A DNA stretch of 64,000 nucleotides from assembly GCA_963842885.1 (NCBI GenBank), contig CAWJIE010000005.1:192001-256000 (forward strand), in the 5' to 3' direction. This document shows, in pieces, positions 1 to 64,000 of this stretch. The notes beneath the pieces are model-generated. The model was given only the letters and a program-made list of their open reading frames with translations. It did no database searches and was not told where the DNA came from. Position 1 is the stretch's first letter. The number at the start of each line of letters is the position of its first letter. A program made the translations under genes and the position numbers. Source of the stretch: an uncultured Nitrososphaerota archaeon. GTDB lineage: Archaea > Thermoproteota > Nitrososphaeria > Conexivisphaerales > DTJL01.

Positions 1-92
1 AGGCCACGAACAAGATAGGCGTCTACGGAGTCAACGGCGCGAGCAACGCCGTGCGCTACAAGTCCAAGGCAGAGGTGACGGTCAACGTCTGA
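1..92 (+). CDS. smc: 3' end of chromosome segregation ATPase SMC (partial)
   Basis: The frame from nt 3 reads ATNKIGVYGVNGASNAVRYKSKAEVTVNV*, resembling the SMC C-terminal strands (xGVxxxNGxSxV). It lies directly upstream of scpA/scpB. Confidence 0.65.
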   Translation, partial: ATNKIGVYGVNGASNAVRYKSKAEVTVNV

Positions 93-745
93 AACGGAGG
101 GGCCTTCCGAAAGGATCCGCCTCCTGCTCAACCCTGAGCTGGCCTCCAGGCAGAGGCCCTGGGACATCTCCATCCAGCTCCTCCTCGAGGACTTCATCCT
201 GTATCTCAGGAAGCAGCCCGTCCTCGACATGAGGCTGGGCGGCCTCGCCCTTCTGACGTCCTCCATAATCTACAAGCTCAAGGTGGAGCGCCTGTTCTAC
301 GACGAAAAACGCTCTCTACAGGAAGAAGCCGTCCGACCTGCAGGAGCCCGTCGAAGCACTCTCCATGCCCTTCAGGCTGCAGACGCCTGTGAGCGACATA
401 GACGACCTCGTGGCCGCCTTGGAGTCCCTCATGAAGGAGATCTCGAAGAGTCCCTCCTCGCCCGTCGAAGAAGGGGTCTTCCAGCCCGGCCTCGAGGCGC
501 GGGTCGTGGAGCAGGACACCATCGCCATGATGCTTAGGACGTACTCCGACGAGCTCCTAGCGGGGCTCAGCAGGAAGGAACCCACGGGCTTCGGCGACCT
601 AATCAAAGGGATGGAGCCCATAGAGGTCGCCAGGGTGTTCATCGTGCTGCTCTTCCTTGCCCATTCAGGAAGGATCATCCTCCTTCAGGAGGAGGACGCT
701 GAGGACTTCAGCGTGCTGGGGGTAGGAGAGGCCATTGCCCGATGA
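85..745 (+). CDS. scpA: Segregation/condensation protein A (kleisin), split by a frameshift near nt 305-330
   Basis: The N-part has PWDISIQLLLEDF...DMRLGGLALLTSSIIYKLKVE. The C-part (ORF 365-745) has VARVFIVLLFLAHSGRIILLQEE. It lies between smc and scpB. The start codon is unclear, possibly ACG at 85. Confidence 0.85.
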
Positions 746-1265
746 GCAGGTCGAGGCGCTCATTGAGGCTGCCTTGTACGCGGCCGGCAAGCCTCTGACC
801 GTTGATGAGCTCTGCAGGGCGGCGGGCACCACTTCCAGGAGGAAGGCACTGGACGCGGTGCGCCGCATCTCGGCAAAGGTGAACTCCAACTTCAAGGCCA
901 TCGAAATCACGCAGGTCGGCGAGAGCAGGTACGTCCTCCAGCTGCGAAAGGAGTTCAGCCCGGTCGCGAAGAAGTTCGCGACACAGCAATTGCTAACCCG
1001 TTCCGTCCTCAAGACCCTGACGATGATCGCCTACTTCCAGCCTGTGAGCGGGAGCAAGCTATCGACTAGGAAGGGCTCGCAGGTCTACGAACACCTGAGG
1101 ATTCTGGAGTCGATGGGGTTCATCTCGTCGACTCTGGAGGGGAAGAACCACCTCTACCGGACGACGCCGTTCTTCTCAGACTACTTTGGGCTGCCGTCGG
1201 ACCCAACTGCCATGAAGCACAAACTCGATTCCCTCTTCGAGCCAGCCACATCCGGCAAGCCTTAA
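735..1265 (+). CDS. scpB: Segregation/condensation protein B
   Basis: IEAALYAAGKPL, LKTLTMIAYFQPV and YRTTPFFSDYFGL are ScpB motifs. TTG start. Confidence 0.93.
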   Translation: MPDEQVEALIEAALYAAGKPLTVDELCRAAGTTSRRKALDAVRRISAKVNSNFKAIEITQVGESRYVLQLRKEFSPVAKKFATQQLLTRSVLKTLTMIAYFQPVSGSKLSTRKGSQVYEHLRILESMGFISSTLEGKNHLYRTTPFFSDYFGLPSDPTAMKHKLDSLFEPATSGKP

Positions 1266-1310
1266 ATGTGCGTCGAATGACCCCTAGGAAACTGAAAGGG
1301 GAAGCTCTGT

Positions 1311-1697
1311 TTGCAGAAGCCAATGGAGAACCTCAGGAAGAGGAAGCTCACGGGCGGCCGGCGCGTGCCATCTAGGGGACGTAGAGGCTACGAGAAGGAC
1401 GGGTACTCGAAGGAGACCGTGCTGGGCGCCAAGAAGCTCTCCACCAGGCGCCTCAGGGGAGGGTCGTCCAAGGTCACGGCCGTCCGAATGGACATGGCCA
1501 ACGTCATGGACCCGGCGACTCACACCGCCAAGAAGGTCAAGATATCAAGGGTCCTCAGCAACGCTGCCAACAGGGACTACGAAAGGCGAGGCGTCATGAC
1601 GAAGGGCGCCGTTATCGAGACCGAGGCTGGGAAGGCCAGAGTGACCTCGAGGCCGTCTCAGGATGGTGTCGTCAACGCCGTTCTCATCCAAAAATAG
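1311..1697 (+). CDS. rps8e: 30S ribosomal protein S8e
   Basis: KRKLTGG, RLRGG, TKGAVIETEAGKARVTSRPSQDGVVNAVL. Confidence 0.97.
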   Translation: MQKPMENLRKRKLTGGRRVPSRGRRGYEKDGYSKETVLGAKKLSTRRLRGGSSKVTAVRMDMANVMDPATHTAKKVKISRVLSNAANRDYERRGVMTKGAVIETEAGKARVTSRPSQDGVVNAVLIQK

Positions 1698-1728
1698 AAA
1701 TAGCACCCGTCACAAGATGGGCTAGCCA

Positions 1729-2024
1729 ATGAAGGACTACGGCAAGCAGAGTCTTCTGGCTGGACTACTTCGACTCAGCGCTGAGCAGGGAATCCGGAAG
1801 GAGGGTGAGCCTCCCCCTGGCCACGAGGAGCCCGACGGTGGAGGAGCTGGCAGCGGCGGCAAGGATCCTCGGCTACGAGCCGCACGTCGAGAAGGCACGG
1901 CATCCCGCCAGGCCCACCAAGCCCTCCGGCTACATCCAGGTGGAGAAGAAGGACGAGCAAGAAGGAGGCGCTGCTCGCCCTTGCCAAGGCCTTGGCCGAA
2001 GGCAGGGCCCAGCAGAAACGCTGA
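1729..2024 (+). CDS. srp19: Signal recognition particle protein SRP19 (several frameshifts, likely sequence errors)
   Basis: Pieces in different frames join to MKDY..VFWLDYFDSALSRESGRRVSLPLATRSPTVEELAAAARILG...HPARPTKPSGYIQV..KKEALLALAKAL. Its position after rps8e is conserved. Confidence 0.85.
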
Positions 2025-2074
2025 CCTGACCGAGGGCAAGCTTAATACGGCGCACGCCCGCACCTTCGTCCGTT

Positions 2075-2299
2075 TTGCAGGAGATTGGGACCATCATTCG
2101 CAGGGCTCGCAGCGGCATGGTCATCGTCAGGCTGGCTAAGGAGCCCCACGAGGGACAGGTCCTGTTCGATTCCAAAGGGCGCTCGGTCGGCCGGGTTACC
2201 GAAATCTTCGGACCGGTGAAGGGCGCGTACGCTTCCCTCCTGCCACACACGGACAGGATCGAAGGTCTGGTGGGGGAGAAGGTGTTCTCCAGGAATTGA
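2075..2299 (+). CDS. gar1: H/ACA RNP protein Gar1/Naf1
   Basis: VGRVTEIFGPVKGAYAS motif, 74 aa, immediately upstream of tfb. Confidence 0.88.
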   Translation: MQEIGTIIRRARSGMVIVRLAKEPHEGQVLFDSKGRSVGRVTEIFGPVKGAYASLLPHTDRIEGLVGEKVFSRN

Positions 2300-3480
2300 A
2301 GCCGAGGTTCGAAAAGGACTCCGAGTCGCAGCCTTCGAAGTGCCCCCAGTGCAACTCGCCCCTCATAGGCGACCGTGCGGCCGGCGAAGTCGTGTGCCCG
2401 ACCTGCGGCTACGTCCTACTTGACGAGGTCGAGTTCGAAGGGCCGGAATGGAAGGCCGTAGACCCAGAGGACAAGCTGAAGAAGAGCCGGGTCGGGGCGC
2501 CGCTGACCTACACACTTCACGACTTCGGGCTGACGACGACCATCGACGGTAGCGGCGTCGATTCACACGGCAACAGGATCACGGGGGACGAAAGGGCCAA
2601 GATGGAGCGGATGAAGACCTGGCAGTTCAGGCTGCGCACCATCGACAGCAAGGAGAGGAGCATGTCCAACGTCCTCCAGAAGATCCATGAGATATCGGTG
2701 GGCCTGAACCTCCCAGGGAACGTCTCGGAGACGGCCGCCTACATTTTCAGGCAGTACTCCAAACCCAACTTCTGCCGACGCTGTAAGGAGGAGGTGGAGC
2801 CCGCGGAGGTCCCCGTCTGCCTGGACTGCGGAATAGGGATAGTCAGGAAGTGCCCCCAGTGCGGCGTGAGGGGTTCGTCGGACGAACGGTACTGCAGGTA
2901 CTGCGGGACGTCGGTGAAGAGCAGCTGCGTCAAGTGCGGAAGGGAGTATCCCTCCGAGCCCTTCTGCCCACGTTGCGGCACGCCCCTTCACAGCAGGTCT
3001 CGGGGGAAGCAGGTGGCGGGGGTGGCGTCGGCGGCCATATACTTGGCCTGCAGGAAGTGCGAGGTGAACAGGTCGCTGGCGGAGGTGGCGGAGAGGTCGT
3101 ACCTCGACAAGAAGGTGGTGGCGAAGTACTACCGGCAGATGGTCAAGGAGATGGAGATGAGCAGCGTCCCCATGGCCTCCATCCAGAAGCACATCTCCAA
3201 GCTATTCAACAACCTCAACTCCACGACCAAGATGCCCGAGAAGGTCGAGCGCCTGGCGATCAGCATAGCCACGAAGGCCTCCGGTGCGTCGATGAGCAGC
3301 GGCAGGTCCCCTGCAGGGCTGGCGGCGGCCTTCCTCTACGTCTCGGCGAACCTCCTCAACGAGCACCTCCCCCAGAGGGACGTGGCGGAGGCGGCCGGGA
3401 TAACCGAAGTGACGATCAGGAAGCGCTGCAAGGAGCTCTTCGAGAACTTCAACATCTCGGTCAAGGTCCACGCAGCATAG
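2296..3480 (+). CDS. tfb: Transcription initiation factor IIB with an internal triple zinc-ribbon insertion
   Basis: N-terminal Zn ribbon CPQC..CPTC, B-reader GPEWK..SRVGAP..HDFGLTT, and two cyclin repeats (AAIYLACR; GRSPAGLAAAFLY..VAEAAGITEVTIRKR). A Cys-rich insert lies at about 2761-2997. Confidence 0.95.
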   Translation: MKPRFEKDSESQPSKCPQCNSPLIGDRAAGEVVCPTCGYVLLDEVEFEGPEWKAVDPEDKLKKSRVGAPLTYTLHDFGLTTTIDGSGVDSHGNRITGDERAKMERMKTWQFRLRTIDSKERSMSNVLQKIHEISVGLNLPGNVSETAAYIFRQYSKPNFCRRCKEEVEPAEVPVCLDCGIGIVRKCPQCGVRGSSDERYCRYCGTSVKSSCVKCGREYPSEPFCPRCGTPLHSRSRGKQVAGVASAAIYLACRKCEVNRSLAEVAERSYLDKKVVAKYYRQMVKEMEMSSVPMASIQKHISKLFNNLNSTTKMPEKVERLAISIATKASGASMSSGRSPAGLAAAFLYVSANLLNEHLPQRDVAEAAGITEVTIRKRCKELFENFNISVKVHAA

Positions 3481-3560
3481 GCTATGGTCATATTCAGAAA
3501 GAGCTTTTAGGAGGGAAAACGCTCAGAGACTTCGTTACAACCAACCGGAGGGATTGTGCC

Positions 3561-3944
3561 TTGCAAGAAGCAGATGAAGACCTAATCAGCAAAGTGTATC
3601 GTCTCGTCATAGAGAACGGCGAATCTGGGATCCTGCAGAGCGAGCTCTGGAAGGTGCTCGGTCTGACCAGCAGGGACGGCTCGAGGATAGCTTCCAGGCT
3701 TGAGAAGAGGCGTCTCATCAAGAGGGAGAAGGTCCTTGAGAGGGGAAGGTGGACGTACAAGCTCCTCCCCCTGGTCATCCCCATCGACACGAGCAGCATC
3801 GAGGAGGCTCCATGCATCCGGTGCCCTGACGAGGAGAGATGCTTCGTGGACGGAGAGGTGAGCCCCCTCACATGCCTGAAGATCGAGAACTGGTACAACC
3901 TGGAGTACCAGGTGAGACACGGCGATGCGCCCGCTTCAAGCTAA
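3561..3944 (+). CDS. TFE beta / RPC34-like winged-helix + Fe-S cluster protein
   Basis: GILQSELWKVLGLTSRDGSRIASRLEKRRLIKREK winged helix plus a C-terminal CIRC-x5-C-x11-C. It is next to tfb/gar1 as known for cren/thaumarchaeal RPC34 homologues. TTG start inside ORF 2850-3944. Confidence 0.85.
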   Translation: MQEADEDLISKVYRLVIENGESGILQSELWKVLGLTSRDGSRIASRLEKRRLIKREKVLERGRWTYKLLPLVIPIDTSSIEEAPCIRCPDEERCFVDGEVSPLTCLKIENWYNLEYQVRHGDAPASS

Positions 3945-4521
3945 GAGGGACCTCTACAGGCGCAAGGCCAGGGAAGAGGGGTACCGAAGCAGGGCGGCAT
4001 ACAAGCTCATTCAGCTCGACGAGAAGTTCGGCCTCATGGAGGAGGGTGACACTGTGCTGGACATAGGATGCGCCCCGGGCGGCTGGCTGCAGGCGGAGTC
4101 GGAGCGCGTCGGCCGTGACGGTCGGGTCGTGGGGGTCGACATCAACCCGGTCGAGCCTCCGTCGGGAAACGTGGAGACAATGGTGCTGGATATCACGAGC
4201 CCAGCGGCCGCCGAGGAGCTCAGCGCCAAGCTGCCCGAGGGGGCCGACGCCGTCTTTTCGGACCTGTCGCCAACGATGATGGGGGTATGGGAGGTGGACA
4301 GCGGGAAGCAAATCGACATGACCAGGGCGGCGTACGACATCGCCTGCAAAGTGCTGAAGAAGGGGAAGAACGCCGTGTTCAAGATCTTCGAAGGCGAATT
4401 CACCGAGGAGTTCGTCAGGTATGCCAAGCCCAGGTTCGAGAAGACGGACCTGGCGAAGCCCGAGGCGAGCAGGAAGGCGAGCAGCGAGCTCTATTTCGTC
4501 TGCCTGGGCTTCAAGGGCTGA
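3925..4521 (+). CDS. rlmE: 23S rRNA 2'-O-methyltransferase RlmE/FtsJ
   Basis: YRSRAAYKL, LDIGCAPGGW, KPEASRKASSELY. Confidence 0.95.
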   Translation: MRPLQAKRDLYRRKAREEGYRSRAAYKLIQLDEKFGLMEEGDTVLDIGCAPGGWLQAESERVGRDGRVVGVDINPVEPPSGNVETMVLDITSPAAAEELSAKLPEGADAVFSDLSPTMMGVWEVDSGKQIDMTRAAYDIACKVLKKGKNAVFKIFEGEFTEEFVRYAKPRFEKTDLAKPEASRKASSELYFVCLGFKG

Positions 4522-5672
4522 TCGGGGCCGAGGGCCGAAAGGACGTCCTTCACTGACGCGTCCGTCTTGACGCCCTGGCTGTCGACGCTGGACCTGGCGG
4601 AGCGGAAACCCATCGAGGCGAGGCGCTCGACGAGGTCGGTAGGGCTGATGCTGGCGACCCCCAGCTTGTCGGTGAAGAACGGGATCTTGTAGTAGAAGGG
4701 AGGGAAGCCCAGCTCCTCCTTGGCCCGGGTGAAGAGGGCGAGGTATCGCTTCATCCCGTTCGAAGCCGCGAGCTCGGCCAGGGAATCGAGGAAGGCGCTG
4801 GCGTGGAGGTCTCCGGTCCAGAGGGGACCGGCGGCCTTGAGCTTCCCTCCGCAGAGAGGGCAGGTCTCCTTCGTGGAAGGCGAAGACTCCCTGTGGCCGC
4901 ACTTGAAGCAGTGGAGGAGATGGCCGATCTCTGCAAGCGATTCGTTGGCCTTGGAAGGCGATATCTCCACACGGCAGTATGCCCTCGCGTAGTGCTGGTC
5001 CGAGTGGCAAAGCAGGGGCTCGACCACCATGTCGTAGACAAGGGCCCTGCGGGCGACGAAGCCCAGGAGGATCCTCAGCATGGACTCTCGGCCGTAGTCC
5101 GTGCGAAGTGCCAGGGCCCCGTACTTTCTGTAGGCCACGTCGGGGTAGAGCCCGCTGAGCACTGCAGTGTCGGTGGCCGTTACAGCCAGGAGCCCCCCGT
5201 CGGCGAGGGCCCTGAGCGCGGACTCCACGAATGGCGCAGGCGTGCCGAACGGGTCGATGTCGATGATGTTGGGTCTCACGTCGGGGGATGACTGCTGGGC
5301 GAGGAAAAGGTTGGCGTCGAGAGTCGTGAACCTCACCTTCCCTTCGCAGCCGTTCAACTGGGCTGCCAGGGACGCGGCCTGGATGGCCATGGGATTCAGG
5401 TCGTTCGCCCGCACGACGGAGACTCCAGGGCACTCGGTGGCGACGCGGAGGGACCTCCCTCCCACCCCGGAGAGGGCGTCGGCGAGGACAGAGGGCGAGG
5501 GGGCCTTCTTGGCGAAGCCCTCGAAGGCGAGGACGGAGACGTCCCTGACCGCCTTTCCTCTTGGATTGAAGAACGCCGGGAAGAGCTCAGGAGGGCCCTT
5601 CCCGAGGCTCTGCTTAGGCACCAGGAGCGTGGTGCGCCCTTCCTTGTGGCGGACGAACCCGTCCAGGCTCAA
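4491..5672 (-). CDS. trm1: tRNA (guanine26-N2)-dimethyltransferase
   Basis: FFNP, DALSGVGGRSLR, IDIDPFGTPAPF, VTATDTAVLSG, Zn ribbon followed by GPLWTGDL. Confidence 0.95.
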   Translation of the reverse strand: MSLDGFVRHKEGRTTLLVPKQSLGKGPPELFPAFFNPRGKAVRDVSVLAFEGFAKKAPSPSVLADALSGVGGRSLRVATECPGVSVVRANDLNPMAIQAASLAAQLNGCEGKVRFTTLDANLFLAQQSSPDVRPNIIDIDPFGTPAPFVESALRALADGGLLAVTATDTAVLSGLYPDVAYRKYGALALRTDYGRESMLRILLGFVARRALVYDMVVEPLLCHSDQHYARAYCRVEISPSKANESLAEIGHLLHCFKCGHRESSPSTKETCPLCGGKLKAAGPLWTGDLHASAFLDSLAELAASNGMKRYLALFTRAKEELGFPPFYYKIPFFTDKLGVASISPTDLVERLASMGFRSARSSVDSQGVKTDASVKDVLSALGPDQPLKPRQTK

Positions 5673-6359
5673 CGGCGTACCCCACCTTTCGAATAGGTTT
5701 CAGCGAAATAGCGGCAGGTGGAGCTGACCGGGCAGGAGCCGCAGAGGGGCCTCTGGGCCTTGCAGACCCTCCTTCCATGAAGGATCAAAGCGATATGCCC
5801 CTGGAGGCGTCGGCCCCGAGGGATGGCTACCTCCAGCGCGGACCTTACTTCTTCGTACGAGGCCCGGGGCGGAACGTATCCCATGCGCTTGGAGACCCTG
5901 TTCACATGGGTGTCCACGGGGACCACGTCTCGCCCCAGGGCGAAGTCCAGCACTATGTCCACCGTCTTAGGTCCCACCCCCTTGAAGCCGGAGAGGGCCT
6001 CGCGGACGCCTTCGTCGTCAAGAGATGAAAGGAAGTCCAGGCCGGCAGGATAGCGCGCCATCACGCCCTCGGCGACCTCCCTGATCCTCGGTGCCTTCGT
6101 GTTGTGGAGGCCTCCCACCCGTATGGCGTCGGCGATGGCTTTCGTGTCGACGGCTTCTGAGAGACTCCGGCGAGATGCCGACCTCCCGCCTGAGGGCTTC
6201 GAAGGCCCTCCCGCTGTTGAGGTCGTTCGTGTTCTGGGAGAGGATGGTCTGGATCAGCACCTCGAAGGGCTTTCCCCTGGCTTTGGGCCTCCTGACGCCG
6301 TAGAGCCGGATGAGCGTCTCGATTTCAGTCCAGCCGGGACCCTTCAAGGCAGCCATCAT
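5669..6359 (-). CDS. nth: Endonuclease III (HhH-GPD, 4Fe-4S), frameshift near 6120-6160
   Basis: The N-part has PFEVLIQTILSQNTND. The C-part has FKGVGPKT, PVDTHVNRV and C-x6-C-x2-C-x5-C. Confidence 0.9.
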
Positions 6360-6383
6360 CTTAAATAACGCCTGATATAATCC

Positions 6384-6962
6384 TTGTCGGTTTTGGCGGC
6401 CATTGAGACGAACTCCAGGATGGTCCTCCTGACCGGCAGGCCTGGCTCGGGGAAGACCACGGTCGTCTCGAGGGTCGTCCTGCTGCTCAGGACCGACGGG
6501 CTGTCCGTTGGAGGGATATACTCGAAGGAGCGGCGTTCGCACGGGACCAGGGTGGCATTCGAGATGGTGGACCTGGCCACCGACGGCCATGAGACGCTGG
6601 CTAGCACGACGGCGACCGGGCCACGCATGGGACGGTATAGGGTCAACCTGAAGGGGCTGGGCGAGTTCGCGGCTCCGGCCATAGTCAGGGCCACGTCGGA
6701 GAGCGACGTCGTCGTCTGCGACGAAGTGGGGCCCATGGAGCTCATCAGCCCGGAGTTCCGCCGGGCGGTCGAAGGCCTCATGGTGGCCAGCAAGCCCTGC
6801 CTCGTGGTGGTGCACGCGGAGATGGCCGACCCCCTGCTGGTGAGGCTGAAGAAGTCGACGGACGCGCAGCTTCTCGAGGTCACCGATGAGACGCGCAACT
6901 CGCTTCCGGAGACGGTCTACGGCAAGATAAAGGCCTGGATGAGGAGCAATCGAGGGTCGTGA
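6384..6962 (+). CDS. Nucleoside-triphosphatase (NTPase_1/THEP1 family)
   Basis: LTGRPGSGKTT P-loop, GRYRVN, VCDEVGPMEL. Confidence 0.9.
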   Translation: MSVLAAIETNSRMVLLTGRPGSGKTTVVSRVVLLLRTDGLSVGGIYSKERRSHGTRVAFEMVDLATDGHETLASTTATGPRMGRYRVNLKGLGEFAAPAIVRATSESDVVVCDEVGPMELISPEFRRAVEGLMVASKPCLVVVHAEMADPLLVRLKKSTDAQLLEVTDETRNSLPETVYGKIKAWMRSNRGS

Positions 6963-7687
6963 AGGACAGGCTGATCGTCGGGACGGACGACGCCGGCAGG
7001 GGTTGCATCATCGGCCCCCTGTGCATCGGAGGCGTGACGGCGCCGGCGAGCATGGAGGAGCGTTTCAAGGAGATGGGCGTCAAGGACTCGAAGCTCCTGA
7101 CCCCCGAGTCGAGGGAGCGCCTCTACGGCGAGATCAAGGCCATCGTCCCGAAGTCCCTCGTGCTTAAGATCCCCCCGAGGGAGGTGGACGAATACGTTAG
7201 GCACCGCAAGAAGCACACCAAGCTCAACTACCTCGAAGCCATCTACATGGCAAGGGTCATCAACGAGCTCGACGGCGAGATAGCCTATGTTGACGCTTCC
7301 GACACCAATGTGAAAAGGTACGCCGAGCAGATCGAGGAGCACCTCACCCGGAAGGTGAAGGTCGTCTCCACGCATTTCGCCGACAGAATCTTCCCGGTCG
7401 TCTCAGCGGCCAGCATCCTGGCGAAAGTGGAGAGGGACAGAGAGATAGCGATGCTCAGGGACAAGCACGGCGACTTCGGCTCGGGCTACCCCAGCGATCC
7501 CCGCACCATCGAGTTCCTTGAAGAGTGGATGAAGAAGCATTCCGAGGCGCCGTCGTTCTCTCGCCTCACTTGGAAGACCTGGAACAGGATCGGCGTAGGG
7601 GAAGAGGAAGGAGGCGGACAGGGCAAGCTGGACGGCCAGGGCGAAAAGCGACCTGACCTGTCCCTGATGGAACACGTAAGGTATTGA
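6959..7687 (+). CDS. rnhB: Ribonuclease HII
   Basis: GTDDAGRG, GVKDSKLL, VSAASILAKVERD, GSGYPSDP. Confidence 0.95.
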   Translation: MKDRLIVGTDDAGRGCIIGPLCIGGVTAPASMEERFKEMGVKDSKLLTPESRERLYGEIKAIVPKSLVLKIPPREVDEYVRHRKKHTKLNYLEAIYMARVINELDGEIAYVDASDTNVKRYAEQIEEHLTRKVKVVSTHFADRIFPVVSAASILAKVERDREIAMLRDKHGDFGSGYPSDPRTIEFLEEWMKKHSEAPSFSRLTWKTWNRIGVGEEEGGGQGKLDGQGEKRPDLSLMEHVRY

Positions 7688-7714
7688 CTGACTTTCAGGC
7701 GTAAGACCTTCATC

Positions 7715-8008
7715 ATGGCGTTCATCGTGCTGGCCGTCGTGGCGGCGTCGCCTCTCCTCGTTGGACTAGGCACCATGGCCTCCCTCATGGTGCTCGAGGG
7801 GACCAAGTCGCTCATCAACCTCCCGATTTCGGCGGTGATCCTCGTCGTGCTGACAGGGCTCATACTTCGCTCCCCCTCGGCGATAGGGAGGCCGCTGGTA
7901 AAGAACGCCTTCAAGGCCGTGAGCAGGCTCCCGAGCATAGTCCTGGCTGCGGTGGCGGCTCAGATGATACGCGACGCCCTGTTCGCCTTGGGCGTCTTCC
8001 GGCTCTAG
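7715..8008 (+). pseudogene. Truncated MarC-family membrane protein
   Basis: PLLVGLGTMASLMVL and AVSRLPSIVLAAVAAQMIRDAL resemble the MarC C-terminal half. It is only 97 aa. Confidence 0.5.
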
Positions 8009-9078
8009 CGTTCCCTTCTGCCTTCGACGAATTCCAGGAAGAGCCGCTTGGCATCTTCGTAGGGCATCTGGATGGGCGGGTGTTTGAAACAGTAGGCCGA
8101 AAGGCTCGTCAGCGGTCCACCGATCCCCCTATCCAAGGCGAGCTTAGTCCCCCTTATCGCGTCTATCATGACGCCGCCGCTGTCGGGGGCGTCTATGACG
8201 TGGAGCTTGGCTTCGATGGTGACTGGAGTGTTGCCGAAGTACCGTCCCTTGAGCCAGATGTAGCACACCTTGTCGTTGTTGAGGAATTCGACGTAGTCGC
8301 TGGGGCCAATCCTGGTGGGCACCGGGTAGGGCGTCATGGCCCGGACTGCGGAGGTCTTGCTCTCCCTCTTGTCCACCAGCCTGCTCTCTTCGAGCATGTT
8401 GAGGAAGTCGGCGTCGCCGCCGATGTTGAGCTGATATGTCTCGTCCACCCTGACCCCCCTTTCGTACATGAGCTTGACCAGGGACTTGTGAAGCACAGTC
8501 GCACCAAGCTGGCTCATCACGTCGTCGCCGGCCACGGGGAGGCCCCTTTCCTGAAACTTCGCCGACCATTCGGGGTTGGAGGCGACGAACACGGGCATGG
8601 CGTTGATGAGAGCCATTCCCGACTTCAACGCTTCGTCGGCGTAGAAATGGACGGCCTTTGTGCTTCCCACGGGCAGGTAGTTGACCAGGATTTCGGCGCC
8701 CGACTCCTTCAGGACCGAGCTGACGTCCACCTCGGGTCCGTCGGCGACCTGAATGACCTTCGACAGGTACTTGCCTAGGCCATCGAGGACGTGGCCCTTC
8801 TGGACCTCGACGCCGAGCCTCGGCACGTCGTGGATCTTGGGCGTGTTGTTCAAGCCGCTGAAGATGGCCTCGCTGAGGTCCTTGCCCACCTTCTTCTTGT
8901 CGACGTCGAAGGCAGCGACGAATTCAATGTCACCGGGAGTTATCCCGCCGAGTTCGTAAGCGATCAGCCCGATGACATCGTCAGGCTTGGCATGAGAGTA
9001 GTACTTGATACCCTGTATCAGCGCGGATGCGCAGTTGCCCACACCGGCGACCGCGACGCGCACTTTCCCCTTGGGCAT
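8005..9078 (-). CDS. ino1: myo-inositol-1-phosphate synthase
   Basis: GVGNCASAL, NYLPVGS, GDDVMSQLGAT, QLNIGGDADFLNM, DSGGVMIDAIR. Confidence 0.95.
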   Translation of the reverse strand: MPKGKVRVAVAGVGNCASALIQGIKYYSHAKPDDVIGLIAYELGGITPGDIEFVAAFDVDKKKVGKDLSEAIFSGLNNTPKIHDVPRLGVEVQKGHVLDGLGKYLSKVIQVADGPEVDVSSVLKESGAEILVNYLPVGSTKAVHFYADEALKSGMALINAMPVFVASNPEWSAKFQERGLPVAGDDVMSQLGATVLHKSLVKLMYERGVRVDETYQLNIGGDADFLNMLEESRLVDKRESKTSAVRAMTPYPVPTRIGPSDYVEFLNNDKVCYIWLKGRYFGNTPVTIEAKLHVIDAPDSGGVMIDAIRGTKLALDRGIGGPLTSLSAYCFKHPPIQMPYEDAKRLFLEFVEGRRER

Positions 9079-9127
9079 GGACTTTTACGACCATAAAAGT
9101 GTATAAAAATATATCGAATATGTCCTG

Positions 9128-9790
9128 CTAGAGCGAGTCGGCCGTCAGGCGGACGAGCTTCGCATAATAGGACCCGTGCTCCGCCGTCTTCGAAGTGAAG
9201 GCCCAGTCGGTGGCCTTGGAGGGGTCAAAGCGGACGAAGGGGGAGGCCGGGTCCTTGTCCAGCTTCACGTAGAAGTAGAAATCGGATCCGTCGAAGTCGC
9301 CCATATGCACGAACGTCCCGAGATGGAGCTCGCTGCCATTCTTGGACAGATAAAGAGGGGCGTACGATTCGTCCATGACGTACCTGTAGGCGCCCAGCTT
9401 CAGAAGGCTGTTCACGTCGCCGAGCTCGACCCGCTGGACGTCTGCGTCCACTTGGTCCCTCTCCTCGATGGCGTCGAGGAAGGCCTTGGGCGTCTCCTTC
9501 AGGGTCAGGACTGGCGAATGAAGGTACTGGGTCAAAGTGGCGTCGTCGACGAAGGTGGCCTCTTCCAGGTCTCCGTCGAGCCGGTACCTGACATATGGCT
9601 TGAACGACTTGACGACCGTGTAGAAGAACACTGGAGCCTCACCGAGTTGCTCTGCATGCACCGCGAGGGCGAAGTCCCCCGACCCAAGTGGCATGGCGAA
9701 AAGAGGGCGAGGGATGCGCTCGAAGGCGCAGGAGAGCCGCGCCAGGTCCTTAAGCGATTCCAGTTCCCTGAAGATAGGTGCTTCCTTCAT
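9128..9790 (-). CDS. Hypothetical protein (two similar halves)
   Basis: 220-aa ORF with coding-like composition and an upstream TTTAAA box. No family recognised. Confidence 0.7.
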   Translation of the reverse strand: MKEAPIFRELESLKDLARLSCAFERIPRPLFAMPLGSGDFALAVHAEQLGEAPVFFYTVVKSFKPYVRYRLDGDLEEATFVDDATLTQYLHSPVLTLKETPKAFLDAIEERDQVDADVQRVELGDVNSLLKLGAYRYVMDESYAPLYLSKNGSELHLGTFVHMGDFDGSDFYFYVKLDKDPASPFVRFDPSKATDWAFTSKTAEHGSYYAKLVRLTADSL

Positions 9791-9902
9791 GAGTGATACG
9801 TTGACTTGCCTCAGCGGTTGGTTATTTAAAGTGTCTCTAAACTGCGGGGAGGATGTGCCAGCGGAGCAAGATTAAAGTCAGAGGTGCGACAATCCGAGAG
9901 CC

Positions 9903-10296
9903 GTGTCTTCTCGCAAGAAGGCCCAAACGGTGGTGGACAGCAACCGGATCCTGAAGACCCTCGGCGAAGCGGCCGCCCTTGGCGGACTCCCTGAAGGGGG
10001 TCGCCGTAGGGGTTGCCGAGAGGCCTGTGCTCAGGCGCGTCTACATGGAGGTGGAAACGTCGGTCTTCCTGCTCAAGTTGGCGGCGGGGGAGGACGAAGC
10101 TCCCCCCTACGACTCCTCGCTGGAGAAGTCGGAGAGGAGCGAGTTGGTATCGAGGATGGTGGAGAGCCTGGAAGCGGCCAAGGAGCTGGCCGCGGAGGAT
10201 CTCTCTGCCGCGCTGAAGCAGGCCAGGGTCGCCCGCGATTGCGCGGCCACGGTCTTGCATTCCGTAAACCTCGAATCGAGGAGGGCGAAGAGATGA
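9903..10296 (+). CDS. Hypothetical helical protein (frameshift near 9975)
   Basis: The N-terminus of ORF 9903 joins ORF 9979-10296. Its stop overlaps the next ATG (ATGA). Confidence 0.55.
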
Positions 10297-11306
10297 CTCG
10301 AGTGGGGAAGCTGGACAGGGAGACCCTGGAGAGGGACGTACTCGGGCACTTCAAGACGACGAAGAAGGAGCTTCTCCTGGGACCGGTCTTCGGGGTGGAT
10401 GTGGCCGTCATCAGATGCCCGTCTGGCTACCTGATCACTTCGACAGACCCCATAACGGGGGAGGTGGACGACATCGGGTGGTATTCGGTCCACGTTTCCT
10501 GCAACGACGTGGCTACCAGCGGGAACAGGCCCCAGTTCGTGGAGACGGTGATAATGATGGGGGAAAATGAAGAAGACGGGAGGGCGGCGGAGATCTCGAA
10601 GGGCATCGCTCGGGCCGCGAGGCAGGTGGAAGCTGACGTCGTCGGGGGACACACGGAGAGGACGCCTGGCCTCAGCCACAGCATTGTGGTGACGACGGCG
10701 TTCGCCTTCGCGAACGGGTATGTGACCGCTGCGGGAGCTAAGGAGGGGGACTCCATCGTGTTTACGAAGACCGCCGGCATCGAAGGGACGTCCATCCTGG
10801 CATCCATGCTGGAGGGGAGGCTCTCCGCGCTGGCCAGGAGGACGGTGAACGAGGGGAAGCGTCTGAGCCGGCTGATGAGCGTCGTCGACGAAGGAGAGGC
10901 GGCGTTCAGGGAGGGCGGGGTCCATGCCATGCACGACCCCACGGAGGGAGGGGTCCTAGGAGGTCTCTATGAGATGGGCGTGGGCTCAGGCCTCGGCTTC
11001 AGGATAGAGGAATCCAGGATACCTCTGGCTGAGAGCACAAAGGAGATAACAGGGGAGTTAAACGTGGATCCGCTTCGCCTCATCGCCTCGGGATCTATGC
11101 TGATGGCCGTGACCCCGGGGCGGGTGGCAGGGGTCCTGCGAGCGGTGAAAGGCGTCGGCGTGGATGCCACGGTCGTGGGCAGGTTCGGGGGAAGCGAAAG
11201 GGTCCTCCTGAGGAGGGACGGGAGTGCGGAGAAGGTAGACGAGACCGTCCTCGACGAGCTCTGGAGGGTCGTAGGTGAGAGCGGTCAGCGCCCGAAACGA
11301 CGCTGA
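10293..11306 (+). CDS. AIR synthase-related (HypE/PurM-fold) protein
   Basis: MTRVGKL, STDPIT, SCNDVATSG, VGGHTE, AMHDPTEGGVLGGLYE, DELWRV. Confidence 0.88.
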   Translation: MTRVGKLDRETLERDVLGHFKTTKKELLLGPVFGVDVAVIRCPSGYLITSTDPITGEVDDIGWYSVHVSCNDVATSGNRPQFVETVIMMGENEEDGRAAEISKGIARAARQVEADVVGGHTERTPGLSHSIVVTTAFAFANGYVTAAGAKEGDSIVFTKTAGIEGTSILASMLEGRLSALARRTVNEGKRLSRLMSVVDEGEAAFREGGVHAMHDPTEGGVLGGLYEMGVGSGLGFRIEESRIPLAESTKEITGELNVDPLRLIASGSMLMAVTPGRVAGVLRAVKGVGVDATVVGRFGGSERVLLRRDGSAEKVDETVLDELWRVVGESGQRPKRR

Positions 11307-12083
11307 CGCCTCTGATAGGTGCGGATGGCACGAAGGAAATCGACCTTCCTGAAACCCGGCCAGTAGACATCCATGAAGACCAGCTCGCTGTACGCCGACT
11401 GCCAGAGGAGGAAGCCGCTCAGCCTGACTTCGCCGGACGTCCTGATGATCAGGTCGGGGTCCGGGTCGGGGAGCTCCGAAGTGAACAGGTAGTTGGAGAA
11501 GGTCTCTTCGTCTATCTTGGAAGGCATCACGACGCCTTTCTCCACGTCGCGGGCGAGCCTCTTGACGGCATCCACTATCTCCATCCTCCCTCCGTAGGCG
11601 ATGGCGATGTTCAGGTAGAGGGAGTCATGCGCCGCCGACACCCGTTCCAGCCGGAGCACCTTTTCCTTGATCTCTTCGGGGACGAGAGAAAGGTCGCCGA
11701 GGCCCTTCACCTTGACGCGATGCTTCTGGATGGAGCCGTCCGTGAGCAGCTTCTCCAGCCTCTCGCTTATCACGCTGAATATGACGTCGAGCTCCTCCTT
11801 TGATACGCGTGAGGTTCTCGGTGGACAGGGCGTAGATCGTAAGCGCCTTCACGTCATACTCCAGGCACCACGTCATTAGGTTCTCGACCTTGTCCGCCCC
11901 GAAGGAATAGCCCATCCACTTCGGGTATTCGTTGGCCACGGCCCACCTCCGGTTCCCGTCCAAGATGACGCCGATGTGGCGGGGCCTTGGGAGGCCCTTC
12001 ACTTCGTCGGACAGCCTCCATGTATAGAGCCTGTAGACGCCGATGTCCTTCAGGAAGGAATCGAGGAAGCCTTCAACTTTCAT
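11285..12083 (-). CDS. uppS: cis-prenyltransferase (polyprenyl diphosphate synthase), frameshift near 11800
   Basis: PRHIGVILDGNRRWA, YALSTENL | NIAIAYGGRMEI, PDLIIRTSGEVRLSGFLLWQSAYSE, RRFG. Confidence 0.93.
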
Positions 12084-13197
12084 CGCGGCTCAGCGACCGC
12101 CTTCCCTGGTAGAAGTTGTAGGCAAGGTAGACCACGACCAGAAGGACTGCTAGCCCCGCGTAGACCACGATAATAAAGTTGAGGGTGTTCGCCGTGCTAG
12201 GGCTGATCAACGCTTCCGCCATTCCGGCGACGGGAGCGTAGAGCAGAACCAAGCTGGTGAGGGCGATGGCGTCCCTGATTATCTTGGTGCTCTTCCTCAT
12301 GGCGTGGTACACGAATGCCACCACGATGTTGGTGGCGATGGCGATCCAGACCAGGAGCTGGGCATTCAGGATGAAGGTGCCGGAGAACTCCGCGAGATAG
12401 GTCCAGATGGTGGAGGGACGGAGGAGGTAATCGGCATAATCTGGAAGGAGGAGCACCTTGCTGTACGCCTGAAGGGAGGCCACCACGACCAAAATGACTG
12501 ACACGATGAAGGCGAAGAGCCGCGGGAAGAAGTAGGTACGCCGGCGGACACCGATGATCGCCTTGTCAATGTCGAAGGCGCGGATCAGGAAGCTGACCCC
12601 CAGGACGAACGCGATGCCGTAGCCAAAGTCGGCCTGGTTCAGACCCAAGGCGGAGACGAAGATGTAGAGTAGCAGAACCGCTCCGGGAACCCCGAGGAAG
12701 AACTTGGAGTACCTGGGGTCGTATACAAGCATCTTGAGATACCTGCCGAGCACTTCATATGTCTCCTCGACGCTGGCGCTGTGCTTGATCACAACCCTCC
12801 TGATGCTGACGATAGGGACGAAGGACTGAAGCACCGGTGCGAGCTTCTCGTCCTCTATCCCGTCAGAGACGAGGACCAGCCCCTCTGGCTTCAAGCTGCC
12901 TACGACCACTGCTGCCTCTCTCCTCACCTTCTGATCGGCCTCGAAGCCGCTCTCCGAGACGCCGGCCAATACGGCGACGCTGCAATCGTACCCCTTGGCG
13001 ACGAGCTCGTCGTACATTTTCACTGTGGCGAAGATGGCGTTGGCGTCCGCTTCTTCGGGGTCGGCGAGGCAGAGCTTAGCTGCCGCATCCAGGCACTGCT
13101 GGCGGCCAACAATGGGAGTCTCTAAACCGGCCTTACCACCGATGTCGTTGTCTCGGTCCACGTTGATGACCAGGAGGCGGCCGCGCAGCGACTCCAT
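12073..13197 (-). CDS. DUF373 family membrane protein
   Basis: LLVINVDRDNDIG, DPEEADANAIF, LVSDGIEDE, then several TM helices. Adjacent to uppS. Confidence 0.88.
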   Translation of the reverse strand: MESLRGRLLVINVDRDNDIGGKAGLETPIVGRQQCLDAAAKLCLADPEEADANAIFATVKMYDELVAKGYDCSVAVLAGVSESGFEADQKVRREAAVVVGSLKPEGLVLVSDGIEDEKLAPVLQSFVPIVSIRRVVIKHSASVEETYEVLGRYLKMLVYDPRYSKFFLGVPGAVLLLYIFVSALGLNQADFGYGIAFVLGVSFLIRAFDIDKAIIGVRRRTYFFPRLFAFIVSVILVVVASLQAYSKVLLLPDYADYLLRPSTIWTYLAEFSGTFILNAQLLVWIAIATNIVVAFVYHAMRKSTKIIRDAIALTSLVLLYAPVAGMAEALISPSTANTLNFIIVVYAGLAVLLVVVYLAYNFYQGRRSLSRDES

Positions 13198-13252
13198 GCG
13201 GGTGTTGTTAGGAAAAGCGTCGATTTAAGCTAATCTAGACGAAACGTCCATG

Positions 13253-14107
13253 TCAATTGTTTGAGGATGATAGGTCCTCGCCGTAGAGGACTCGCAGCTC
13301 GTCGAACGTCAGACTCTTGCCGCTCTTCATCTTCGCGAGCGCGTCGTTTCGCGCCCTATCCAGAACCAGCCTGTCCACGTCCGCCCTGACCCTGTTGGAG
13401 TTTATCCTCTGGGTGCTGCGCTCCTTCGCCAGCTCCTCCCTGGCGACCGCAATCTTCGCGTCGATTTCGCTGAGGGTCTTTTCGAGCTCGATGATGTCGA
13501 CGTCCACGGCCCTCAACTCGTCGGAGACCTGCTTACGTGCCTCGATGTAGTTGCGGATCTTCTGCCTCTTCTCCTTGAGGGCCCCAACGACCTCCTCCCT
13601 CTCTGCCTTGGTCTCCATCATCTTGGCAGCGTTCTCGTCGAGCTGGGACTCGAGCTTGTATACCTCCTCGCGGACGTTGAAGGCCTTCCTCCAGACCGAG
13701 ACAGACTTGGCCAGCTCCTTTACCTTGACCAGGACCTCCTGCTCCTGCGCGCGTGTGAGGGGCTGGGTCTGGAGGCGCCACTCCAATTTCTTGAGCTCAT
13801 CTTCGAGGCCTTCTCCCTTCCTCAGGAGCTTCGGCTCCACTCCCTTCATCTGCTCGTCAGCTGCCTTGAGCTTAATCCGGTCGGCTCTGAGCTTCTCCGC
13901 CAATCCCTGTCTCATGTCGTTCAACTCGTTCATCTTCGCTTGGAAGAGCTTGTGCTGGTCGTTTTCCACGTCCAACTTCTGCGTGAGGGACACAATCTCG
14001 TTCTTGAGCTCGGCGCGTCGCGTCCTAATCTTCTTCAACTGCTCGATGATGCCCTTGTGCTGCGTGAAGAGCTCCTCGAGCTTTGCGACGCGGTTATCCT
14101 CCGACAT
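13253..14107 (-). CDS. Archaeal coiled-coil protein (COG1340-like)
   Basis: E/K-rich heptads, LEWRLQT and the C-terminal KMKSGKSLTFDEL motif. ATG at 14107. Confidence 0.8.
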   Translation of the reverse strand: MSEDNRVAKLEELFTQHKGIIEQLKKIRTRRAELKNEIVSLTQKLDVENDQHKLFQAKMNELNDMRQGLAEKLRADRIKLKAADEQMKGVEPKLLRKGEGLEDELKKLEWRLQTQPLTRAQEQEVLVKVKELAKSVSVWRKAFNVREEVYKLESQLDENAAKMMETKAEREEVVGALKEKRQKIRNYIEARKQVSDELRAVDVDIIELEKTLSEIDAKIAVAREELAKERSTQRINSNRVRADVDRLVLDRARNDALAKMKSGKSLTFDELRVLYGEDLSSSNN

Positions 14108-14190
14108 TCCCCACTCCTCGCCCTTCATGGAAGGTCTGATATAAGTAAGGCTGTTCCAAATTGAAGGAAGGCGCAGGCTTTCCGGGGGAC

Positions 14191-14604
14191 CTAGCCCCTG
14201 GTGTAGTTCCACAGGTAGGTGCCGCCCTGCACCGCCAGGAACGAATCGGCGCCGACGGCGGCCTCGGCCCATTGGTGGGTTGAGTTGTCGAAGTAATACC
14301 AAAGCCAGTAGGAAGAGGAGCTCCCTGAGAGCCCAAGGATTCCTGTCACGAAGAGCTCGGAGACGTTGCCAAAGCTATAGACCTGGGAGGTTACACGGCC
14401 GCCGGTGGAGACGTAGGTGGCGTTGAAGACGGACGAGCCCACGGGGACATAGGTGTCGTTGTACCAGAAGCGCGTGCCGTTGCCGAAATCCACCCCCACG
14501 TTCACCGTTTCGCTCACCGATCCCAACCTGCTTCGGAGGTAGTCGTTTTCGGAACGGAGCGACCCGGACTCTTCGCAGAAGTAGATGGCGCTGTATGCGG
14601 CCAA
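14191..14604 (-). CDS. Membrane-anchored DUF4430-like (transcobalamin C-terminal-like) protein
   Basis: VDFGNGTRFW, FVTGILG, YWLWYYF..W..AAVGADSF. A hydrophobic anchor continues upstream in frame to about 14660, so the start is uncertain. Confidence 0.65.
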   Translation of the reverse strand: MAAYSAIYFCEESGSLRSENDYLRSRLGSVSETVNVGVDFGNGTRFWYNDTYVPVGSSVFNATYVSTGGRVTSQVYSFGNVSELFVTGILGLSGSSSSYWLWYYFDNSTHQWAEAAVGADSFLAVQGGTYLWNYTRG

Positions 14605-14650
14605 CAGCAGGGAAGTCAGCAGTAGGACGGTTATCGCCTTCCAGGCAGTA

Positions 14651-15235
14651 TTAGACGAACCTGTCTAACCCCCTGAAGAACGACCTCTTCGTTTCGACCA
14701 CGATCAGTGGCGCCAGAGCCGCAAACAGGACGACGTTCGAAATGATGTGGGCGGCGCTGAAGAGCAGTGTGAGAGGGTTGAACATGCCCGTGAGAATCGA
14801 GGCGTAGAAAAGGGCGCCCGCTACTGCGTTGGTCACCAAATCGTACGCCAGGGTCGCCCCAAGGCCCACCAGACCGAAGGCCCAAGACATCTCCAGTGGT
14901 GAGCTAGCGATTCTTTTCCTCAAGGCCCCGCCCAGCACGCCATAGATCATCTCCATGGGGACTACCGTGAGGAAGGTCAGCAACGAAAAGCCGAGCGGGT
15001 TGACGGTGCCGTACACGGTCCATGACAAAGCACCAGCCGCCGCGCCGTAAAGCGGGCCCATCCAGAAGCCCGCCAGGAAGACAAGCATGTCCATTAGTTT
15101 CACATTCGTGAAGGCGAACATCGCGTAGTTCGTGCTTACGATTAGAGCCACGATCATGGACAAAGCCGCAGGCTTGTTCAACAGCCCTGGATGGATAATC
15201 CAACCATTTAAAGCCTCCTCGCAGGCGACTGCCAA
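14651..15235 (-). CDS. ECF transporter substrate-specific S component
   Basis: About 6 TM helices with NVKLMDMLVFLAGFWMGPLYG and HIISNVVLF, typical of CbrT-like S components. Confidence 0.75.
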   Translation of the reverse strand: MAVACEEALNGWIIHPGLLNKPAALSMIVALIVSTNYAMFAFTNVKLMDMLVFLAGFWMGPLYGAAAGALSWTVYGTVNPLGFSLLTFLTVVPMEMIYGVLGGALRKRIASSPLEMSWAFGLVGLGATLAYDLVTNAVAGALFYASILTGMFNPLTLLFSAAHIISNVVLFAALAPLIVVETKRSFFRGLDRFV

Positions 15236-15268
15236 CCATTATATAATCCTGGAGGGCAAGCAGGGACG

Positions 15269-15889
15269 TTGCTTCTCCATGAGATGAAGAAGCTGGTCGA
15301 GGAAGAGGCGCCCGGACCCCATCCCTCCTTCTCTCTGGTCCACGCCCTGTACGCCATCCTGATCCTCGGCGAGCGACCCGTGGGCAGGCAGAAGCTGGCC
15401 GCCCGACTCTTCATCGGAGAAGGGTCCATCCGGACGCTGCTCCGAAAGCTCACACGGAGGGGATTCGTGGTCACGGATTCTGCTGGCTGCCACCTTACGC
15501 CCAAGGGAGCTTCCCTCTGGGAAGAAGCAGAGAAGGCCTTCTACCTCTTCGAGCCCAAATCTGCGAGCCTTCCCGGCAAGGCCAGGTTTGGCGTCGGAGT
15601 CAGGGGAGGCGGCCGCATCGCTAGGGGGATCCCAGAGCGGGATCAGGCGATAAAGGCTGGAGCCGATGGCGCACTGGTCCTGATCTACAAAGGGCGGGAA
15701 CTCCTCATGCCGGGCCTCTCGAACGTCTCCAGGGAGCACCCCGCCCTGTCCAAGAGCATTCTTGAAACCGTGGCGCCGTCGGACGGCGACGCCATCATAG
15801 TCTCCTGGGGCGATGATGCGAGTGGAGTCGTCTACGGCTCTTTGAATGCCGCCTGGTCCATCTACGAGCGGCTGTCAAGCAAGGGATGA
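15269..15889 (+). CDS. HTH-containing protein (DUF4443/DUF2111-like)
   Basis: GRQKLAARLFIGEGSIRTLLRKL helix-turn-helix and ERDQAIKAGADGA. Confidence 0.75.
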   Translation: MLLHEMKKLVEEEAPGPHPSFSLVHALYAILILGERPVGRQKLAARLFIGEGSIRTLLRKLTRRGFVVTDSAGCHLTPKGASLWEEAEKAFYLFEPKSASLPGKARFGVGVRGGGRIARGIPERDQAIKAGADGALVLIYKGRELLMPGLSNVSREHPALSKSILETVAPSDGDAIIVSWGDDASGVVYGSLNAAWSIYERLSSKG

Positions 15890-16189
15890 CGGCTTTACTT
15901 CGGTGAGTACCCACCGCCCTTCCTTCTTGGTGGCCAAGAGCGGCCTTGCTCCGAAGGCTTTCCCCCATTTATAGAAGAGGGCCTTCTCATCCTTCGAAAT
16001 GTAGGAGCCCTTTTTCACTTGAACCACCACGATGCTCTTGCCGTTCGTAGCTATTAGGTCGACGGGCGTGTGGGACCCGGCGCTCCTGATGACAAACTTG
16101 AATCCTTCTGATATGAGCATCCTCTTGATTGCGTACTCCGCGTTCCTGCCGGAGATGTAGTTGCTCAAGGGGAGGTACCGACTCGCCAA
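15875..16189 (-). CDS. Holliday junction resolvase-like (Hjc/Hje) nuclease
   Basis: GRNAE, VIRSAGS, VDLIA, VVVQVK (PD-(D/E)xK fold). Confidence 0.75.
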   Translation of the reverse strand: MASRYLPLSNYISGRNAEYAIKRMLISEGFKFVIRSAGSHTPVDLIATNGKSIVVVQVKKGSYISKDEKALFYKWGKAFGARPLLATKKEGRWVLTEVKPSSLA

Positions 16190-16287
16190 GCTACGCAGAA
16201 GGCCAATATAAGAATGAGCGATGGCAGGAGACTACAGGTCAAGGTTTTAAGCTTAGCAGGCATTAGAGCACAAGAAAGGGCCTGGCC

Positions 16288-17235
16288 TTGAAGTCGAGCG
16301 TCTTCGAGATGATCGAGGAGAGCAGAGAGCTCACCGAGAGGCTGTTCGGGAAGGAACTGGTATTCTACAAGCCCGACTTCCTCGGGTCCTCGAAGGACTC
16401 GTTTCCGACATTCTCTGTGACAGGCGCATCCTGTGCCCTCCAATGTGAGCATTGCAAGGCCGAAGTGCTGCGTTCGATGAAGCCGGCGCCGACTCCCGAG
16501 ACCCTCTTAGAGGACATGCTCTCGGCTCACGCCAAGGGCGCAAGGGGTTGCCTAGTGAGCGGCGGCTCCCGTCAAGACGGGTCGGTCCCTCTGGAGCCAT
16601 TTATCGATGCTATAGCTTCGGCCAAGCGGGAGACGGGGATGATCGTCGTCGTGCACACTGGGCTGACCAGGAAAGGGACGTCGTCGAAGCTGGCGAGGGC
16701 AGAGGTTGACGCGGCGCTCATCGACCTCCTGGGCGATGAGCATTCAATTCGGGACGTCTGCCATCTCGACTCGACAGTGAGCGACTACAGGCGGGCGGTG
16801 GCGGACCTCGTGGACGCCGGGATCCCGCTGACCCCCCACTACATCGTGGGGCTCGGCGCCAAGCCGTCGGCAATCGAAAACGTCCTCGACATGCTCGAAG
16901 AGCACCGGCCTCGGGCATTCATCGTCATCGCCCTTAGGCCCCTGCAGGGTACGCCGATGGCCGAGACTCCTCCTCCGACGCCTGAAGACGTCGGGCACGC
17001 CCTGGCGAGGGCGAGGCTCCGATTGAGGGACGTCCCTCTCGCGCTTGGATGCATGCGCCCAGTCGGGCGGCAACGCGAAGAGATAGACAGGATGGCCGTG
17101 GGGGCCGGAATCAACGCGCTGGCCCATCCGACTCCAGGCGCTTACGCCGCGGCGGAGAGCGGCGGTTGGAAGGTCACTGAAAGATTCACCTGCTGCTCGG
17201 AAGTCTTCGTCGACTACCCGACTCAGCCAGCCTGA
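16288..17235 (+). CDS. Radical SAM protein (COG1856, biotin-synthase-related)
   Basis: SVTGASCALQCEHC, GCLVSGG, VHTGL, LGCMRP, C-terminal TCCS. Confidence 0.88.
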   Translation: MKSSVFEMIEESRELTERLFGKELVFYKPDFLGSSKDSFPTFSVTGASCALQCEHCKAEVLRSMKPAPTPETLLEDMLSAHAKGARGCLVSGGSRQDGSVPLEPFIDAIASAKRETGMIVVVHTGLTRKGTSSKLARAEVDAALIDLLGDEHSIRDVCHLDSTVSDYRRAVADLVDAGIPLTPHYIVGLGAKPSAIENVLDMLEEHRPRAFIVIALRPLQGTPMAETPPPTPEDVGHALARARLRLRDVPLALGCMRPVGRQREEIDRMAVGAGINALAHPTPGAYAAAESGGWKVTERFTCCSEVFVDYPTQPA

Positions 17236-17981
17236 TCTTCGCCGCCCTGGAACATGTTCGCGATGGCTGCAGAGAGGTCAAGGATCCCCTCCCCGCTAGA
17301 AGAGGACACGGGCCACAGGCGGCTTATGAAACCTTTCGAGCTCAGGGTCCTGAGGAGGCCAGAATACAGGAGGTAGTCATCTCCGGAGAGCTTCGAAGAG
17401 AGTTCGTCCAGAATCGTGCCGGGCTTGCGTGCCCACCCCTGAATCTTCTTGATCGAATCGGGGACCAGGTCGGCCTTCGACAGGATAGGAATGAAGGGGA
17501 CGCCGAACCTGAGCTTCACCGAGGAAGCCAGGAGCATCAAGGAGAGGAAGTTCGCCGCGTCGTTCATCAGCCAGGAGTCGAAGAGGAACAGGAGGGCGCT
17601 TTCGCCCTGCCCCATCTGCTTGACAATGAAAGGGCCGCTGGGCCGATAGGCGAAGAGCTCCATCTGCCCTGGAGTGTCGAAGATGACGTAGTCGGCATTG
17701 AATTCGTTGATCTCCTCTTGAAGCTCGGATGTCTTTGAAGCGATCATGTCGGCGGCCAACACGAGTCCGCCGTTAGGGCCCAAGTCATACTTCTCCATCA
17801 GCTCGTGGAGATTGACGGAGTTCCTGACGTCTACATCAGGGTCGTAGGGAAGGCTTTCGACCCCCGGGTCAAGGTTCACGGTCACCACATCCCATTCTTT
17901 GCCCACTAGCAGATCCTTCAGGGCATGTGTCATGAGGCTCTTACCAGCCCCTGCGGTGCCGACGACGAAAAGGTTGCTCAA
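17223..17981 (-). CDS. GPN-loop GTPase
   Basis: GTAGAGKS, VNLDPG, LGPNG, DTPGQMELF, SKAD. Confidence 0.93.
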   Translation of the reverse strand: MSNLFVVGTAGAGKSLMTHALKDLLVGKEWDVVTVNLDPGVESLPYDPDVDVRNSVNLHELMEKYDLGPNGGLVLAADMIASKTSELQEEINEFNADYVIFDTPGQMELFAYRPSGPFIVKQMGQGESALLFLFDSWLMNDAANFLSLMLLASSVKLRFGVPFIPILSKADLVPDSIKKIQGWARKPGTILDELSSKLSGDDYLLYSGLLRTLSSKGFISRLWPVSSSSGEGILDLSAAIANMFQGGEDQAG

Positions 17982-18086
17982 CCGAAGGACACCAAGGAAG
18001 TGTTTTCTGTGTCCGTCATCAGCCCGATATTAACGTAGCTGATCTGCTGCAAGGCCCCCTCTATGGGTTTATAGAGGAGTCAGGCG

Positions 18087-18920
18087 TTGGGCGTCATTGT
18101 GAACTCACCATTCACCGCCGTAGTCATCGGCGTGGGGAACGAGTTGCTCAACGGTAGGACGGCCAACACGAACGCCCAGTGGTTGTGCGGCGAGATCTAT
18201 TCGTTGGGAGGATCGGTCAAGAGGGTTTTGACTGTCCCCGACGACCTTCAGGAGATCGAAGCGGCCTTGCGGGAGACCCTCCTCAGAGGGCCCCGATGGG
18301 TGATAATGACGGGAGGCCTGGGACCCACCTACGACGACATGACGCTCACGGGCGTGGCCGCGGCATTGGGCCGCGGACTGTCGGAGGACGAGGCGGCGAG
18401 GGAGATGATCTTGAAAAGGCTGAGAGAGTACAAGGTCCAGGGGAGGACTCAGCCACTCGACCTCACTCCAGAGAGGGCGAAGATGGCACGCATCCCGACC
18501 GGCTCGAAGCCGCTCTCAAACTCGGCGGGCACTGCGCCAGGGGTGCTGATCGAGTTGGACGGAGGATACGTCGCCTGCCTGCCCGGCGTCCCCTCCGAGA
18601 TGAAAGCCATCTTTCAGGAGCACCTGGCCCCGATGATGGCCAGGAATCGGCTGAAGACCGTCACCGTCGACACCGAGATCAGGGGCATCCCAGAAGCGGC
18701 GCTGGCGCCGACTCTCGCCATTCTCGCCAAGAAGTATCCGAGAATCTACGTTAAATCGCATCCAAGAGGCTTCGAAGGGGTGAGCAAGGTCCTCGTGCAG
18801 CTGACCGGGCGCGGCGACGAAGGCATTGATGAAGTAGAATCCGCCAGGAAGGAACTGGCCGCAGTCCTGGACAGATTGGATGCCGCCTACGAAATGCGGG
18901 CCAGACAGGACAACCAGTAG
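18087..18920 (+). CDS. CinA-like molybdopterin-binding domain protein
   Basis: GNELLNGRTANTN, GGLGPTYDDMT, GTAPG, LPGVPSEM, YVKSHP. Confidence 0.9.
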   Translation: MGVIVNSPFTAVVIGVGNELLNGRTANTNAQWLCGEIYSLGGSVKRVLTVPDDLQEIEAALRETLLRGPRWVIMTGGLGPTYDDMTLTGVAAALGRGLSEDEAAREMILKRLREYKVQGRTQPLDLTPERAKMARIPTGSKPLSNSAGTAPGVLIELDGGYVACLPGVPSEMKAIFQEHLAPMMARNRLKTVTVDTEIRGIPEAALAPTLAILAKKYPRIYVKSHPRGFEGVSKVLVQLTGRGDEGIDEVESARKELAAVLDRLDAAYEMRARQDNQ

Positions 18921-18947
18921 GGCTGGGTCACGCGACTGCCGACTGCA

Positions 18948-19163
18948 TTATTTCTTCTTGTCGCTGAGCCACCAGGCGAGGTAATCGTCCTCCATCCTCC
19001 GCCGCTTCTTCTTGTCGTCCTCGCCCCCCTCTCTTATCCTGGTCTTGATGTCATCAAGTTGCTCTCTCGTCACGAAGAGCCCGCAGCGTTTGCATTGAAA
19101 ATGCTTTGTCGACAGTTCGTAAACCATGTCTCCGCCACATTCAGGACAGACCGTTTGGGACAT
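18948..19163 (-). CDS. Small zinc-ribbon protein
   Basis: CPECGG..CKRCG followed by a YLAWWLS tail. Divergent from prs. Confidence 0.75.
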   Translation of the reverse strand: MSQTVCPECGGDMVYELSTKHFQCKRCGLFVTREQLDDIKTRIREGGEDDKKKRRRMEDDYLAWWLSDKKK

Positions 19164-19293
19164 TCAACCGCCCCGGTTCTTAGAAGGCTCTCCCGGGGTC
19201 CTCTCCTTAAACCTTTTCCAGCAGATGGTCACGTCCTTCCTCCGGGATAGCTTTAAAACAGAGCCGAAGGTGATAAGGCGAGCTGATTGCCAC

Positions 19294-20181
19294 TTGGATG
19301 AAGTATACGTCGCCGGCGGCCCCGCGTCTCTCCAGCTCGCTGACGAGACCGCGAAACTGCTCAGGGCGAAGCAGATCAAGGTGGACCACAAGCTCTTCCC
19401 GGACGGCGAGAACTACTTCAAACTGACCGGGGACGAAGTGGCACATAACGTGTTCGTGTTTCAATCCACCTACCCGCCTCAGGATCGCCACCTGGTGCAG
19501 CTCATGCTGATGTCCAACAAGTTGCTGGAAGACGGCGTAAGGGTCGTCGCGGTCGTCCCTTACCTGGCATACGCCAGGCAGCACAGGACCTTCCTTCTAG
19601 GCGAGGTAGTGTCGCTCAAGGCCGTAGCGAGGATGATGGCCTCGGCAGGCATCAAGAGGATTATCACCATAGACATCCACAACTTGGAGGGCTTGGGGTT
19701 CTTCGACATCCCCGCCCACAGCCTTTCTGCTGTTCCTCTCCTGGCAGACTATCTGAGTGCCAGCGAGTCGATGAACAAGCCGTTCGTGATGGCCCCCGAT
19801 GCAGGGGCTTCCGTCAGGGCGGAGGCCATGGCGACGAGGATGAGATGCGAGTTCGCAGCCCTGGAGAAGACCAGGGACAGGGTCACAGGAGAGACCTCCA
19901 TACGCATGCCGCAGGATGTCGATGTGGCCGGCAAGGACGTCGTGGTATTGGACGACATGATCTCCACCGGGGGGACCATCGCGAAGGCAGCTAAGCTTGT
20001 CAGGGAGAAGGGAGCCAAGGGGGTAATCGCGGCCTGCACTCACGCCCTGTTGGCCGAAGGGGCCATGGGGAAGATGAAGGAGGCTGGGATAAGGGAGCTG
20101 GTGGCTACGAACACGGTCCCTTCACCGTACAGCAAGGTTTCGGTCGCCCCGCTGATAGCCGATTTCATCAAACAGCTCTGA
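19294..20181 (+). CDS. prs: Ribose-phosphate pyrophosphokinase
   Basis: FPDGE, PYLAYARQ, APDAGA, VVLDDMISTGGT, TNTV. TTG start after a TTTAAA box. Confidence 0.95.
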   Translation: MDEVYVAGGPASLQLADETAKLLRAKQIKVDHKLFPDGENYFKLTGDEVAHNVFVFQSTYPPQDRHLVQLMLMSNKLLEDGVRVVAVVPYLAYARQHRTFLLGEVVSLKAVARMMASAGIKRIITIDIHNLEGLGFFDIPAHSLSAVPLLADYLSASESMNKPFVMAPDAGASVRAEAMATRMRCEFAALEKTRDRVTGETSIRMPQDVDVAGKDVVVLDDMISTGGTIAKAAKLVREKGAKGVIAACTHALLAEGAMGKMKEAGIRELVATNTVPSPYSKVSVAPLIADFIKQL

Positions 20182-20193
20182 CACCTCCGTGAA

Positions 20194-21333
20194 CTACCCA
20201 CGAATGAATTGGTGGGCTTCTTGCTTCACTGGAGCGAACTTGCTTATCCTCCTGCGTTGGACGAGTAGAGGCTGCTCCTCCGCACAGGCCTGTTCCAGAC
20301 CCGCCTTCAGGATGTTTCGTGCCGCATTCACATCCCTGTCCATGACCAGTCCGCATTTCGGGCAGCCATGGACTCTTTCCGATAGCTCCTTCAAAACCAC
20401 TTCTCCGCACCCAGAGCATTTCTGCGACGTTCCGCACGGGCCGACGAGGATTACCCGCCCACCACGCCTTTCTGCCTTGTAGACAGTGAACTGGCGTAGC
20501 TTACCCCATGCGGAGTCCATTATCGCCGATGCGAGGGAATGGTTCTTCACCATGTTCCCGATCCTGAGGTCTTCGAACACGATGACCTTGTTCTCCTTCG
20601 TTAGTTGGTCAGAGAGTTTGTGAGCGAAGTCATCCCTCTGCCTCCTCACCTTCCTCCATGCTTTCGCCAAAGATACTTTGGCTTTCTCCCGATTGTTGGA
20701 ACCACGCTCCTTACGAGAAAGCGTCCTCTGGAGCGATTTGATTCGTTCCGCCGAGCGTTTCAAGAAATGAGGAGCGCTTACGAGAGTTCCATCGCTGAGG
20801 GCGACGATGTTCGAGATTCTCATGTCTATGCCGACCTTATCATCTCCTGATTGCACTACGCTGGGAGCTTCCTCGGCTAGCAGGGCCACAAACCACTGGT
20901 CGATGTCCCTGATCACGGTGACCCGCTTTATCGCCCCAATAACATTGCGATGAAGTGTCACTCTTACCTTGCCGATTGCGCTGAGTCTGATTCTGTGGTC
21001 TTCGAGCCTGAAACCAGACTGGGGATAGGTGAACGAGTTGTAACGCCCGCTCCTCCTGAACTTCGGGTATCTGCTCAGCCCAGCGAAGAAAGCCTGATAC
21101 GCCTTGTCGAGCCTCAGGACGACGTCCTGCAGGACCTGAGAGTGGATTGATCTGAGGTGCTTGTCATTCTGCTTCAATTCCGCGAGTTTCCGCTTCTGCT
21201 CGTAGAAACCACTATGGTTCTCAATCCTGTCGGCGAGCATGGAGTTGTAGAGCCTCCTGCAAGTTTCAAGCGTCTCCTCCATGATTCTCGCCTGCGCCTC
21301 GGTCGGATAGATGCGGAACCTGTAGGTCATCAT
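20194..21333 (-). CDS. tnpB: RNA-guided endonuclease TnpB
   Basis: TYRFRIYPT N-terminus, RuvC GID / FEDL / DRDVNAARNI, Zn finger CSGC..CPKC. The ATG overlaps the tnpA stop. Confidence 0.95.
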   Translation of the reverse strand: MMTYRFRIYPTEAQARIMEETLETCRRLYNSMLADRIENHSGFYEQKRKLAELKQNDKHLRSIHSQVLQDVVLRLDKAYQAFFAGLSRYPKFRRSGRYNSFTYPQSGFRLEDHRIRLSAIGKVRVTLHRNVIGAIKRVTVIRDIDQWFVALLAEEAPSVVQSGDDKVGIDMRISNIVALSDGTLVSAPHFLKRSAERIKSLQRTLSRKERGSNNREKAKVSLAKAWRKVRRQRDDFAHKLSDQLTKENKVIVFEDLRIGNMVKNHSLASAIMDSAWGKLRQFTVYKAERRGGRVILVGPCGTSQKCSGCGEVVLKELSERVHGCPKCGLVMDRDVNAARNILKAGLEQACAEEQPLLVQRRRISKFAPVKQEAHQFIRG

Positions 21334-21728
21334 ATCCCTTTCTGCTCCTCCACATACCTCTTGATGGTCTCTGAAGAGACGTGCCCATGCGTCGAAACGA
21401 AGTAGCTCCTCGTCCAAAGGGTAGGGAGACGGGATTTGAGCTCTGGGAACTCCTCCCTGAGCACCCGGGAAGTGTAGCCCTTGATTGCCGCTATGATCCT
21501 GTTCGGTGCTATGGTGGGCGCAGACTGGACGAAGATGTGAACGTAGTCGGGCATGGTTTCGAGGGCGAGGATGGTGCATCCGAGTTCGGCGGCCTTCTCC
21601 TGAATCAACTGCTTGAGCCTCGATTCGACGTCACCAACTATAACCTTCCTCCGATACTTCGGGCACCAGACAAAGTGATAATTCATGAAATGAACAGATG
21701 TTTCGGAGGAAAGGTATCCCTTCGGCAT
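21330..21728 (-). CDS. tnpA: Y1 HUH transposase TnpA
   Basis: YHFVWCPKYRR, PDYVHIF (HUH region, first His appears as Tyr), LWTRSYF, IKRYVEEQ. Confidence 0.93.
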   Translation of the reverse strand: MPKGYLSSETSVHFMNYHFVWCPKYRRKVIVGDVESRLKQLIQEKAAELGCTILALETMPDYVHIFVQSAPTIAPNRIIAAIKGYTSRVLREEFPELKSRLPTLWTRSYFVSTHGHVSSETIKRYVEEQKGI

Positions 21729-21878
21729 TGTATTAGATGCATATGTTACATCTATATATAACTTTGTTGGGGACACAAATTCATCCCACCCATAAATGGT
21801 GTGGGGTTTCTTTGTTTCCCCAAACCCCTTCATTGGCTAAATACGGCCGCCTCCTCCGCCATTGACGGGAGGGCCTCC

Positions 21879-22868
21879 TTGATAGTGTACGGCGACCCCA
21901 GCGGCGGCAGGCTCGACGTTGCAGCGGCCGAACTGGAGGCGCTTATGGAAGCGTCCGGTCAACGTGCGACCGTCAGGGCTGAGGGGGGGCTTGTGACCTG
22001 TGAAGTGAAGGAGCTTCGGGCCGAAACGATCGCCAGGGCTGCGTACCTGCAGGACGTCGGAGAGCTCCTGTACCTTGCCTGCGACCTGCCCGATGACGCG
22101 AAGAGACTGGATTTCTCTCGGCTGGCGGGGAGGACCTTCAAGGTCGACGCCGAGGGGTTCAGCGGAGGGGGGAAGAGGTCCATCGACGAGGCCTACGGCG
22201 ATTGGGTCCTCAGGTCGGCCGAGGGCTCGTCCGTGAGGATGAAGGAGCCTGACGCGGTGGTCCGGGTCGTGAAGAAGGGGAAGATGTCGTTCGTCGGGCT
22301 TACGACCCCGCGGGGAAGAGGGAAGTGGGTAGAGAGGAGGCCCAGGGCGCGCGCGTTCTTTCACCCTTCCGCTCTGTTCCCCAAGCTGGCGAGGCTCATG
22401 GTGAACCTGTCGGCGGTCGGTCCCGGTGAAACCTTCCTCGATCCGTTCTCTGGGACAGGAAGCACGGTCATCGAGGCCTGCTTGGTCGGGGCGTACGGCC
22501 TCGGTTTGGACGTCGACAAAAGGATGGTCTTCGGCGGCCGGAGGAACCTGCGAGGGTTCGGCCTTGACCGGGAAAGTCAGGTGCTGCGAGGAGATGCAAG
22601 GTTCCTTCCGTTCAGGGAGGTCGACGCCATCGCGGGGGACGTCCCGTATGGGAGGGCGAGCTCGACGAAAGGCGCGGCCTCGAGAGACCTCCTTGAAGCC
22701 CTCCTGGTGCGAGGGAGACGGTGTCTCCGGCATGGCGGGAGGCTAGTGGTGATGCACCAGAAGAGCGCGCCGCTGGGCGAGCCAAAAGGATTTGAAGTAC
22801 TAGGGGAATACGAGTTCTACGTGCACCGAAGCCTAACCAGGGTGATATCGGTGCTGAGGAAGTCCTGA
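21879..22868 (+). CDS. THUMP + methyltransferase, tRNA m2G10 methyltransferase Trm11/TrmG10-like
   Basis: RAFFHPSALFPKLARLMVNL, LDPFSGTGS, GDVPYGR, VHRSLTRVI. Confidence 0.85.
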   Translation: MIVYGDPSGGRLDVAAAELEALMEASGQRATVRAEGGLVTCEVKELRAETIARAAYLQDVGELLYLACDLPDDAKRLDFSRLAGRTFKVDAEGFSGGGKRSIDEAYGDWVLRSAEGSSVRMKEPDAVVRVVKKGKMSFVGLTTPRGRGKWVERRPRARAFFHPSALFPKLARLMVNLSAVGPGETFLDPFSGTGSTVIEACLVGAYGLGLDVDKRMVFGGRRNLRGFGLDRESQVLRGDARFLPFREVDAIAGDVPYGRASSTKGAASRDLLEALLVRGRRCLRHGGRLVVMHQKSAPLGEPKGFEVLGEYEFYVHRSLTRVISVLRKS

Positions 22869-22872
22869 GGGC

Positions 22873-23784
22873 ATGTTCAGGGTGACGCTGCTGGGGACTG
22901 CGGCCGCGGCCCCGACTAGAGAGAGGGGGCTCCCAGCCGTGGCAGTGGAGAGAGAGGGGAAGCTCATGCTTTTCGATTGCGGCGAAGGGACGCAGCGGCA
23001 GATGATCATGGCCAAGCCTTCGATCTCAAATCCCAAATGCGTATTCATCACCCATCTCCACGGCGACCACATGCTGGGGCTGCTGGGCCTCATCCAGAGC
23101 CTAGCCCTTCAGAACAGGGAGGAGCCGCTCCAAGTGTTCGGTCCTCGCGGACTGGACGAGATCATCAGGTTCAACCTTTCCGCCCTTCACGTCTATGTTC
23201 CATACAAGATCTCCTTCCATCGTGTCTCGCCCGGCGTCGTGCTGAAGGAGAGGGAGTTCAAGGTGAAGGCACACAGGACTCATCACACTGATGACAGCTT
23301 CGCGTACCGCCTCGACGAATCGACTAGACCCGGAAGATTCTTCCCCGAGAAGGCGCGGGCCTTGGGCGTTCCGAAGGGCCCTCTCTGGAAGAGGCTCCAG
23401 GATGGCAGGACCGTCAAGCTGAACGGGCGAATCATACGGCCTGGCCAGGTGTCAGGCCCCAGGAGGAAGGGGAGGAGCTTCGGTTATTCAGGGGATGCCA
23501 GGCCCACGAAGGACCTGGTGAGTTTCTTCCGAAAAGTCGACCTCCTGGTCTTCGATGGGACCTACAGCGAGGAGTTCGCCGACAAGGCGAAGGAGTACCT
23601 ACATTCGACGGTGGGCGAGGCCGCGCAGCTCGCATCAGGGGCGAACGTGGGAAGCCTCGTCATCACCCACATCAGCGCGCGCGTCAACGATGCTACGCTG
23701 TTGCTGAGGCAGGCTTCGAAGCGCTTCCGGAACGTTTCAATAGGCGAAGATTTCAGCAGCTACGATTTAGCGCTTCCTGAATGA
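22873..23784 (+). CDS. rnz: Ribonuclease Z
   Basis: FDCGEGTQ, THLHGDH, GVPKGP exosite, YSGD, HST, THIS. Confidence 0.95.
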   Translation: MFRVTLLGTAAAAPTRERGLPAVAVEREGKLMLFDCGEGTQRQMIMAKPSISNPKCVFITHLHGDHMLGLLGLIQSLALQNREEPLQVFGPRGLDEIIRFNLSALHVYVPYKISFHRVSPGVVLKEREFKVKAHRTHHTDDSFAYRLDESTRPGRFFPEKARALGVPKGPLWKRLQDGRTVKLNGRIIRPGQVSGPRRKGRSFGYSGDARPTKDLVSFFRKVDLLVFDGTYSEEFADKAKEYLHSTVGEAAQLASGANVGSLVITHISARVNDATLLLRQASKRFRNVSIGEDFSSYDLALPE

Positions 23785-24222
23785 ATATCTGGGACGCCGC
23801 AGGTCGGGCGCTATCCAGTCGATCAAATGCCCCACTTCCGGCGTCTCCACATGGACGGTGATCGGACCCAAGGGGGACTCCGCTTCGTTTTCGCAGAAAA
23901 CGACGATTCCTCCTGCGGCCACCTGTTTGTTCAGCATGAAGCTCGTGGAACCTTCCTCTTGGCGCTGCCTCAGAAGTCGTCTAAGGACGCTGATCGTCAT
24001 CCTCGACCTCGCCTGCTCGTAGACTTTGGCGAGCGCCTGATCCCCCGCGTACTCGGCTACGACGAATCCGGCCGAGGACGAGAGGCCCGTCCTGGAGGCG
24101 GACCCGAAGAGCAAGTCCACGGCTGCCAAGACCTTCGCCGGATCTTCGGAGAGGTTGACCGGTGCCCTGACCGTGACCGTCAGCCCGAAGGCGAAGCGGT
24201 TCCTCAGGCGTTCCCCTGCCAT
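23767..24222 (-). CDS. DUF54/UPF0201 RNA-binding protein
   Basis: SEDPAKV, LNKQVA, SPLGPI, IDWIAP. Confidence 0.85.
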   Translation of the reverse strand: MAGERLRNRFAFGLTVTVRAPVNLSEDPAKVLAAVDLLFGSASRTGLSSSAGFVVAEYAGDQALAKVYEQARSRMTISVLRRLLRQRQEEGSTSFMLNKQVAAGGIVVFCENEAESPLGPITVHVETPEVGHLIDWIAPDLRRPRYSFRKR

Positions 24223-24767
24223 TCCGCGACAACCCCTCTGACTCTATCGTCGAGCATCTTGATAGAATTGCTCTCATTTTCGATGATCCGGTCGGCGAGT
24301 GCGATGACCTTGCCTAGCCCAAGGTCCAGCTCCCTCTGATCCCTGGCTTCGAAGTCGGCAAACGAAATGGGATCGTCGTGGCGTCCTCGCGAACTGAGTA
24401 GCTCGTAGCGACGCAACGGGGAGGCGTGGATGCCCAGCACCTTGACCGTGCCCACGCCCCTGAAAGTGTTCACCTCGTCCAGAGACCGTGCGCCGTCTAT
24501 CACGACCTTCCGAAGGCCCTTCAATCGTATCTCTTCCACGCATAGCTTCGCTATGGCCGCGGGCCCTCCTTCGGCCCTTAGAGTGAGCATCATCTGCATC
24601 TGCCCCTCTTTATCCAGACCCAACCCTCTCTTCTGGGCCTCACGCCTGACGACGTCGCCCATGCTCACGATCGTGAAGCCGGAACTCACCAAGGCTTTCG
24701 TGGCGGTGGTCTTCCCAGCTCCGGGCATGCCCGTCACGCAAACTATGAAGGCGTCTCCGCCGTTCAA
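24204..24767 (-). CDS. Archaeal dephospho-CoA kinase-like P-loop kinase (UPF0200)
   Basis: TGMPGAGKT, SMGDVVR, IDGARS, RGRHDD, RDQRELDLG. Confidence 0.85.
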   Translation of the reverse strand: MNGGDAFIVCVTGMPGAGKTTATKALVSSGFTIVSMGDVVRREAQKRGLGLDKEGQMQMMLTLRAEGGPAAIAKLCVEEIRLKGLRKVVIDGARSLDEVNTFRGVGTVKVLGIHASPLRRYELLSSRGRHDDPISFADFEARDQRELDLGLGKVIALADRIIENESNSIKMLDDRVRGVVAEWQGNA

Positions 24768-24888
24768 AGGCCGTTTCTCCGGATACAGGGTCTTATCGGC
24801 TTGGTATTAAGGAGGTCGGGGAAGTGAAAGCGTTTCGCGCGTCTTCATCAGAACATACATATCTACCTCGACAAGCCATGGAGAACCC

Positions 24889-25440
24889 GTGAGCTTGCGG
24901 ACGTTCGTGGCTCTGGAGCTGAAGGACCAGGCGCTCAAGCGGAAGATAGCGGAGCTCCAGAGGCTCCTCCTCGCCACCGGAGCGCAGCTGAAGGCTGTGG
25001 AGACGGATAATCTCCACATCACGCTGAAGTTCATCGGGGACCTCCCTGAGGCTTCCGTTGAGCCTGTGGTCGAATCTCTGAGGAAGATCAGGATGCCTTC
25101 ATTCTCCGCTCACTTCAATGGCCTCGGCGTATTTCCATCGAATTCGAGGATCAATGTGGTCTGGCTGGGCGTCGCTGAAGGCGGGGAAACGATGAGGGCC
25201 CTCAGTTCGCTCGTGAACGAGAAGCTCGCCTCCTACGGCAGGCCAGAGGATTTCCGTGCCCACCTGACCATCATGCGCGTCAAGGGGGGGCGCAACGTCG
25301 CGGAGCTGTCCGAGTCCGTCCGGAAGCTAGGCGAGGAGGAGGGTGGGAATGTCGAGTTCAGAGAGTTCCAGTTGAAGAAGAGCGTCCTCACTCCTGTGGG
25401 TCCGCTCTACAGCGACTTGGCCGTCTTCCCCCTAGGGTGA
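24889..25440 (+). CDS. thpR: RNA 2',3'-cyclic phosphodiesterase (2H family)
   Basis: Two HxT motifs (LHITLKF, AHLTIMR) and SVLTPVGPLY. Confidence 0.93.
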   Translation: MSLRTFVALELKDQALKRKIAELQRLLLATGAQLKAVETDNLHITLKFIGDLPEASVEPVVESLRKIRMPSFSAHFNGLGVFPSNSRINVVWLGVAEGGETMRALSSLVNEKLASYGRPEDFRAHLTIMRVKGGRNVAELSESVRKLGEEEGGNVEFREFQLKKSVLTPVGPLYSDLAVFPLG

Positions 25441-26807
25441 GCCCGATGGACCTCGAGGGAGTCATCGCCAAGGCGAAGAAGGTATCGACGCCGAGCGTGA
25501 AGCGGCGAAGGGTCGTTGCAATGGCTGTGGAGAAGGTCGTCCAGCTCCTCGAGAAAGCCTCGAAGGAGGCCACGATGTCGCCGAGAATAGAGATAGGAGG
25601 TTCCTACGCCCACGACACATGGCTGGAGACCGAGACGGACGTGGACTTCTTCCTCGTGTACCCGAAGGAAGTGGGTCGGGCGCAGTTCGAGGAGCTGGGG
25701 CTCTCCCTCGCGGAGGCCGCCCTGCGAGGGCGTTCGCCGAGGAGGAGGTATGCCGAGCACCCGTATGTCGAAGCTGAGGTGGACTCCGTGACCGTCAACG
25801 TCGTCCCGTGCTACGGGGTGGCGAAGGGAGAGTGGAAGAGCGCCGCGGACCGCTCACCCTACCATACGAAGTACATGGAGGCCCGCCTGAACGGACGTCT
25901 GCGGTCCGAGGTCAGGGTGCTGAAGAGATTCCTCAAAGCGCAGGCGCTCTACGGCGCCGAGATCCGCGTGCGAGGCTTCAGCGGCTACGCCTGCGAAGTG
26001 CTCATCCTGAAGTACGGGTCATTTGTCGAGCTCCTACGATCGGCAGCTTCCTGGGGGAAGGGCGTCGTAATCAGCGTGGAGGGAGGCGAAGAGAACGCCA
26101 AGGCGCTGTTCGAAGGGGGAGCATTCATCCTCTTGGACCCGGTCGACACAACAAGGAACCTCGGGCTTGCCGTCTCACCGACCAAGCTGGCAGAGTTCGT
26201 TCATCTGTCCAGGCTGTTCCTGAAGAAGCCCAGCCTCGAATTCTTTGGCGCGAGGCAGCTGCGGCCTCTGAGCGCCCCCCTGGGACACATCAGGAGCCAC
26301 ACGCTGATGTTGAGGTTCGCCTTCAGGGACCGAAGCGAAGACATACTGTGGGGCGAGCTATGGAAAAGCGCCAACGGCATTGCCGAACACCTGGCCAGAG
26401 ACGGGGTTCGCGTCTTGAGGTACACCGTAGCCGCAGAAAGGGGGCGGGCGTCAATGGCCTTCCTTCTTTCGGTCGAAGTGCTGCCGAGGACGCTCGAAAG
26501 GATTGGTCCCGAGGTCTTCATGAAGGACGCAACTGACAGGTTCCTGGCCGCTTCGACCGGCCGGGCCGACTCATGGTGGCTGGGCGACGACATGAGGAGC
26601 CACGCCGTCTTCGAGAACGACATCTCCAGGCCTGCCGACCTCCTGCTGAAGTACATGGAGGATCCCGTGACCAGGGTCGGGTTCGCGAAAGGCCTGGCGG
26701 TCGAGGCTAAGAAGACACATGAAGTACTCATCGGCGGAGGGGCATACTCCAGCAGGCGAACCGTCGACAGGATGGTGTTGTCGGATCTTGCCGGCTTCCG
26801 GTTCTAG
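25437..26807 (+). CDS. cca: CCA tRNA nucleotidyltransferase (class I)
   Basis: GGSYAHDTWL..DVDFF, YAEHPY, SAADRSPYHT, GFSGYACE, DPVDTTRNL. Confidence 0.95.
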   Translation: MSPMDLEGVIAKAKKVSTPSVKRRRVVAMAVEKVVQLLEKASKEATMSPRIEIGGSYAHDTWLETETDVDFFLVYPKEVGRAQFEELGLSLAEAALRGRSPRRRYAEHPYVEAEVDSVTVNVVPCYGVAKGEWKSAADRSPYHTKYMEARLNGRLRSEVRVLKRFLKAQALYGAEIRVRGFSGYACEVLILKYGSFVELLRSAASWGKGVVISVEGGEENAKALFEGGAFILLDPVDTTRNLGLAVSPTKLAEFVHLSRLFLKKPSLEFFGARQLRPLSAPLGHIRSHTLMLRFAFRDRSEDILWGELWKSANGIAEHLARDGVRVLRYTVAAERGRASMAFLLSVEVLPRTLERIGPEVFMKDATDRFLAASTGRADSWWLGDDMRSHAVFENDISRPADLLLKYMEDPVTRVGFAKGLAVEAKKTHEVLIGGGAYSSRRTVDRMVLSDLAGFRF

Positions 26808-27558
26808 GAAGGTGGACGTCGAGGGGCTCGGCGTTTCTCCCTTCTTGAGCGTGCTTTGCTATCCTTCGGGCTCGCAGGCGGAAGCTCTGCGGCGCATCAT
26901 CTCCCTCAAAGAGATGGGAGTGGAGGCTCTGGTCTTCGCCGGCAGGACAGAGGTTGGTGGCCTCAAAGTGCTCGGCAAGGGACATGTCGGAGTGGTGGTC
27001 GCTTGCCTCTGGAGGGGGAGGAGGGCAGCCCTGAAGATCAGGCGGACGGACGCGGACAGGGAGAGCCTGGAAGGTGAGGGAGAGGTCCTCAAGGAAGCGA
27101 ACAGGTCGAACCTGGGGCCTCTTCTGTTCGCCGCGTCACGAGATTTCATCGTGATGGAGGAGCTGGCGGGCACCAACCTAGTCGACTGGTTGCAGGGGTC
27201 TAACGACCTCGCCGACGGCGTCTTCAGGAGAGTCCTCATCGACATCTGCGGCCAGGCCCGCCTCCTTGACGTCGCTGGCGTAGACCATAAGGAGCTCTCG
27301 GACCCGCGCCGCCATGTTATTGTCCAGCCGGACGGACGGGCACGGGTCCTGGATTTCGAGACGGCGTCCACAGGAGGGAAGCGAAGAAACGTCAACGACC
27401 TTCTGCAGTACCTTACCATCTCGATGCCTTTCGGCCCGAAGGTGCTCGCTCGGCTGGGGGCGGAACGCGGCAGAGTGCTCGATGCCCTCAGGGCCTACAG
27501 CAGGTCGCCAGACGAAGAGTCTTACAACAGGGTACTCGAAGCCATGCGGCTTGGATAG
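26788..27558 (+). CDS. Ser/Thr protein kinase-like (COG2112)
   Basis: LGKGHVGVV, ALKIRR, HKELS, LDFETAS. The start is approximate. Confidence 0.85.
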   Translation: MPASGSRKVDVEGLGVSPFLSVLCYPSGSQAEALRRIISLKEMGVEALVFAGRTEVGGLKVLGKGHVGVVVACLWRGRRAALKIRRTDADRESLEGEGEVLKEANRSNLGPLLFAASRDFIVMEELAGTNLVDWLQGSNDLADGVFRRVLIDICGQARLLDVAGVDHKELSDPRRHVIVQPDGRARVLDFETASTGGKRRNVNDLLQYLTISMPFGPKVLARLGAERGRVLDALRAYSRSPDEESYNRVLEAMRLG

Positions 27559-27598
27559 GATCAGGGTTTGAAGCAGACGCTTTCCGCCGGTCCTGGCA

Positions 27599-28191
27599 TC
27601 ACAGCAACCGCATGTAGAGACTGAGTTCGAGGAACGTGAGAGTCACAGCCAGCACGGCACCTGCAACCACCTGGGGGAGAGTGTGGGCCTTCAGGGTCAT
27701 CCGAGCCCATCCCACCGGAATCAACAGAAGAAGGAATAGGTAGCCGACGGGACCGAAGACGACTCCGAAGGCAGGTGCGGGGCCCGCGACGCCGGTAGCG
27801 TGTATGCTGATCTTCCAAACGAGCGTGATGACAGTCATTACGATTGTGTTCACTAGGTAGCATAGCATTAGCGCTGATATGAGGGAGGCGCGTCCAAGAT
27901 CAAGAGCAGGCCGAAGCCGACTGCATAGCTTCCGACGGCGGCCAGGAAAGGAACGACGCGGCTCCTCCTGTCGGAGGCGTAAAGGTCAGGTATCATTTTC
28001 TTTTTTGCGAGGATGAAGAGGATAGCGATCGGAACCAGCGCGGCGAAGAAGACGGCGACGCCAAGCACTGAAAGGCCCGCTTCCCGGCCTTCGGCACCCA
28101 CCAAGATTACGAATGTGTAGGCGGCCACCAGGGGGGCGTTCAGGGAGGCGGAGATTACCTTCGCCAGACTCAACCACCTGGATGCCGGCAT
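27599..28191 (-). CDS. PAP2-like membrane protein, frameshift near 27870
   Basis: The C-part has WKISIHATG and ARMTLKAHTLPQV. The N-part has TM helices with DRRSRVVPF. Confidence 0.75.
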
Positions 28192-28365
28192 GTTGTGAGC
28201 CGCCGGCATTACGGAATAAGAGCTTTTCCAACATGAGTCGTTTGCGAATTGCCGTAGCAGACCGTCGGAGCGCATCCAACGTCCTGGGAGCGGCCCAGTT
28301 GAAGGGCGGAAGGCGACCTGCCAATATGTATATAGAACAGAGCTTCGAGCCTTTCGAGTGAGTGT

Positions 28366-28507
28366 GGGGCCGTCGTCCAGAGCCGAACCAGTGCTTCCGC
28401 ATTGTTCGGTGGATAGCTTGGACTAGGATGTCTAGCCTGATCGTGCGGCTGCAGCCGTGCGAGGCCAAGGGCGCTAGAGATCGCCGGTTCAAATCCGGCC
28501 GGCCCCA
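28366..28507 (+). tRNA. tRNA-Pro(GGG) with two BHB introns (15/16 at 28381-28416; 34/35 at 28440-28468)
   Basis: Acceptor GGGGCCG/CGGCCCC+A, D stem GTCC/GGAT, anticodon stem CTAGC/GCTAG, T arm GCCGG-TTCAAAT-CCGGC. A TATA-like TATATA lies upstream. Confidence 0.88.
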
Positions 28508-28655
28508 TATCATTCCATCCGGCCAAGAGAGATATTGTTGAAGACGCGCGCTCGGAATAGATGTCATGTCTGTACTAATTGTATGGGATTCGCTGTCCCT
28601 GGACGCGTCTGGCAGTTCGGAGCATCAATGCCGTTGACCGCCGATGTCCCCACCT

Positions 28656-31169
28656 TTACTTCTTCCGCTTGCCTGCCAGTTCCAGCTGATCGACGCGTTC
28701 CTTGATGAGACGGTTCTCTTCCCGAAGCTTATCGAGATCGTCTGAGAGACGCTTGAGCTCGTCATCCGACGTCCTGCTCGCTCTTAGCCGACCGATTGAT
28801 TCTCGAATCAGACGCCTCACCCTTCCGTCCAGCTCCTTTTCCGCTGCCTTCGAAAGGGCCGGTATCGCGTCGGTGGCCTTCAGCTCCGCCAGCGCAGACG
28901 CCGCGTATCCTCTGACCCTGAACCAGTAGTCGCCCAGCAGGTCCGTGAGCCGATCGGTGACTCCGACGTTGTCCCTGCCGACCTTGCCCAGGGCGACGGT
29001 GGACGCCTCCCTCACGCGGAGGTGATTCCCCAGCTTGACCTTCTCTAGCAACACGGGAACGGCCTTCGGGTCGCCGAGGCTGCCCAGACCGTCGACGCCG
29101 CCGACCTTGACGACCTCCTGCCATGACGGCCTCTCCATGCCCTTGACGATGAACTCGTATGCTTTCTCCGACTTCGTCTTGCCGATGCTGCGCAGGCATT
29201 CGGCCTCGACAAAGTAGCTCGGGTCTCCCTTTGCGAAGAGAGATAACAACGCATCGGCTGCCTCCTCCTTCTTGAACTGCCCGAGGGCGGAGACCACTGC
29301 CCGCCTCACCTTAGGATGGCTGACGGAGAGGCTTTCGATCAGAGCCTTCAGGGAGGACTCGTTCCCGATTTCACCCAACGCCTTTGCCGCCTCAGCCTGC
29401 ACACCCCAGAAGGGGTCGCTGGTCAGGGCCTTCTTGAGAGCCTCCACCGCGTCAGGCGAGGCATCCTTCGCCAGACCCTTCGCGGCCTGGATCCGGCCAG
29501 GCACGGTGTCGGACGACAGCTGGGCCAGCATCATCTCCCTCGGCCGGGCATATTCGATGGTCTTCAGGACCTCGAACTTGGGGTCCACGGAGACGTAGAG
29601 CGGCCTTCCGGCCAAATGCAGGGCTATGCTCTGGTCCTTGGAGTTAATGACGCTGCACGTCTCCTCCGCGGAGCCCTGATACTGGACCTTGACCCTCAAC
29701 CTAAAGTTGAATGCGTCCTCAGCCTGCTTCTGGACGACCCTCAGCACGGCCAGGTCTTCAGCCTTGGATTCATAGTTCACAGACAGGTCGGGGTGACCGG
29801 GTCGACCCGTCCACTGGGCGAAGAAGGCGTCCAGGTTTATTCCGGAGGCCTTCTCGAAAGCGGCCCTCAGATCGGAGGTCTCCACGTTCTTGAAAGCGTT
29901 GTCCTTGACGTAGAGTTGGATTCCTCGCCAGAAGGTCTCCTGACCCACCATCGACCTGAGCATATGAAGCACGACGGAGCCCTTCTCGTAGAGGTGCCTG
30001 TCGAAGAGCTCTGAGGCCGTCTCGAAGACGTTCGTGACTATCGGGCGCGCGTAGCGGTCCAGCTCGCCCAGGTAGATGTCCTGGTTCTGAAGCATCTCGA
30101 ACAGGTATTCGTCGTCCCCCTTGCTGAACTGCGTGTACAGGGCCTCGCAGAAGGTCGCGAACCCCTCGTTGAGCCATGCATGCTTCCAGTATCGGCAGGT
30201 GAGGAGGTCGCCGAACCACATGTGAGCCAGCTCGTGCGACACAAGAGGCACGCTCGAGAAGTCCAGATGGGCTCTTTCGTCGTGCAAGGTCGTGTCTGTC
30301 AGCGTAGTGGCGGAGGTGTTCTCCATCCCTCCGAAGATGTATTCGCTGACGCAGGTCTGGGCATACTTGTCCCAGGGATAGGGCATCCCCGTCTTCTCGG
30401 CCAAGAACTCCACCATCTTGGGGGTCTCCGAGAAGCTGCGCTTGGCATCATCTTCTCTACCCTTGGGTACGTAATAGAGGAGCGGGATTCCATTCGCCTC
30501 ATCCTTCAGCTCCACGAATTCGCCGGCCACGAGGGTGATCAGGTAGATGGAATGAGGCTTGTCCTGGACATAGTGGTAGGTCTTCAGACCCTTGGCGGCG
30601 TCCTCCTTCACTTCAGCCAGCTTCCCGTTGGAGATGACGGTGAAGCCCGCCGGGACGGTGGCCAGGACCTCGCTTGTGGCCTTCTGTGCGGGCGTGTCGA
30701 TGCATGGGAACCAATAATGGCTGTCTTCGTCCTCCCCCTGTGTCCAGAGCTGGACGGGCCTGCTGGGGTAGTCCTTGTCGGGCTTCCTGAAGTACAAGCC
30801 CTTCCGTGGCTTTCCGCCGTATTCCACGGCGATTTCGATCGTTGAGCCGTACGACACTTCGTCCGGGAGCTCGGCCACGACCTTGCCGTCCTCGCTGTGA
30901 AAGAGCAGGAGCCCCTTGTCCTTCAGGCTTATCGACTTCACCTTGAGGTCCGCCATGTCGAGGGATACCGATTCCACCCTGTCGGCTAGGGCCTTGAGGC
31001 TCAGGGTCGCGGTGCACTCGATGCTCTGCTGCTCGAAATCGGGGACCACGCTCAAGACGATGTGCTCAAGGTTCAGAGGCCGGTCAGGCGTAAAATGCGG
31101 CTTGGAGAAGGGAGTAGCGAAGGGCTTCAGGGCGGAACTGGCGCACTTTTCACCGTAATATGAATCCAT
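28656..31169 (-). CDS. pepN: M1 family aminopeptidase with C-terminal HEAT-like repeats and coiled coil
   Basis: GGMEN, HELAHMWFGD..WLNEGFAT, YEKG, repeated AAKALG/AVVSALG units. An alternative start lies at 31211. Confidence 0.92.
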   Translation of the reverse strand: MDSYYGEKCASSALKPFATPFSKPHFTPDRPLNLEHIVLSVVPDFEQQSIECTATLSLKALADRVESVSLDMADLKVKSISLKDKGLLLFHSEDGKVVAELPDEVSYGSTIEIAVEYGGKPRKGLYFRKPDKDYPSRPVQLWTQGEDEDSHYWFPCIDTPAQKATSEVLATVPAGFTVISNGKLAEVKEDAAKGLKTYHYVQDKPHSIYLITLVAGEFVELKDEANGIPLLYYVPKGREDDAKRSFSETPKMVEFLAEKTGMPYPWDKYAQTCVSEYIFGGMENTSATTLTDTTLHDERAHLDFSSVPLVSHELAHMWFGDLLTCRYWKHAWLNEGFATFCEALYTQFSKGDDEYLFEMLQNQDIYLGELDRYARPIVTNVFETASELFDRHLYEKGSVVLHMLRSMVGQETFWRGIQLYVKDNAFKNVETSDLRAAFEKASGINLDAFFAQWTGRPGHPDLSVNYESKAEDLAVLRVVQKQAEDAFNFRLRVKVQYQGSAEETCSVINSKDQSIALHLAGRPLYVSVDPKFEVLKTIEYARPREMMLAQLSSDTVPGRIQAAKGLAKDASPDAVEALKKALTSDPFWGVQAEAAKALGEIGNESSLKALIESLSVSHPKVRRAVVSALGQFKKEEAADALLSLFAKGDPSYFVEAECLRSIGKTKSEKAYEFIVKGMERPSWQEVVKVGGVDGLGSLGDPKAVPVLLEKVKLGNHLRVREASTVALGKVGRDNVGVTDRLTDLLGDYWFRVRGYAASALAELKATDAIPALSKAAEKELDGRVRRLIRESIGRLRASRTSDDELKRLSDDLDKLREENRLIKERVDQLELAGKRKK

Positions 31170-31236
31170 GTCATGCAGGCACCTTTGGATGACGATATCT
31201 TGGGAATCCATGAGACGACTATAAAAGGAAACTGGG

Positions 31237-31608
31237 CTACGGCGTCAGGTTCTGCTTGACATATCGCTCGTACTCCTCCCAGATGGACTCCTCGACCTTC
31301 TGGAAGTAGAGCCTGGTGGCGAAGGGCATCCCCTGGAGGTTCTTCTCGATGGCCTCCACGACGAACGGGACCGCGCGCTTGGAAGCCTTGAAGTTGTACT
31401 TAATGGGGAGGAGGTCGTCCTGAATGACCTCGATCGTGTCCTTCAGGTTCGCGGGGGCCAGCTCACGGGCGTCATGCTCGACCTTCTCGTACCAAGTCTT
31501 GATGATCTCCGGGTCCAGGCCGGAGCGTAGGTCCTCAATCATCTTGGCGTATTTGGAGATCGTGCCCATCGACATGAGGTCGTCGCCCGGCTCGGGCTTG
31601 TCACTCAT
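31237..31608 (-). CDS. Conserved hypothetical protein
   Basis: Globular-looking 123-aa ORF (SKRAVPFVVEAIEKNLQGMPFATRLYFQKV). No function assigned. Confidence 0.65.
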   Translation of the reverse strand: MSDKPEPGDDLMSMGTISKYAKMIEDLRSGLDPEIIKTWYEKVEHDARELAPANLKDTIEVIQDDLLPIKYNFKASKRAVPFVVEAIEKNLQGMPFATRLYFQKVEESIWEEYERYVKQNLTP

Positions 31609-31725
31609 CCCGATGCCGGAGAGGGCCTTCCGAGAAGAAATAGAGATAGCGTCAATTAAGTCGACCTGCGGCTGAAAAGTAGTTGTCCGTCCGGCGGGTT
31701 GGCTCGGCCCCTCCTGTCGCCTCAA

Positions 31726-32196
31726 TCAGAGGTCTAGGAGGAACCTGAGGGTGTATCTCCCGTCCTTCCTCGTGATCGACATTTCGTGGTAGGTGATGGC
31801 CTTGACGTCTCGCTTGAAGACGTGGCGTTTCGCATCCACGGACTCGCCGTGGAGGGTGCCTCGAAGGGAGAGGCCGTTGTGTGTTGTCTTGATCCTTACA
31901 TGCGACGACCTGAAGATCTCCTGGTCTATGTCCTTCTTCACGAGGACCGCCTCCAGCCAGTTGTAGAGAAGGCTCTCCTCGTCGAAGCCTTCTGCGACGA
32001 CCTCTCTCGTCAGTGGAGTAGGAGAGACCCTGCGCAAGTCGACCATCACAGCGGTCATCGCGGACGCGGCGTTGGAGAAGGCATCCTCCAAGGTCCGGCC
32101 GTAGCTCTGGACGAGGGCGTCGGACATGTAGTCCAGAAGACGGAACTTCCGGAAGGATGTTCTGGTCCGCAAACGCCTCAGCTTCCCCTTACACAT
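31726..32196 (-). CDS. Archease (RtcB activator)
   Basis: DALVQSYGRTLEDAF, LLYNWLE, DVKAITYHEM, FLLDL C-terminus. Confidence 0.92.
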   Translation of the reverse strand: MCKGKLRRLRTRTSFRKFRLLDYMSDALVQSYGRTLEDAFSNAASAMTAVMVDLRRVSPTPLTREVVAEGFDEESLLYNWLEAVLVKKDIDQEIFRSSHVRIKTTHNGLSLRGTLHGESVDAKRHVFKRDVKAITYHEMSITRKDGRYTLRFLLDL

Positions 32197-32286
32197 GGTT
32201 GGACTGGAGCCCTTAAAGAGTTGGGATGGGCGACCGCGAAACGTTTTAAAGGAAACCGCACATCATGCCCACAACGACCTGTTCTA

Positions 32287-32409
32287 GCCGGGGTAGCGAA
32301 GTGGATTAACGCGCGGGCCTTGAGGCCGAAGGCGGAGCTCCGTCTGCCGGTCGGAATGAAAGCCCGTGGCCCTTCATGGGCCGCGAGGGTTCGAATCCCT
32401 CTCCCGGCG
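32287..32409 (+). tRNA. tRNA-Ser(TGA) with an intron of about 36 nt in the anticodon loop
   Basis: Acceptor GCCGGGG/TCCCGGC+G73, anticodon stem CGGGC/GCCCG, long variable arm GGCCC-TTCAT-GGGCC, T arm GAGGG-TTCGAAT-CCCTC. Confidence 0.88.
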
Positions 32410-32489
32410 CTTCTTGCGAGTTCAGCTCTTTCCATACCCGTTTCCACACTACGAATGCATGGAATTTGGTCATCGGAGGCCTGAAGCCA

Positions 32490-33539
32490 TCAGGACACAA
32501 GAGGCGTTTCCACGTTGGTGTTCCACCAGGGCTTGGACCAAGCTTTGTCGACGACGGGAAGGGCAGAAAGGATCCACCGCCCCATCTCCTGCACGTGCGA
32601 CATCTGATGTCCGTTGAGGCCCTTGGTCTTCATCCAGTCCTCTCCCGAAACGAGGTTCTCCAGGTTCAGCCGGGTAGTGAGAAGCAGCTTCTGGTCGTCC
32701 AGCGCCCGCCTTAGCCTTTCGATGTCCAACCGGCCGTCTCCTCCGTCAATAAGGAGAGCGGAGACGTCCAGCATGTCCTTCTCCTCCATACCGAGGATGG
32801 CCCTGTCCTTCCTGTAAGGTGGATAACGGAGGATCCGGCAGGCGGCGCTCGCCGGAAGGCTGACGACCTTGGGGTCGTATTCGTTGATCAGCTGACATTT
32901 GGATATGATGAGTTTCTCCATCCCAATGGTGTGGAGGTTCCTCTCAGAAAGGGCGAACTCCGCCTGCACGTTGATGCGGTGGCGCATCTCAATCTTGTCG
33001 ACAAGTATGTCAACCACGCTGGGCGAGGGCTGTCCGTCCTCGCCCCAGTCGATGCCCCTTGCTCTGTACCTTTCGCCTGCCCGCAGGGCGTTGAACCTCC
33101 TGTCGTTCGACGTAAGGAAGTGCATGTACTCGGAGCCAGCGACGGTCTCCAGATAAGAGAGTACCTGCACGAACTTCCCGGCCTGACTCTTGGGCAGGAT
33201 GAAGTCAAGGTCGTGGATCTTACGGTTCATGGCGCCTCCCACTTCGTTGGCGCTGGCGCTCAGGACCTTGACGGCGGCGCCGCCCATCAGAAGAGGCTGT
33301 AGGGGGGAGTCCAGCTTCCTTCCGTTCTGGGTGTTCCTGAACGTCGAGGGTGCCGTGGTCGCGGCCCAGAGGGCCACGACGGCCCTGCGCATCACCGTCG
33401 GCTTGAGGTCCACGTAGGAGGGGATCTTCAGGTCCTCGCGCAGCCTCTCGACGTCGACGTTGCTGCGGGGCTGCCTTTCGGCTTCGAACGTCTCTCCGCC
33501 CGGCCCAAAGTAGACGCGAACCCTTTCTGGTGAGGTCAA
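32490..33539 (-). CDS. Uncharacterised Pol-beta-superfamily nucleotidyltransferase
   Basis: hhGGxAV (LLMGGAAV), HDLDF and a third acidic strand VDILVD. TTG start about 35 nt after a TATATG box. Confidence 0.72.
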   Translation of the reverse strand: MTSPERVRVYFGPGGETFEAERQPRSNVDVERLREDLKIPSYVDLKPTVMRRAVVALWAATTAPSTFRNTQNGRKLDSPLQPLLMGGAAVKVLSASANEVGGAMNRKIHDLDFILPKSQAGKFVQVLSYLETVAGSEYMHFLTSNDRRFNALRAGERYRARGIDWGEDGQPSPSVVDILVDKIEMRHRINVQAEFALSERNLHTIGMEKLIISKCQLINEYDPKVVSLPASAACRILRYPPYRKDRAILGMEEKDMLDVSALLIDGGDGRLDIERLRRALDDQKLLLTTRLNLENLVSGEDWMKTKGLNGHQMSHVQEMGRWILSALPVVDKAWSKPWWNTNVETPLVS

Positions 33540-33809
33540 GGCAGCCTTACATTGTGCCCTGTGCGATGCGAGCATATATGTGGGTTGCTGGCGGGTTCGG
33601 CTTGCGCACCCACGCAATCAACGGTGGAACAGTGCTTCCGTCACACCATTCGGCCCATACCGGATGAGTCGCCAGAGGACAACTCGTGGCTGGTTCGCAG
33701 CTCCTGAGCTGAGCGTCGCCAGTCGACATGGAACAGATGTTTTCTGGCTCGGCCTGCAAGATGTTCCCCCCCATAAAGGCTTAAATTGGCGCGGAGACGA
33801 CACCATGTT

Positions 33810-35405
33810 ATGACCGAACAAGAACGGTCATCCGTTTTCGTCAGAGAAAGCACAGGTCTAGTCAAGAACGTATCAATGTTCGACGCAATAGCTCTAAACG
33901 TAAGCAACATGTCTGCCGGAGCGGCCCTTGCGACCATCGGCTTCACGATGGTAGCCCTTCCTTCTTCCGTATCTGGCGTCAACCTAGTGGGTGCCTCACT
34001 CATAGCGTTCATCCTATCCATACCCGAAATAGTCGTCTACACTATGATGACGAGGAGGGTTTCACGCACAGGAGGGGACTACATCTGGGTGTCGAGGACG
34101 TACGGCGGCCTCTTCGGAAGCGCACTGTCGTTCATGGGCTACACCGTCGAAACCATGGCATATCTTGCCCTAATCGCCCTTTCCGCAATATTCGCAATCG
34201 GTTCCGTTGGCCTATTCTTCTACCCGTCTAGCTCCTTCTCCTTGGGCCTCGCACTGCCCGGAGATCTCGCCGGTTCGACGCCATACGTACAGCTCGTGGT
34301 GGGGGCGCTGATATTCGCCGTCCTGATAGGAATCAACATTTTCAAACCCAAGTACGGCTACAGGCTCGTCTCCGTCCTCGCTCTCGTGGGCGTGGTCGCG
34401 ATGGTGGTGGGGATACTCGCCCTCGTCAGCGCCGGCCAGACCGGCGTCGCGAACTACATGAACGGACTCTCCAGCGCCGTCGGCGACTCTTCGATCAACT
34501 ACACCTCTGTAGCGTCTAGTTACACGGGCTCCACCTTCAACTGGGCCGGATCACTGTTCCTTCTGCCATTCTTCGCAATCTTCGTCTACCCATGGCTCAA
34601 CGCCGGCCCCGCCGTCGCGTCTGAAATCAAGGGAACCCGCGGAATCAAGTGGAACGTCCCTATCGCCTCATTCTTGGTGATGATACTCGTCACCACTGCC
34701 TTCGGCGCGATGTACTACGCAGGCGGCTTCCAGTTCGTGACGGCCGCCCTTTCGAACCCGACGCTGGTATACGACTACTCGTTCAACTTCTGGACCCTCG
34801 CCATGGGTGCGGTGAACAACACCTACGTGGCCTGGTTCCTGGGCATCGGTTGGGTCCTGTGGACCCTGGCCGTGCTCGCATACGGAATCATCGTCACTTC
34901 AAGGTACATCTTCGCGCAGGCGTTCGACAGGTTCCTCCCTGAGAGGTTGGCCACAATCAGTCCCAGGTACGGCTCTCCCGTCGTTACGCTCCTCTTGGAG
35001 TTGGTGGTTACGGTAGGCTTGGTCGCGGCAGGCGCGGTGCTCTACGGAGGCTTCCAGTCGCTCTACGCGGCGGTAATCGCTTCGATGATCTACTTCTTCT
35101 TCGTCGGAATCGCAGCTGTCATCCACGCATTCAGGAACGAGAAGGGGACTTCGAAGGGCATTCTGTCGCTATCTGGAGGGCTGATGGCCGTCGTATTCGC
35201 ATTCATCGTTTACCAGTTCCTCACCAACCCCACGATATGGGGCACATCGGCAACAGCGTTGGGCATGCCGGGCTACGACTTCGCGTACATCTACGTCATC
35301 GTATCTTTCGTGCTGGGCATAGTGATATACCTGACATCGAAGAGCTACCACAAGAGCAAGGGCATCAACATAGACTTAGCTTATAAAGAGATTCCGCCAG
35401 ACTGA
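33810..35405 (+). CDS. APC-superfamily amino acid/polyamine permease
   Basis: VFVRESTGLVK, RTGGDYIWVSR, ASEIK, SRYIFAQAFDRFLP, about 14 TM helices, C-terminal EIPPD. Confidence 0.92.
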   Translation: MTEQERSSVFVRESTGLVKNVSMFDAIALNVSNMSAGAALATIGFTMVALPSSVSGVNLVGASLIAFILSIPEIVVYTMMTRRVSRTGGDYIWVSRTYGGLFGSALSFMGYTVETMAYLALIALSAIFAIGSVGLFFYPSSSFSLGLALPGDLAGSTPYVQLVVGALIFAVLIGINIFKPKYGYRLVSVLALVGVVAMVVGILALVSAGQTGVANYMNGLSSAVGDSSINYTSVASSYTGSTFNWAGSLFLLPFFAIFVYPWLNAGPAVASEIKGTRGIKWNVPIASFLVMILVTTAFGAMYYAGGFQFVTAALSNPTLVYDYSFNFWTLAMGAVNNTYVAWFLGIGWVLWTLAVLAYGIIVTSRYIFAQAFDRFLPERLATISPRYGSPVVTLLLELVVTVGLVAAGAVLYGGFQSLYAAVIASMIYFFFVGIAAVIHAFRNEKGTSKGILSLSGGLMAVVFAFIVYQFLTNPTIWGTSATALGMPGYDFAYIYVIVSFVLGIVIYLTSKSYHKSKGINIDLAYKEIPPD

Positions 35406-35411
35406 GACCCT

Positions 35412-36362
35412 GTGAAGACACGCATCTTTTTTGCCAGCGATGTACACGGCTCGGAGAGCTGCTTCAGGAAGTTCATCAACGCCGCAAAGTTCTACGATGC
35501 GAACGCGCTCATACTGGGCGGAGACATCACCGGCAAGGCACTCGTGCCCATCCTCGAGCGGCCTGACGGGAGGTTCCGCCTCTCCTTCGAGGGTGAAGAG
35601 GTCGTCGTCAAGAAGGAGGAGCTCCCCACCTACATCAAGACGCTTAGGAACAGCGGCCGCTATTACTTCATGGCGACGGAGGCCGAGGTCGCGGAGCTGG
35701 AGAAGGACAAGGCCAAGGTGGACGCGCTGTTCCTGGAGAGCATGAAGGAGGTACTTCGGTCCTGGGTCTCGTTAGCCCAAGAGAGGCTCAAGGGTACAGG
35801 GGTCAAGTGCTACATCTCCCCCGGCAACGACGATCGGCTGGAGCTGGACGAGCTGCTGCAGGACTCGGAGAACGTGATCAACCCGGAGGCCAGGGTGGTA
35901 GAGCTCGAGAGCGGGAACGAGATGATCACCCTGGGCTACGCGAACCCGACCCCCTGGAACTCCCCTCGAGAGGTTCCGGAGGATGAGCTGTTCAAGATGA
36001 TAGACGGAGTTGCGAGCCAGCTGAAGGAACCGTCGAAGAGTATATTCAATCTTCACGTTCCCCCGTATGGTACCGAGCTCGACAAGGCCCCGGCCGTGAA
36101 CTCGGAGCTGAAGTACACGCGGGAGAGGCTCGGTCAGGTCAAGATGACCAACTGCGGGAGCACAGCCGTACGAAAGTCAATCGAGAAGTACCAACCCATG
36201 CTAGGACTTCACGGCCACGTCCATGAGGCAAGGGGTTTCATACGGATCGGCCAGACCCTGTGCATAAGCCCAGGCAGCGACTACGTGGCGGGGACGCTCA
36301 AGGGCGCCATCATAGACCTTCAGGACGGCGCGATAAAGGAATACATGCTCACCAGCGGGTAA
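35412..36362 (+). CDS. Calcineurin-like metallophosphoesterase (COG2129-like)
   Basis: SDVHG, GGDITGK, PGNDD, HVPP, LHGHVHE. Confidence 0.92.
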   Translation: MKTRIFFASDVHGSESCFRKFINAAKFYDANALILGGDITGKALVPILERPDGRFRLSFEGEEVVVKKEELPTYIKTLRNSGRYYFMATEAEVAELEKDKAKVDALFLESMKEVLRSWVSLAQERLKGTGVKCYISPGNDDRLELDELLQDSENVINPEARVVELESGNEMITLGYANPTPWNSPREVPEDELFKMIDGVASQLKEPSKSIFNLHVPPYGTELDKAPAVNSELKYTRERLGQVKMTNCGSTAVRKSIEKYQPMLGLHGHVHEARGFIRIGQTLCISPGSDYVAGTLKGAIIDLQDGAIKEYMLTSG

Positions 36363-36536
36363 GCCTCTCGGCGTTCGAGTCCGAATTTGTCCTTCAGAGG
36401 GTGTCCAGAATAGAGTCTGCGGCTGGCCTGGCCCCGCCTCTTCTCCTCGGCGATGAGCGACCCAGGCCCATGGGGCTGAGCCCGTAGAGGACCTTCGTGC
36501 CAGCTGGCTCAGACGACTTTACAGTCGACGCCCAGA

Positions 36537-37136
36537 TTACGGCAGGACCGCCAGGGCCAGTGAGACCAGGAAGGGCACCAGGAGCGTTATGATCACGCCG
36601 TGGAGGAAGCTCAGTGCTCCCACCTCGTTCCCTCCGACCGCCGAGATGACCGTCAGGGTGGTGTCCATAGTAGTCGCCCCGCCCAGAGATATCGAGCTCC
36701 GGCTGCCGAGCTTCCGTCTGAACAGCGGGTATGCGAAGAAGGTGAAAAGCTCCCTGAAGAAGTTGGAAAGGAACCCCGTAGCTCCAGCCAAGGCGCCGAG
36801 AGAAGCAGTGACCAAAGGGCCGTCGAGGGTGTACCAGCCCATCCCCAGGGAGGCGGCCAGGGCGCCCTTCAGACCCAGCGACGGAACGAAGGAAAACGCC
36901 AGCCCCGCCAGAAGGCTGCCGACGACCGTGCCTGCCGAAAGCAGCATTGCGTCCTTCCCGAGAGACGAGACGGTCTTCCTGTCGAGGCCTGCTCCGACGT
37001 CCACGGAGACGATGAAGACGAACGCCATCAGGAGGAGGTCGACCAGCGGAGACACCTCGCCGGCCGTTACACCATTCAGGTCGACGGACGACAAAATGAG
37101 GCCTGCAAGAAGGGAGCCGACCAGGAGGGCCGGCAT
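36537..37136 (-). CDS. LysO/DUF340 exporter, C-terminal subunit
   Basis: GMGWYTL, NFFRE, GGATTMDTTL, HG. Confidence 0.85.
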   Translation of the reverse strand: MPALLVGSLLAGLILSSVDLNGVTAGEVSPLVDLLLMAFVFIVSVDVGAGLDRKTVSSLGKDAMLLSAGTVVGSLLAGLAFSFVPSLGLKGALAASLGMGWYTLDGPLVTASLGALAGATGFLSNFFRELFTFFAYPLFRRKLGSRSSISLGGATTMDTTLTVISAVGGNEVGALSFLHGVIITLLVPFLVSLALAVLP

Positions 37137-37150
37137 CGCCAGCTGTTTCT

Positions 37151-37420
37151 TCAGTCTCTCCTCCTCCCGCGGATGAGAAAGGTGACGACTGCTCCGGCGA
37201 CGGCCGCCGTCAATCCGAGCAGCAGAGAAGTGCCGGCCGCTTCGGGAAGTATCTGGAAGAGCGTCCCCCTCCCGAGGCCGATGCTCAGGCCCATCGAAAA
37301 GAGGAGGGCCGAGGCGGCGACTGCCGAAACCGGCCAGAGGTGTGGCTTCAGTCTCCGCATCCTGAGAATCTGGCCGAAAAGGATGCCGATGACGAAGACC
37401 GCTAGGACTTCCTCGAGCAT
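37151..37420 (-). CDS. LysO/DUF340 exporter, small N-terminal subunit
   Basis: Three TM helices with LLFSMGLSIG. Co-oriented upstream of the C-terminal part. Confidence 0.75.
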   Translation of the reverse strand: MLEEVLAVFVIGILFGQILRMRRLKPHLWPVSAVAASALLFSMGLSIGLGRGTLFQILPEAAGTSLLLGLTAAVAGAVVTFLIRGRRRD

Positions 37421-37491
37421 AAGACTCCTGACCTGCGGTGCAGCCGCCTAATTTGCGTTGCCACGGCTGGCTCCATCGGAGGGCATCGTGC

Positions 37492-37959
37492 TCAGATCTT
37501 CTTCTTCAGGTAGGACACCGTATGGTCCTCCCTGAACCCCACTCGCCTCATGAAGTCGAGGGCCTTGAAGTTGCGAGTCTCGACTTCGCAGATGACGTTC
37601 CTGGCACCCCTCTCCCTCAACCTCCGTTCCAGCTCCTTGTAGAGCTTCAGGGCCACCCCCCTCTTCTGGTATCTCTTAGACACGGCTATCCATAGGAAAT
37701 ACCCGGTGGACCATGAGGAGCCGGTGCGCTTCAATACTCCGCCGAGGACGAATCCCACGACCCGCTCGTTAAAGAGGGCCACGAGACAGAGATCCTGGTT
37801 GTCAACGAAACGGGCGAGCAGCTCATCCTCCGTCCAAAGCCTTTTAGAATAGGAGATCTCGCTCGTGAACATGGCCTTCCCCAGCCTCCAGACGAACCCC
37901 AGATCATCTATGGCCATGGCCCGCACGGCCACGAGGTCGGCTGTCCTTCGTTTCAACAC
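37492..37959 (-). CDS. GNAT N-acetyltransferase
   Basis: IAVSKRYQKRGVA motif A and NFKALDFMRRVGF. Confidence 0.88.
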   Translation of the reverse strand: MLKRRTADLVAVRAMAIDDLGFVWRLGKAMFTSEISYSKRLWTEDELLARFVDNQDLCLVALFNERVVGFVLGGVLKRTGSSWSTGYFLWIAVSKRYQKRGVALKLYKELERRLRERGARNVICEVETRNFKALDFMRRVGFREDHTVSYLKKKI

Positions 37960-38121
37960 CCCGAATCAGGTTCATAGCGTATTTAGGCTTTAGCCAACGC
38001 TGGGGGGGGGAGGGTCGACAAGGTCACCAGTAAATGGACGACACTCTCCACAGACCGGTTCATTCTCCAGAGGTCGCCGCGAGTGGCGCGGACCTGTGCG
38101 GGCTCTCTCCCACAGACGAGT

Positions 38122-40308
38122 TCAGTGGATGAGGTGGAGGACGTTGATGAAGAGCGGGATGAAGACGATTGAGAGCGTATTGAGCAGCTTGATGAGCACG
38201 TGAAGTGAAGGGCCGGCCGTGTCTTTCAGAGGGTCTCCCACGGTGTCGCCCACGACCGCTGCCTGGTGGGCAGGAGAGCGCTTGCCGCCCAGGTGGCCCG
38301 CCTCGATGTACTTCTTGGCGTTGTCCCACGCGCCTCCCCCGGTGTTCATGAAGAGGGCCAGAGGGATGGCCGACAGCGTGGTGCCGATCACGAGGGCGCC
38401 TACGGCCTCGATGCCCATGAGCACCCCTATGACGATGGGCACGATGACCGCCACCAGTCCGGGGAGGACCATCTCGCGAAGCGCCGCCTTTGTGCTGATG
38501 TCGACGGCTTTGCCATAGTCGGGCTTCCCGGTGCCTTCGAGGATCCCGGGTATCTCCCTGAATTGTCTCCTCACTTCCTCGACCATCAGAGAGGCGGCCC
38601 TCCCGACAGCCGCGATGGCCTGCGAGGAGAAGAAGAAGGGGAGCATGGCGCCGATGAAGCCGGCGAACAGGACCGCCGGGTTGGAGATGTCCACGACGAA
38701 GGTGGTCTTGCCGAAGTAGGCGGTCGCCTGTTGAACGTAAGCCTGGAACAGCAGCTGCGAGGCGAGCAGCGCCGAACCGAGGGCGAAGCCCTTGGTCAAG
38801 GCCTTCGTCGTGTTGCCCACGGCGTCGAGGGCCTCCATCGTCTCCTCTGCGCCCTTCTCGCCCGACATTTCGGCGATCCCTGCGGCGTTGTCGGCGATGG
38901 GCCCGAAGCCGTCCAGCGCGAGGACCATCCCCATCACCGCGAGCATCCCCATGGCCGCCAAGGTCGTGCCGTAGATGCCGCCCGTGAACGCGCCTATCTT
39001 GGCGTTGGCTTCACCGAAAAGGGTCCCGAAGTAGTAGGAGACCAACAGGGCCCCTCCCAGCGATACCACCGGCAAAGCCGTGGTCTCCAGCCCTACGGAG
39101 AAGCCCATGATGATGTTTGTGGCTGCGCCGGTCTGGCTTGCGTTGGCGATCCTCCTGACAGGCGATCGGTCGCGGCCCGTATAGTAGTCCGTAATGAAGT
39201 CGATCAGGACGCTGGCGACAAGTCCGGAGAGAAGCGCGAAGTAGAGATAGATTGCGCCGTTGCTCGCTCCGAACAGGATATCGGTGGCGAAGAAGAATAG
39301 TATCGCGGCGACGATGGTCGTGACCGTGAGGCCCTTCCTCAGCCCCTTCATGGGGTTCTTCGCCTCGGCCTCGCTCAGCTTCACGAAGGGCATCCCCACG
39401 AGGGTGGCGAAGATGCCGAGGGCGCGGGCGATCAGCGGGAATACCAGGAAGATCAGGTTTCCTGTCGCGGCGCTGATTAGGCCTCCGATTATCATGCCTC
39501 CGATGTTCTCCCCAGTGGCGGACTCGAAGAGGTCCGCGCCCCTGCCCGCGGAGTCACCCACGTTGTCGCCGACGAGGTCGGCTATCACAGCGGGGTTGCG
39601 AGGGTCGTCTTCGGGGATCCCCGCCTCCAGCTTGCCGACCAGGTCAGCACCCACATCGGCGGCCTTGGTGTAGATGCCGCCGCCCAGCTGGGCGAAGAGC
39701 GCTATGAGGGAGGCCCCGAACCCCATCCCCACGATGCCGCCGGCGGCGCTCCGGCCCAGAGAAGAGGCTTCGGCGACGGTCAGGGTCCCGAAGAGCGCAT
39801 TGTAGCCGCTGTAGAACAGGAAGAGCACGGACACCCCCAGAAGCGAAAGTCCCACGACGGCGAAGCCCATGGTCGCTCCGCCGTAGAAGGCCGTCTTCAG
39901 GGCACTCTCGGCGCTGTCTTGGGCGGCGGCCACAGTCCTCAGGTTCGCCTTTGTGGCGTTGTCCATGGCGATGTAGCCGGCGGCCAGGGACGCGACGGCA
40001 CCCACCAGGAAGGCCACCGCCGTGCCGAGGCCCAGGTTGGGTGCTACGGCCATCAGGACGAAGATGATCGCCGTGATGACGATGATGGTTGTGTACTGCC
40101 TTCTGAGGAAGGCGTAGGCTCCCACCCGGATGGCCGAAGCCACCTCGATGGCCTTGGGAGCCCCCTTGTTCATTCTCCCTATCTTCCTCATGAGGAGGAG
40201 GGAGACTGCGATGGCCAGCGCGCCCGAAATGGGGGCCAGCCAGAAGACGGAGGTCGAATCGAATGTAACGCCGAGGATGGATTGTGTTGCTAGCAGCACA
40301 AATGACAC
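38122..40308 (-). CDS. hppA: Membrane-bound proton-translocating pyrophosphatase
   Basis: GGIYTKAADVGADLVGK, IPEDDPRNP, DNVGD, GNTTKA, GGAWDNAKK, GDTVGDPLKDT. Confidence 0.97.
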   Translation of the reverse strand: MSFVLLATQSILGVTFDSTSVFWLAPISGALAIAVSLLLMRKIGRMNKGAPKAIEVASAIRVGAYAFLRRQYTTIIVITAIIFVLMAVAPNLGLGTAVAFLVGAVASLAAGYIAMDNATKANLRTVAAAQDSAESALKTAFYGGATMGFAVVGLSLLGVSVLFLFYSGYNALFGTLTVAEASSLGRSAAGGIVGMGFGASLIALFAQLGGGIYTKAADVGADLVGKLEAGIPEDDPRNPAVIADLVGDNVGDSAGRGADLFESATGENIGGMIIGGLISAATGNLIFLVFPLIARALGIFATLVGMPFVKLSEAEAKNPMKGLRKGLTVTTIVAAILFFFATDILFGASNGAIYLYFALLSGLVASVLIDFITDYYTGRDRSPVRRIANASQTGAATNIIMGFSVGLETTALPVVSLGGALLVSYYFGTLFGEANAKIGAFTGGIYGTTLAAMGMLAVMGMVLALDGFGPIADNAAGIAEMSGEKGAEETMEALDAVGNTTKALTKGFALGSALLASQLLFQAYVQQATAYFGKTTFVVDISNPAVLFAGFIGAMLPFFFSSQAIAAVGRAASLMVEEVRRQFREIPGILEGTGKPDYGKAVDISTKAALREMVLPGLVAVIVPIVIGVLMGIEAVGALVIGTTLSAIPLALFMNTGGGAWDNAKKYIEAGHLGGKRSPAHQAAVVGDTVGDPLKDTAGPSLHVLIKLLNTLSIVFIPLFINVLHLIH

Positions 40309-40377
40309 CTTGCTTACGACAGCCCATGTTTATGACTGTAAATAAATAGTTTGTTACAGCGTCACGGAAGAACAGGA

Positions 40378-40692
40378 CTACTTGGTCTTGAGCTTGATCT
40401 CTATGTTGACGGTGTCAGGGATCCTGAGGCGTGTCAGCTGGGCGATGGTGCGCTCGTTGGCATCGATGTCGATGAGCCTCCGATGGATCTTGAGGTCCCA
40501 CTTGTCGAAGGTATGCGTCCCCTGACCTGAAGGGGCCTTTCGAGTGACGATCCTTAGCTTCTTCGTCGGGAGCGGCACGGGCCCTCTTACGTTGATGCCC
40601 GTCTTCTCGCCCAGGTCCTTGATGTCCTTGCTGACCCTCTCGAGGTCGTCTAGGCTGGTCGATACGAGCTTAATCCTAGCAATCTGTGGCAT
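40378..40692 (-). CDS. rps10: 30S ribosomal protein S10 (uS10)
   Basis: ARIKLVS, GPVPLPTK, TRKAPSGQG, IHRRLIDI. Confidence 0.97.
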   Translation of the reverse strand: MPQIARIKLVSTSLDDLERVSKDIKDLGEKTGINVRGPVPLPTKKLRIVTRKAPSGQGTHTFDKWDLKIHRRLIDIDANERTIAQLTRLRIPDTVNIEIKLKTK

Positions 40693-40748
40693 GTGTGGTC
40701 AGCCTTCCGAAGCTTGAAGAGTTCCTCTTTTAAAGTTTGTTGGGATGG

Positions 40749-41039
40749 TTACTCTTCGATGGAGAGCTTGCCGTACTTCCCGACGTTGAGCCTCATCTCG
40801 CCGCGGAAAGTGCTTACGTAGCCGTTCTCTATCTTCAGCTTGTCGCCCACCTTCACCTTGGTGGCGAGCTCGTTCCAGAGGGTGAGTGTCGCCGTCCCGG
40901 AGTCATCCTCGACGGTGATATCTGCGACCGTGGCCCTTTCGCCCGTCTTGAGCGAAACTTCGCGCGGAGAAGAGGTTTCCTTCACCGTTACGTCGACGAA
41001 GACCCTCCGTGAGTCGGGTCTCAGCTCTTTCAGCTTCAA
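40749..41039 (-). CDS. ssb: Single OB-fold ssDNA-binding protein (crenarchaeal SSB-like)
   Basis: DDSGTATLTLWN, KIENGYVSTFRGEMRLNVGKYG. Confidence 0.88.
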   Translation of the reverse strand: MKLKELRPDSRRVFVDVTVKETSSPREVSLKTGERATVADITVEDDSGTATLTLWNELATKVKVGDKLKIENGYVSTFRGEMRLNVGKYGKLSIEE

Positions 41040-41083
41040 ACTAATCTGCGCAACTACTGGAGGAGTCCATATTTAAACGTAAC

Positions 41084-41232
41084 AAGGCACAGACGGCCGT
41101 GCCTTCCAGAGCCATCGGCATGGGAGAGCTCATGGGACGCTGAGGACGGGCGTCCCACCTTCTATGTCCCCAACAGGGCGTTGCATGAGGGCTCAGGTCC
41201 ACCGAGTTCGCCACCCCTACGAAGGCGACGAA
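41084..41232 (+). ncRNA. Candidate structured non-coding RNA
   Basis: Several GC-rich hairpins in an intergenic region, with G-U pairs favouring the + strand. See findings. Confidence 0.35.
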
Positions 41233-41282
41233 GCTTTTATAGTGGAGACAAAAACACGAATTGAAGAGAGCGCACAGGCACT

Positions 41283-42257
41283 TTGTGGGAAGAGATCGCG
41301 GCGTCCATTCTTGCACTCCCCGTCTCCTACGTCACGACCAGGTTCCTGGCGGGCTACCTGCGGAAGCGTGGTTCCGTCGTTCCCGACGCCCACAAGGCGG
41401 GCCAGCCCAAGATCCCCCGCCCTGGAGGACCGGCGCTCATCGTCTCCTTGGCGTTGTCAGGTGCGCTGATCTACCTGCTGTCGGGCGACCTCCGAGCGGC
41501 GGCGGTCGTGCTCGTCGTGGTGATTGCCGGAGCGGTGGGACTTCTCGACGACCTGCGGACCCTGAGCGGCCCGCTGAAGGTGGCCCTTCTGTTCGCGGCT
41601 TCGTTGCCCCTGCTCATCCTCGGGACGTATTCGTCCTTTCCGGTGTTGCCGTTCGTGGGCGCCGTGCGGCTTACCATCATCTACCCCTTCCTCGTCCTCG
41701 CGGCCATACCCGTTACGGCCAACACATTCAACATGATCGACGTCTACAACGGCCTGTTGACCGGGTTCTCGGCCCTGGCGACTCTCCCTCTCCTGGTCGC
41801 GTTCGTAGTGTTGGGGGACTGGGTGATGGTGGCGGTGACCCTGGCATTCATCCTCATGCTCGTGGGCTTCTACCCCTTCCACAGGAACCCGTCTAAGATC
41901 TTCCCAGGAGACTCTGGGAGCCTGGCCCTGGGTGCGGCCTACGGAGCCATCGTCATCACGGGAAGGTTGGAGGTGGTGGGAATCGTGGCCCTGATCCCCG
42001 CCGTGCTGAACTCCTTCTTCGTCCTCTCCTCCGTGAAGGGTTTCGTGGAGCACAGGAGCATGAAGAAGAGGCCCGTGATACTCAGGGAGGACTGGCTTCT
42101 GGAGGCCTCGACCGACAAGGACGCGCCCATGACCCTTTCAAGGATGGTGCTGGCCGGAGGGCCCCTGAAGGAGGAGGATATCGTGGAGACGATCTTCGTG
42201 TTGGAGGCCGTGGCGGTGGCCCTGGCGATCCTGACTTTCGTTATAATGAGGTGGTAG
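41283..42257 (+). CDS. UDP-GlcNAc:dolichol-phosphate GlcNAc-1-P transferase (MraY/GPT family, AglH-like)
   Basis: DAHK..IPRPGG, GLLDD, NTFNMIDVYNGL, KIFPGDSG. Confidence 0.9.
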   Translation: MWEEIAASILALPVSYVTTRFLAGYLRKRGSVVPDAHKAGQPKIPRPGGPALIVSLALSGALIYLLSGDLRAAAVVLVVVIAGAVGLLDDLRTLSGPLKVALLFAASLPLLILGTYSSFPVLPFVGAVRLTIIYPFLVLAAIPVTANTFNMIDVYNGLLTGFSALATLPLLVAFVVLGDWVMVAVTLAFILMLVGFYPFHRNPSKIFPGDSGSLALGAAYGAIVITGRLEVVGIVALIPAVLNSFFVLSSVKGFVEHRSMKKRPVILREDWLLEASTDKDAPMTLSRMVLAGGPLKEEDIVETIFVLEAVAVALAILTFVIMRW

Positions 42258-42261
42258 CAAG

Positions 42262-42500
42262 ATGACAGCCAAGCTCAAGATAGTGGCCACCATCTCCGTG
42301 CTGATAGTGGCTTCGTGGGTGATCCTCCTGCTGAGCGCCTTCCTGATATTCGTGGTGGTCGCCCCGATATCTGCGCCAGTCAACTCCAGTTACATCGTCA
42401 GGGCTGGAATATGACATCGCCAAGCCGCTCGCCGGCGCCGCGATCTTCGGGATATGGTTCTACTCCTTCTACCTTCTCAGGGACTCTTACACGCGGGTCA
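42262..42500 (+). CDS. Small two-TM membrane protein (frameshift near 42395; end uncertain)
   Basis: MTAKLKIVATISVLIVASWVILLLSAFLIFVVVAP, then a second hydrophobic helix AGAAIFGIWFYSFYLL in another frame. Confidence 0.45.
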
Positions 42501-42998
42501 CGGGGCCCGCCGGGACTCCCAGTTCTTCCTCTTCTCGTCAAAAACCCGACGAGAATAGAAAGGCCTAGCAGGGACCCCAGCCACGACGGTGTCGGGGGGG
42601 ACGTCCTTCGTCACGACGGAGCCCATCGCCACGACGCTCCCGTGGCCCACCTTGACGCCGGCCTTTATCACCGCGCTGGCGCCGATGGCTGCCCCGTCCT
42701 CCACCACGCAGCCGATCATCCTCTTGCTCATCGGATAGGGGTCGTTGGTGAAGACGACGGCGGGGCCTATGAAGGCGTCCTTGCCGATGACGGTCATGGG
42801 CGGTATGTAGACCGAGCCCTCGATGCGCGTGTTTGCCCCGATCTTGACGTTGTAATCGATGTGAGCGAGGGAGCCGATGGAGACGTTGTCGCCGATCTCG
42901 GTATTCGAGCCGACGTATGAGAAGTGCCATATCTTGACGTTCTTTCCAATCTTGGCCTGGGGGCTCACGAAGTTGATGACCTTGTGCGCGTCGCTCAT
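42498..42998 (-). CDS. Hexapeptide-repeat acetyltransferase (WbpD-like)
   Basis: IGKNVKIWHF, FTNDPYP, VTKDVPP..GVPAR. Confidence 0.88.
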   Translation of the reverse strand: MSDAHKVINFVSPQAKIGKNVKIWHFSYVGSNTEIGDNVSIGSLAHIDYNVKIGANTRIEGSVYIPPMTVIGKDAFIGPAVVFTNDPYPMSKRMIGCVVEDGAAIGASAVIKAGVKVGHGSVVAMGSVVTKDVPPDTVVAGVPARPFYSRRVFDEKRKNWESRRAP

Positions 42999-43080
42999 AA
43001 GGGAGTCCTGTCTGCCAATGTGCTAAAAACGTTTGCGCTCCGCAGGATGGGATCCCCGAGACAGGTCAGAAGTTGGCGAT

Positions 43081-44013
43081 TCAGAGCTGCAGGAATATGG
43101 GGAGTCCCCTTTCGCTTGAATAGCTGGCGGCCTCGGCTATCTTGCTCGTCTTGATGGCGTCCCACCCGTCGACGAGCGGCTTCTTCCCCTTCTCCACGCA
43201 CTCAAGGAAGGACTTGATCTCCGCAGAGAGGGGCTCCTGCGACTGGAGCCGGGGTATCTCCGTGGAGGTCTCGCTGTCGAGGCGCACCTCTTGGGTCACG
43301 AAGTTCACCGTCACCACGCCCTCCGTGAAAACCGCCTCCAGCCTCCTTTCCTTCTTGGGCGTGACCCAGTTGGACGTGAGGATGGCCGAACGGTGGCCTT
43401 TGAAGCCCAGGACCAAGACCGCAAAGTCCTCGAACTGGCCTCGCACCCTGCCCGTCCGAGCGAAGACCTGGAGAGGCTCCTCGGCGAAGATCCACCGCGC
43501 TGTGTCGATGTCGTGGACGGTCGTGTCCTTCAGGATCCCGACGTCCTTGACGCCTCCCCATCTGCTCTCCCTGTGGAACTCCGCTAGGAGGAGCTCGCCC
43601 ATCTTGCCGTTGGACACCACTTCCTTCATGTAGGCCACGACGGGGTTGAACCTCTCGATGAAGCCCACGGCCAGGATGCGCCTCTTCTCATCTGCCAGCG
43701 TCGCCAGCATCTCACCTTCCGGTATCGTCGCCGCGAGTGGCTTCTCCACCAGGACGTTGAGCCCCGACTCGAGCAGCCTCTTGGCCACCGAGGCGTGCGT
43801 CACCGTGGGCGTGCAGACATGCACGGCGTCCAGCTGGGCTGAGGAGAGCATCTCCTCAACAGATTTGTAAGCTGCGCAGCCGTACCTCTTGGCGTAGAAG
43901 TCGGCCTTCGATGGATCGACGTCGCAGACGGCCTTAAGGACGCCCATCTCTCCGAGAACTCGGGCGTGGTTCTTCCCCCAGCCGCCCACCCCCACGAGAC
44001 CCACGGAAGGCAT
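43081..44013 (-). CDS. Gfo/Idh/MocA oxidoreductase (WbpB-like)
   Basis: GVGGWGKNH, TPTVTH, VEKPLA, GFIERFNP, VHDID. Confidence 0.9.
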   Translation of the reverse strand: MPSVGLVGVGGWGKNHARVLGEMGVLKAVCDVDPSKADFYAKRYGCAAYKSVEEMLSSAQLDAVHVCTPTVTHASVAKRLLESGLNVLVEKPLAATIPEGEMLATLADEKRRILAVGFIERFNPVVAYMKEVVSNGKMGELLLAEFHRESRWGGVKDVGILKDTTVHDIDTARWIFAEEPLQVFARTGRVRGQFEDFAVLVLGFKGHRSAILTSNWVTPKKERRLEAVFTEGVVTVNFVTQEVRLDSETSTEIPRLQSQEPLSAEIKSFLECVEKGKKPLVDGWDAIKTSKIAEAASYSSERGLPIFLQL

Positions 44014-44047
44014 GTCGAAGCTGCTCCCCGCAATCCAATTATTAAGC

Positions 44048-45154
44048 CTATGCGACTTCAGGCGGGAGGGTCGCCCTCACGATGACCTGCCCCGGGAGGG
44101 GTCTGGAGGCCTCGAGGAGCTCACGGTCCCTGGCGCTGCATATCACGACCACCTGGTACCTTTCGGAGAGCAGGGGCCTGGCGCGTTCCCTGCCCTCGGG
44201 GTCGTAGGGGTTCCAGTACTCCACCTCGCCAAAGACCTCGCGCAGCTCGGCCAACAGGATCGAAAGGAGCCGGGCCTTCTCGGCCTTCATCTCGTACTGG
44301 TCGACGGACCAGAGGACGAGTATCCTCGAGCGGATGGCCTTCAGGCCCTTGTTCCTGACCTGGAGACGGATGAAGGACTCGAGGATCTTCGTGTAGCTGG
44401 AGAGAGCGCGCATGGCCCCGGCGGCGAAGTGGAGGAGCGGGTCCCCCTGCTGGAGGCTCTCCATGAGGAGCTGGACCTCGAAGAAACCCTTGGAGAGGTC
44501 GTCGATGTAGAGCACTTCGTCAGGCTGTATCGTTATCGAAAGGTCCCTGTAGATCGATGCCTGCACGGCCTTGTCCAGGTACTTCCTCAACGTATGGCCC
44601 ACGTAGATGAGCTCGGCCGAGTCCACGTCCGTCGTAGTCACGGGGATCCCAAGGGCGCTGCAGAGCTTCTTCGAAGGCACCTTCCCCAGGAGACCCGCCG
44701 CGGGGATGCCGCAGTCGGACGAAACAGGGGCGTAGACGTATGTGAAATCGACCCCCGGTTTGAGCCCGCTCTGTTCCTCCAGTACGCTCAGGAAGCTCTT
44801 GTTCCCGCCGATGGAGAGCGGGACGACGTTCATTACGGTGGAGCCCTTGCTGAGGCTCTGACCGACCTCCTTGAGGCGCATGAGCTGCTCCGCCCTCCCC
44901 TCCGCCCCCGAGGACTTGAGCTTGGGGCTGAAGACCAAGACGGAGCACCTCGAGATGCAATCGGGAAGCGGGATGATGGGGCTCAGGGTGTCCTCGCCGA
45001 AAAGCGTCGCCAGGATGAGGTTGTCGGCCTTCGGAAGGTGGACGGCGGTCTTGAGGCTCTCATCGGCGATGGTCACGTCGAAGCCCGCGGAGGCTAGCCT
45101 CCTGCCGACCGCGAATCCCACGTCGCTGACCCCGTAGATGGTGGCTTGATCCAA
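44048..45154 (-). CDS. Divergent nucleotide-sugar dehydrogenase homologue
   Basis: Rossmann-like start and LEEQSGLKPGVDFTYVYAP match the UDP-sugar dehydrogenase N-domain. Catalytic motifs appear to be missing. Confidence 0.65.
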   Translation of the reverse strand: MDQATIYGVSDVGFAVGRRLASAGFDVTIADESLKTAVHLPKADNLILATLFGEDTLSPIIPLPDCISRCSVLVFSPKLKSSGAEGRAEQLMRLKEVGQSLSKGSTVMNVVPLSIGGNKSFLSVLEEQSGLKPGVDFTYVYAPVSSDCGIPAAGLLGKVPSKKLCSALGIPVTTTDVDSAELIYVGHTLRKYLDKAVQASIYRDLSITIQPDEVLYIDDLSKGFFEVQLLMESLQQGDPLLHFAAGAMRALSSYTKILESFIRLQVRNKGLKAIRSRILVLWSVDQYEMKAEKARLLSILLAELREVFGEVEYWNPYDPEGRERARPLLSERYQVVVICSARDRELLEASRPLPGQVIVRATLPPEVA

Positions 45155-45325
45155 AGAACCCTTTCAGCCGCCGCGAACCTGCTTCTGGCTTCCGCCATGT
45201 GCGGATTTAACACTTTGCAATATGAAATGCGAAGCCCGGGCCCCGCAGGGAAGCCCCTACCGCAAAACGCTTTAAGGGCAGTGGGGTAACGCCTCGATGA
45301 TTCAGAGTTCGAGGAGGCCCTGCAC

Positions 45326-46372
45326 TTGAGGATATGGATGGACGCGTTGACGCCGAAGCAGCTCATCTTCCTGGACGCGATCAGGAGGAGGCTCGAGGAG
45401 CTGGGACACGACGTTTTCACCACCACCCGGTCCTATCACGACGCCGCCTACGTGGTGCAGAGGCTGGGCCTTGATGTCACCTTCGTGGGTGGCCACGGCG
45501 GAGCCACCATCAGCGCCAAGCTGGAGGCGAGCCTGCGCAGGTCGCTGGACCTGGCCAGGGTGATAGAGGGACGCAGCTTCGACGCGGCGTTCTCGTTCAG
45601 CTCGCCGGAGGCGGCCAGGGTCGCCTTCGGCCTGGGGATCCCGCACTACGCGGCCAACGACTCGCCCCACGCCCAGGCTGTGGCGAGGCTTACGATCCCC
45701 CTTTCAAGGCTGCTCTTCACGCCATTTGTCATCCCGCCCTCCGCGTGGACAAGGTGCGGGATCAGGCTGGAGGACCTGCGCCGGTATCACGCCATAGACG
45801 CGGCCGCCTGGCTCAAGCATCCTGAAAGATGGCCCCGGCCGAACGAGGTCGAGAGGGGCGCGAAGCACGCGATAGTGGTCAGGCTCGAGGAATCCCAGGC
45901 GAGCTACCTCCTGGGAGGAGACGGCGACACCTTGAAGCTGGTCCTCTCACTGGTCGATCGCTTCCCGGAACGCAAGGTCATCCTGTTGACGCGGTACGCC
46001 GAGCAGGAGAGGTTGTTCAGCGGCGTGAAAGGCAACGTGACTCTATGCACGACGCCGTTCTTCGGTGTCAACATGGTCAAGGACGCGGCGCTGCTCCTGG
46101 GCCGGGGAGGGACGATGAACGCGGAGGCCGCACTCTTGGGTGTCCCCACCGTGTCATACTTCCCTGGGATGCCGACCTACATTGACCGGTATCTGGAGAA
46201 GGAGAAGGCTCTGGTCCTGGTCAAGAGCGACGATGAGGCGATGAAGGCCGCGGGGGAGCTCATCGATGAGAAGGGAGGGGAGAGGAAGCGAAATGCCAAG
46301 GCACTCCTAGACGGGATGGTGGACCCCGCGGAGTTCATCTCGCGAAGGCTGTTGCAAGAATCGACGCAGTAG
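45326..46372 (+). CDS. DUF354 family glycosyltransferase-like protein
   Basis: MRIWMDALTPKQ, SPEAARVAFGLGIP, NDSPHA, GGTMNAEAALLGVP. Confidence 0.88.
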   Translation: MRIWMDALTPKQLIFLDAIRRRLEELGHDVFTTTRSYHDAAYVVQRLGLDVTFVGGHGGATISAKLEASLRRSLDLARVIEGRSFDAAFSFSSPEAARVAFGLGIPHYAANDSPHAQAVARLTIPLSRLLFTPFVIPPSAWTRCGIRLEDLRRYHAIDAAAWLKHPERWPRPNEVERGAKHAIVVRLEESQASYLLGGDGDTLKLVLSLVDRFPERKVILLTRYAEQERLFSGVKGNVTLCTTPFFGVNMVKDAALLLGRGGTMNAEAALLGVPTVSYFPGMPTYIDRYLEKEKALVLVKSDDEAMKAAGELIDEKGGERKRNAKALLDGMVDPAEFISRRLLQESTQ

Positions 46373-46425
46373 GCCCTCTCCCGCTAGTGCTTATTAACCC
46401 AAAGAGGAGCTGCTAGACAGCTTGA

Positions 46426-46501
46426 AGCCCGGTGGTGTAGAGGTCAAGCATACTGGCCTTTGGAGCCGGTGACGAGGGTTCGAATCCTTCCCGGGCTACC
46501 A
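46426..46501 (+). tRNA. tRNA-Gln(TTG), CCA encoded
   Basis: Acceptor AGCCCGG/CCGGGCT+A+CCA, anticodon arm CTGGC-CTTTGGA-GCCGG, T loop TTCGAAT. Confidence 0.95.
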
Positions 46502-46687
46502 TCACTTGGGATGCTAGTTCAAACTGGGTTCTATTGCAGGATGGACACACACAGGCACAAAAGGAGAATCGAGAAGCAGCAGGCTGGGCTTCTCTAATGC
46601 AATGAGGGTCCGATGGGCGTCGACTTCCTCGAACACCTCCTAGTGGAAGGCCGGCTGGGAAGGAATGAAGGGGGTGTTCATCCACGC

Positions 46688-47821
46688 CTAATCGATGACA
46701 TGGATGTCCCTCTTGGCGGACATGTCCTTCAAGATGCGGGGCCAAACGGAGACGCTGACCTCGCCTAGGTGGGCTTTCTTGAGCAACAGCATGTATATGC
46801 GTGATTGCCCAATCCCTCCTCCGATGGTGAGGGGAAGCTCTCCATTGATTATCCCTTGGTGGTAGGGGAAGTTGAGGAAGCCCAGCTGGCCGCTGAGCTC
46901 CAGCTGCTTCCTAAGAGTCTTGGCGTTGACACGAATCCCCATGGACGTCAGCTCGTGACGACGCCGGGTGACTGGGTTCCACACGAGTATGTCGCCGTTG
47001 AGCCCGTGCATGGGACGCCCGTCCTCCGAGATCGTTTCGGTGACCCAGTCGTCATAGTCGGCTGCCCGCATCTCGTGCGGGTAGCCGTCCTGCAGGACCC
47101 AGCCGATGCCGATGATGAAGACAGCAGGGTGTTCCTGAAGGATGGCCGTTTCCCGAGCCTTGCGGGGCAAGTCGGGGTACTTGGCAAGGATGTCCTCCGC
47201 GTGCATGAACGTCAGCTCGTCGGGTAGGTTCGGGTACCTGTCAGTCCCAAGCTGTGGGAAGAGCTCCTGTACATGAACCTCAGCCCCCTTCAAGACCCTC
47301 CATATCTTCCTTACCGTCTCCTTGAGATAGGGGAGGTTCCGCTGCTCCTCCGCTATCACCTTCTCCCAATCCCACTGGTCCACGTAAGCACTGTGATCGT
47401 GGTCCAAGAAGTAGTCCTTACGCACGGCCCTCATGTCCGTGCAGAGGCCTTCTCCCAGCCCCATGCCAAATTGCTTGAGGGCTGTGCGCTTCCATTTGGT
47501 GGCCGCCTGCACCACCTGCGCGTCGACTGGATGCTTGTTATGATCGTTCGACATGTGGAACTGGATGGGCGTTCGCGATCCATCGCGGTCCAGCAGATCG
47601 TTTACTCCAGACTCGACGTCCACGATGAGCGGGACCTGTACCATCATCAGATTGAGCTCCTTGCAAAGGTTCTCTTCTATGTAGCTCTTCACGGCGAAGA
47701 TGGCCCTCTGCGTGTCCTTCGGATTCAGAAGGGAATGGTAGTCCTGCGGAAGGACTTTCTCCAGCTCTTCGTAGCTCCCGATGCCTGGCCCTGCCAAGTC
47801 GGCCTTTTTGTCCGACATCAT
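46688..47821 (-). CDS. asnA: Aspartate-ammonia ligase (bacterial AsnA type)
   Basis: KWKR, HSAYVDQWDWEK, RAADYDDW, LNGDILVW, SMGIRV, TIGGGIGQSR. Confidence 0.95.
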   Translation of the reverse strand: MMSDKKADLAGPGIGSYEELEKVLPQDYHSLLNPKDTQRAIFAVKSYIEENLCKELNLMMVQVPLIVDVESGVNDLLDRDGSRTPIQFHMSNDHNKHPVDAQVVQAATKWKRTALKQFGMGLGEGLCTDMRAVRKDYFLDHDHSAYVDQWDWEKVIAEEQRNLPYLKETVRKIWRVLKGAEVHVQELFPQLGTDRYPNLPDELTFMHAEDILAKYPDLPRKARETAILQEHPAVFIIGIGWVLQDGYPHEMRAADYDDWVTETISEDGRPMHGLNGDILVWNPVTRRRHELTSMGIRVNAKTLRKQLELSGQLGFLNFPYHQGIINGELPLTIGGGIGQSRIYMLLLKKAHLGEVSVSVWPRILKDMSAKRDIHVID

Positions 47822-48218
47822 GCCTAGCCCGTTGGGCAGACGGGGAGGTAATTAACATGTTCGTGAGGAACTAAGTAGGCGCTTCTATCCACCGAAGCGC
47901 CTTCATCTGCCCCCCAACAGACTCGCACCAAATCACCTACCGCAGCAGGGGCATCTGGCTAGGCTAGGGGACATTTCCATACGGTACCCCATCAATATGC
48001 AGAAGGTCGCCTCGATTCAGGTGTCGCCAGAAGCAGTCCGTCGAATGTTCGTTGCACCAATAGATATCTCCACAGGATACGACTATTCAGAGGGCGATCC
48101 GCCTGAGAAGAGTGGCCACGGCCAAACAGAGGGCGTCAAGGCAAACACTGACTTGCTGATCGAACGATCTTAATACCCTTAACATAAGGATATATGGTTG
48201 GATTATTAACGAGTCCAT

Positions 48219-48602
48219 ATGCCCATAGTCAGCCTATCGTTTCCCCAACAGATGATCGATGACATGGACGAAGTCCAGAAGTCGCTGGGCTTCACCGGCC
48301 GGTCCGAGCTCGTTAGGTCCGGCATCCGTCTGCTCCTTCAGGATGTCAAGGACAAGAGCTCCATAACGGGCAAGGTGAGCGCCGTGGTCGTACTCACCCA
48401 CAACGAGGAGAACGAGGAGGCGGTGACGCGAATCAAGCACAAGTTCGACGGCATCGTGCGCACCCACATCCACAACAAGACCGCCAAGAAGACATGCGTC
48501 GAGCTCTTCCTGTTGGAGGGAGCCGGCTCCGACGTGACCTCCATGACCAAGGAGTTTCAAAAGGAGGACGGCATACGTAGCGTAAGGCTTCTGATCATCT
48601 GA
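48219..48602 (+). CDS. NikR-like ribbon-helix-helix metalloregulator
   Basis: MPIVSLSF..GFTGRSELVRSGIR RHH domain plus an ACT-like domain KH..THIH..CVELFLLEG. Confidence 0.88.
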   Translation: MPIVSLSFPQQMIDDMDEVQKSLGFTGRSELVRSGIRLLLQDVKDKSSITGKVSAVVVLTHNEENEEAVTRIKHKFDGIVRTHIHNKTAKKTCVELFLLEGAGSDVTSMTKEFQKEDGIRSVRLLII

Positions 48603-48632
48603 ACACTTGGAAGCGCTTCTTCGATTCGGTCA

Positions 48633-49496
48633 TCACTGGGACAGAAACATTCCGAGCTTCTTGAGGAGCATCGTGGCTAGAAGCATCGCCAATGCCACCA
48701 AAACGATGGCGGCCCCCGGAGCTGCGTTCGGCATCAGCAGCGAAAGGAGAAGCCCAAGGACCACCGCCGCCACGCCGAACACGGGGGAGACGAAGATGGT
48801 CTGCTTGAAGGAGCGAGCTACCTGCATGCTCGACAGGGCGGGCACCACCAGGAGCGCCGATATGAGGAGGATCCCGACTATCGGGATCGAGACGACCACG
48901 GCTATCCCCGCAAGCACGGCGAGGAGGTAGTCGTACTTCCAAGTCACGATGCCCGCCGCTTGAGCTTGCACTTCGTCGAACACGGTATAGAGGAGCTCCT
49001 TGTAGAAGAAGACGAGGAAGGCGGCGGTCGCGATGGTAACGGCTATGGCCGCGTAGATCTGCTGCCATGTCACCAGCAGGATGCTCCCGAAGAGCAGGCT
49101 GTTCAGGGCGAACCCGTAGTTCAGGGTGACGCTCGTGATGAATATCCCTGAAGCAAGGCCCAGCTCGAGGAAGACCGCCACGGCCGCGTCTCCCGTCAGC
49201 CTCCGGGAACGGATCACCTTGGTGATCATGATCGAGCCCACGACCACTATCGCGCCTCCTATCCAGTACGGGTTAAGGCCAGAGAGGGTCGGGAAGATGC
49301 TGCCCACCGCCAGGCCGATGGCTATGCCGCCATAGGCCGTATGCGCCAGCCCGTCCCCTATCAACGAAAGCCTCTTGAGTACTATGTAGACGCTCAGCAT
49401 CGAGCTGAGGAGGGCGACCACGATCCCGATGATGAACGCCCGCTGCACGAAGCCGGCGGACAGGTAGCCCAGGAGGGAGCTAAGGATGCTCTCCAT
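48633..49496 (-). CDS. znuB: Zn/Mn ABC transporter permease
   Basis: LIGDGLAHTAYGG, LLFGSIL, VGILLISALLVVPA. Confidence 0.9.
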   Translation of the reverse strand: MESILSSLLGYLSAGFVQRAFIIGIVVALLSSMLSVYIVLKRLSLIGDGLAHTAYGGIAIGLAVGSIFPTLSGLNPYWIGGAIVVVGSIMITKVIRSRRLTGDAAVAVFLELGLASGIFITSVTLNYGFALNSLLFGSILLVTWQQIYAAIAVTIATAAFLVFFYKELLYTVFDEVQAQAAGIVTWKYDYLLAVLAGIAVVVSIPIVGILLISALLVVPALSSMQVARSFKQTIFVSPVFGVAAVVLGLLLSLLMPNAAPGAAIVLVALAMLLATMLLKKLGMFLSQ

Positions 49497-50268
49497 GCTC
49501 CACGACCTCTATGGGGTACCCGTAAGCCTTGGATAGGACCGAGCCCGCATCAAAGTCCTTCGTCTTCCCGTCGAAGTACAGCGTCCTGTTGATGCAGACT
49601 ATCGTCTTCGCAAGCTTCGTCACCACTCCGATATCATGCAGCGAGAGGATCGTCGTGATTCCAAGGTCCTTGTTCAGATGCTCAAGTATAGAGTAGAACT
49701 CGCTCTTCGAATGCGCGTCCACCCCGCTGGTGGGCTCATCGAATATCAGCAACTGGGGGTCGCCGACCAGGGCCTTCGCTGTGAACACCCGCTGCATCTG
49801 TCCACCTGAGAGTTCGTTGATGCTCCTCCGTCTGAGGTCGCCGATGCCCAGGCGCTCTAGGGCCTGGGCCGCCTTGGCGTGATCCTCGGCATCGAACCAA
49901 GGAAGGTGATTGGAGAGGGGAACTCTCCCCAAGAGCACGGTCTCGTAGACGGTCGCCGGGAAGTTCCAGTCCTTGGCGTGAGGCGTCTGAGGCACGAACC
50001 CGACCTTCCTGAGGCTCTCGGCCGACACAGGAGCTCCGAAAAGCTTGACGTAGCCTGCAGTGGGCTTCACGAGCCCGACTATGACGCTGAGGAGGGTTGA
50101 TTTGCCGGCGCCATTCGGGCCGATGAGGCCGAGGAAGTCGCCTGCTTGAACCTCCAGGGAGATGTGCTCGAGGGCGACGATGTCTCCTGGGTACGTCACC
50201 TGAACGTCGTGGAGCTCGCACGACCGGCTGAGCGGAACCCTGCGCCAAGTTCTGCCGTCCGCCGTCAT
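49480..50268 (-). CDS. znuC: Zn/Mn ABC transporter ATPase
   Basis: GPNGAGKS, LSGGQMQR, FDEPTSGVD, LHD, CIN. Confidence 0.92.
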   Translation of the reverse strand: MTADGRTWRRVPLSRSCELHDVQVTYPGDIVALEHISLEVQAGDFLGLIGPNGAGKSTLLSVIVGLVKPTAGYVKLFGAPVSAESLRKVGFVPQTPHAKDWNFPATVYETVLLGRVPLSNHLPWFDAEDHAKAAQALERLGIGDLRRRSINELSGGQMQRVFTAKALVGDPQLLIFDEPTSGVDAHSKSEFYSILEHLNKDLGITTILSLHDIGVVTKLAKTIVCINRTLYFDGKTKDFDAGSVLSKAYGYPIEVVEHGEHP

Positions 50269-50322
50269 GAATCGACCCGGCGGAGTTTATGCTTTCCATC
50301 TCCGGCTTCCCCTCTTTCAAGC

Positions 50323-51309
50323 CTATCGACCTCCCACGTGGTTCAGAGCCAACGTCAGGACCAGCAGGTTCTGCGCCATCAGGGTCAGGTAGGTCTGCCC
50401 TTGCGCCTGCTCCTGGGCTGTGAGACCCTCTATCGGGTTCATCGGGACCAGCGTGGCGTTGGTCTGGCTCGCTATCGCTTCGGGCACGGCCGGGTTCTCA
50501 AGGGATTCGTAGCCTACGTAGAGCAGGTGGTTCTGGTTTATCGCGTTGACGACGTTGGTGATGTCAGCGGCAGTGGGCTCCTCCTCGAAGGGGCCGAAGA
50601 CCGGGATCTGCGTCAGGTTGTACTGCCGGGCCAGGTAGCCGAAGGCCGTGTGGAAGGTCACGAAATCTCTTGTCGCGAGGTTCGAACTGGCCAGGCTCAT
50701 GAACTGCTGGTTGAGCGACTGGAGCTTTGCCTCGTAGGCGTTGGCGTTGGCCGTGAAGTAGGCCGCGTCGCCGGAGTCCGCCTTTATGAACCCCTGCAAT
50801 ATGTTTTGGACCATGGTCATGGCGTCGACAGGGTCCAGCCAGATGTGGGGGTCGATGGTCCGATTGGCCACCTGGAACTGTGGCGGGACCGTTATGAGGC
50901 TGACGTTCTGGCTGCAGTCCACAACCACAAGGTTTGGATTGCCGGCAGCGGCTATCGCCTGCTGCGCCCAAGGCTCCAGGCCCGCCCCGTTCAGTATGAG
51001 TACGTTCGCCGACGCAATGGCTTCTACGGATACTACGGTCGGCTCGAAATCGTGGACGTCCTCTGCCACGGGAACCAGAAGCGAAACGCTGACTTTGACA
51101 CCGCCGACGTTCTGGGCCCAGTCCTGCAAGGGGAAGAACGTAGCAAGGACCTTCAAAGTCGGGGTTAAAGATGAAGGACCAGTCGACCCGGGCCCGCTGC
51201 GAGGGTAGAGGAAGGCGTATCCTCCGAAGGCCGCCGACGTGAAGAGCAGTATGACGACTAACGCCCAGAGGCGCCTTTCTCCGCCTCTGCCTTTGCTCCC
51301 AGCCTCCAT
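50323..51309 (-). CDS. znuA: Zn/Mn ABC transporter substrate-binding protein
   Basis: N-terminal TM anchor, DVHDFEP, DPHIWLDP, FHTAFGY. Confidence 0.92.
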   Translation of the reverse strand: MEAGSKGRGGERRLWALVVILLFTSAAFGGYAFLYPRSGPGSTGPSSLTPTLKVLATFFPLQDWAQNVGGVKVSVSLLVPVAEDVHDFEPTVVSVEAIASANVLILNGAGLEPWAQQAIAAAGNPNLVVVDCSQNVSLITVPPQFQVANRTIDPHIWLDPVDAMTMVQNILQGFIKADSGDAAYFTANANAYEAKLQSLNQQFMSLASSNLATRDFVTFHTAFGYLARQYNLTQIPVFGPFEEEPTAADITNVVNAINQNHLLYVGYESLENPAVPEAIASQTNATLVPMNPIEGLTAQEQAQGQTYLTLMAQNLLVLTLALNHVGGR

Positions 51310-51332
51310 CGATAGTTATTGCTCCAACACCT

Positions 51333-51360
51333 TTAATAAATATATCCCTCTTTTTATTAA
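51333..51360. promoter_or_regulatory. Palindromic operator TTAATAAA-N12-TTTATTAA overlapping the znuA TATA box
   Basis: Perfect 8-bp inverted repeat spanning 28 bp, 24 nt upstream of znuA. An extra half-site TTTATTAA lies at 51385-51392. Confidence 0.65.
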
Positions 51361-51555
51361 GAGCGCCAGCTATCTCCTCAGGAGTTTATTAATGAGTACC
51401 TTGTCGACGCTCAGCAGTCCCCTCCTGGTGAATATGAAGTGACGGAATCAAGAGCTAGGCTCATGGTCCTGTCGAACCCGCTGTCGCGTGGCTGGCATCG
51501 TCCAAAGATTCCATGAAGAATAGGGGCAGGAGGGCAGAGGCTTCCCCCAGGTCCT

Positions 51556-52575
51556 CTAGAGGCCGACGCTGTTCACGACGATGCCGCTGTTGCCATCGAT
51601 GACCAGGACGATCTTCGAGCCCTTGTGGTCGTAGCGCGCGAACCATATGGGCGCGTGAAGGAGCTCCCCGTCGGCAACGTCCATCTCGGTGTTCATCTGC
51701 TGAATCATGTGGTACTGCTTGTGAGCCTTCTGCGACTGCAGCTGGTCCACCATGGTCTTCGCCTGGTACTTCGCCATGTCCTCGCTTATGTCCCCGTTGA
51801 GGATCTTGATGCCGACTCCCCTAGCCAGCTTGTCCACGTCAAATATCTCCCTCTCCGTCAGGTTGAACTGGTAGTCAGTGGGCTGGTACTGGGTGAACGC
51901 CTTGATGGCGACAACGGGGAAGTCATAGTTCTCATTCAGCGTGAAGGTCTTCCTCATGTTCATCCCGCCTCCGGCACCTCCCATCATCGTTCCAAGCATG
52001 GCGCCCTCCATGAGCCCGCCGCCGCCGAAACCACCACGCCGCCCGCCCATCCCTCCGGCCATAACTCCGAACAGGGCTGCTTCGGTGGCAATGGTCCCGA
52101 CCGTGGCGACTGTGTCGGCGGCCGTGATGGAGGTCCTGGCCGACACGGGGACGAGCCAGTATGGGACGTAGCTTAGGGTGAGCTCCTCTTGGGTCGAGTT
52201 CTCCTCAAGGTGGCGGTGAAGGAGACCCTTGTCCATTAGATCCTTTAGCTTCTCTGCCACTACGTCCTGGCTCTGCAGCTTCAGAGGCAGCATCGTCTGC
52301 TTCATGAGGCTCCTCCACCCCGCGTCCCCCAAGGAGATGCTGGAGCCGCAGTAGTCGCACGTTATCACCATCTCTCCGAAGAGGGGCTTGATGGGGGCCC
52401 CGCAGGTGGGGCATTTGAGCTCGGAGACGCCGGCCGGGGCTACCGTCTCAACGGCCTGTGCAGCGTTGCCAGGGGCCTGAGACCCGCCTTCGGCGGGAGC
52501 CTGGACGGTGGCGCCGCACTTGGAGCAGAAACGGGCGTCGTCGGGCAGCTGCGTACCGCATTTGAGACAATACAA
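51556..52575 (-). CDS. Zinc-ribbon domain protein with a Gly/Met-rich insertion
   Basis: CLKC..CSKC, CPTC..CDYC, YVPYW, HAPIWFARY..IDGNSG. Confidence 0.8.
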   Translation of the reverse strand: MYCLKCGTQLPDDARFCSKCGATVQAPAEGGSQAPGNAAQAVETVAPAGVSELKCPTCGAPIKPLFGEMVITCDYCGSSISLGDAGWRSLMKQTMLPLKLQSQDVVAEKLKDLMDKGLLHRHLEENSTQEELTLSYVPYWLVPVSARTSITAADTVATVGTIATEAALFGVMAGGMGGRRGGFGGGGLMEGAMLGTMMGGAGGGMNMRKTFTLNENYDFPVVAIKAFTQYQPTDYQFNLTEREIFDVDKLARGVGIKILNGDISEDMAKYQAKTMVDQLQSQKAHKQYHMIQQMNTEMDVADGELLHAPIWFARYDHKGSKIVLVIDGNSGIVVNSVGL

Positions 52576-52722
52576 TTCCTCTCACTTGGAAGACCTCAGG
52601 CCACGCTGGGGTCTCAGCCTCTCCACATCTGCTTAGCCAATAAACGTATTGCCGTCTAAAGAGAAGGGCGCCGGCCGAGCGGTTGAGCAAGAGATCCCGG
52701 TGAACGCAGCCATCGTCGCAGG

Positions 52723-53019
52723 TCAAATCTGGAAATGCAGGACGAAGCCGAGGAAGACGCTGAACATCAGAACGAAGAAGACGGAGCCCGCCACTAGGGC
52801 TGCCCTCATCTCCCTGTTCATGAGGAACGCCACCGTGCCCACCACGGTCCGCATCACGGGGGTAGCGATAAGGATCACCGTCGCCGCCATCAGGGTGGGT
52901 TCCGAATACTCCTGGACGGAGGGCACGGCGTAGGCCAGGATGCCGAGGACGAAGAGGGAGGTGCTCATGACCATCCCCACTACGAGCACCCAGTAAAGCG
53001 CCCTGTTCACATCCGCCAT
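52723..53019 (-). CDS. DUF1634 membrane protein
   Basis: Three TM helices with ILIATPVMR. Typical partner downstream of TauE. Confidence 0.8.
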   Translation of the reverse strand: MADVNRALYWVLVVGMVMSTSLFVLGILAYAVPSVQEYSEPTLMAATVILIATPVMRTVVGTVAFLMNREMRAALVAGSVFFVLMFSVFLGFVLHFQI

Positions 53020-53023
53020 CCCA

Positions 53024-53920
53024 TCAGCTCCCTCCGAGGTAGGGGAGGTGGAGTCCCCACGTGGTCAGCCCCCTCGCCAGCATTGTATACGCCAGATAGA
53101 GTATGATTATCGAGAATACGATCTTCAGGTTCCGGGCCCTTATCCGGTTCATGAACCACGTCCCGACGGTCGCCCCCACCGTGGTCCCAATGGCCACGGG
53201 GGCCAGCACGTAGAGGTCCAGCTTCCCAGCGGCCAGGTAGGTGATGGCGCTGACGGCCGCAGTGACGCCTATCATGAACTTGCTGGTGGCGACAGCCACC
53301 TTCATGGGGACGTTCATGTACCTGTTCATGGCCGAGACCTTGAACACGCCCCCGCCTATCCCCAGCATGCCTGAGGCGATCCCCGCGAAGAAGGCTATGG
53401 TGCTCCCGGGCAGGCTTCCGTTCACCCTGTATTCGACGTCCCTTTTCTCGGCCACATCGTGGTAGACCCCCTTCAGGTCGAGATATGCGGTCGCCCTGTC
53501 CTGTTTCCCATTCCCAAAGGCACCCGAAGCGAACTTCTCTTCGTCCAGGTTCCTGGCCCTGAAGACCGCCACGGTGAGGTAGAGCAGCATCAAGCCGAAG
53601 ATGAGGAAGAGCAGTTGGTTGTTCAGGTAGAGGGCGACGAGGCTTCCCACGAGCGCGCCGACGGTCGTCGAAAGCTCAAGGAAGAAGGCCAGCCTAACGT
53701 TGGTTATCCTCTGCTCCAGATATCCCGACCCTCCCGCGTTAGAGGTGGCGATGACTGATGCTATGCTAGCGGCGATGGCGACCTGGATGGGGACGCCCAG
53801 GTACACGCTGAGCACGGGCACGATAATGATCCCCCCGCCCACGCCCATGAGTGCCCCCAGGAAGCCAGCGAAGACGGCGGACAGCAGCCCCTGAAGGAAG
53901 AACGACAGGGTGATCAGCAA
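53024..53920 (-). CDS. TauE/SafE family (TSUP) transporter
   Basis: GALMGVGGGIIIVP, SGMLGIGGGVFKV, ATSKFMIGVTA. Confidence 0.9.
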   Translation of the reverse strand: MLITLSFFLQGLLSAVFAGFLGALMGVGGGIIIVPVLSVYLGVPIQVAIAASIASVIATSNAGGSGYLEQRITNVRLAFFLELSTTVGALVGSLVALYLNNQLLFLIFGLMLLYLTVAVFRARNLDEEKFASGAFGNGKQDRATAYLDLKGVYHDVAEKRDVEYRVNGSLPGSTIAFFAGIASGMLGIGGGVFKVSAMNRYMNVPMKVAVATSKFMIGVTAAVSAITYLAAGKLDLYVLAPVAIGTTVGATVGTWFMNRIRARNLKIVFSIIILYLAYTMLARGLTTWGLHLPYLGGS

Positions 53921-53990
53921 GATGTCAATTCAAATCCGCCGGGAAATATAAAAGCAATTTGAAGCTACGGCGCCCATGCTCACATGGCCG

Positions 53991-54423
53991 TCAGAACACT
54001 GCGCCGTAGAGGCGCTGGTGCTCCTTCTTCATGCACCTGTCCCAGGCCAGGGTCAGTCCCAGCGACCGCCCCCTCTCGGCGGCCTCCGGGCTGTAGATCC
54101 CTTCCTGCAGCCAAACGGTCTTTACGCCCCTGGCTGCCGCCTCCTCGACGACCCTGGCTGCCTCGGCCGACGGTCGGAATACGTCGACCACGTCTATCGC
54201 TCTCCGTCACATCGGCTAGGGACTTGAAGCACTTCCTCCCGAGAACGTTGTCCGCGAACGGGTTCACTGGAATGATGTTGTATCCGTTCTTTTGCAGGAA
54301 CTCGGGCACGAAGCCCGCCGCCTTGGCCAGGTCCCTAGAGGCGCCCACCACTGCAACGTTCCGCCTTGAAAGAATCTCCCTTATCTTCGCGTCGTCTAGC
54401 CCGTCCTTCGGGATGTTGGACAT
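53991..54423 (-). CDS. CoA-binding domain protein (YccU-like), frameshift near 54200
   Basis: VAVVGASRD, IIPVNP | VDVFRPS, VWLQEG, DRCM. Confidence 0.88.
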
Positions 54424-54491
54424 CGACGAAGAGCGACCGAGACCCAAGCTTAAGCCTAGCGGCGTTAACGAAGGCTTAAAGCGACCTGCCG

Positions 54492-56184
54492 GTGCCCACA
54501 GCACCGTTGATGAACCGCAAATGGTGGGGCTGGGGCGACCCCAACAAGTGCGACGAAATTGAGTCCCACCCAGAGCTCTTCGAGTTCCTGAAGAAGCAGC
54601 TCAACCTGTCCGCGGAAGTCCGCTACCCCTGCGTCGAGGCCGATCAGGTCAAGCTCCCAGAAGGCCGGCTGCCGAAGGAGCTGCTTGAGGAGTTGATGGG
54701 CATCTGCTCCCCCGAGAGGGTCCGTGTCGGCGCCATCGCCCGGCTCATGCATTCGGCCGGCATGGGCTACAAGGACCTCCTTCGCATTCGCAAAGGTGTC
54801 CTCCCAGACTACGTCGACGCAGTCGTCTATCCTGGAAACGAGGAGGAGGTCCTGCGGCTCCTCAGGCTATGCGAGGGCAACTCTGTCCAGGTGATCCCGT
54901 ACGGGGGAGGGAGCTCCGTCGTGGGCAGCTTCGAGGTGGTCAGGAAGAACGGCCAAGGTGTCGTCTCCATGGATATGAGCCTAATGGGGAGGCTGGTCAG
55001 GCTCGACACCGTCTCCCTGACGGCCACTTTCGAGGCGGGCGCCACTGGGCCGGACCTGGAGTCCCAGCTGGCAGCCCACGGGTTTACGCTCGGTCACTTC
55101 CCTCAGTCTTTCGAATACAGCACCCTCGGGGGTTGGATCGCCACCAGGTCAGCAGGCTCCTCTTCGAATATATACGGGAGCATCGAGGATATGGTCATCT
55201 CGCTGCGGGTCGCCACCCCGAGAGGCATAATCGAACCGGTAACGGTGCCCAGGAGCGCGGCCGGCCCCGATCTCAGGGAGCTCTTCCTTGGAAGCGAAGG
55301 GACTTTAGGCGTCATAACTCAGGCCACGCTGGTCGTTCGCAGGGCGCCGCCGGCCAGGGGTTTCTCTTCTTATCTGTTCAAGAGCTTCGAAGATGGCCTG
55401 GCCTGCATAAGGGAGCTAGTCCAGGGAGGCCTCCACGCCACCTCCCTGCGCCTCTCCGACGCCAACGAGACTAACTCCTTCTACCATTCGAAGGGAGAAG
55501 CGGTCGCCACATCCTCCAAGATGAAGGAGGCGGTGGGCTTGTGGCTCGTGTCGAAGAAGGGCCTCTCGTTCGAGGACGGGAGCCTCCTGATCGCCATCTA
55601 CGAAGGGGACGCGGGCCAGGTGGAATCCGACAAGGCCCGGGTGAAGTCAGCCTGCCGCTCCCATCACGGTTTCGGGCTCGGCTCCTCGCCAGCGGAGGCT
55701 TGGTTGGAGAGCAGGTTCGAGCAGCCCTACCTAAGAGATTCTCTGGTGGAGCACGGAGTCATGGTGGACACGCTGGAGACGGCCACGGTGTGGAGCAGGG
55801 TCGGCCAACTCCACGACGCGGTGGCCGTGGCCATAACGACAGAGCTGGAGAAGAGGGGTCGCTCGGCCCTCGTGATGTGCCACCTCTCCCATATGTATCC
55901 CTCGGGATCCTCTCTCTACTTCACGTTAATGGCCGGACAGGAGCCGGGGAGGGAGCTGCAGGAGTGGGAGGCCGTCAAGGAGGCGGCCTCGAGCGCCATC
56001 GTATCGAATGGGGGGACCATCACGCACCACCACGGCGTCGGGATCTGAGCATTCCAGGTGGATGCTCGCCGAAGACGGGGAGCAGGGCCTCTCGGCCCTC
56101 AAGGCCGTCAAGGCCTCCCTAGACCCTAAGGGCATAATGAACCCCGGGAAGCTGCTGCCTTATCGGGAGTCGAAGCCCATTTGA
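54492..56184 (+). CDS. FAD-linked oxidoreductase, alkyl-dihydroxyacetone-phosphate synthase-like (frameshift near 56045)
   Basis: KWWGWG, PYGGGSSVVG, GHFPQSFEYSTLGGWIATRSAG, GSEGTLGVIT, CHLSHMY, ITHHHGVG | LDPKGIMNPGKL. Confidence 0.88.
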
Positions 56185-57840
56185 GCTCGCCCGCGCTCTT
56201 CGGCCTGCAGGCCAGGGAGGCCTCCATCACGCGGATGAAGAGCGGAGGAGTTCGACGTCTTCGTGATCGGCGGCGGCATCACGGGCGCCGGCATCGCGAG
56301 AGACGCGGCCCTGCGAGGCTACAAGGTGGCCCTGGTGGACAAGGGGGACTTCGCCGGCGCCACGAGCAGCCGCTCGTCGAAGATGGCCCATGGCGGGCTG
56401 AGGTACTTGCAGTACTACAAGTTCAGGCTTGTCTTCGAGGCGCTGAGCGAGAGGCACACGCTCTCGCATATAGCCAGCAACCTCGTCCACCCCCAGCCCT
56501 TCCTCATCACGGTGTACAAGGGCGCCTCGCACGGCGTCGGCACCTACAGGATGGGTCTCGTGCTCTACGATCTCCTGGCCCTGTTCAGGACACCACACCC
56601 CCACAAGAGCCTCGGTCGCGACAGGGCCATCGAGCTGGAGCCCCTGCTGAAGCGAGAGGGCCTCCTTGGCGGGTTCCTGTACTACGACTACAGGGTCGAC
56701 GACGCCAGGCTGACTTTGGCCAACGTGAAGACCGCGTGGATTAAGGGAGCCGCGGTGGCGAGCTACGTCGAGGTCCTGGGCCTGGACAAGGAAGGGCCGA
56801 AGGTGAAGGGAGCCAGGCTTATGGACCGGCTTTCCGGAGAGGCGTTCTCCATACGCTCTAAGGTGGTCGTCAACGCCACGGGGCCATTCACGGATAGGAT
56901 TCGCGCCATGGACGACCCCGGCTGCGAGAGGAAGCTGAGGCCTACGAAGGGCGTGCATTTGGTGGTCTCCCCGCAGAGGCTTCCCGTAGGGCATGCCATA
57001 GTGACGGAAGCTGAGGACGGACGCAACGTGTTCGCCGTGCCCTGGGGTCGCTACGTGCTTATCGGAACTACAGACAAGGATTTCGAGGGGGACTTCGACA
57101 GCGTCTTCGCGACTAGGGAGGACGTCATGTACCTCCTGGATTCGGTCAACAGGGCCCTCCCCTCCGCCAACCTCGGCCTGCAGGACGTCCTGACAACCTT
57201 TGCGGGCCTCAGGCCCCTGGTCCTTGAGCTAGGTGTGAAGGAGTCCGAGGTCTCGAGGGAGCATGAGATCTTCGTCAGCCCCTCCGGCCTGTTCTCGATC
57301 GCAGGGGGGAAGCTGACCACGTACAGGTCCATGGCCGAAGAGCTCATGGACAAGGTCTCCGACGTCCTCCGCCATGTACACGGCGTCCAGGCGGTGTCCC
57401 TCTCAGGGAGCGGGTTCGACCTCCTCGACGGCGCGTTCGACGAGAAGTACCGCAACCCCATGCTGAAGGACATCACAGCCGGCGGCCTCGATGAGGACGT
57501 CGCCGAGCACCTCCTCTACTTCTATGGGGCTCACTACGGCGAGATACTGACGCTGCTGCGGGCCGACCCTTCACTGGCCTCGAGGATCAAGACCGGTCAT
57601 CCCTACATCTGGGCGGAAGTCCGGTACGCTGCCGAACGGGACTGCGTCGTTCACTTGGAGGACATACTCTCTAGACGCCTCCATCTGGTGTTCGAGGACG
57701 CCGAGCAGGGCCTAGACGTCGCGGGAAGGGCGGCCGAAATCGCCGGCACCGTGCTGGGCTGGTCGGACGAGACCAAGAGGAAGGAGATCTCCTCATACGC
57801 GGACACCGTGGAGCTGACAAGGAGATATAGGGCGGGATAG
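56181..57840 (+). CDS. glpD: FAD-dependent glycerol-3-phosphate dehydrogenase/oxidase (frameshift near 56245)
   Basis: IGGGITGAG, TSSRSSKMAHGGLRYL, DDARL, NATGP, IGTTD, AGLRPL, SREH, GGKLTTYR. Confidence 0.92.
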
Positions 57841-57855
57841 ATACTCGAAGCAGCC

Positions 57856-58779
57856 TTGACAATGGCCTTCTTCATCGTCAACCCTGCCGCAGCGAACGGC
57901 AGGATCAAGAAAGAATGGGCGTCCATCCTGGAGACGGCGAGGGCAGAGTACTCCCCCGCCCTCGGCTTCGCGCTCACGGGCGGGCCCGGCGATGGAGCAC
58001 CCTTGGCGAAGAAGGCCCTGAAGGAAGGCTATGACGTCATCGTTCCTGTAGGGGGCGACGGGACCCTCAACGAGGTCGTCAACGGCTTCTTCGAGGACGA
58101 CAGGCCGGTGAACCCTTCGGCTTCTCTGGGCGTCATCTCCCTCGGCACAGGGAGCGACTTCATCAGGACCCTGGGCATCCCCAAGGACCTCCATGCCTAT
58201 CTCGAGACCCTGAGGAGGGCGAATACAAGGACCGTTGACACCGTACGGAGCGTCGTCACGGCCCCGGACGGGTCCAGGAAGGTCAGGTACTTCATCAACG
58301 TGGGCGACTTCGGCTCCGGAGGCGCCGTCGTCGAGAAGGTCAACCGCACAAGCAAGGCGCTGGGAGGGAGGATCTCCTTCCTCTGGGGGATTCTCACTAC
58401 GCTCCCCCGCTACAAGAACAAGGAGATAACATACTCTGTGGACGGCGGCGAGGAGAGGACGGAGGTCCTCAACAACTTCGTCGTGGCCAACGGGCGGTTC
58501 TACGGCGGCGGGCTCAAGCCGGCCCCCGAAGCTTCCCTCGACGACGGCCAGTTGGACATCGTGACCATGGGGGACTTCCGCTTCAGGGAGGTCCTCTTCA
58601 GCCTCGGGAAGCTAAGGGAGGGCACCCACCTTTCCAATCCCAAGGTTGGGTTCGTCAGGGGGAGGAAGGTTGTTGCGAGGTCAGAGAAGAATGTCCTCAT
58701 CGAGGAGGACGGCGAGCTAGTGGGCTGCCTCCCCGCGGAGTTCGAAGTAGTTCCGAAGTCCATCTCCCTGATCTGCTGA
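57856..58779 (+). CDS. Diacylglycerol kinase family lipid kinase (YegS/DgkB-like)
   Basis: IVNPAA, GGDGTLNEVVNG, LGTGSDF, NGRFYGGG, DGE. Confidence 0.92.
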   Translation: MTMAFFIVNPAAANGRIKKEWASILETARAEYSPALGFALTGGPGDGAPLAKKALKEGYDVIVPVGGDGTLNEVVNGFFEDDRPVNPSASLGVISLGTGSDFIRTLGIPKDLHAYLETLRRANTRTVDTVRSVVTAPDGSRKVRYFINVGDFGSGGAVVEKVNRTSKALGGRISFLWGILTTLPRYKNKEITYSVDGGEERTEVLNNFVVANGRFYGGGLKPAPEASLDDGQLDIVTMGDFRFREVLFSLGKLREGTHLSNPKVGFVRGRKVVARSEKNVLIEEDGELVGCLPAEFEVVPKSISLIC

Positions 58780-58843
58780 TGCCACTCCCGGGTCCGGCCT
58801 CTTTGGTGGGAGGCGTGGAAGACAGAGCGACGCGGATGGATCC

Positions 58844-59540
58844 CTAGACGCTGTGGACTTCGAATTCGCAGTACCGTTCCCCGTCGGCCAGGCAGGCGAC
58901 GTTCTCTATGACCAGCTTGCCCCTAGTGGCCTCCATCTGGCCGTCCCTCAGACCTTCCTCCACCGTCTTGCAGACGTAGAGCGGATACTTCACAGCCAGC
59001 TCCTTGAATGGACAGCTGAAGACCCTGTAGACGAGGCGGTCAGCGCTCTCCTCGACGATCTCGGGTTCGCCAACGGATTCGGCCAGGGCGCGGTTGACGT
59101 AGAGGTGCTTGTACTTATCGACAGTCCAATCCGAGATGCTTGTTCTCGGAGGCTAGGGCCAGGAGGGCATCGCTGCCATTCCTGTGCCCCATCTCCCAAA
59201 GGGCCTTCTTGAATTGTTCTTCACCCAGCATCTTCTGGAAGGTCTTGATCATGTCGTCAGAGAACCTCTGATACTCCCTCTTTGGGAAAGTCAGGAGCGG
59301 AGGATGCTCGCTGACCCGGTAGTAGGCCTTCGGCTTCCCCCTCCTCCCCTTTATCTCATACCTCTCGATCAGGCCGACGCTCTCCAGGGCCTTCATGTGA
59401 TACCTGACCGTGAACATCCCCAGGGACAGCTTGTCGGCTATCTCCTTGATGCCCTTCGGACCACCGTACAATAACCTGAAGATCTCCAACCTTGATTTGC
59501 TTGTCAGCACACGGTAGACCTCCACTTCACTCACTGACAT
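58844..59540 (-). CDS. ArsR-type HTH regulator with a C-terminal V4R-like Cys domain (frameshift near 59135)
   Basis: SRLEIF..TVRYHMKALESVGLI..RGKPKAYY, then SCPFKELA..VC..ACLADGERYCEF. Confidence 0.78.
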
Positions 59541-59818
59541 GCGCTCTCAAAGACCAGGCATTATTGGCCAATCTGACTATATAAAAGTAATGATAGCATA
59601 CTTTAAACAATTATTTCGGCACATAAAACATATAGAACAAAGATGTTGCAGGAAAGGCAAACAAGAATGCAAGGGTGTTGAGCTATGCTGACGACAATAA
59701 TAGTTATTTTGGTTATATCATCGCCACTTCGCTGCATACCAGCATTAAAGCTCACTGCATGCAGAGACCCAAACGGACGCACGAATCGAATTTGGACTGA
59801 TTACCAGGGAGACGAGGC

Positions 59819-60244
59819 CTACTTGACCACCAAGACGGGGCACTTCGAGAACCGGACCACCCTTTCTGACACGCTTCCCATCAGCAGCCTTTCGAGCGTC
59901 CCTGTGCCCCTGCTCCCCACAATCAGCAGGTCGGCGCCCTCCTTGGCCGCCGTGTCCAGTATCCCCTGGGCGGGATCGCCGCTGAGCAGGAGGGTCCTGG
60001 CCGTGACGCCCGCCACAGAAGCCATCGACGCGCACTTGGCCAGGGACTGCTTCCCTTCATCTTCCAGCTTGTTGAAGACATCAAGCGAGCCCAGCACGTC
60101 GTAGCTGTAGGAGGTGATGGGAATGTGCACGACATAGACGACGATGAGCTCCGACGAGAACTGCCTGGCGAGCTGAAGGGCATGCTCGAGCGCCCTCAGG
60201 GAGTTGGGGGAGCCGTCCACGCCGGCCACAATCTTCTGGTACAT
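59819..60244 (-). CDS. Universal stress protein
   Basis: YQKIVAGVDGS, GDPAQGI, LLIVGSRG, MGSVSERVV, CPVLVVK. Confidence 0.93.
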   Translation of the reverse strand: MYQKIVAGVDGSPNSLRALEHALQLARQFSSELIVVYVVHIPITSYSYDVLGSLDVFNKLEDEGKQSLAKCASMASVAGVTARTLLLSGDPAQGILDTAAKEGADLLIVGSRGTGTLERLLMGSVSERVVRFSKCPVLVVK

Positions 60245-60324
60245 CTCATGTATGATGGGCCTCTCCGCCTCATAAACATGATGAGCCCGTCGTTCGAGAA
60301 GAAAGAGCCCCTTTCGGCCGACCA

Positions 60325-60744
60325 TCAGGGGGCGGCCCGCTTGTTCTTCAGGAGGTATTTCTTCAGGGGCTCCCAGTAGGAGTCGATCCAACCCTGCCTG
60401 TAGGCTTCGGCCTGCGAGCTCGGAACCTTGGAATGGACCATCGTGAGCTTGGTCCCGCCCTTCGACGGAGTCAAAGTGATGTCGACTTGCGACGGCGGAT
60501 ATCCTTCCGGCCACTCCGTCGTGGTCCACTCCCACACGATCTTGCTTTCCTTGGCCAGGTCGAGATACTTCCCGAAGATGTAACCGTCCCAAGCCGTGAA
60601 GGAGCCGCCGACCTCGGCTTCCCCCGTCGCCGCCGCGCCCGTCATGGCCGCGTGCTTCTTCGGGTTGACCAGAGCCTCGTAGACCGCGCTCGGCGTCCCC
60701 GGGACGACGACTGCCTGGGTTATTGTCGTGGTGCTGAGCTTCAT
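60325..60744 (-). CDS. SRPBCC/AHSA1-like domain protein
   Basis: VYEAL, GGSFTAWDG, KIVWEW, GWIDSYWEPLK. Confidence 0.88.
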   Translation of the reverse strand: MKLSTTTITQAVVVPGTPSAVYEALVNPKKHAAMTGAAATGEAEVGGSFTAWDGYIFGKYLDLAKESKIVWEWTTTEWPEGYPPSQVDITLTPSKGGTKLTMVHSKVPSSQAEAYRQGWIDSYWEPLKKYLLKNKRAAP

Positions 60745-60963
60745 CGCTTGAACGGCCGGCCGCTAACTCCCTTAAACCTTCCCCATCTAACTTACCCGAC
60801 GCCGTCACCGATGGCTTCGGTCGGGCACCCCTCTGGCGCCTCGACGGTTATCGCATTCGATATAACATTAGATATAATTAAATACATCCTGAATCACGGG
60901 TCTGTCCTATGCCGAATAAAGCGACAAAGCCCGCCCCGAAAGGGGCGGGTCGGAAACGGATTC

Positions 60964-61545
60964 ATGAGACCCCAGGGGGCCCCCAGGGGTCTGCTGCACA
61001 TCTACGCCCTCTGGAAGATCGCTGGCAAGCCCATGAGTGGGTACCAGCTGATGCAGGACATCGAGGCCAAGACGGAGGGAGCGTGGCGCCCTGGCCCGGG
61101 TGCCATCTACCCCATCCTGAAGAAGCTGGCTGTCGAGGGGTACATCAAGGAGACGAAGGGGGGGAAGAAGGGCTCTTCTCAGACGGTCTACGAGATAACC
61201 GCATCTGGCAAGAGCAGGATCGCCGCCGCGAGGAAGGTCTCCAGGTCATCCGGCGAACGGTGGACACTGATGAGGCGGGTGTTCTCCGACCTCATGGAGC
61301 CAGAGGACCTGAACAGGTTCGTCATCGAATCCCCTTCGAGGCACTTCGAGTTCGTCCATGAATTGATGCTGTCCAACGGCGACAGGATAAGCCAAGAAGA
61401 CAAGCTCTACCTCCTCCACCAGTACAACCTGCTCCTGGAAAGGGAGCTGAACTGGAGCGAGAAGGCCCTCAAGACGCTGTCGGGGAGCGGGTCCTCGAAG
61501 GCGCCGGCCCCGGAGGCCCAGGCCTTGGAGGCGGACCAGCGATGA
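60964..61545 (+). CDS. PadR family transcriptional regulator
   Basis: PMSGYQLM, WRPGPGAIYPIL, YEITASG. Confidence 0.9.
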   Translation: MRPQGAPRGLLHIYALWKIAGKPMSGYQLMQDIEAKTEGAWRPGPGAIYPILKKLAVEGYIKETKGGKKGSSQTVYEITASGKSRIAAARKVSRSSGERWTLMRRVFSDLMEPEDLNRFVIESPSRHFEFVHELMLSNGDRISQEDKLYLLHQYNLLLERELNWSEKALKTLSGSGSSKAPAPEAQALEADQR

Positions 61546-62585
61546 CCGAGAACGTCCTGGTGGCAACCGACCGGAACGCCTCCTCCAACGTGCTCGTATC
61601 AGTCGAAGGTCTGACCAAGTCATTCAACGCATCTGTTAAGGCGGTGGACTCCGTCAGCTTCCAGATCACGAAGGCGAGATCTTCGGCTTCCTCGGGCCCA
61701 ACGGAGCCGGCAAGAGCACCACAATCAACATGCTCACCACCATACTCACGCCCACCTCAGGTACGGCCACAATCTGCGGCTTCGACATCGTCAAGGACGC
61801 GATGAAGGTCCGAAGGTCCGTGGGCGTGGTGCCGCAGGAGTACACGGCCGACGAGGACCTTTCCGGCATCGAGAACGTCTTGCTCTGCGCCGACCTCTAC
61901 GGCATCCCCCGTTCGGTTTCCAAGCCCAGGGCCAATGAGCTCCTCAGGCTGGTCGAGCTCGACGCTGCCGCCAAGAGGAAGGTGGACACCTACTCTGGAG
62001 GCATGAGAAGGAGGCTGGAGCTCGCCTGCGGCCTGATAAGCAGGCCGAGGCTGCTCTTCCTGGACGAGCCCACCCTCGGCCTGGACGTCCAGACGAGGAC
62101 CGCCGTATGGGACTACATCAAGAAGCTGAAGACCGAGTACAATATGACCCTGTTCATGACGACCCACTACCTCGAGGAGGCCGACGCCATGTGCGACCGG
62201 ATCGCCATCATCGACCACGGGAAGATCCTGAAGATGGGCACGCCAAAGGAGCTCAAGGACAGCCTCGGCGGCGACGTCATCGAGATAGCCGTGAAGGAGG
62301 ACTCTGAGGACCTGTCCTCCATCCTCTCCAAGGTCAGCCTCGTCAAGGAAGTCAAGAAGGAGGACCACACCTATCGCATCATGGCCGAGCTCGGAGAGGA
62401 GGCCGCGCCCGAGATCATCGAAGCCGTCAGAGACAAGGGTCTACATATCTCGAGGATTTCGGTCACGAAGCCCACGCTGGACGAAGTCTACCTGGCGATA
62501 ACAGGCCGCCGCATACGCGACGAGCAGGCCAACTGGGAGGACACGATGAGCACGCGCAGGACGATGTCAGAGGGCGAGGAGCTAG
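61542..62585 (+). CDS. ABC exporter ATPase (DrrA-like), frameshifts near 61670 and 62567
   Basis: AVDSVSF | GPNGAGKST, YSGGMRRRL, LDEPT, TTHY, PTLDEVYL. Confidence 0.88.
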
Positions 62586-62596
62586 AGGTGACGGAC

Positions 62597-63496
62597 ATGA
62601 GCAATACTTCTGCAAAGGGATCAGCTGACACGAAGCTCAGCACGAGCCCCCTCCACGGAATCTGGGCGATGACGAACAGGGAGCTCAAGAAGTGGTACAA
62701 GGCGCCCTTCGTCCTCGGCATGTCGCTCGTCCAGCCATTCATCTGGATGGGCCTCTTCGGAAAGGCCATGAACATCAGCGCCATCTTCACGGGCAGCTCC
62801 TTCAACATACCCGGCCTCAACATCCCGGCAGTCGGTGCTGAACACCCTGGCCAAGACCATGATGCAGAGCACCTTCGGCACGTCGGACTACTTCTCCTAC
62901 CTGGCCGTCGGGATGCTCGCCTTCATAACGCTCTTCACGGCCATGTTCACTGGCATGTCCATAGTGTGGGACAGGAGGTTCGGGATCCTGAACAAGTTCC
63001 TGAGCACGCCCATCTCGCGCAACGTGATACCCGTGAGCAAGGTGCTGAACTCCGCGATCAGGGGGATCATCCAGGCGGCGATCGTGCTGATGATCGCCGT
63101 GCTCTTGGGGATGAACGTCTCCAAACTCTCCGTGCTGGGGATAGCGGGGACCTTCGTGGCCCTGACCCTGATGCTGATCGGCTTCGGCTCCCTGTTCGTG
63201 ACGCTGGCCCTCAGGGCAACGAGCTGGGAGACCCAGATGGCGCTGATGAACCTGCTGAACCTGCCGCTGCTCTTCGCGAGCAACGCCATGTTCCCGGTCT
63301 CGTTCATGCCCAGCTGGCTGCAGCCGGTGGTCAGGATCAACCCGGTGAGCTACGCGGCCGACATCAGCGCCAGCTCCTTCTCGGGTCTGCCCCCACGCTG
63401 TACTCGGTGCCTTTGGAGTTCCTGTACCTGGGCGGCTTCGCCATCCTCATGGCCATCATCGGCCAGGTCATGGCCCGCAGGCTGCTCTCGAGGTAG
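62597..63496 (+). CDS. ABC-2 type permease (DrrB-like), frameshifts near 62830 and 63370
   Basis: RELKKW..LVQP | YLAVG, WDRRFG, LPLLFASNAMFP, INPVSYA. Confidence 0.85.
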   Translation: MSNTSAKGSADTKLSTSPLHGIWAMTNRELKKWYKAPFVLGMSLVQPFIWMGLFGKAMNISAIFTGSSFNIPGLNIPAVGAEHPGQDHDAEHLRHVGLLLLPGRRDARLHNALHGHVHWHVHSVGQEVRDPEQVPEHAHLAQRDTREQGAELRDQGDHPGGDRADDRRALGDERLQTLRAGDSGDLRGPDPDADRLRLPVRDAGPQGNELGDPDGADEPAEPAAALREQRHVPGLVHAQLAAAGGQDQPGELRGRHQRQLLLGSAPTLYSVPLEFLYLGGFAILMAIIGQVMARRLLSR

Positions 63497-63697
63497 ACTC
63501 ACGCGGCTGGGACGGCCGTTCCCGGGTGAACGGGTCTCGAGGCCTTCACGGGCTCCGGGACCTTCCGCTCCCTTTCCGACGTCCTTTTTTCCGTTCTTCC
63601 ATCTAGGCCAGGCCCTGAACCATCTCGGGCTGGCACCAGCGGAACCGAGACACTCAGACGGGAAACGCTAATTAGGAAACCGAGGCCAAGAACCACC

Positions 63698-64000
63698 GTG
63701 GAGAAGGTCGACGTAGTAATCCTGACCAAGGACAGCGACGACCTTCTCAGAGCCTGCCTCAGCTCCGTATACGAGAACATCCCCGTGAATCGCCTGATCG
63801 CCGTCGACGGCCATTCGAGCGACCTCACTCTGCAGATTCTCGACGAGTTCGAAACGAAGTACGGCAACGTGAAGGTGATCGAAGAGGACGGCACCCGAGG
63901 GAAGGCGCGGGAAAGGGGGATACGAGAGGTCGAGACGGAATGGTTCGTCTTCGTCGACAGCGACGTGGTCCTATGCAGGGACTGGTTCCAGAAGGCGAGC
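63698..64000 (+). CDS. Family 2 glycosyltransferase (5' part, runs off the window)
   Basis: VDVVILTKDS, VDGHSSDLT, ARERG, FVDSD. Confidence 0.88.
   Translation, partial: MEKVDVVILTKDSDDLLRACLSSVYENIPVNRLIAVDGHSSDLTLQILDEFETKYGNVKVIEEDGTRGKARERGIREVETEWFVFVDSDVVLCRDWFQKAS

Follow-up and report, generated by a model that had tools for sequence, protein, structure and literature searches.

A gar1-linked archaeal TFB paralogue with a predicted triple zinc-ribbon insert in its first cyclin repeat

Introduction

To our knowledge, few proteins of archaea and eukaryotes keep their architecture as closely as the core domains of TFB and TFIIB do, and the diversification that we know of takes the form of paralogy, terminal extensions and truncation, together with one helical insertion, found in Rrn7 of the Pol I system. 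The common plan can be seen in eukaryotic TFIIB and in P. woesei TFBc (PDB: 1AIS/1D3U)—an N-terminal ribbon, a B-reader, two five-helix cyclin repeats and a helix-turn-helix (HTH), with an ‘R-G-K’ loop counterpart—and all of these parts recur in the protein described here. The first-repeat loop of TFIIB is reported to touch BREd, a G153Q:R154A mutant being defective (PMC4529316); cross-links reported for the archaeal cyclin repeat 1 map to -20/-19 on the template strand and to -16/-17 on the non-template strand (PMC13502027).

Two other members of the family offer points of comparison. Rrn7/TAF1B is described as a TFIIB-family cyclin fold with a large lineage-specific insertion through which it makes contacts: in Rrn7, five ‘insertion helices’ touch Rrn11 (PMC5489313). 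Brf2, the vertebrate Pol III TFIIB-related factor, is reported to regulate assembly through cysteine chemistry at the DNA–TBP interface, and may thus offer an analogy for a cysteine-rich TFB (PMC4671959). In terms of gene order, the nearest described system is the gar1-tfb2 operon of Sulfolobus; here TFB2 is reported to act as a division-phase (cell-cycle) specialist, TFB1 serving most housekeeping promoters, and the same source presents gar1-tfb synteny as conserved in Thermoproteota and as the mark of the ancestral copy (bioRxiv 10.64898/2026.09.06.749720).

The gene that we describe comes from an uncultured thaumarchaeon of the Conexivisphaerales type and encodes a gar1-linked TFB paralogue, the first cyclin repeat of which is interrupted by a cysteine-rich block of 75 amino acids. 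Nucleotide positions are those of the window, i.e. the whole 64,000-nucleotide stretch of DNA that was analysed, and all features lie on its + strand.

Results

The gar1-linked TFB gene and its locus

Reading along the locus from its 5′ side, gar1 (2075..2299), encoding the H/ACA RNP protein Gar1 (PF04410, 32 bits against a cut-off of 29.3), lies directly upstream of the TFB gene (2296..3480; 394 aa), the TGA stop of the first and the TTG start of the second overlapping as TTGA (aaTTGAag, 2294–2301). The TFB open reading frame, a member of what we term ‘lineage A’, is matched by the TFIIB families of Pfam and, by both sequence and fold, by TFB/TFIIB chains in the PDB. Downstream is a gene for a TFEβ/Rpc34-like winged-helix protein of 127 aa (3561..3944), with a probable TTG start and a C-terminal cluster of cysteines; its Pfam match to Rpc34 is weak (20.2 bits, below the cut-off of 28.4), MarR_2 is also matched, and the protein is 74–95% identical among nine genomes of the family. 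Genes with Pfam matches to S8e, SRP19, FtsJ and Trm1 surround these three, so that both the Pfam neighbours and the synteny in the family agree with the gar1-tfb-tfeβ locus given in the preliminary description. A predicted complex between the TFB core (aa 110–394) and its TFEβ-like neighbour scored 0.01, a value that is evidence in neither direction. Contigs bearing the gene occur in peat and freshwater metagenomes.

The SRP19 gene, 300–550 nt upstream in the same assembly, is broken into three frames, indicating that local base errors are present.

The canonical parts of TFB are retained

The protein exceeds the Pfam cut-off both for the TFIIB repeats (PF00382: 98.6 bits, E 2.1e-28, cut-off 23.6, in three stretches) and for the TFIIB zinc ribbon (PF08271: 38.8 bits, cut-off 29). 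The latter match defines an N-terminal, TFIIB-type C4 ribbon at aa 15–54 (2338..2457), whose cysteines (C16, C19, C34 and C37) are invariant in 68/68 aligned TFBs. Across the B-reader/B-linker the residues P50, W52, K53, A54, W109, R112 and R114 are likewise invariant over the 68 TFBs, the present one included.

In the AF2 model two sets of five helices form two cyclin-like repeats. Helices 1 and 2 of the first repeat (aa 118–159, 2647..2772; helices 118–136 and 141–155, in pLDDT blocks of 82–91) correspond approximately to residues 4–44 of PDB chain 1d3u_B, helices 3–5 (240–254, 261–268 and 272–285) then following at aa 240–285 (3013..3150). The second repeat and the C-terminal HTH occupy aa 294–384 (3175..3447), as defined by the best PF00382 stretch (aa 298–383) and by AF2 helices; the HTH at the end of this repeat, the element of BRE recognition, is formed by helices 360–367 and 371–384, and within it E371, T373, R375 and R377 are invariant. 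A comparison of 1d3u_B with the TFB model using VIA (Z 16.8, rmsd 6.4) aligns 198/201 residues over model residues 114–391 and leaves some 80 model residues looped out; the top Foldseek matches of the model are TFIIB/TFB chains.

Pfam, the alignments, the AF2 model and the fold match to 1d3u_B thus all bear out the earlier claim that this gene retains its N-terminal ribbon, its B-reader region and the two cyclin repeats. By Pfam the protein is a TFB, possessing the ribbon, two repeats, B-reader and HTH expected of one, with putative roles in TBP–DNA binding and RNA polymerase recruitment. The NCBIfam model that names the TFIIB subfamily (NF001658) scores 278.1 bits (E 8.1e-83) in two stretches and misses its curated cut-off of 384, a shortfall due to the insert, which breaks the match in two, and to the divergence of the lineage; our classification hence follows Pfam and not NF001658.

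Three zinc-ribbon-type units between helices 2 and 3

Aligned with 10 insert-free relatives, the additional sequence appears as a single, gap-free block of 75 aa (aa 160–234, 2773..2997), lying between ‘...RQYSKPNF’ and ‘SRGKQ...’, with no loss from either flank, and placed between helices 2 and 3 of cyclin repeat 1. The alignment with P. woesei TFBc gives the same picture: query 117–157 pairs with residues 4–44 of 1d3u_B and query 235–390 with residues 47–199, such that two residues of the chain stand in place of 77 in the query; TFBc, unlike the present protein, has no module at this site. An in-frame insertion within the first cyclin repeat, as proposed in the preliminary description, is therefore confirmed by the gap-free block, by Pfam and by the 1d3u_B alignment; of its boundaries (2761–2997) the end holds, whereas the start was set 12 nt too early and belongs at 2773.

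The block comprises three consecutive units of the form CxxC-x(9–11)-CxxC, with its six CxxC motifs exactly as first listed: CRRC begins at residue 160, CLDC at 175, CPQC at 186, CRYC at 200, CVKC at 211 and CPRC at 224. Unit 1 (CRRC...CLDC) spans aa 160–178 (2773..2829), unit 2 (CPQC...CRYC) aa 186–203 (2851..2904) and unit 3 (CVKC...CPRC) aa 211–227 (2926..2976). Pfam assigns their CxxC pairs to zinc-ribbon families of the DZR type, in keeping with the earlier assignment: DZR (PF12773) scores 47.5 bits in the whole protein (cut-off 27.3), with its best stretch at aa 186–228, i.e. units 2 and 3, and 58.1 bits (E 9.9e-16) for an 82-aa insert piece by itself; Zn_Ribbon_1 (PF13240; cut-off 25) scores 30.8 bits in the whole protein, with its best stretch at aa 185–206 in unit 2, and 41.4 for the insert by itself; DZR_2 gives 32.6 bits for the insert by itself (cut-off 27). 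The insert is accordingly made of three Cys4 zinc-ribbon-type units, for which the motif predicts zinc binding. Base composition is without anomaly, GC being 0.60–0.65 over the insert and its flanks.

Modelled in its full context, the insert is all-β (pLDDT 71–84) and flanked by the cyclin helices; modelled in isolation it reaches a pLDDT of 82.4, with 2/5 models confident. The models thus predict that the insert folds on its own as a β-rich module and does not disturb the cyclin fold. Searched against the PDB with Foldseek, the insert-only model finds no match at E <= 0.001 (best: PolD large subunit, 9f2a_B, E 0.033, 58 columns), and a wide VIA search yields four chains at Z >= 2, none above 2.2 and none giving a functional lead; this lack of structural neighbours does not imply a new fold.

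The position of the insert with respect to promoter DNA is suggested by a phmmer alignment that pairs query 236–238 with residues 152–154 of human TFIIB. R236-G237-K238 (3001..3009) is thus the counterpart of the human BREd-contact loop K152-G153-R154, and the insert ends one residue ahead of it.

The architecture recurs in independent assemblies

The insert is present in all five genomes of the genus and in three further protein clusters from other assemblies. Both of its junctions are bridged, without joints, by Logan contigs from other metagenomes (X3 record 17, covering 2000–3697, and X1 record 5, covering 2647–3392), and a third bridging contig (X6 record 21) covers 2738–3059. That the reading frame might be a product of chimeric assembly or of a frameshift is a suspicion for which the split SRP19 gene gives some grounds, showing as it does local base errors close by; set against it are the identical architecture in the five genomes and three further clusters, the independent contigs that cross both junctions, and a signature of selection at the level of codons (below) that argues for a real coding region. 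We regard an artefact as vanishingly unlikely, and assembly chimerism, the concern raised with the original observation, was rejected on the genus genomes, the further clusters and the junction-spanning contigs. Eight independent sequences share the same length and CxxC spacing, an architecture that lies far beyond chance.

A single, rare gain

All four sister-genus genomes hold an insert-free orthologue within an identical S8e-SRP19-gar1-tfb-tfeβ-ftsJ synteny, and the gar1-linked TFB is kept in each of the nine family genomes searched. In a tree built without the insert columns the carriers are monophyletic (97/97). The sister-genus orthologues and the tree point to a single gain, in the common ancestor of one clade of genus rank. 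The stem of this clade measures 0.22 and that of its insert-free sister 0.35, indicating that there was no acceleration in the remainder of the protein.

As to a source, DZR/Zn_Ribbon_1 units are abundant in the genome (31 matches); a tblastn search with the insert over all 11 contigs gives a best non-self match of E 7e-6 at 29% identity, reflecting essentially the cysteine pattern, and so reveals no close donor within the genome. At the DNA level a search for target duplications and internal repeats returns only matches of 10–18 nt, which reflect the CxxCG codons. A phmmer search with the insert has a best non-orthologous match of E 3e-15, against 3e-30 for an orthologue, and among its listed top matches there is no TFB in the 149 others; ten of the top matches were examined and are mostly DZR/Zn_Ribbon_1 arrays. 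These arrays resemble the insert in their CxxC-x(9–11)-CxxC units, for which it exceeds both gathering cut-offs, and differ in being free-standing or terminal within unrelated architectures, whereas the insert is nested in a TFB.

Conversely, none of the other 117 TFB homologues among the matches listed (277–343 aa) carries a DZR. A search of a 5.8-billion-protein set with aa 150–245, its sensitivity limited by word matching, gave three matches among 23 candidates. A class survey of 141 genomes (including the unpublished G472), queried with an insert-free orthologue, shows no further split TFB among the matches listed (best 150 of 616, covering all but about 20 genomes, whose best matches are weaker), a result to be read as not found among these rather than as absent; the sole split row is the gene of the genus itself (G003, query 5–159), the others being contiguous over approximately query 10–300. 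A phylum-wide PF00382 scan found TFB in 396/401 genomes, but lists the best 150 of 1955 rows and is not usable as a survey of the insert. Within the database searches and the class survey, then, the insert is not widespread among the matches listed. The open-access PMC and bioRxiv literature yielded no TFB or TFIIB interrupted in this way, and the earlier supposition that none had been described stands for that literature and for the database searches. On this evidence the remodelling of a core transcription factor seen here is rare and has so far gone undescribed.

The insert is under purifying selection

In the eight sequences the insert is always 75 aa long, with identical CxxC positions and no indel. 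Thirty-six of its 75 columns are invariant—all 12 cysteines, which removes the earlier doubt over their conservation in relatives, and 24 of the 63 other positions—and its net charge is mildly positive throughout (+2 to +7). Units 2 and 3, which adjoin the R-G-K loop, are the best conserved (10/18 and 11/17 columns invariant), whereas unit 1, the most variable, is poorly conserved (6/19). Over 10 species pairs (dS 0.7–1.9) the mean ω is ~0.13 in the insert (0.17 without Cys codons) against 0.04 in the rest of the gene, and the Cys codons show synonymous TGC/TGT changes. The insert is therefore under purifying selection, while evolving 3–4x faster than the remainder of the TFB.

A fold-constrained decoration that was merely tolerated would show much the same pattern of faster evolution and a variable unit 1.

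Such a decoration—a promiscuous zinc-ribbon array lodged in a surface loop, TFB function being unaltered, and kept solely since a half-degraded, Cys-rich version would misfold an essential cyclin repeat—is a serious but rather unlikely alternative to a functional module. It accords with the 31 DZR/Zn_Ribbon_1 matches in the genome, with nearest relatives of the insert that are generic multi-ribbon arrays of unrelated architecture, with an ω of 3–4x that of the host protein and a variable unit 1, and with the unchanged rate of the remaining TFB after the gain. It sits less easily with the invariance of 24/63 non-Cys positions, with the zero indels in eight sequences at dS ~1 and with the lack of reversion or decay in all eight carriers; nor is the site a neutral loop, since the conserved R-G-K DNA-contact loop lies right beside it.

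A doubtful housekeeping role among seven TFB paralogues

The genome encodes seven TFBs and four TBPs, against 2–4 TFBs and one TBP in sister genera. The six other TFBs are of canonical length and have Pfam TFIIB-repeat scores of 55–79 bits, against 53 and 41 for the present protein. In the tree the stem of lineage A (0.96) is longer than that of lineage B (0.48), the latter being nearer to crenarchaeal non-gar1 TFBs. In five crenarchaeal genomes the TFB flanked by gar1/tfeβ is the divergent copy, with gar1 beside 4/5 of these divergent TFBs and a tfeβ homologue (by phmmer) downstream in 4/5.

Were the present gene nonetheless the primary housekeeping TFB, all promoters would be served through a modified cyclin repeat. 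A conserved information-processing neighbourhood (S8e, SRP19, Gar1, TFEβ-like, FtsJ, Trm1), retention in 9/9 family genomes and a highly conserved protein (ω 0.04 outside the insert) speak for this; the six further TFBs with their higher repeat scores, the longer stem of lineage A and the closeness of lineage B to crenarchaeal non-gar1 TFBs speak against it, as does the reported division of labour in Sulfolobus between a gar1-linked, division-phase TFB2 and a housekeeping TFB1 (bioRxiv 10.64898/2026.09.06.749720). We think it improbable, and the label ‘housekeeping’, which the preliminary description had attached to this locus, is doubtful given the six other TFBs in the genome and a gar1-linked copy that is TFB2 in Sulfolobus and the divergent copy in the five crenarchaeal genomes.

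The likeness to Sulfolobus TFB2 lies in the gar1-tfb(-tfeβ) synteny and in the presence of a more divergent paralogue beside more canonical copies. The two differ in that the crenarchaeal gar1-linked ORFs (298–321 aa) are without the zinc-ribbon insert and that divergence is far smaller in the thaumarchaeal copy; as regards orthology with Sulfolobales TFB2, the tree leaves forks open and gives the crenarchaeal copies branches of great length (1.3–4.2). Cyclic expression, a division regulon and proteasomal turnover are features of Sulfolobus TFB2, to which the present TFB is likened by synteny. A genome search for Snf7/CdvB gave one weak match, at 22.1 bits and below the cut-off; as a Sulfolobus control also stayed below it, the match is uninformative.

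Discussion

Taken together, the data suggest the following model. The gar1-linked TFB would be the ancestral-locus copy, the positional counterpart of Sulfolobus TFB2, into which a tandem array of three Cys4 zinc-ribbon units entered once, in the ancestor of the genus, at the loop joining helix 2 to helix 3; none of the TFB parts was lost. Judged by where that loop lies, the module would protrude on the side of the TFB core that is close to DNA and points downstream, at approximately -20 to -16 relative to the start site, and its mildly basic surface and conserved non-Cys residues may provide an extra surface that touches promoter DNA or a partner (RNA polymerase, TFE or a regulator). The paralogue could thereby acquire a promoter or partner specificity unlike that of the six insert-free TFBs of the same cell. 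We would give this explanation as a whole, a singly gained module acting as an added contact surface that sets the paralogue apart, an even chance.

Like Rrn7, the protein is a TFIIB-family factor with a large, lineage-specific insertion in its cyclin fold, with the difference that the Rrn7 insertion is helical, eukaryotic and placed between H3 and H4 of the C-terminal cyclin fold (PMC5489313), whereas here a β-rich zinc module is predicted between H2 and H3 of the N-terminal repeat.

The zinc sites of the model are taken to be structural, as Cys4 zinc ribbons are as a rule. One might instead picture a redox or metal switch, in which the module beside the DNA-contact loop would unfold once any of its three Cys4 sites is oxidized or gives up its zinc, and would so gate initiation by this TFB. 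Twelve invariant cysteines in three predicted metal sites next to that loop would suit such a device, as would the peat and freshwater source metagenomes, which represent redox-variable habitats, and there is a reported precedent for redox sensing in the TFIIB family in C361 of human Brf2 (PMC4671959). The Brf2 sensor is, however, described there as a single exposed cysteine at the DNA interface and not a zinc site, in contrast to the 12 cysteines and three presumed structural zinc sites found here beside the downstream-contact loop; the locus holds no redox partner gene, and nothing in the analysis favours sensing. We consider a switch quite improbable.

It would be a similarly long shot to combine these ideas and see in the gar1-linked thaumarchaeal TFB a cell-cycle- or condition-specific factor, its module forming a zinc/redox-gated or partner-docking switch over a whole regulon; if true, that switch would belong to a wider diversification of the basal machinery, with its seven TFBs and four TBPs.

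The insert falls in the gar1-linked paralogue, newly reported to drive cell-cycle transcription in Sulfolobus (bioRxiv 10.64898/2026.09.06.749720). The insert-free orthologues of the sister genus offer a ready control for biochemistry. A predicted metal-binding module, under selection and set within cyclin repeat 1 by the loop that reads DNA downstream of TATA, may amount to a natural experiment on how a general factor gains new promoter or partner specificity.

The gar1-linked TFB carries a zinc-ribbon insert

The gar1-linked TFB gene (positions 2296–3480, forward strand) encodes a protein of 394 amino acids, its TTG start overlapping the TGA stop of the Gar1 gene upstream. Pfam models recognise a TFIIB zinc ribbon at residues 15–54 (38.8 bits) and the TFIIB cyclin repeats (98.6 bits) and, between these, DZR (47.5 bits) and Zn_Ribbon_1 (30.8 bits); DZR scoring 58.1 bits (E 9.9e-16) when an 82-residue piece around the insert is scanned alone. 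The NCBIfam TFIIB model aligns in two stretches, with 278 bits, under its naming cut-off of 384. Alignment to ten insert-free relatives defines the insert as a single gap-free block of 75 amino acids (residues 160–234, positions 2773–2997, forward strand), with ‘...RQYSKPNF’ before it, ‘SRGKQ...’ after it and zero residues deleted; its six CxxC motifs are exactly those listed in the preliminary description. When paired with the solved P. woesei TFB core (residues 117–157 with chain 4–44; 235–390 with 47–199), 77 query residues stand in place of two. A second insertion, of four residues (STTK here; residues 309–312, positions 3220–3231), lies in the linker between the cyclin repeats, and is confined to the insert-bearing clade, being missing in all insert-free orthologues.

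The insert is real. Logan contigs from other metagenomes cover all of it and both junctions, with no joints reported: X3 record 17 (window 2000–3697), X1 records 5 (2647–3392) and 6 (2647–3037), and X6 record 21 (2738–3059). The in-frame insertion originally proposed is thus bridged at both ends by independent contigs—assembled contigs rather than raw reads, the best-matching metagenome being possible kin of the source sample; with 67 differing positions, X1 record 5 must represent another strain. A search of related genomes gave full-length TFB matches in 5/5 genomes of the genus, the source included, and an insert-free orthologue in 4/4 genomes from the family's three sister genera. The same Pfam architecture recurs in three more clusters, drawn from other assemblies, at 97, 84 and 83% identity; the remaining 117 homologues among the matches listed are 277–343 amino acids long and without DZR. 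That the insert is an artefact is, we believe, barely conceivable.

Several irregularities were seen nearby. SRP19 (positions 1729–2024, forward strand), a short way upstream, is split over three reading frames (MKDYGKQ in one, residues 7–74 in a second, C-terminal GRAQQKR in the third), and is one continuous 97-residue ORF in two other genomes of the genus; the two apparent frameshifts are either assembly base errors or the mark of a pseudogene. The T run at 2067–2069, in the SRP19–gar1 spacer just before the gar1 start, is one base shorter in 4/4 metagenome runs, apparently a difference, or an error, in homopolymer length. The TFEβ/Rpc34-like gene (3561–3944, forward strand) seems to start at TTG, its relatives at GTG or ATG; its product is 74–95% identical across the family, with an invariant C-x2-C-x5-C-x10-C cluster. 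In two genomes of family f2, of the same order, the best TFB matches (G009:C116:1871–2767 and G012:C31:2699–3595) have one TAG and one TAA inside, and several second matches in family f7 have a single TAA. Broken genes, readthrough of neighbouring ORFs or recoding could each account for these stops.

Predicted structure and position of the insert

An AlphaFold2 model built from 68 aligned TFBs (mean pLDDT 73.8) has helices 118–136 and 141–155 leading into a β-rich segment (161–230; pLDDT 71–84 in ten-residue blocks), followed by helices 240–254, 261–268 and 272–285; a second repeat, C-terminal of the first, also has five helices. Foldseek ranks TFIIB/TFB chains top, and VIA-align places 198 of the 201 residues of 1d3u_B on model residues 114–391 (Z 16.8, rmsd 6.4), such that about 80 residues are looped out. 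Modelled alone, the insert reaches a pLDDT of 82.4 and a pTM of 0.58, with only 2/5 models confident; neither Foldseek nor VIA found a significant structural neighbour for the whole of it.

In the phmmer alignment, residue 236 falls on human TFIIB residue 152, so the R236-G237-K238 loop, one residue short of which the insert ends, corresponds to human K152-G153-R154. A study of P. furiosus TFB1 places cyclin repeat 1, through F192Bpa, at −20/−19 of the template and −16/−17 of the non-template strand (PMC13502027). Together, the loop alignment and the position of this repeat suggest that the insert may sit close to the DNA on the downstream side of the TATA box.

Origin and conservation

The order S8e-SRP19-Gar1-TFB-TFEβ-like-FtsJ is common to all nine family loci, so the insert-bearing and insert-free genes are positional orthologues. 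In a TFB tree with the insert columns left out, all seven insert-bearing sequences group as a single clade (support 97/97) on a stem (0.22) shorter than that of their insert-free sister clade (0.35), which means one gain without acceleration of the host protein. No close donor was found in the genome: apart from the insert itself, tblastn reached at best an E-value of 7e-6 at 29% identity; DZR-type units are frequent there (31 matches). A 339-residue protein (positions 51556–52575, reverse strand), with N-terminal DZR-type zinc ribbons and then a Gly/Met-rich segment, is the genome's second-best DZR match and the contig's best non-self tblastn match to the insert (E 8e-4).

Against 1.84 billion cluster representatives, phmmer with the insert returned 702 matches at E ≤ 0.001: the orthologue cluster at 3e-30, all others at 3e-15 or worse. 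When a local HMM built on insert-free TFBs was run over the other matches listed, 0/149 showed a TFB domain, and the ten scanned were mainly generic multi-ribbon arrays. A word-indexed search with residues 150–245 recovered three orthologue clusters and nothing else; among the 150 of 616 matches listed in a class-level survey of 141 genomes, the sole split match came from the insert-bearing genus itself; and searches of the open-access literature (PMC and bioRxiv) turned up no description of a zinc-ribbon module nested in a TFB or TFIIB.

The insert is conserved and genus-restricted in a core initiation factor. It is 75 residues long in 8/8 sequences, with CxxC at insert positions 1, 16, 27, 41, 52 and 65, and 36/75 columns are invariant, 24 of them non-Cys; its net charge is +2 to +7, and unit 1 is less conserved than units 2 and 3. 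By Nei–Gojobori (ten pairs among five species, dS 0.7–1.9) the insert has a mean ω of 0.13, or 0.17 when Cys codons are omitted, versus 0.04 for the rest of TFB, and the Cys codons include synonymous TGC/TGT changes. That the insert is a decoration tolerated by its host is unlikely, if worth keeping in mind. A redox or metal switch we consider very improbable; Brf2 offers a precedent for redox sensing within the TFIIB family, but by a mechanism different from the proposed zinc-module switch (PMC4671959).

Which TFB carries the insert?

The genome has seven TFB genes. The six besides the gar1-linked copy form a separate lineage (B), only 32–39% identical to it; four share 86–94% mutual identity, and two further members are 57–64% identical to these. 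Pfam scores their TFIIB repeats at 55–79 bits versus 53 and 41 for those of the gar1-linked protein. Sister genera have 2–4 TFBs each, the gar1-linked copy always kept. According to a 2026 preprint on Sulfolobus (10.64898/2026.09.06.749720), a gar1-tfb2 operon encodes TFB2, which drives division-phase transcription and is degraded in dependence on its own C-terminal cyclin fold, most housekeeping genes being served by TFB1; in Thermoproteota, TFB2 has conserved gar1 synteny and is probably the ancestral copy. When TFBs of five crenarchaeal genomes were scored against an insert-free TFB profile, the flanked TFB was the lower-scoring copy in 5/5 (gar1 beside 4/5, tfeβ beside 4/5), and the higher-scoring copy was unflanked. 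In a joint tree the crenarchaeal gar1-linked copies sit on branches of 1.3–4.2, and are at most putative orthologues of the thaumarchaeal ones; the stem of the thaumarchaeal gar1-linked lineage (0.96) exceeds that of the other thaumarchaeal lineage (0.48). The label ‘housekeeping-locus TFB’ thus suits the neighbourhood, but the seven TFBs, the paralogue scores, the stems and the Sulfolobus parallel make ‘housekeeping TFB’ doubtful, and that the insert-bearing protein is the primary housekeeping factor we judge rather improbable.

The basal machinery of the genus is enlarged, with 7 TFBs and 4 TBPs here, whereas sister genera have 2–4 TFBs and 1 TBP. Of the four TBP genes, three directly adjoin lineage-B TFB genes (C3:164197–165728, 171424–173253 and 512238–513930 of the source genome, G000, outside the window), an adjacency that suggests duplication of TBP–TFB cassettes; two lineage-B TFBs also adjoin each other at C3:434749–437133.

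Implications

The reading we prefer, and regard as an even call, is that the gar1-linked TFB bears, on its downstream face close to the DNA, a module that is stabilised by zinc, arose in a single gain and has been maintained by selection. As to function, we infer that the insert would add a DNA or partner contact surface, and that this added contact may set the gar1-linked TFB apart from its six insert-free paralogues. Although the organism is uncultured, clean biochemical tests are within reach, thanks to the insert-free orthologues of the sister genera.
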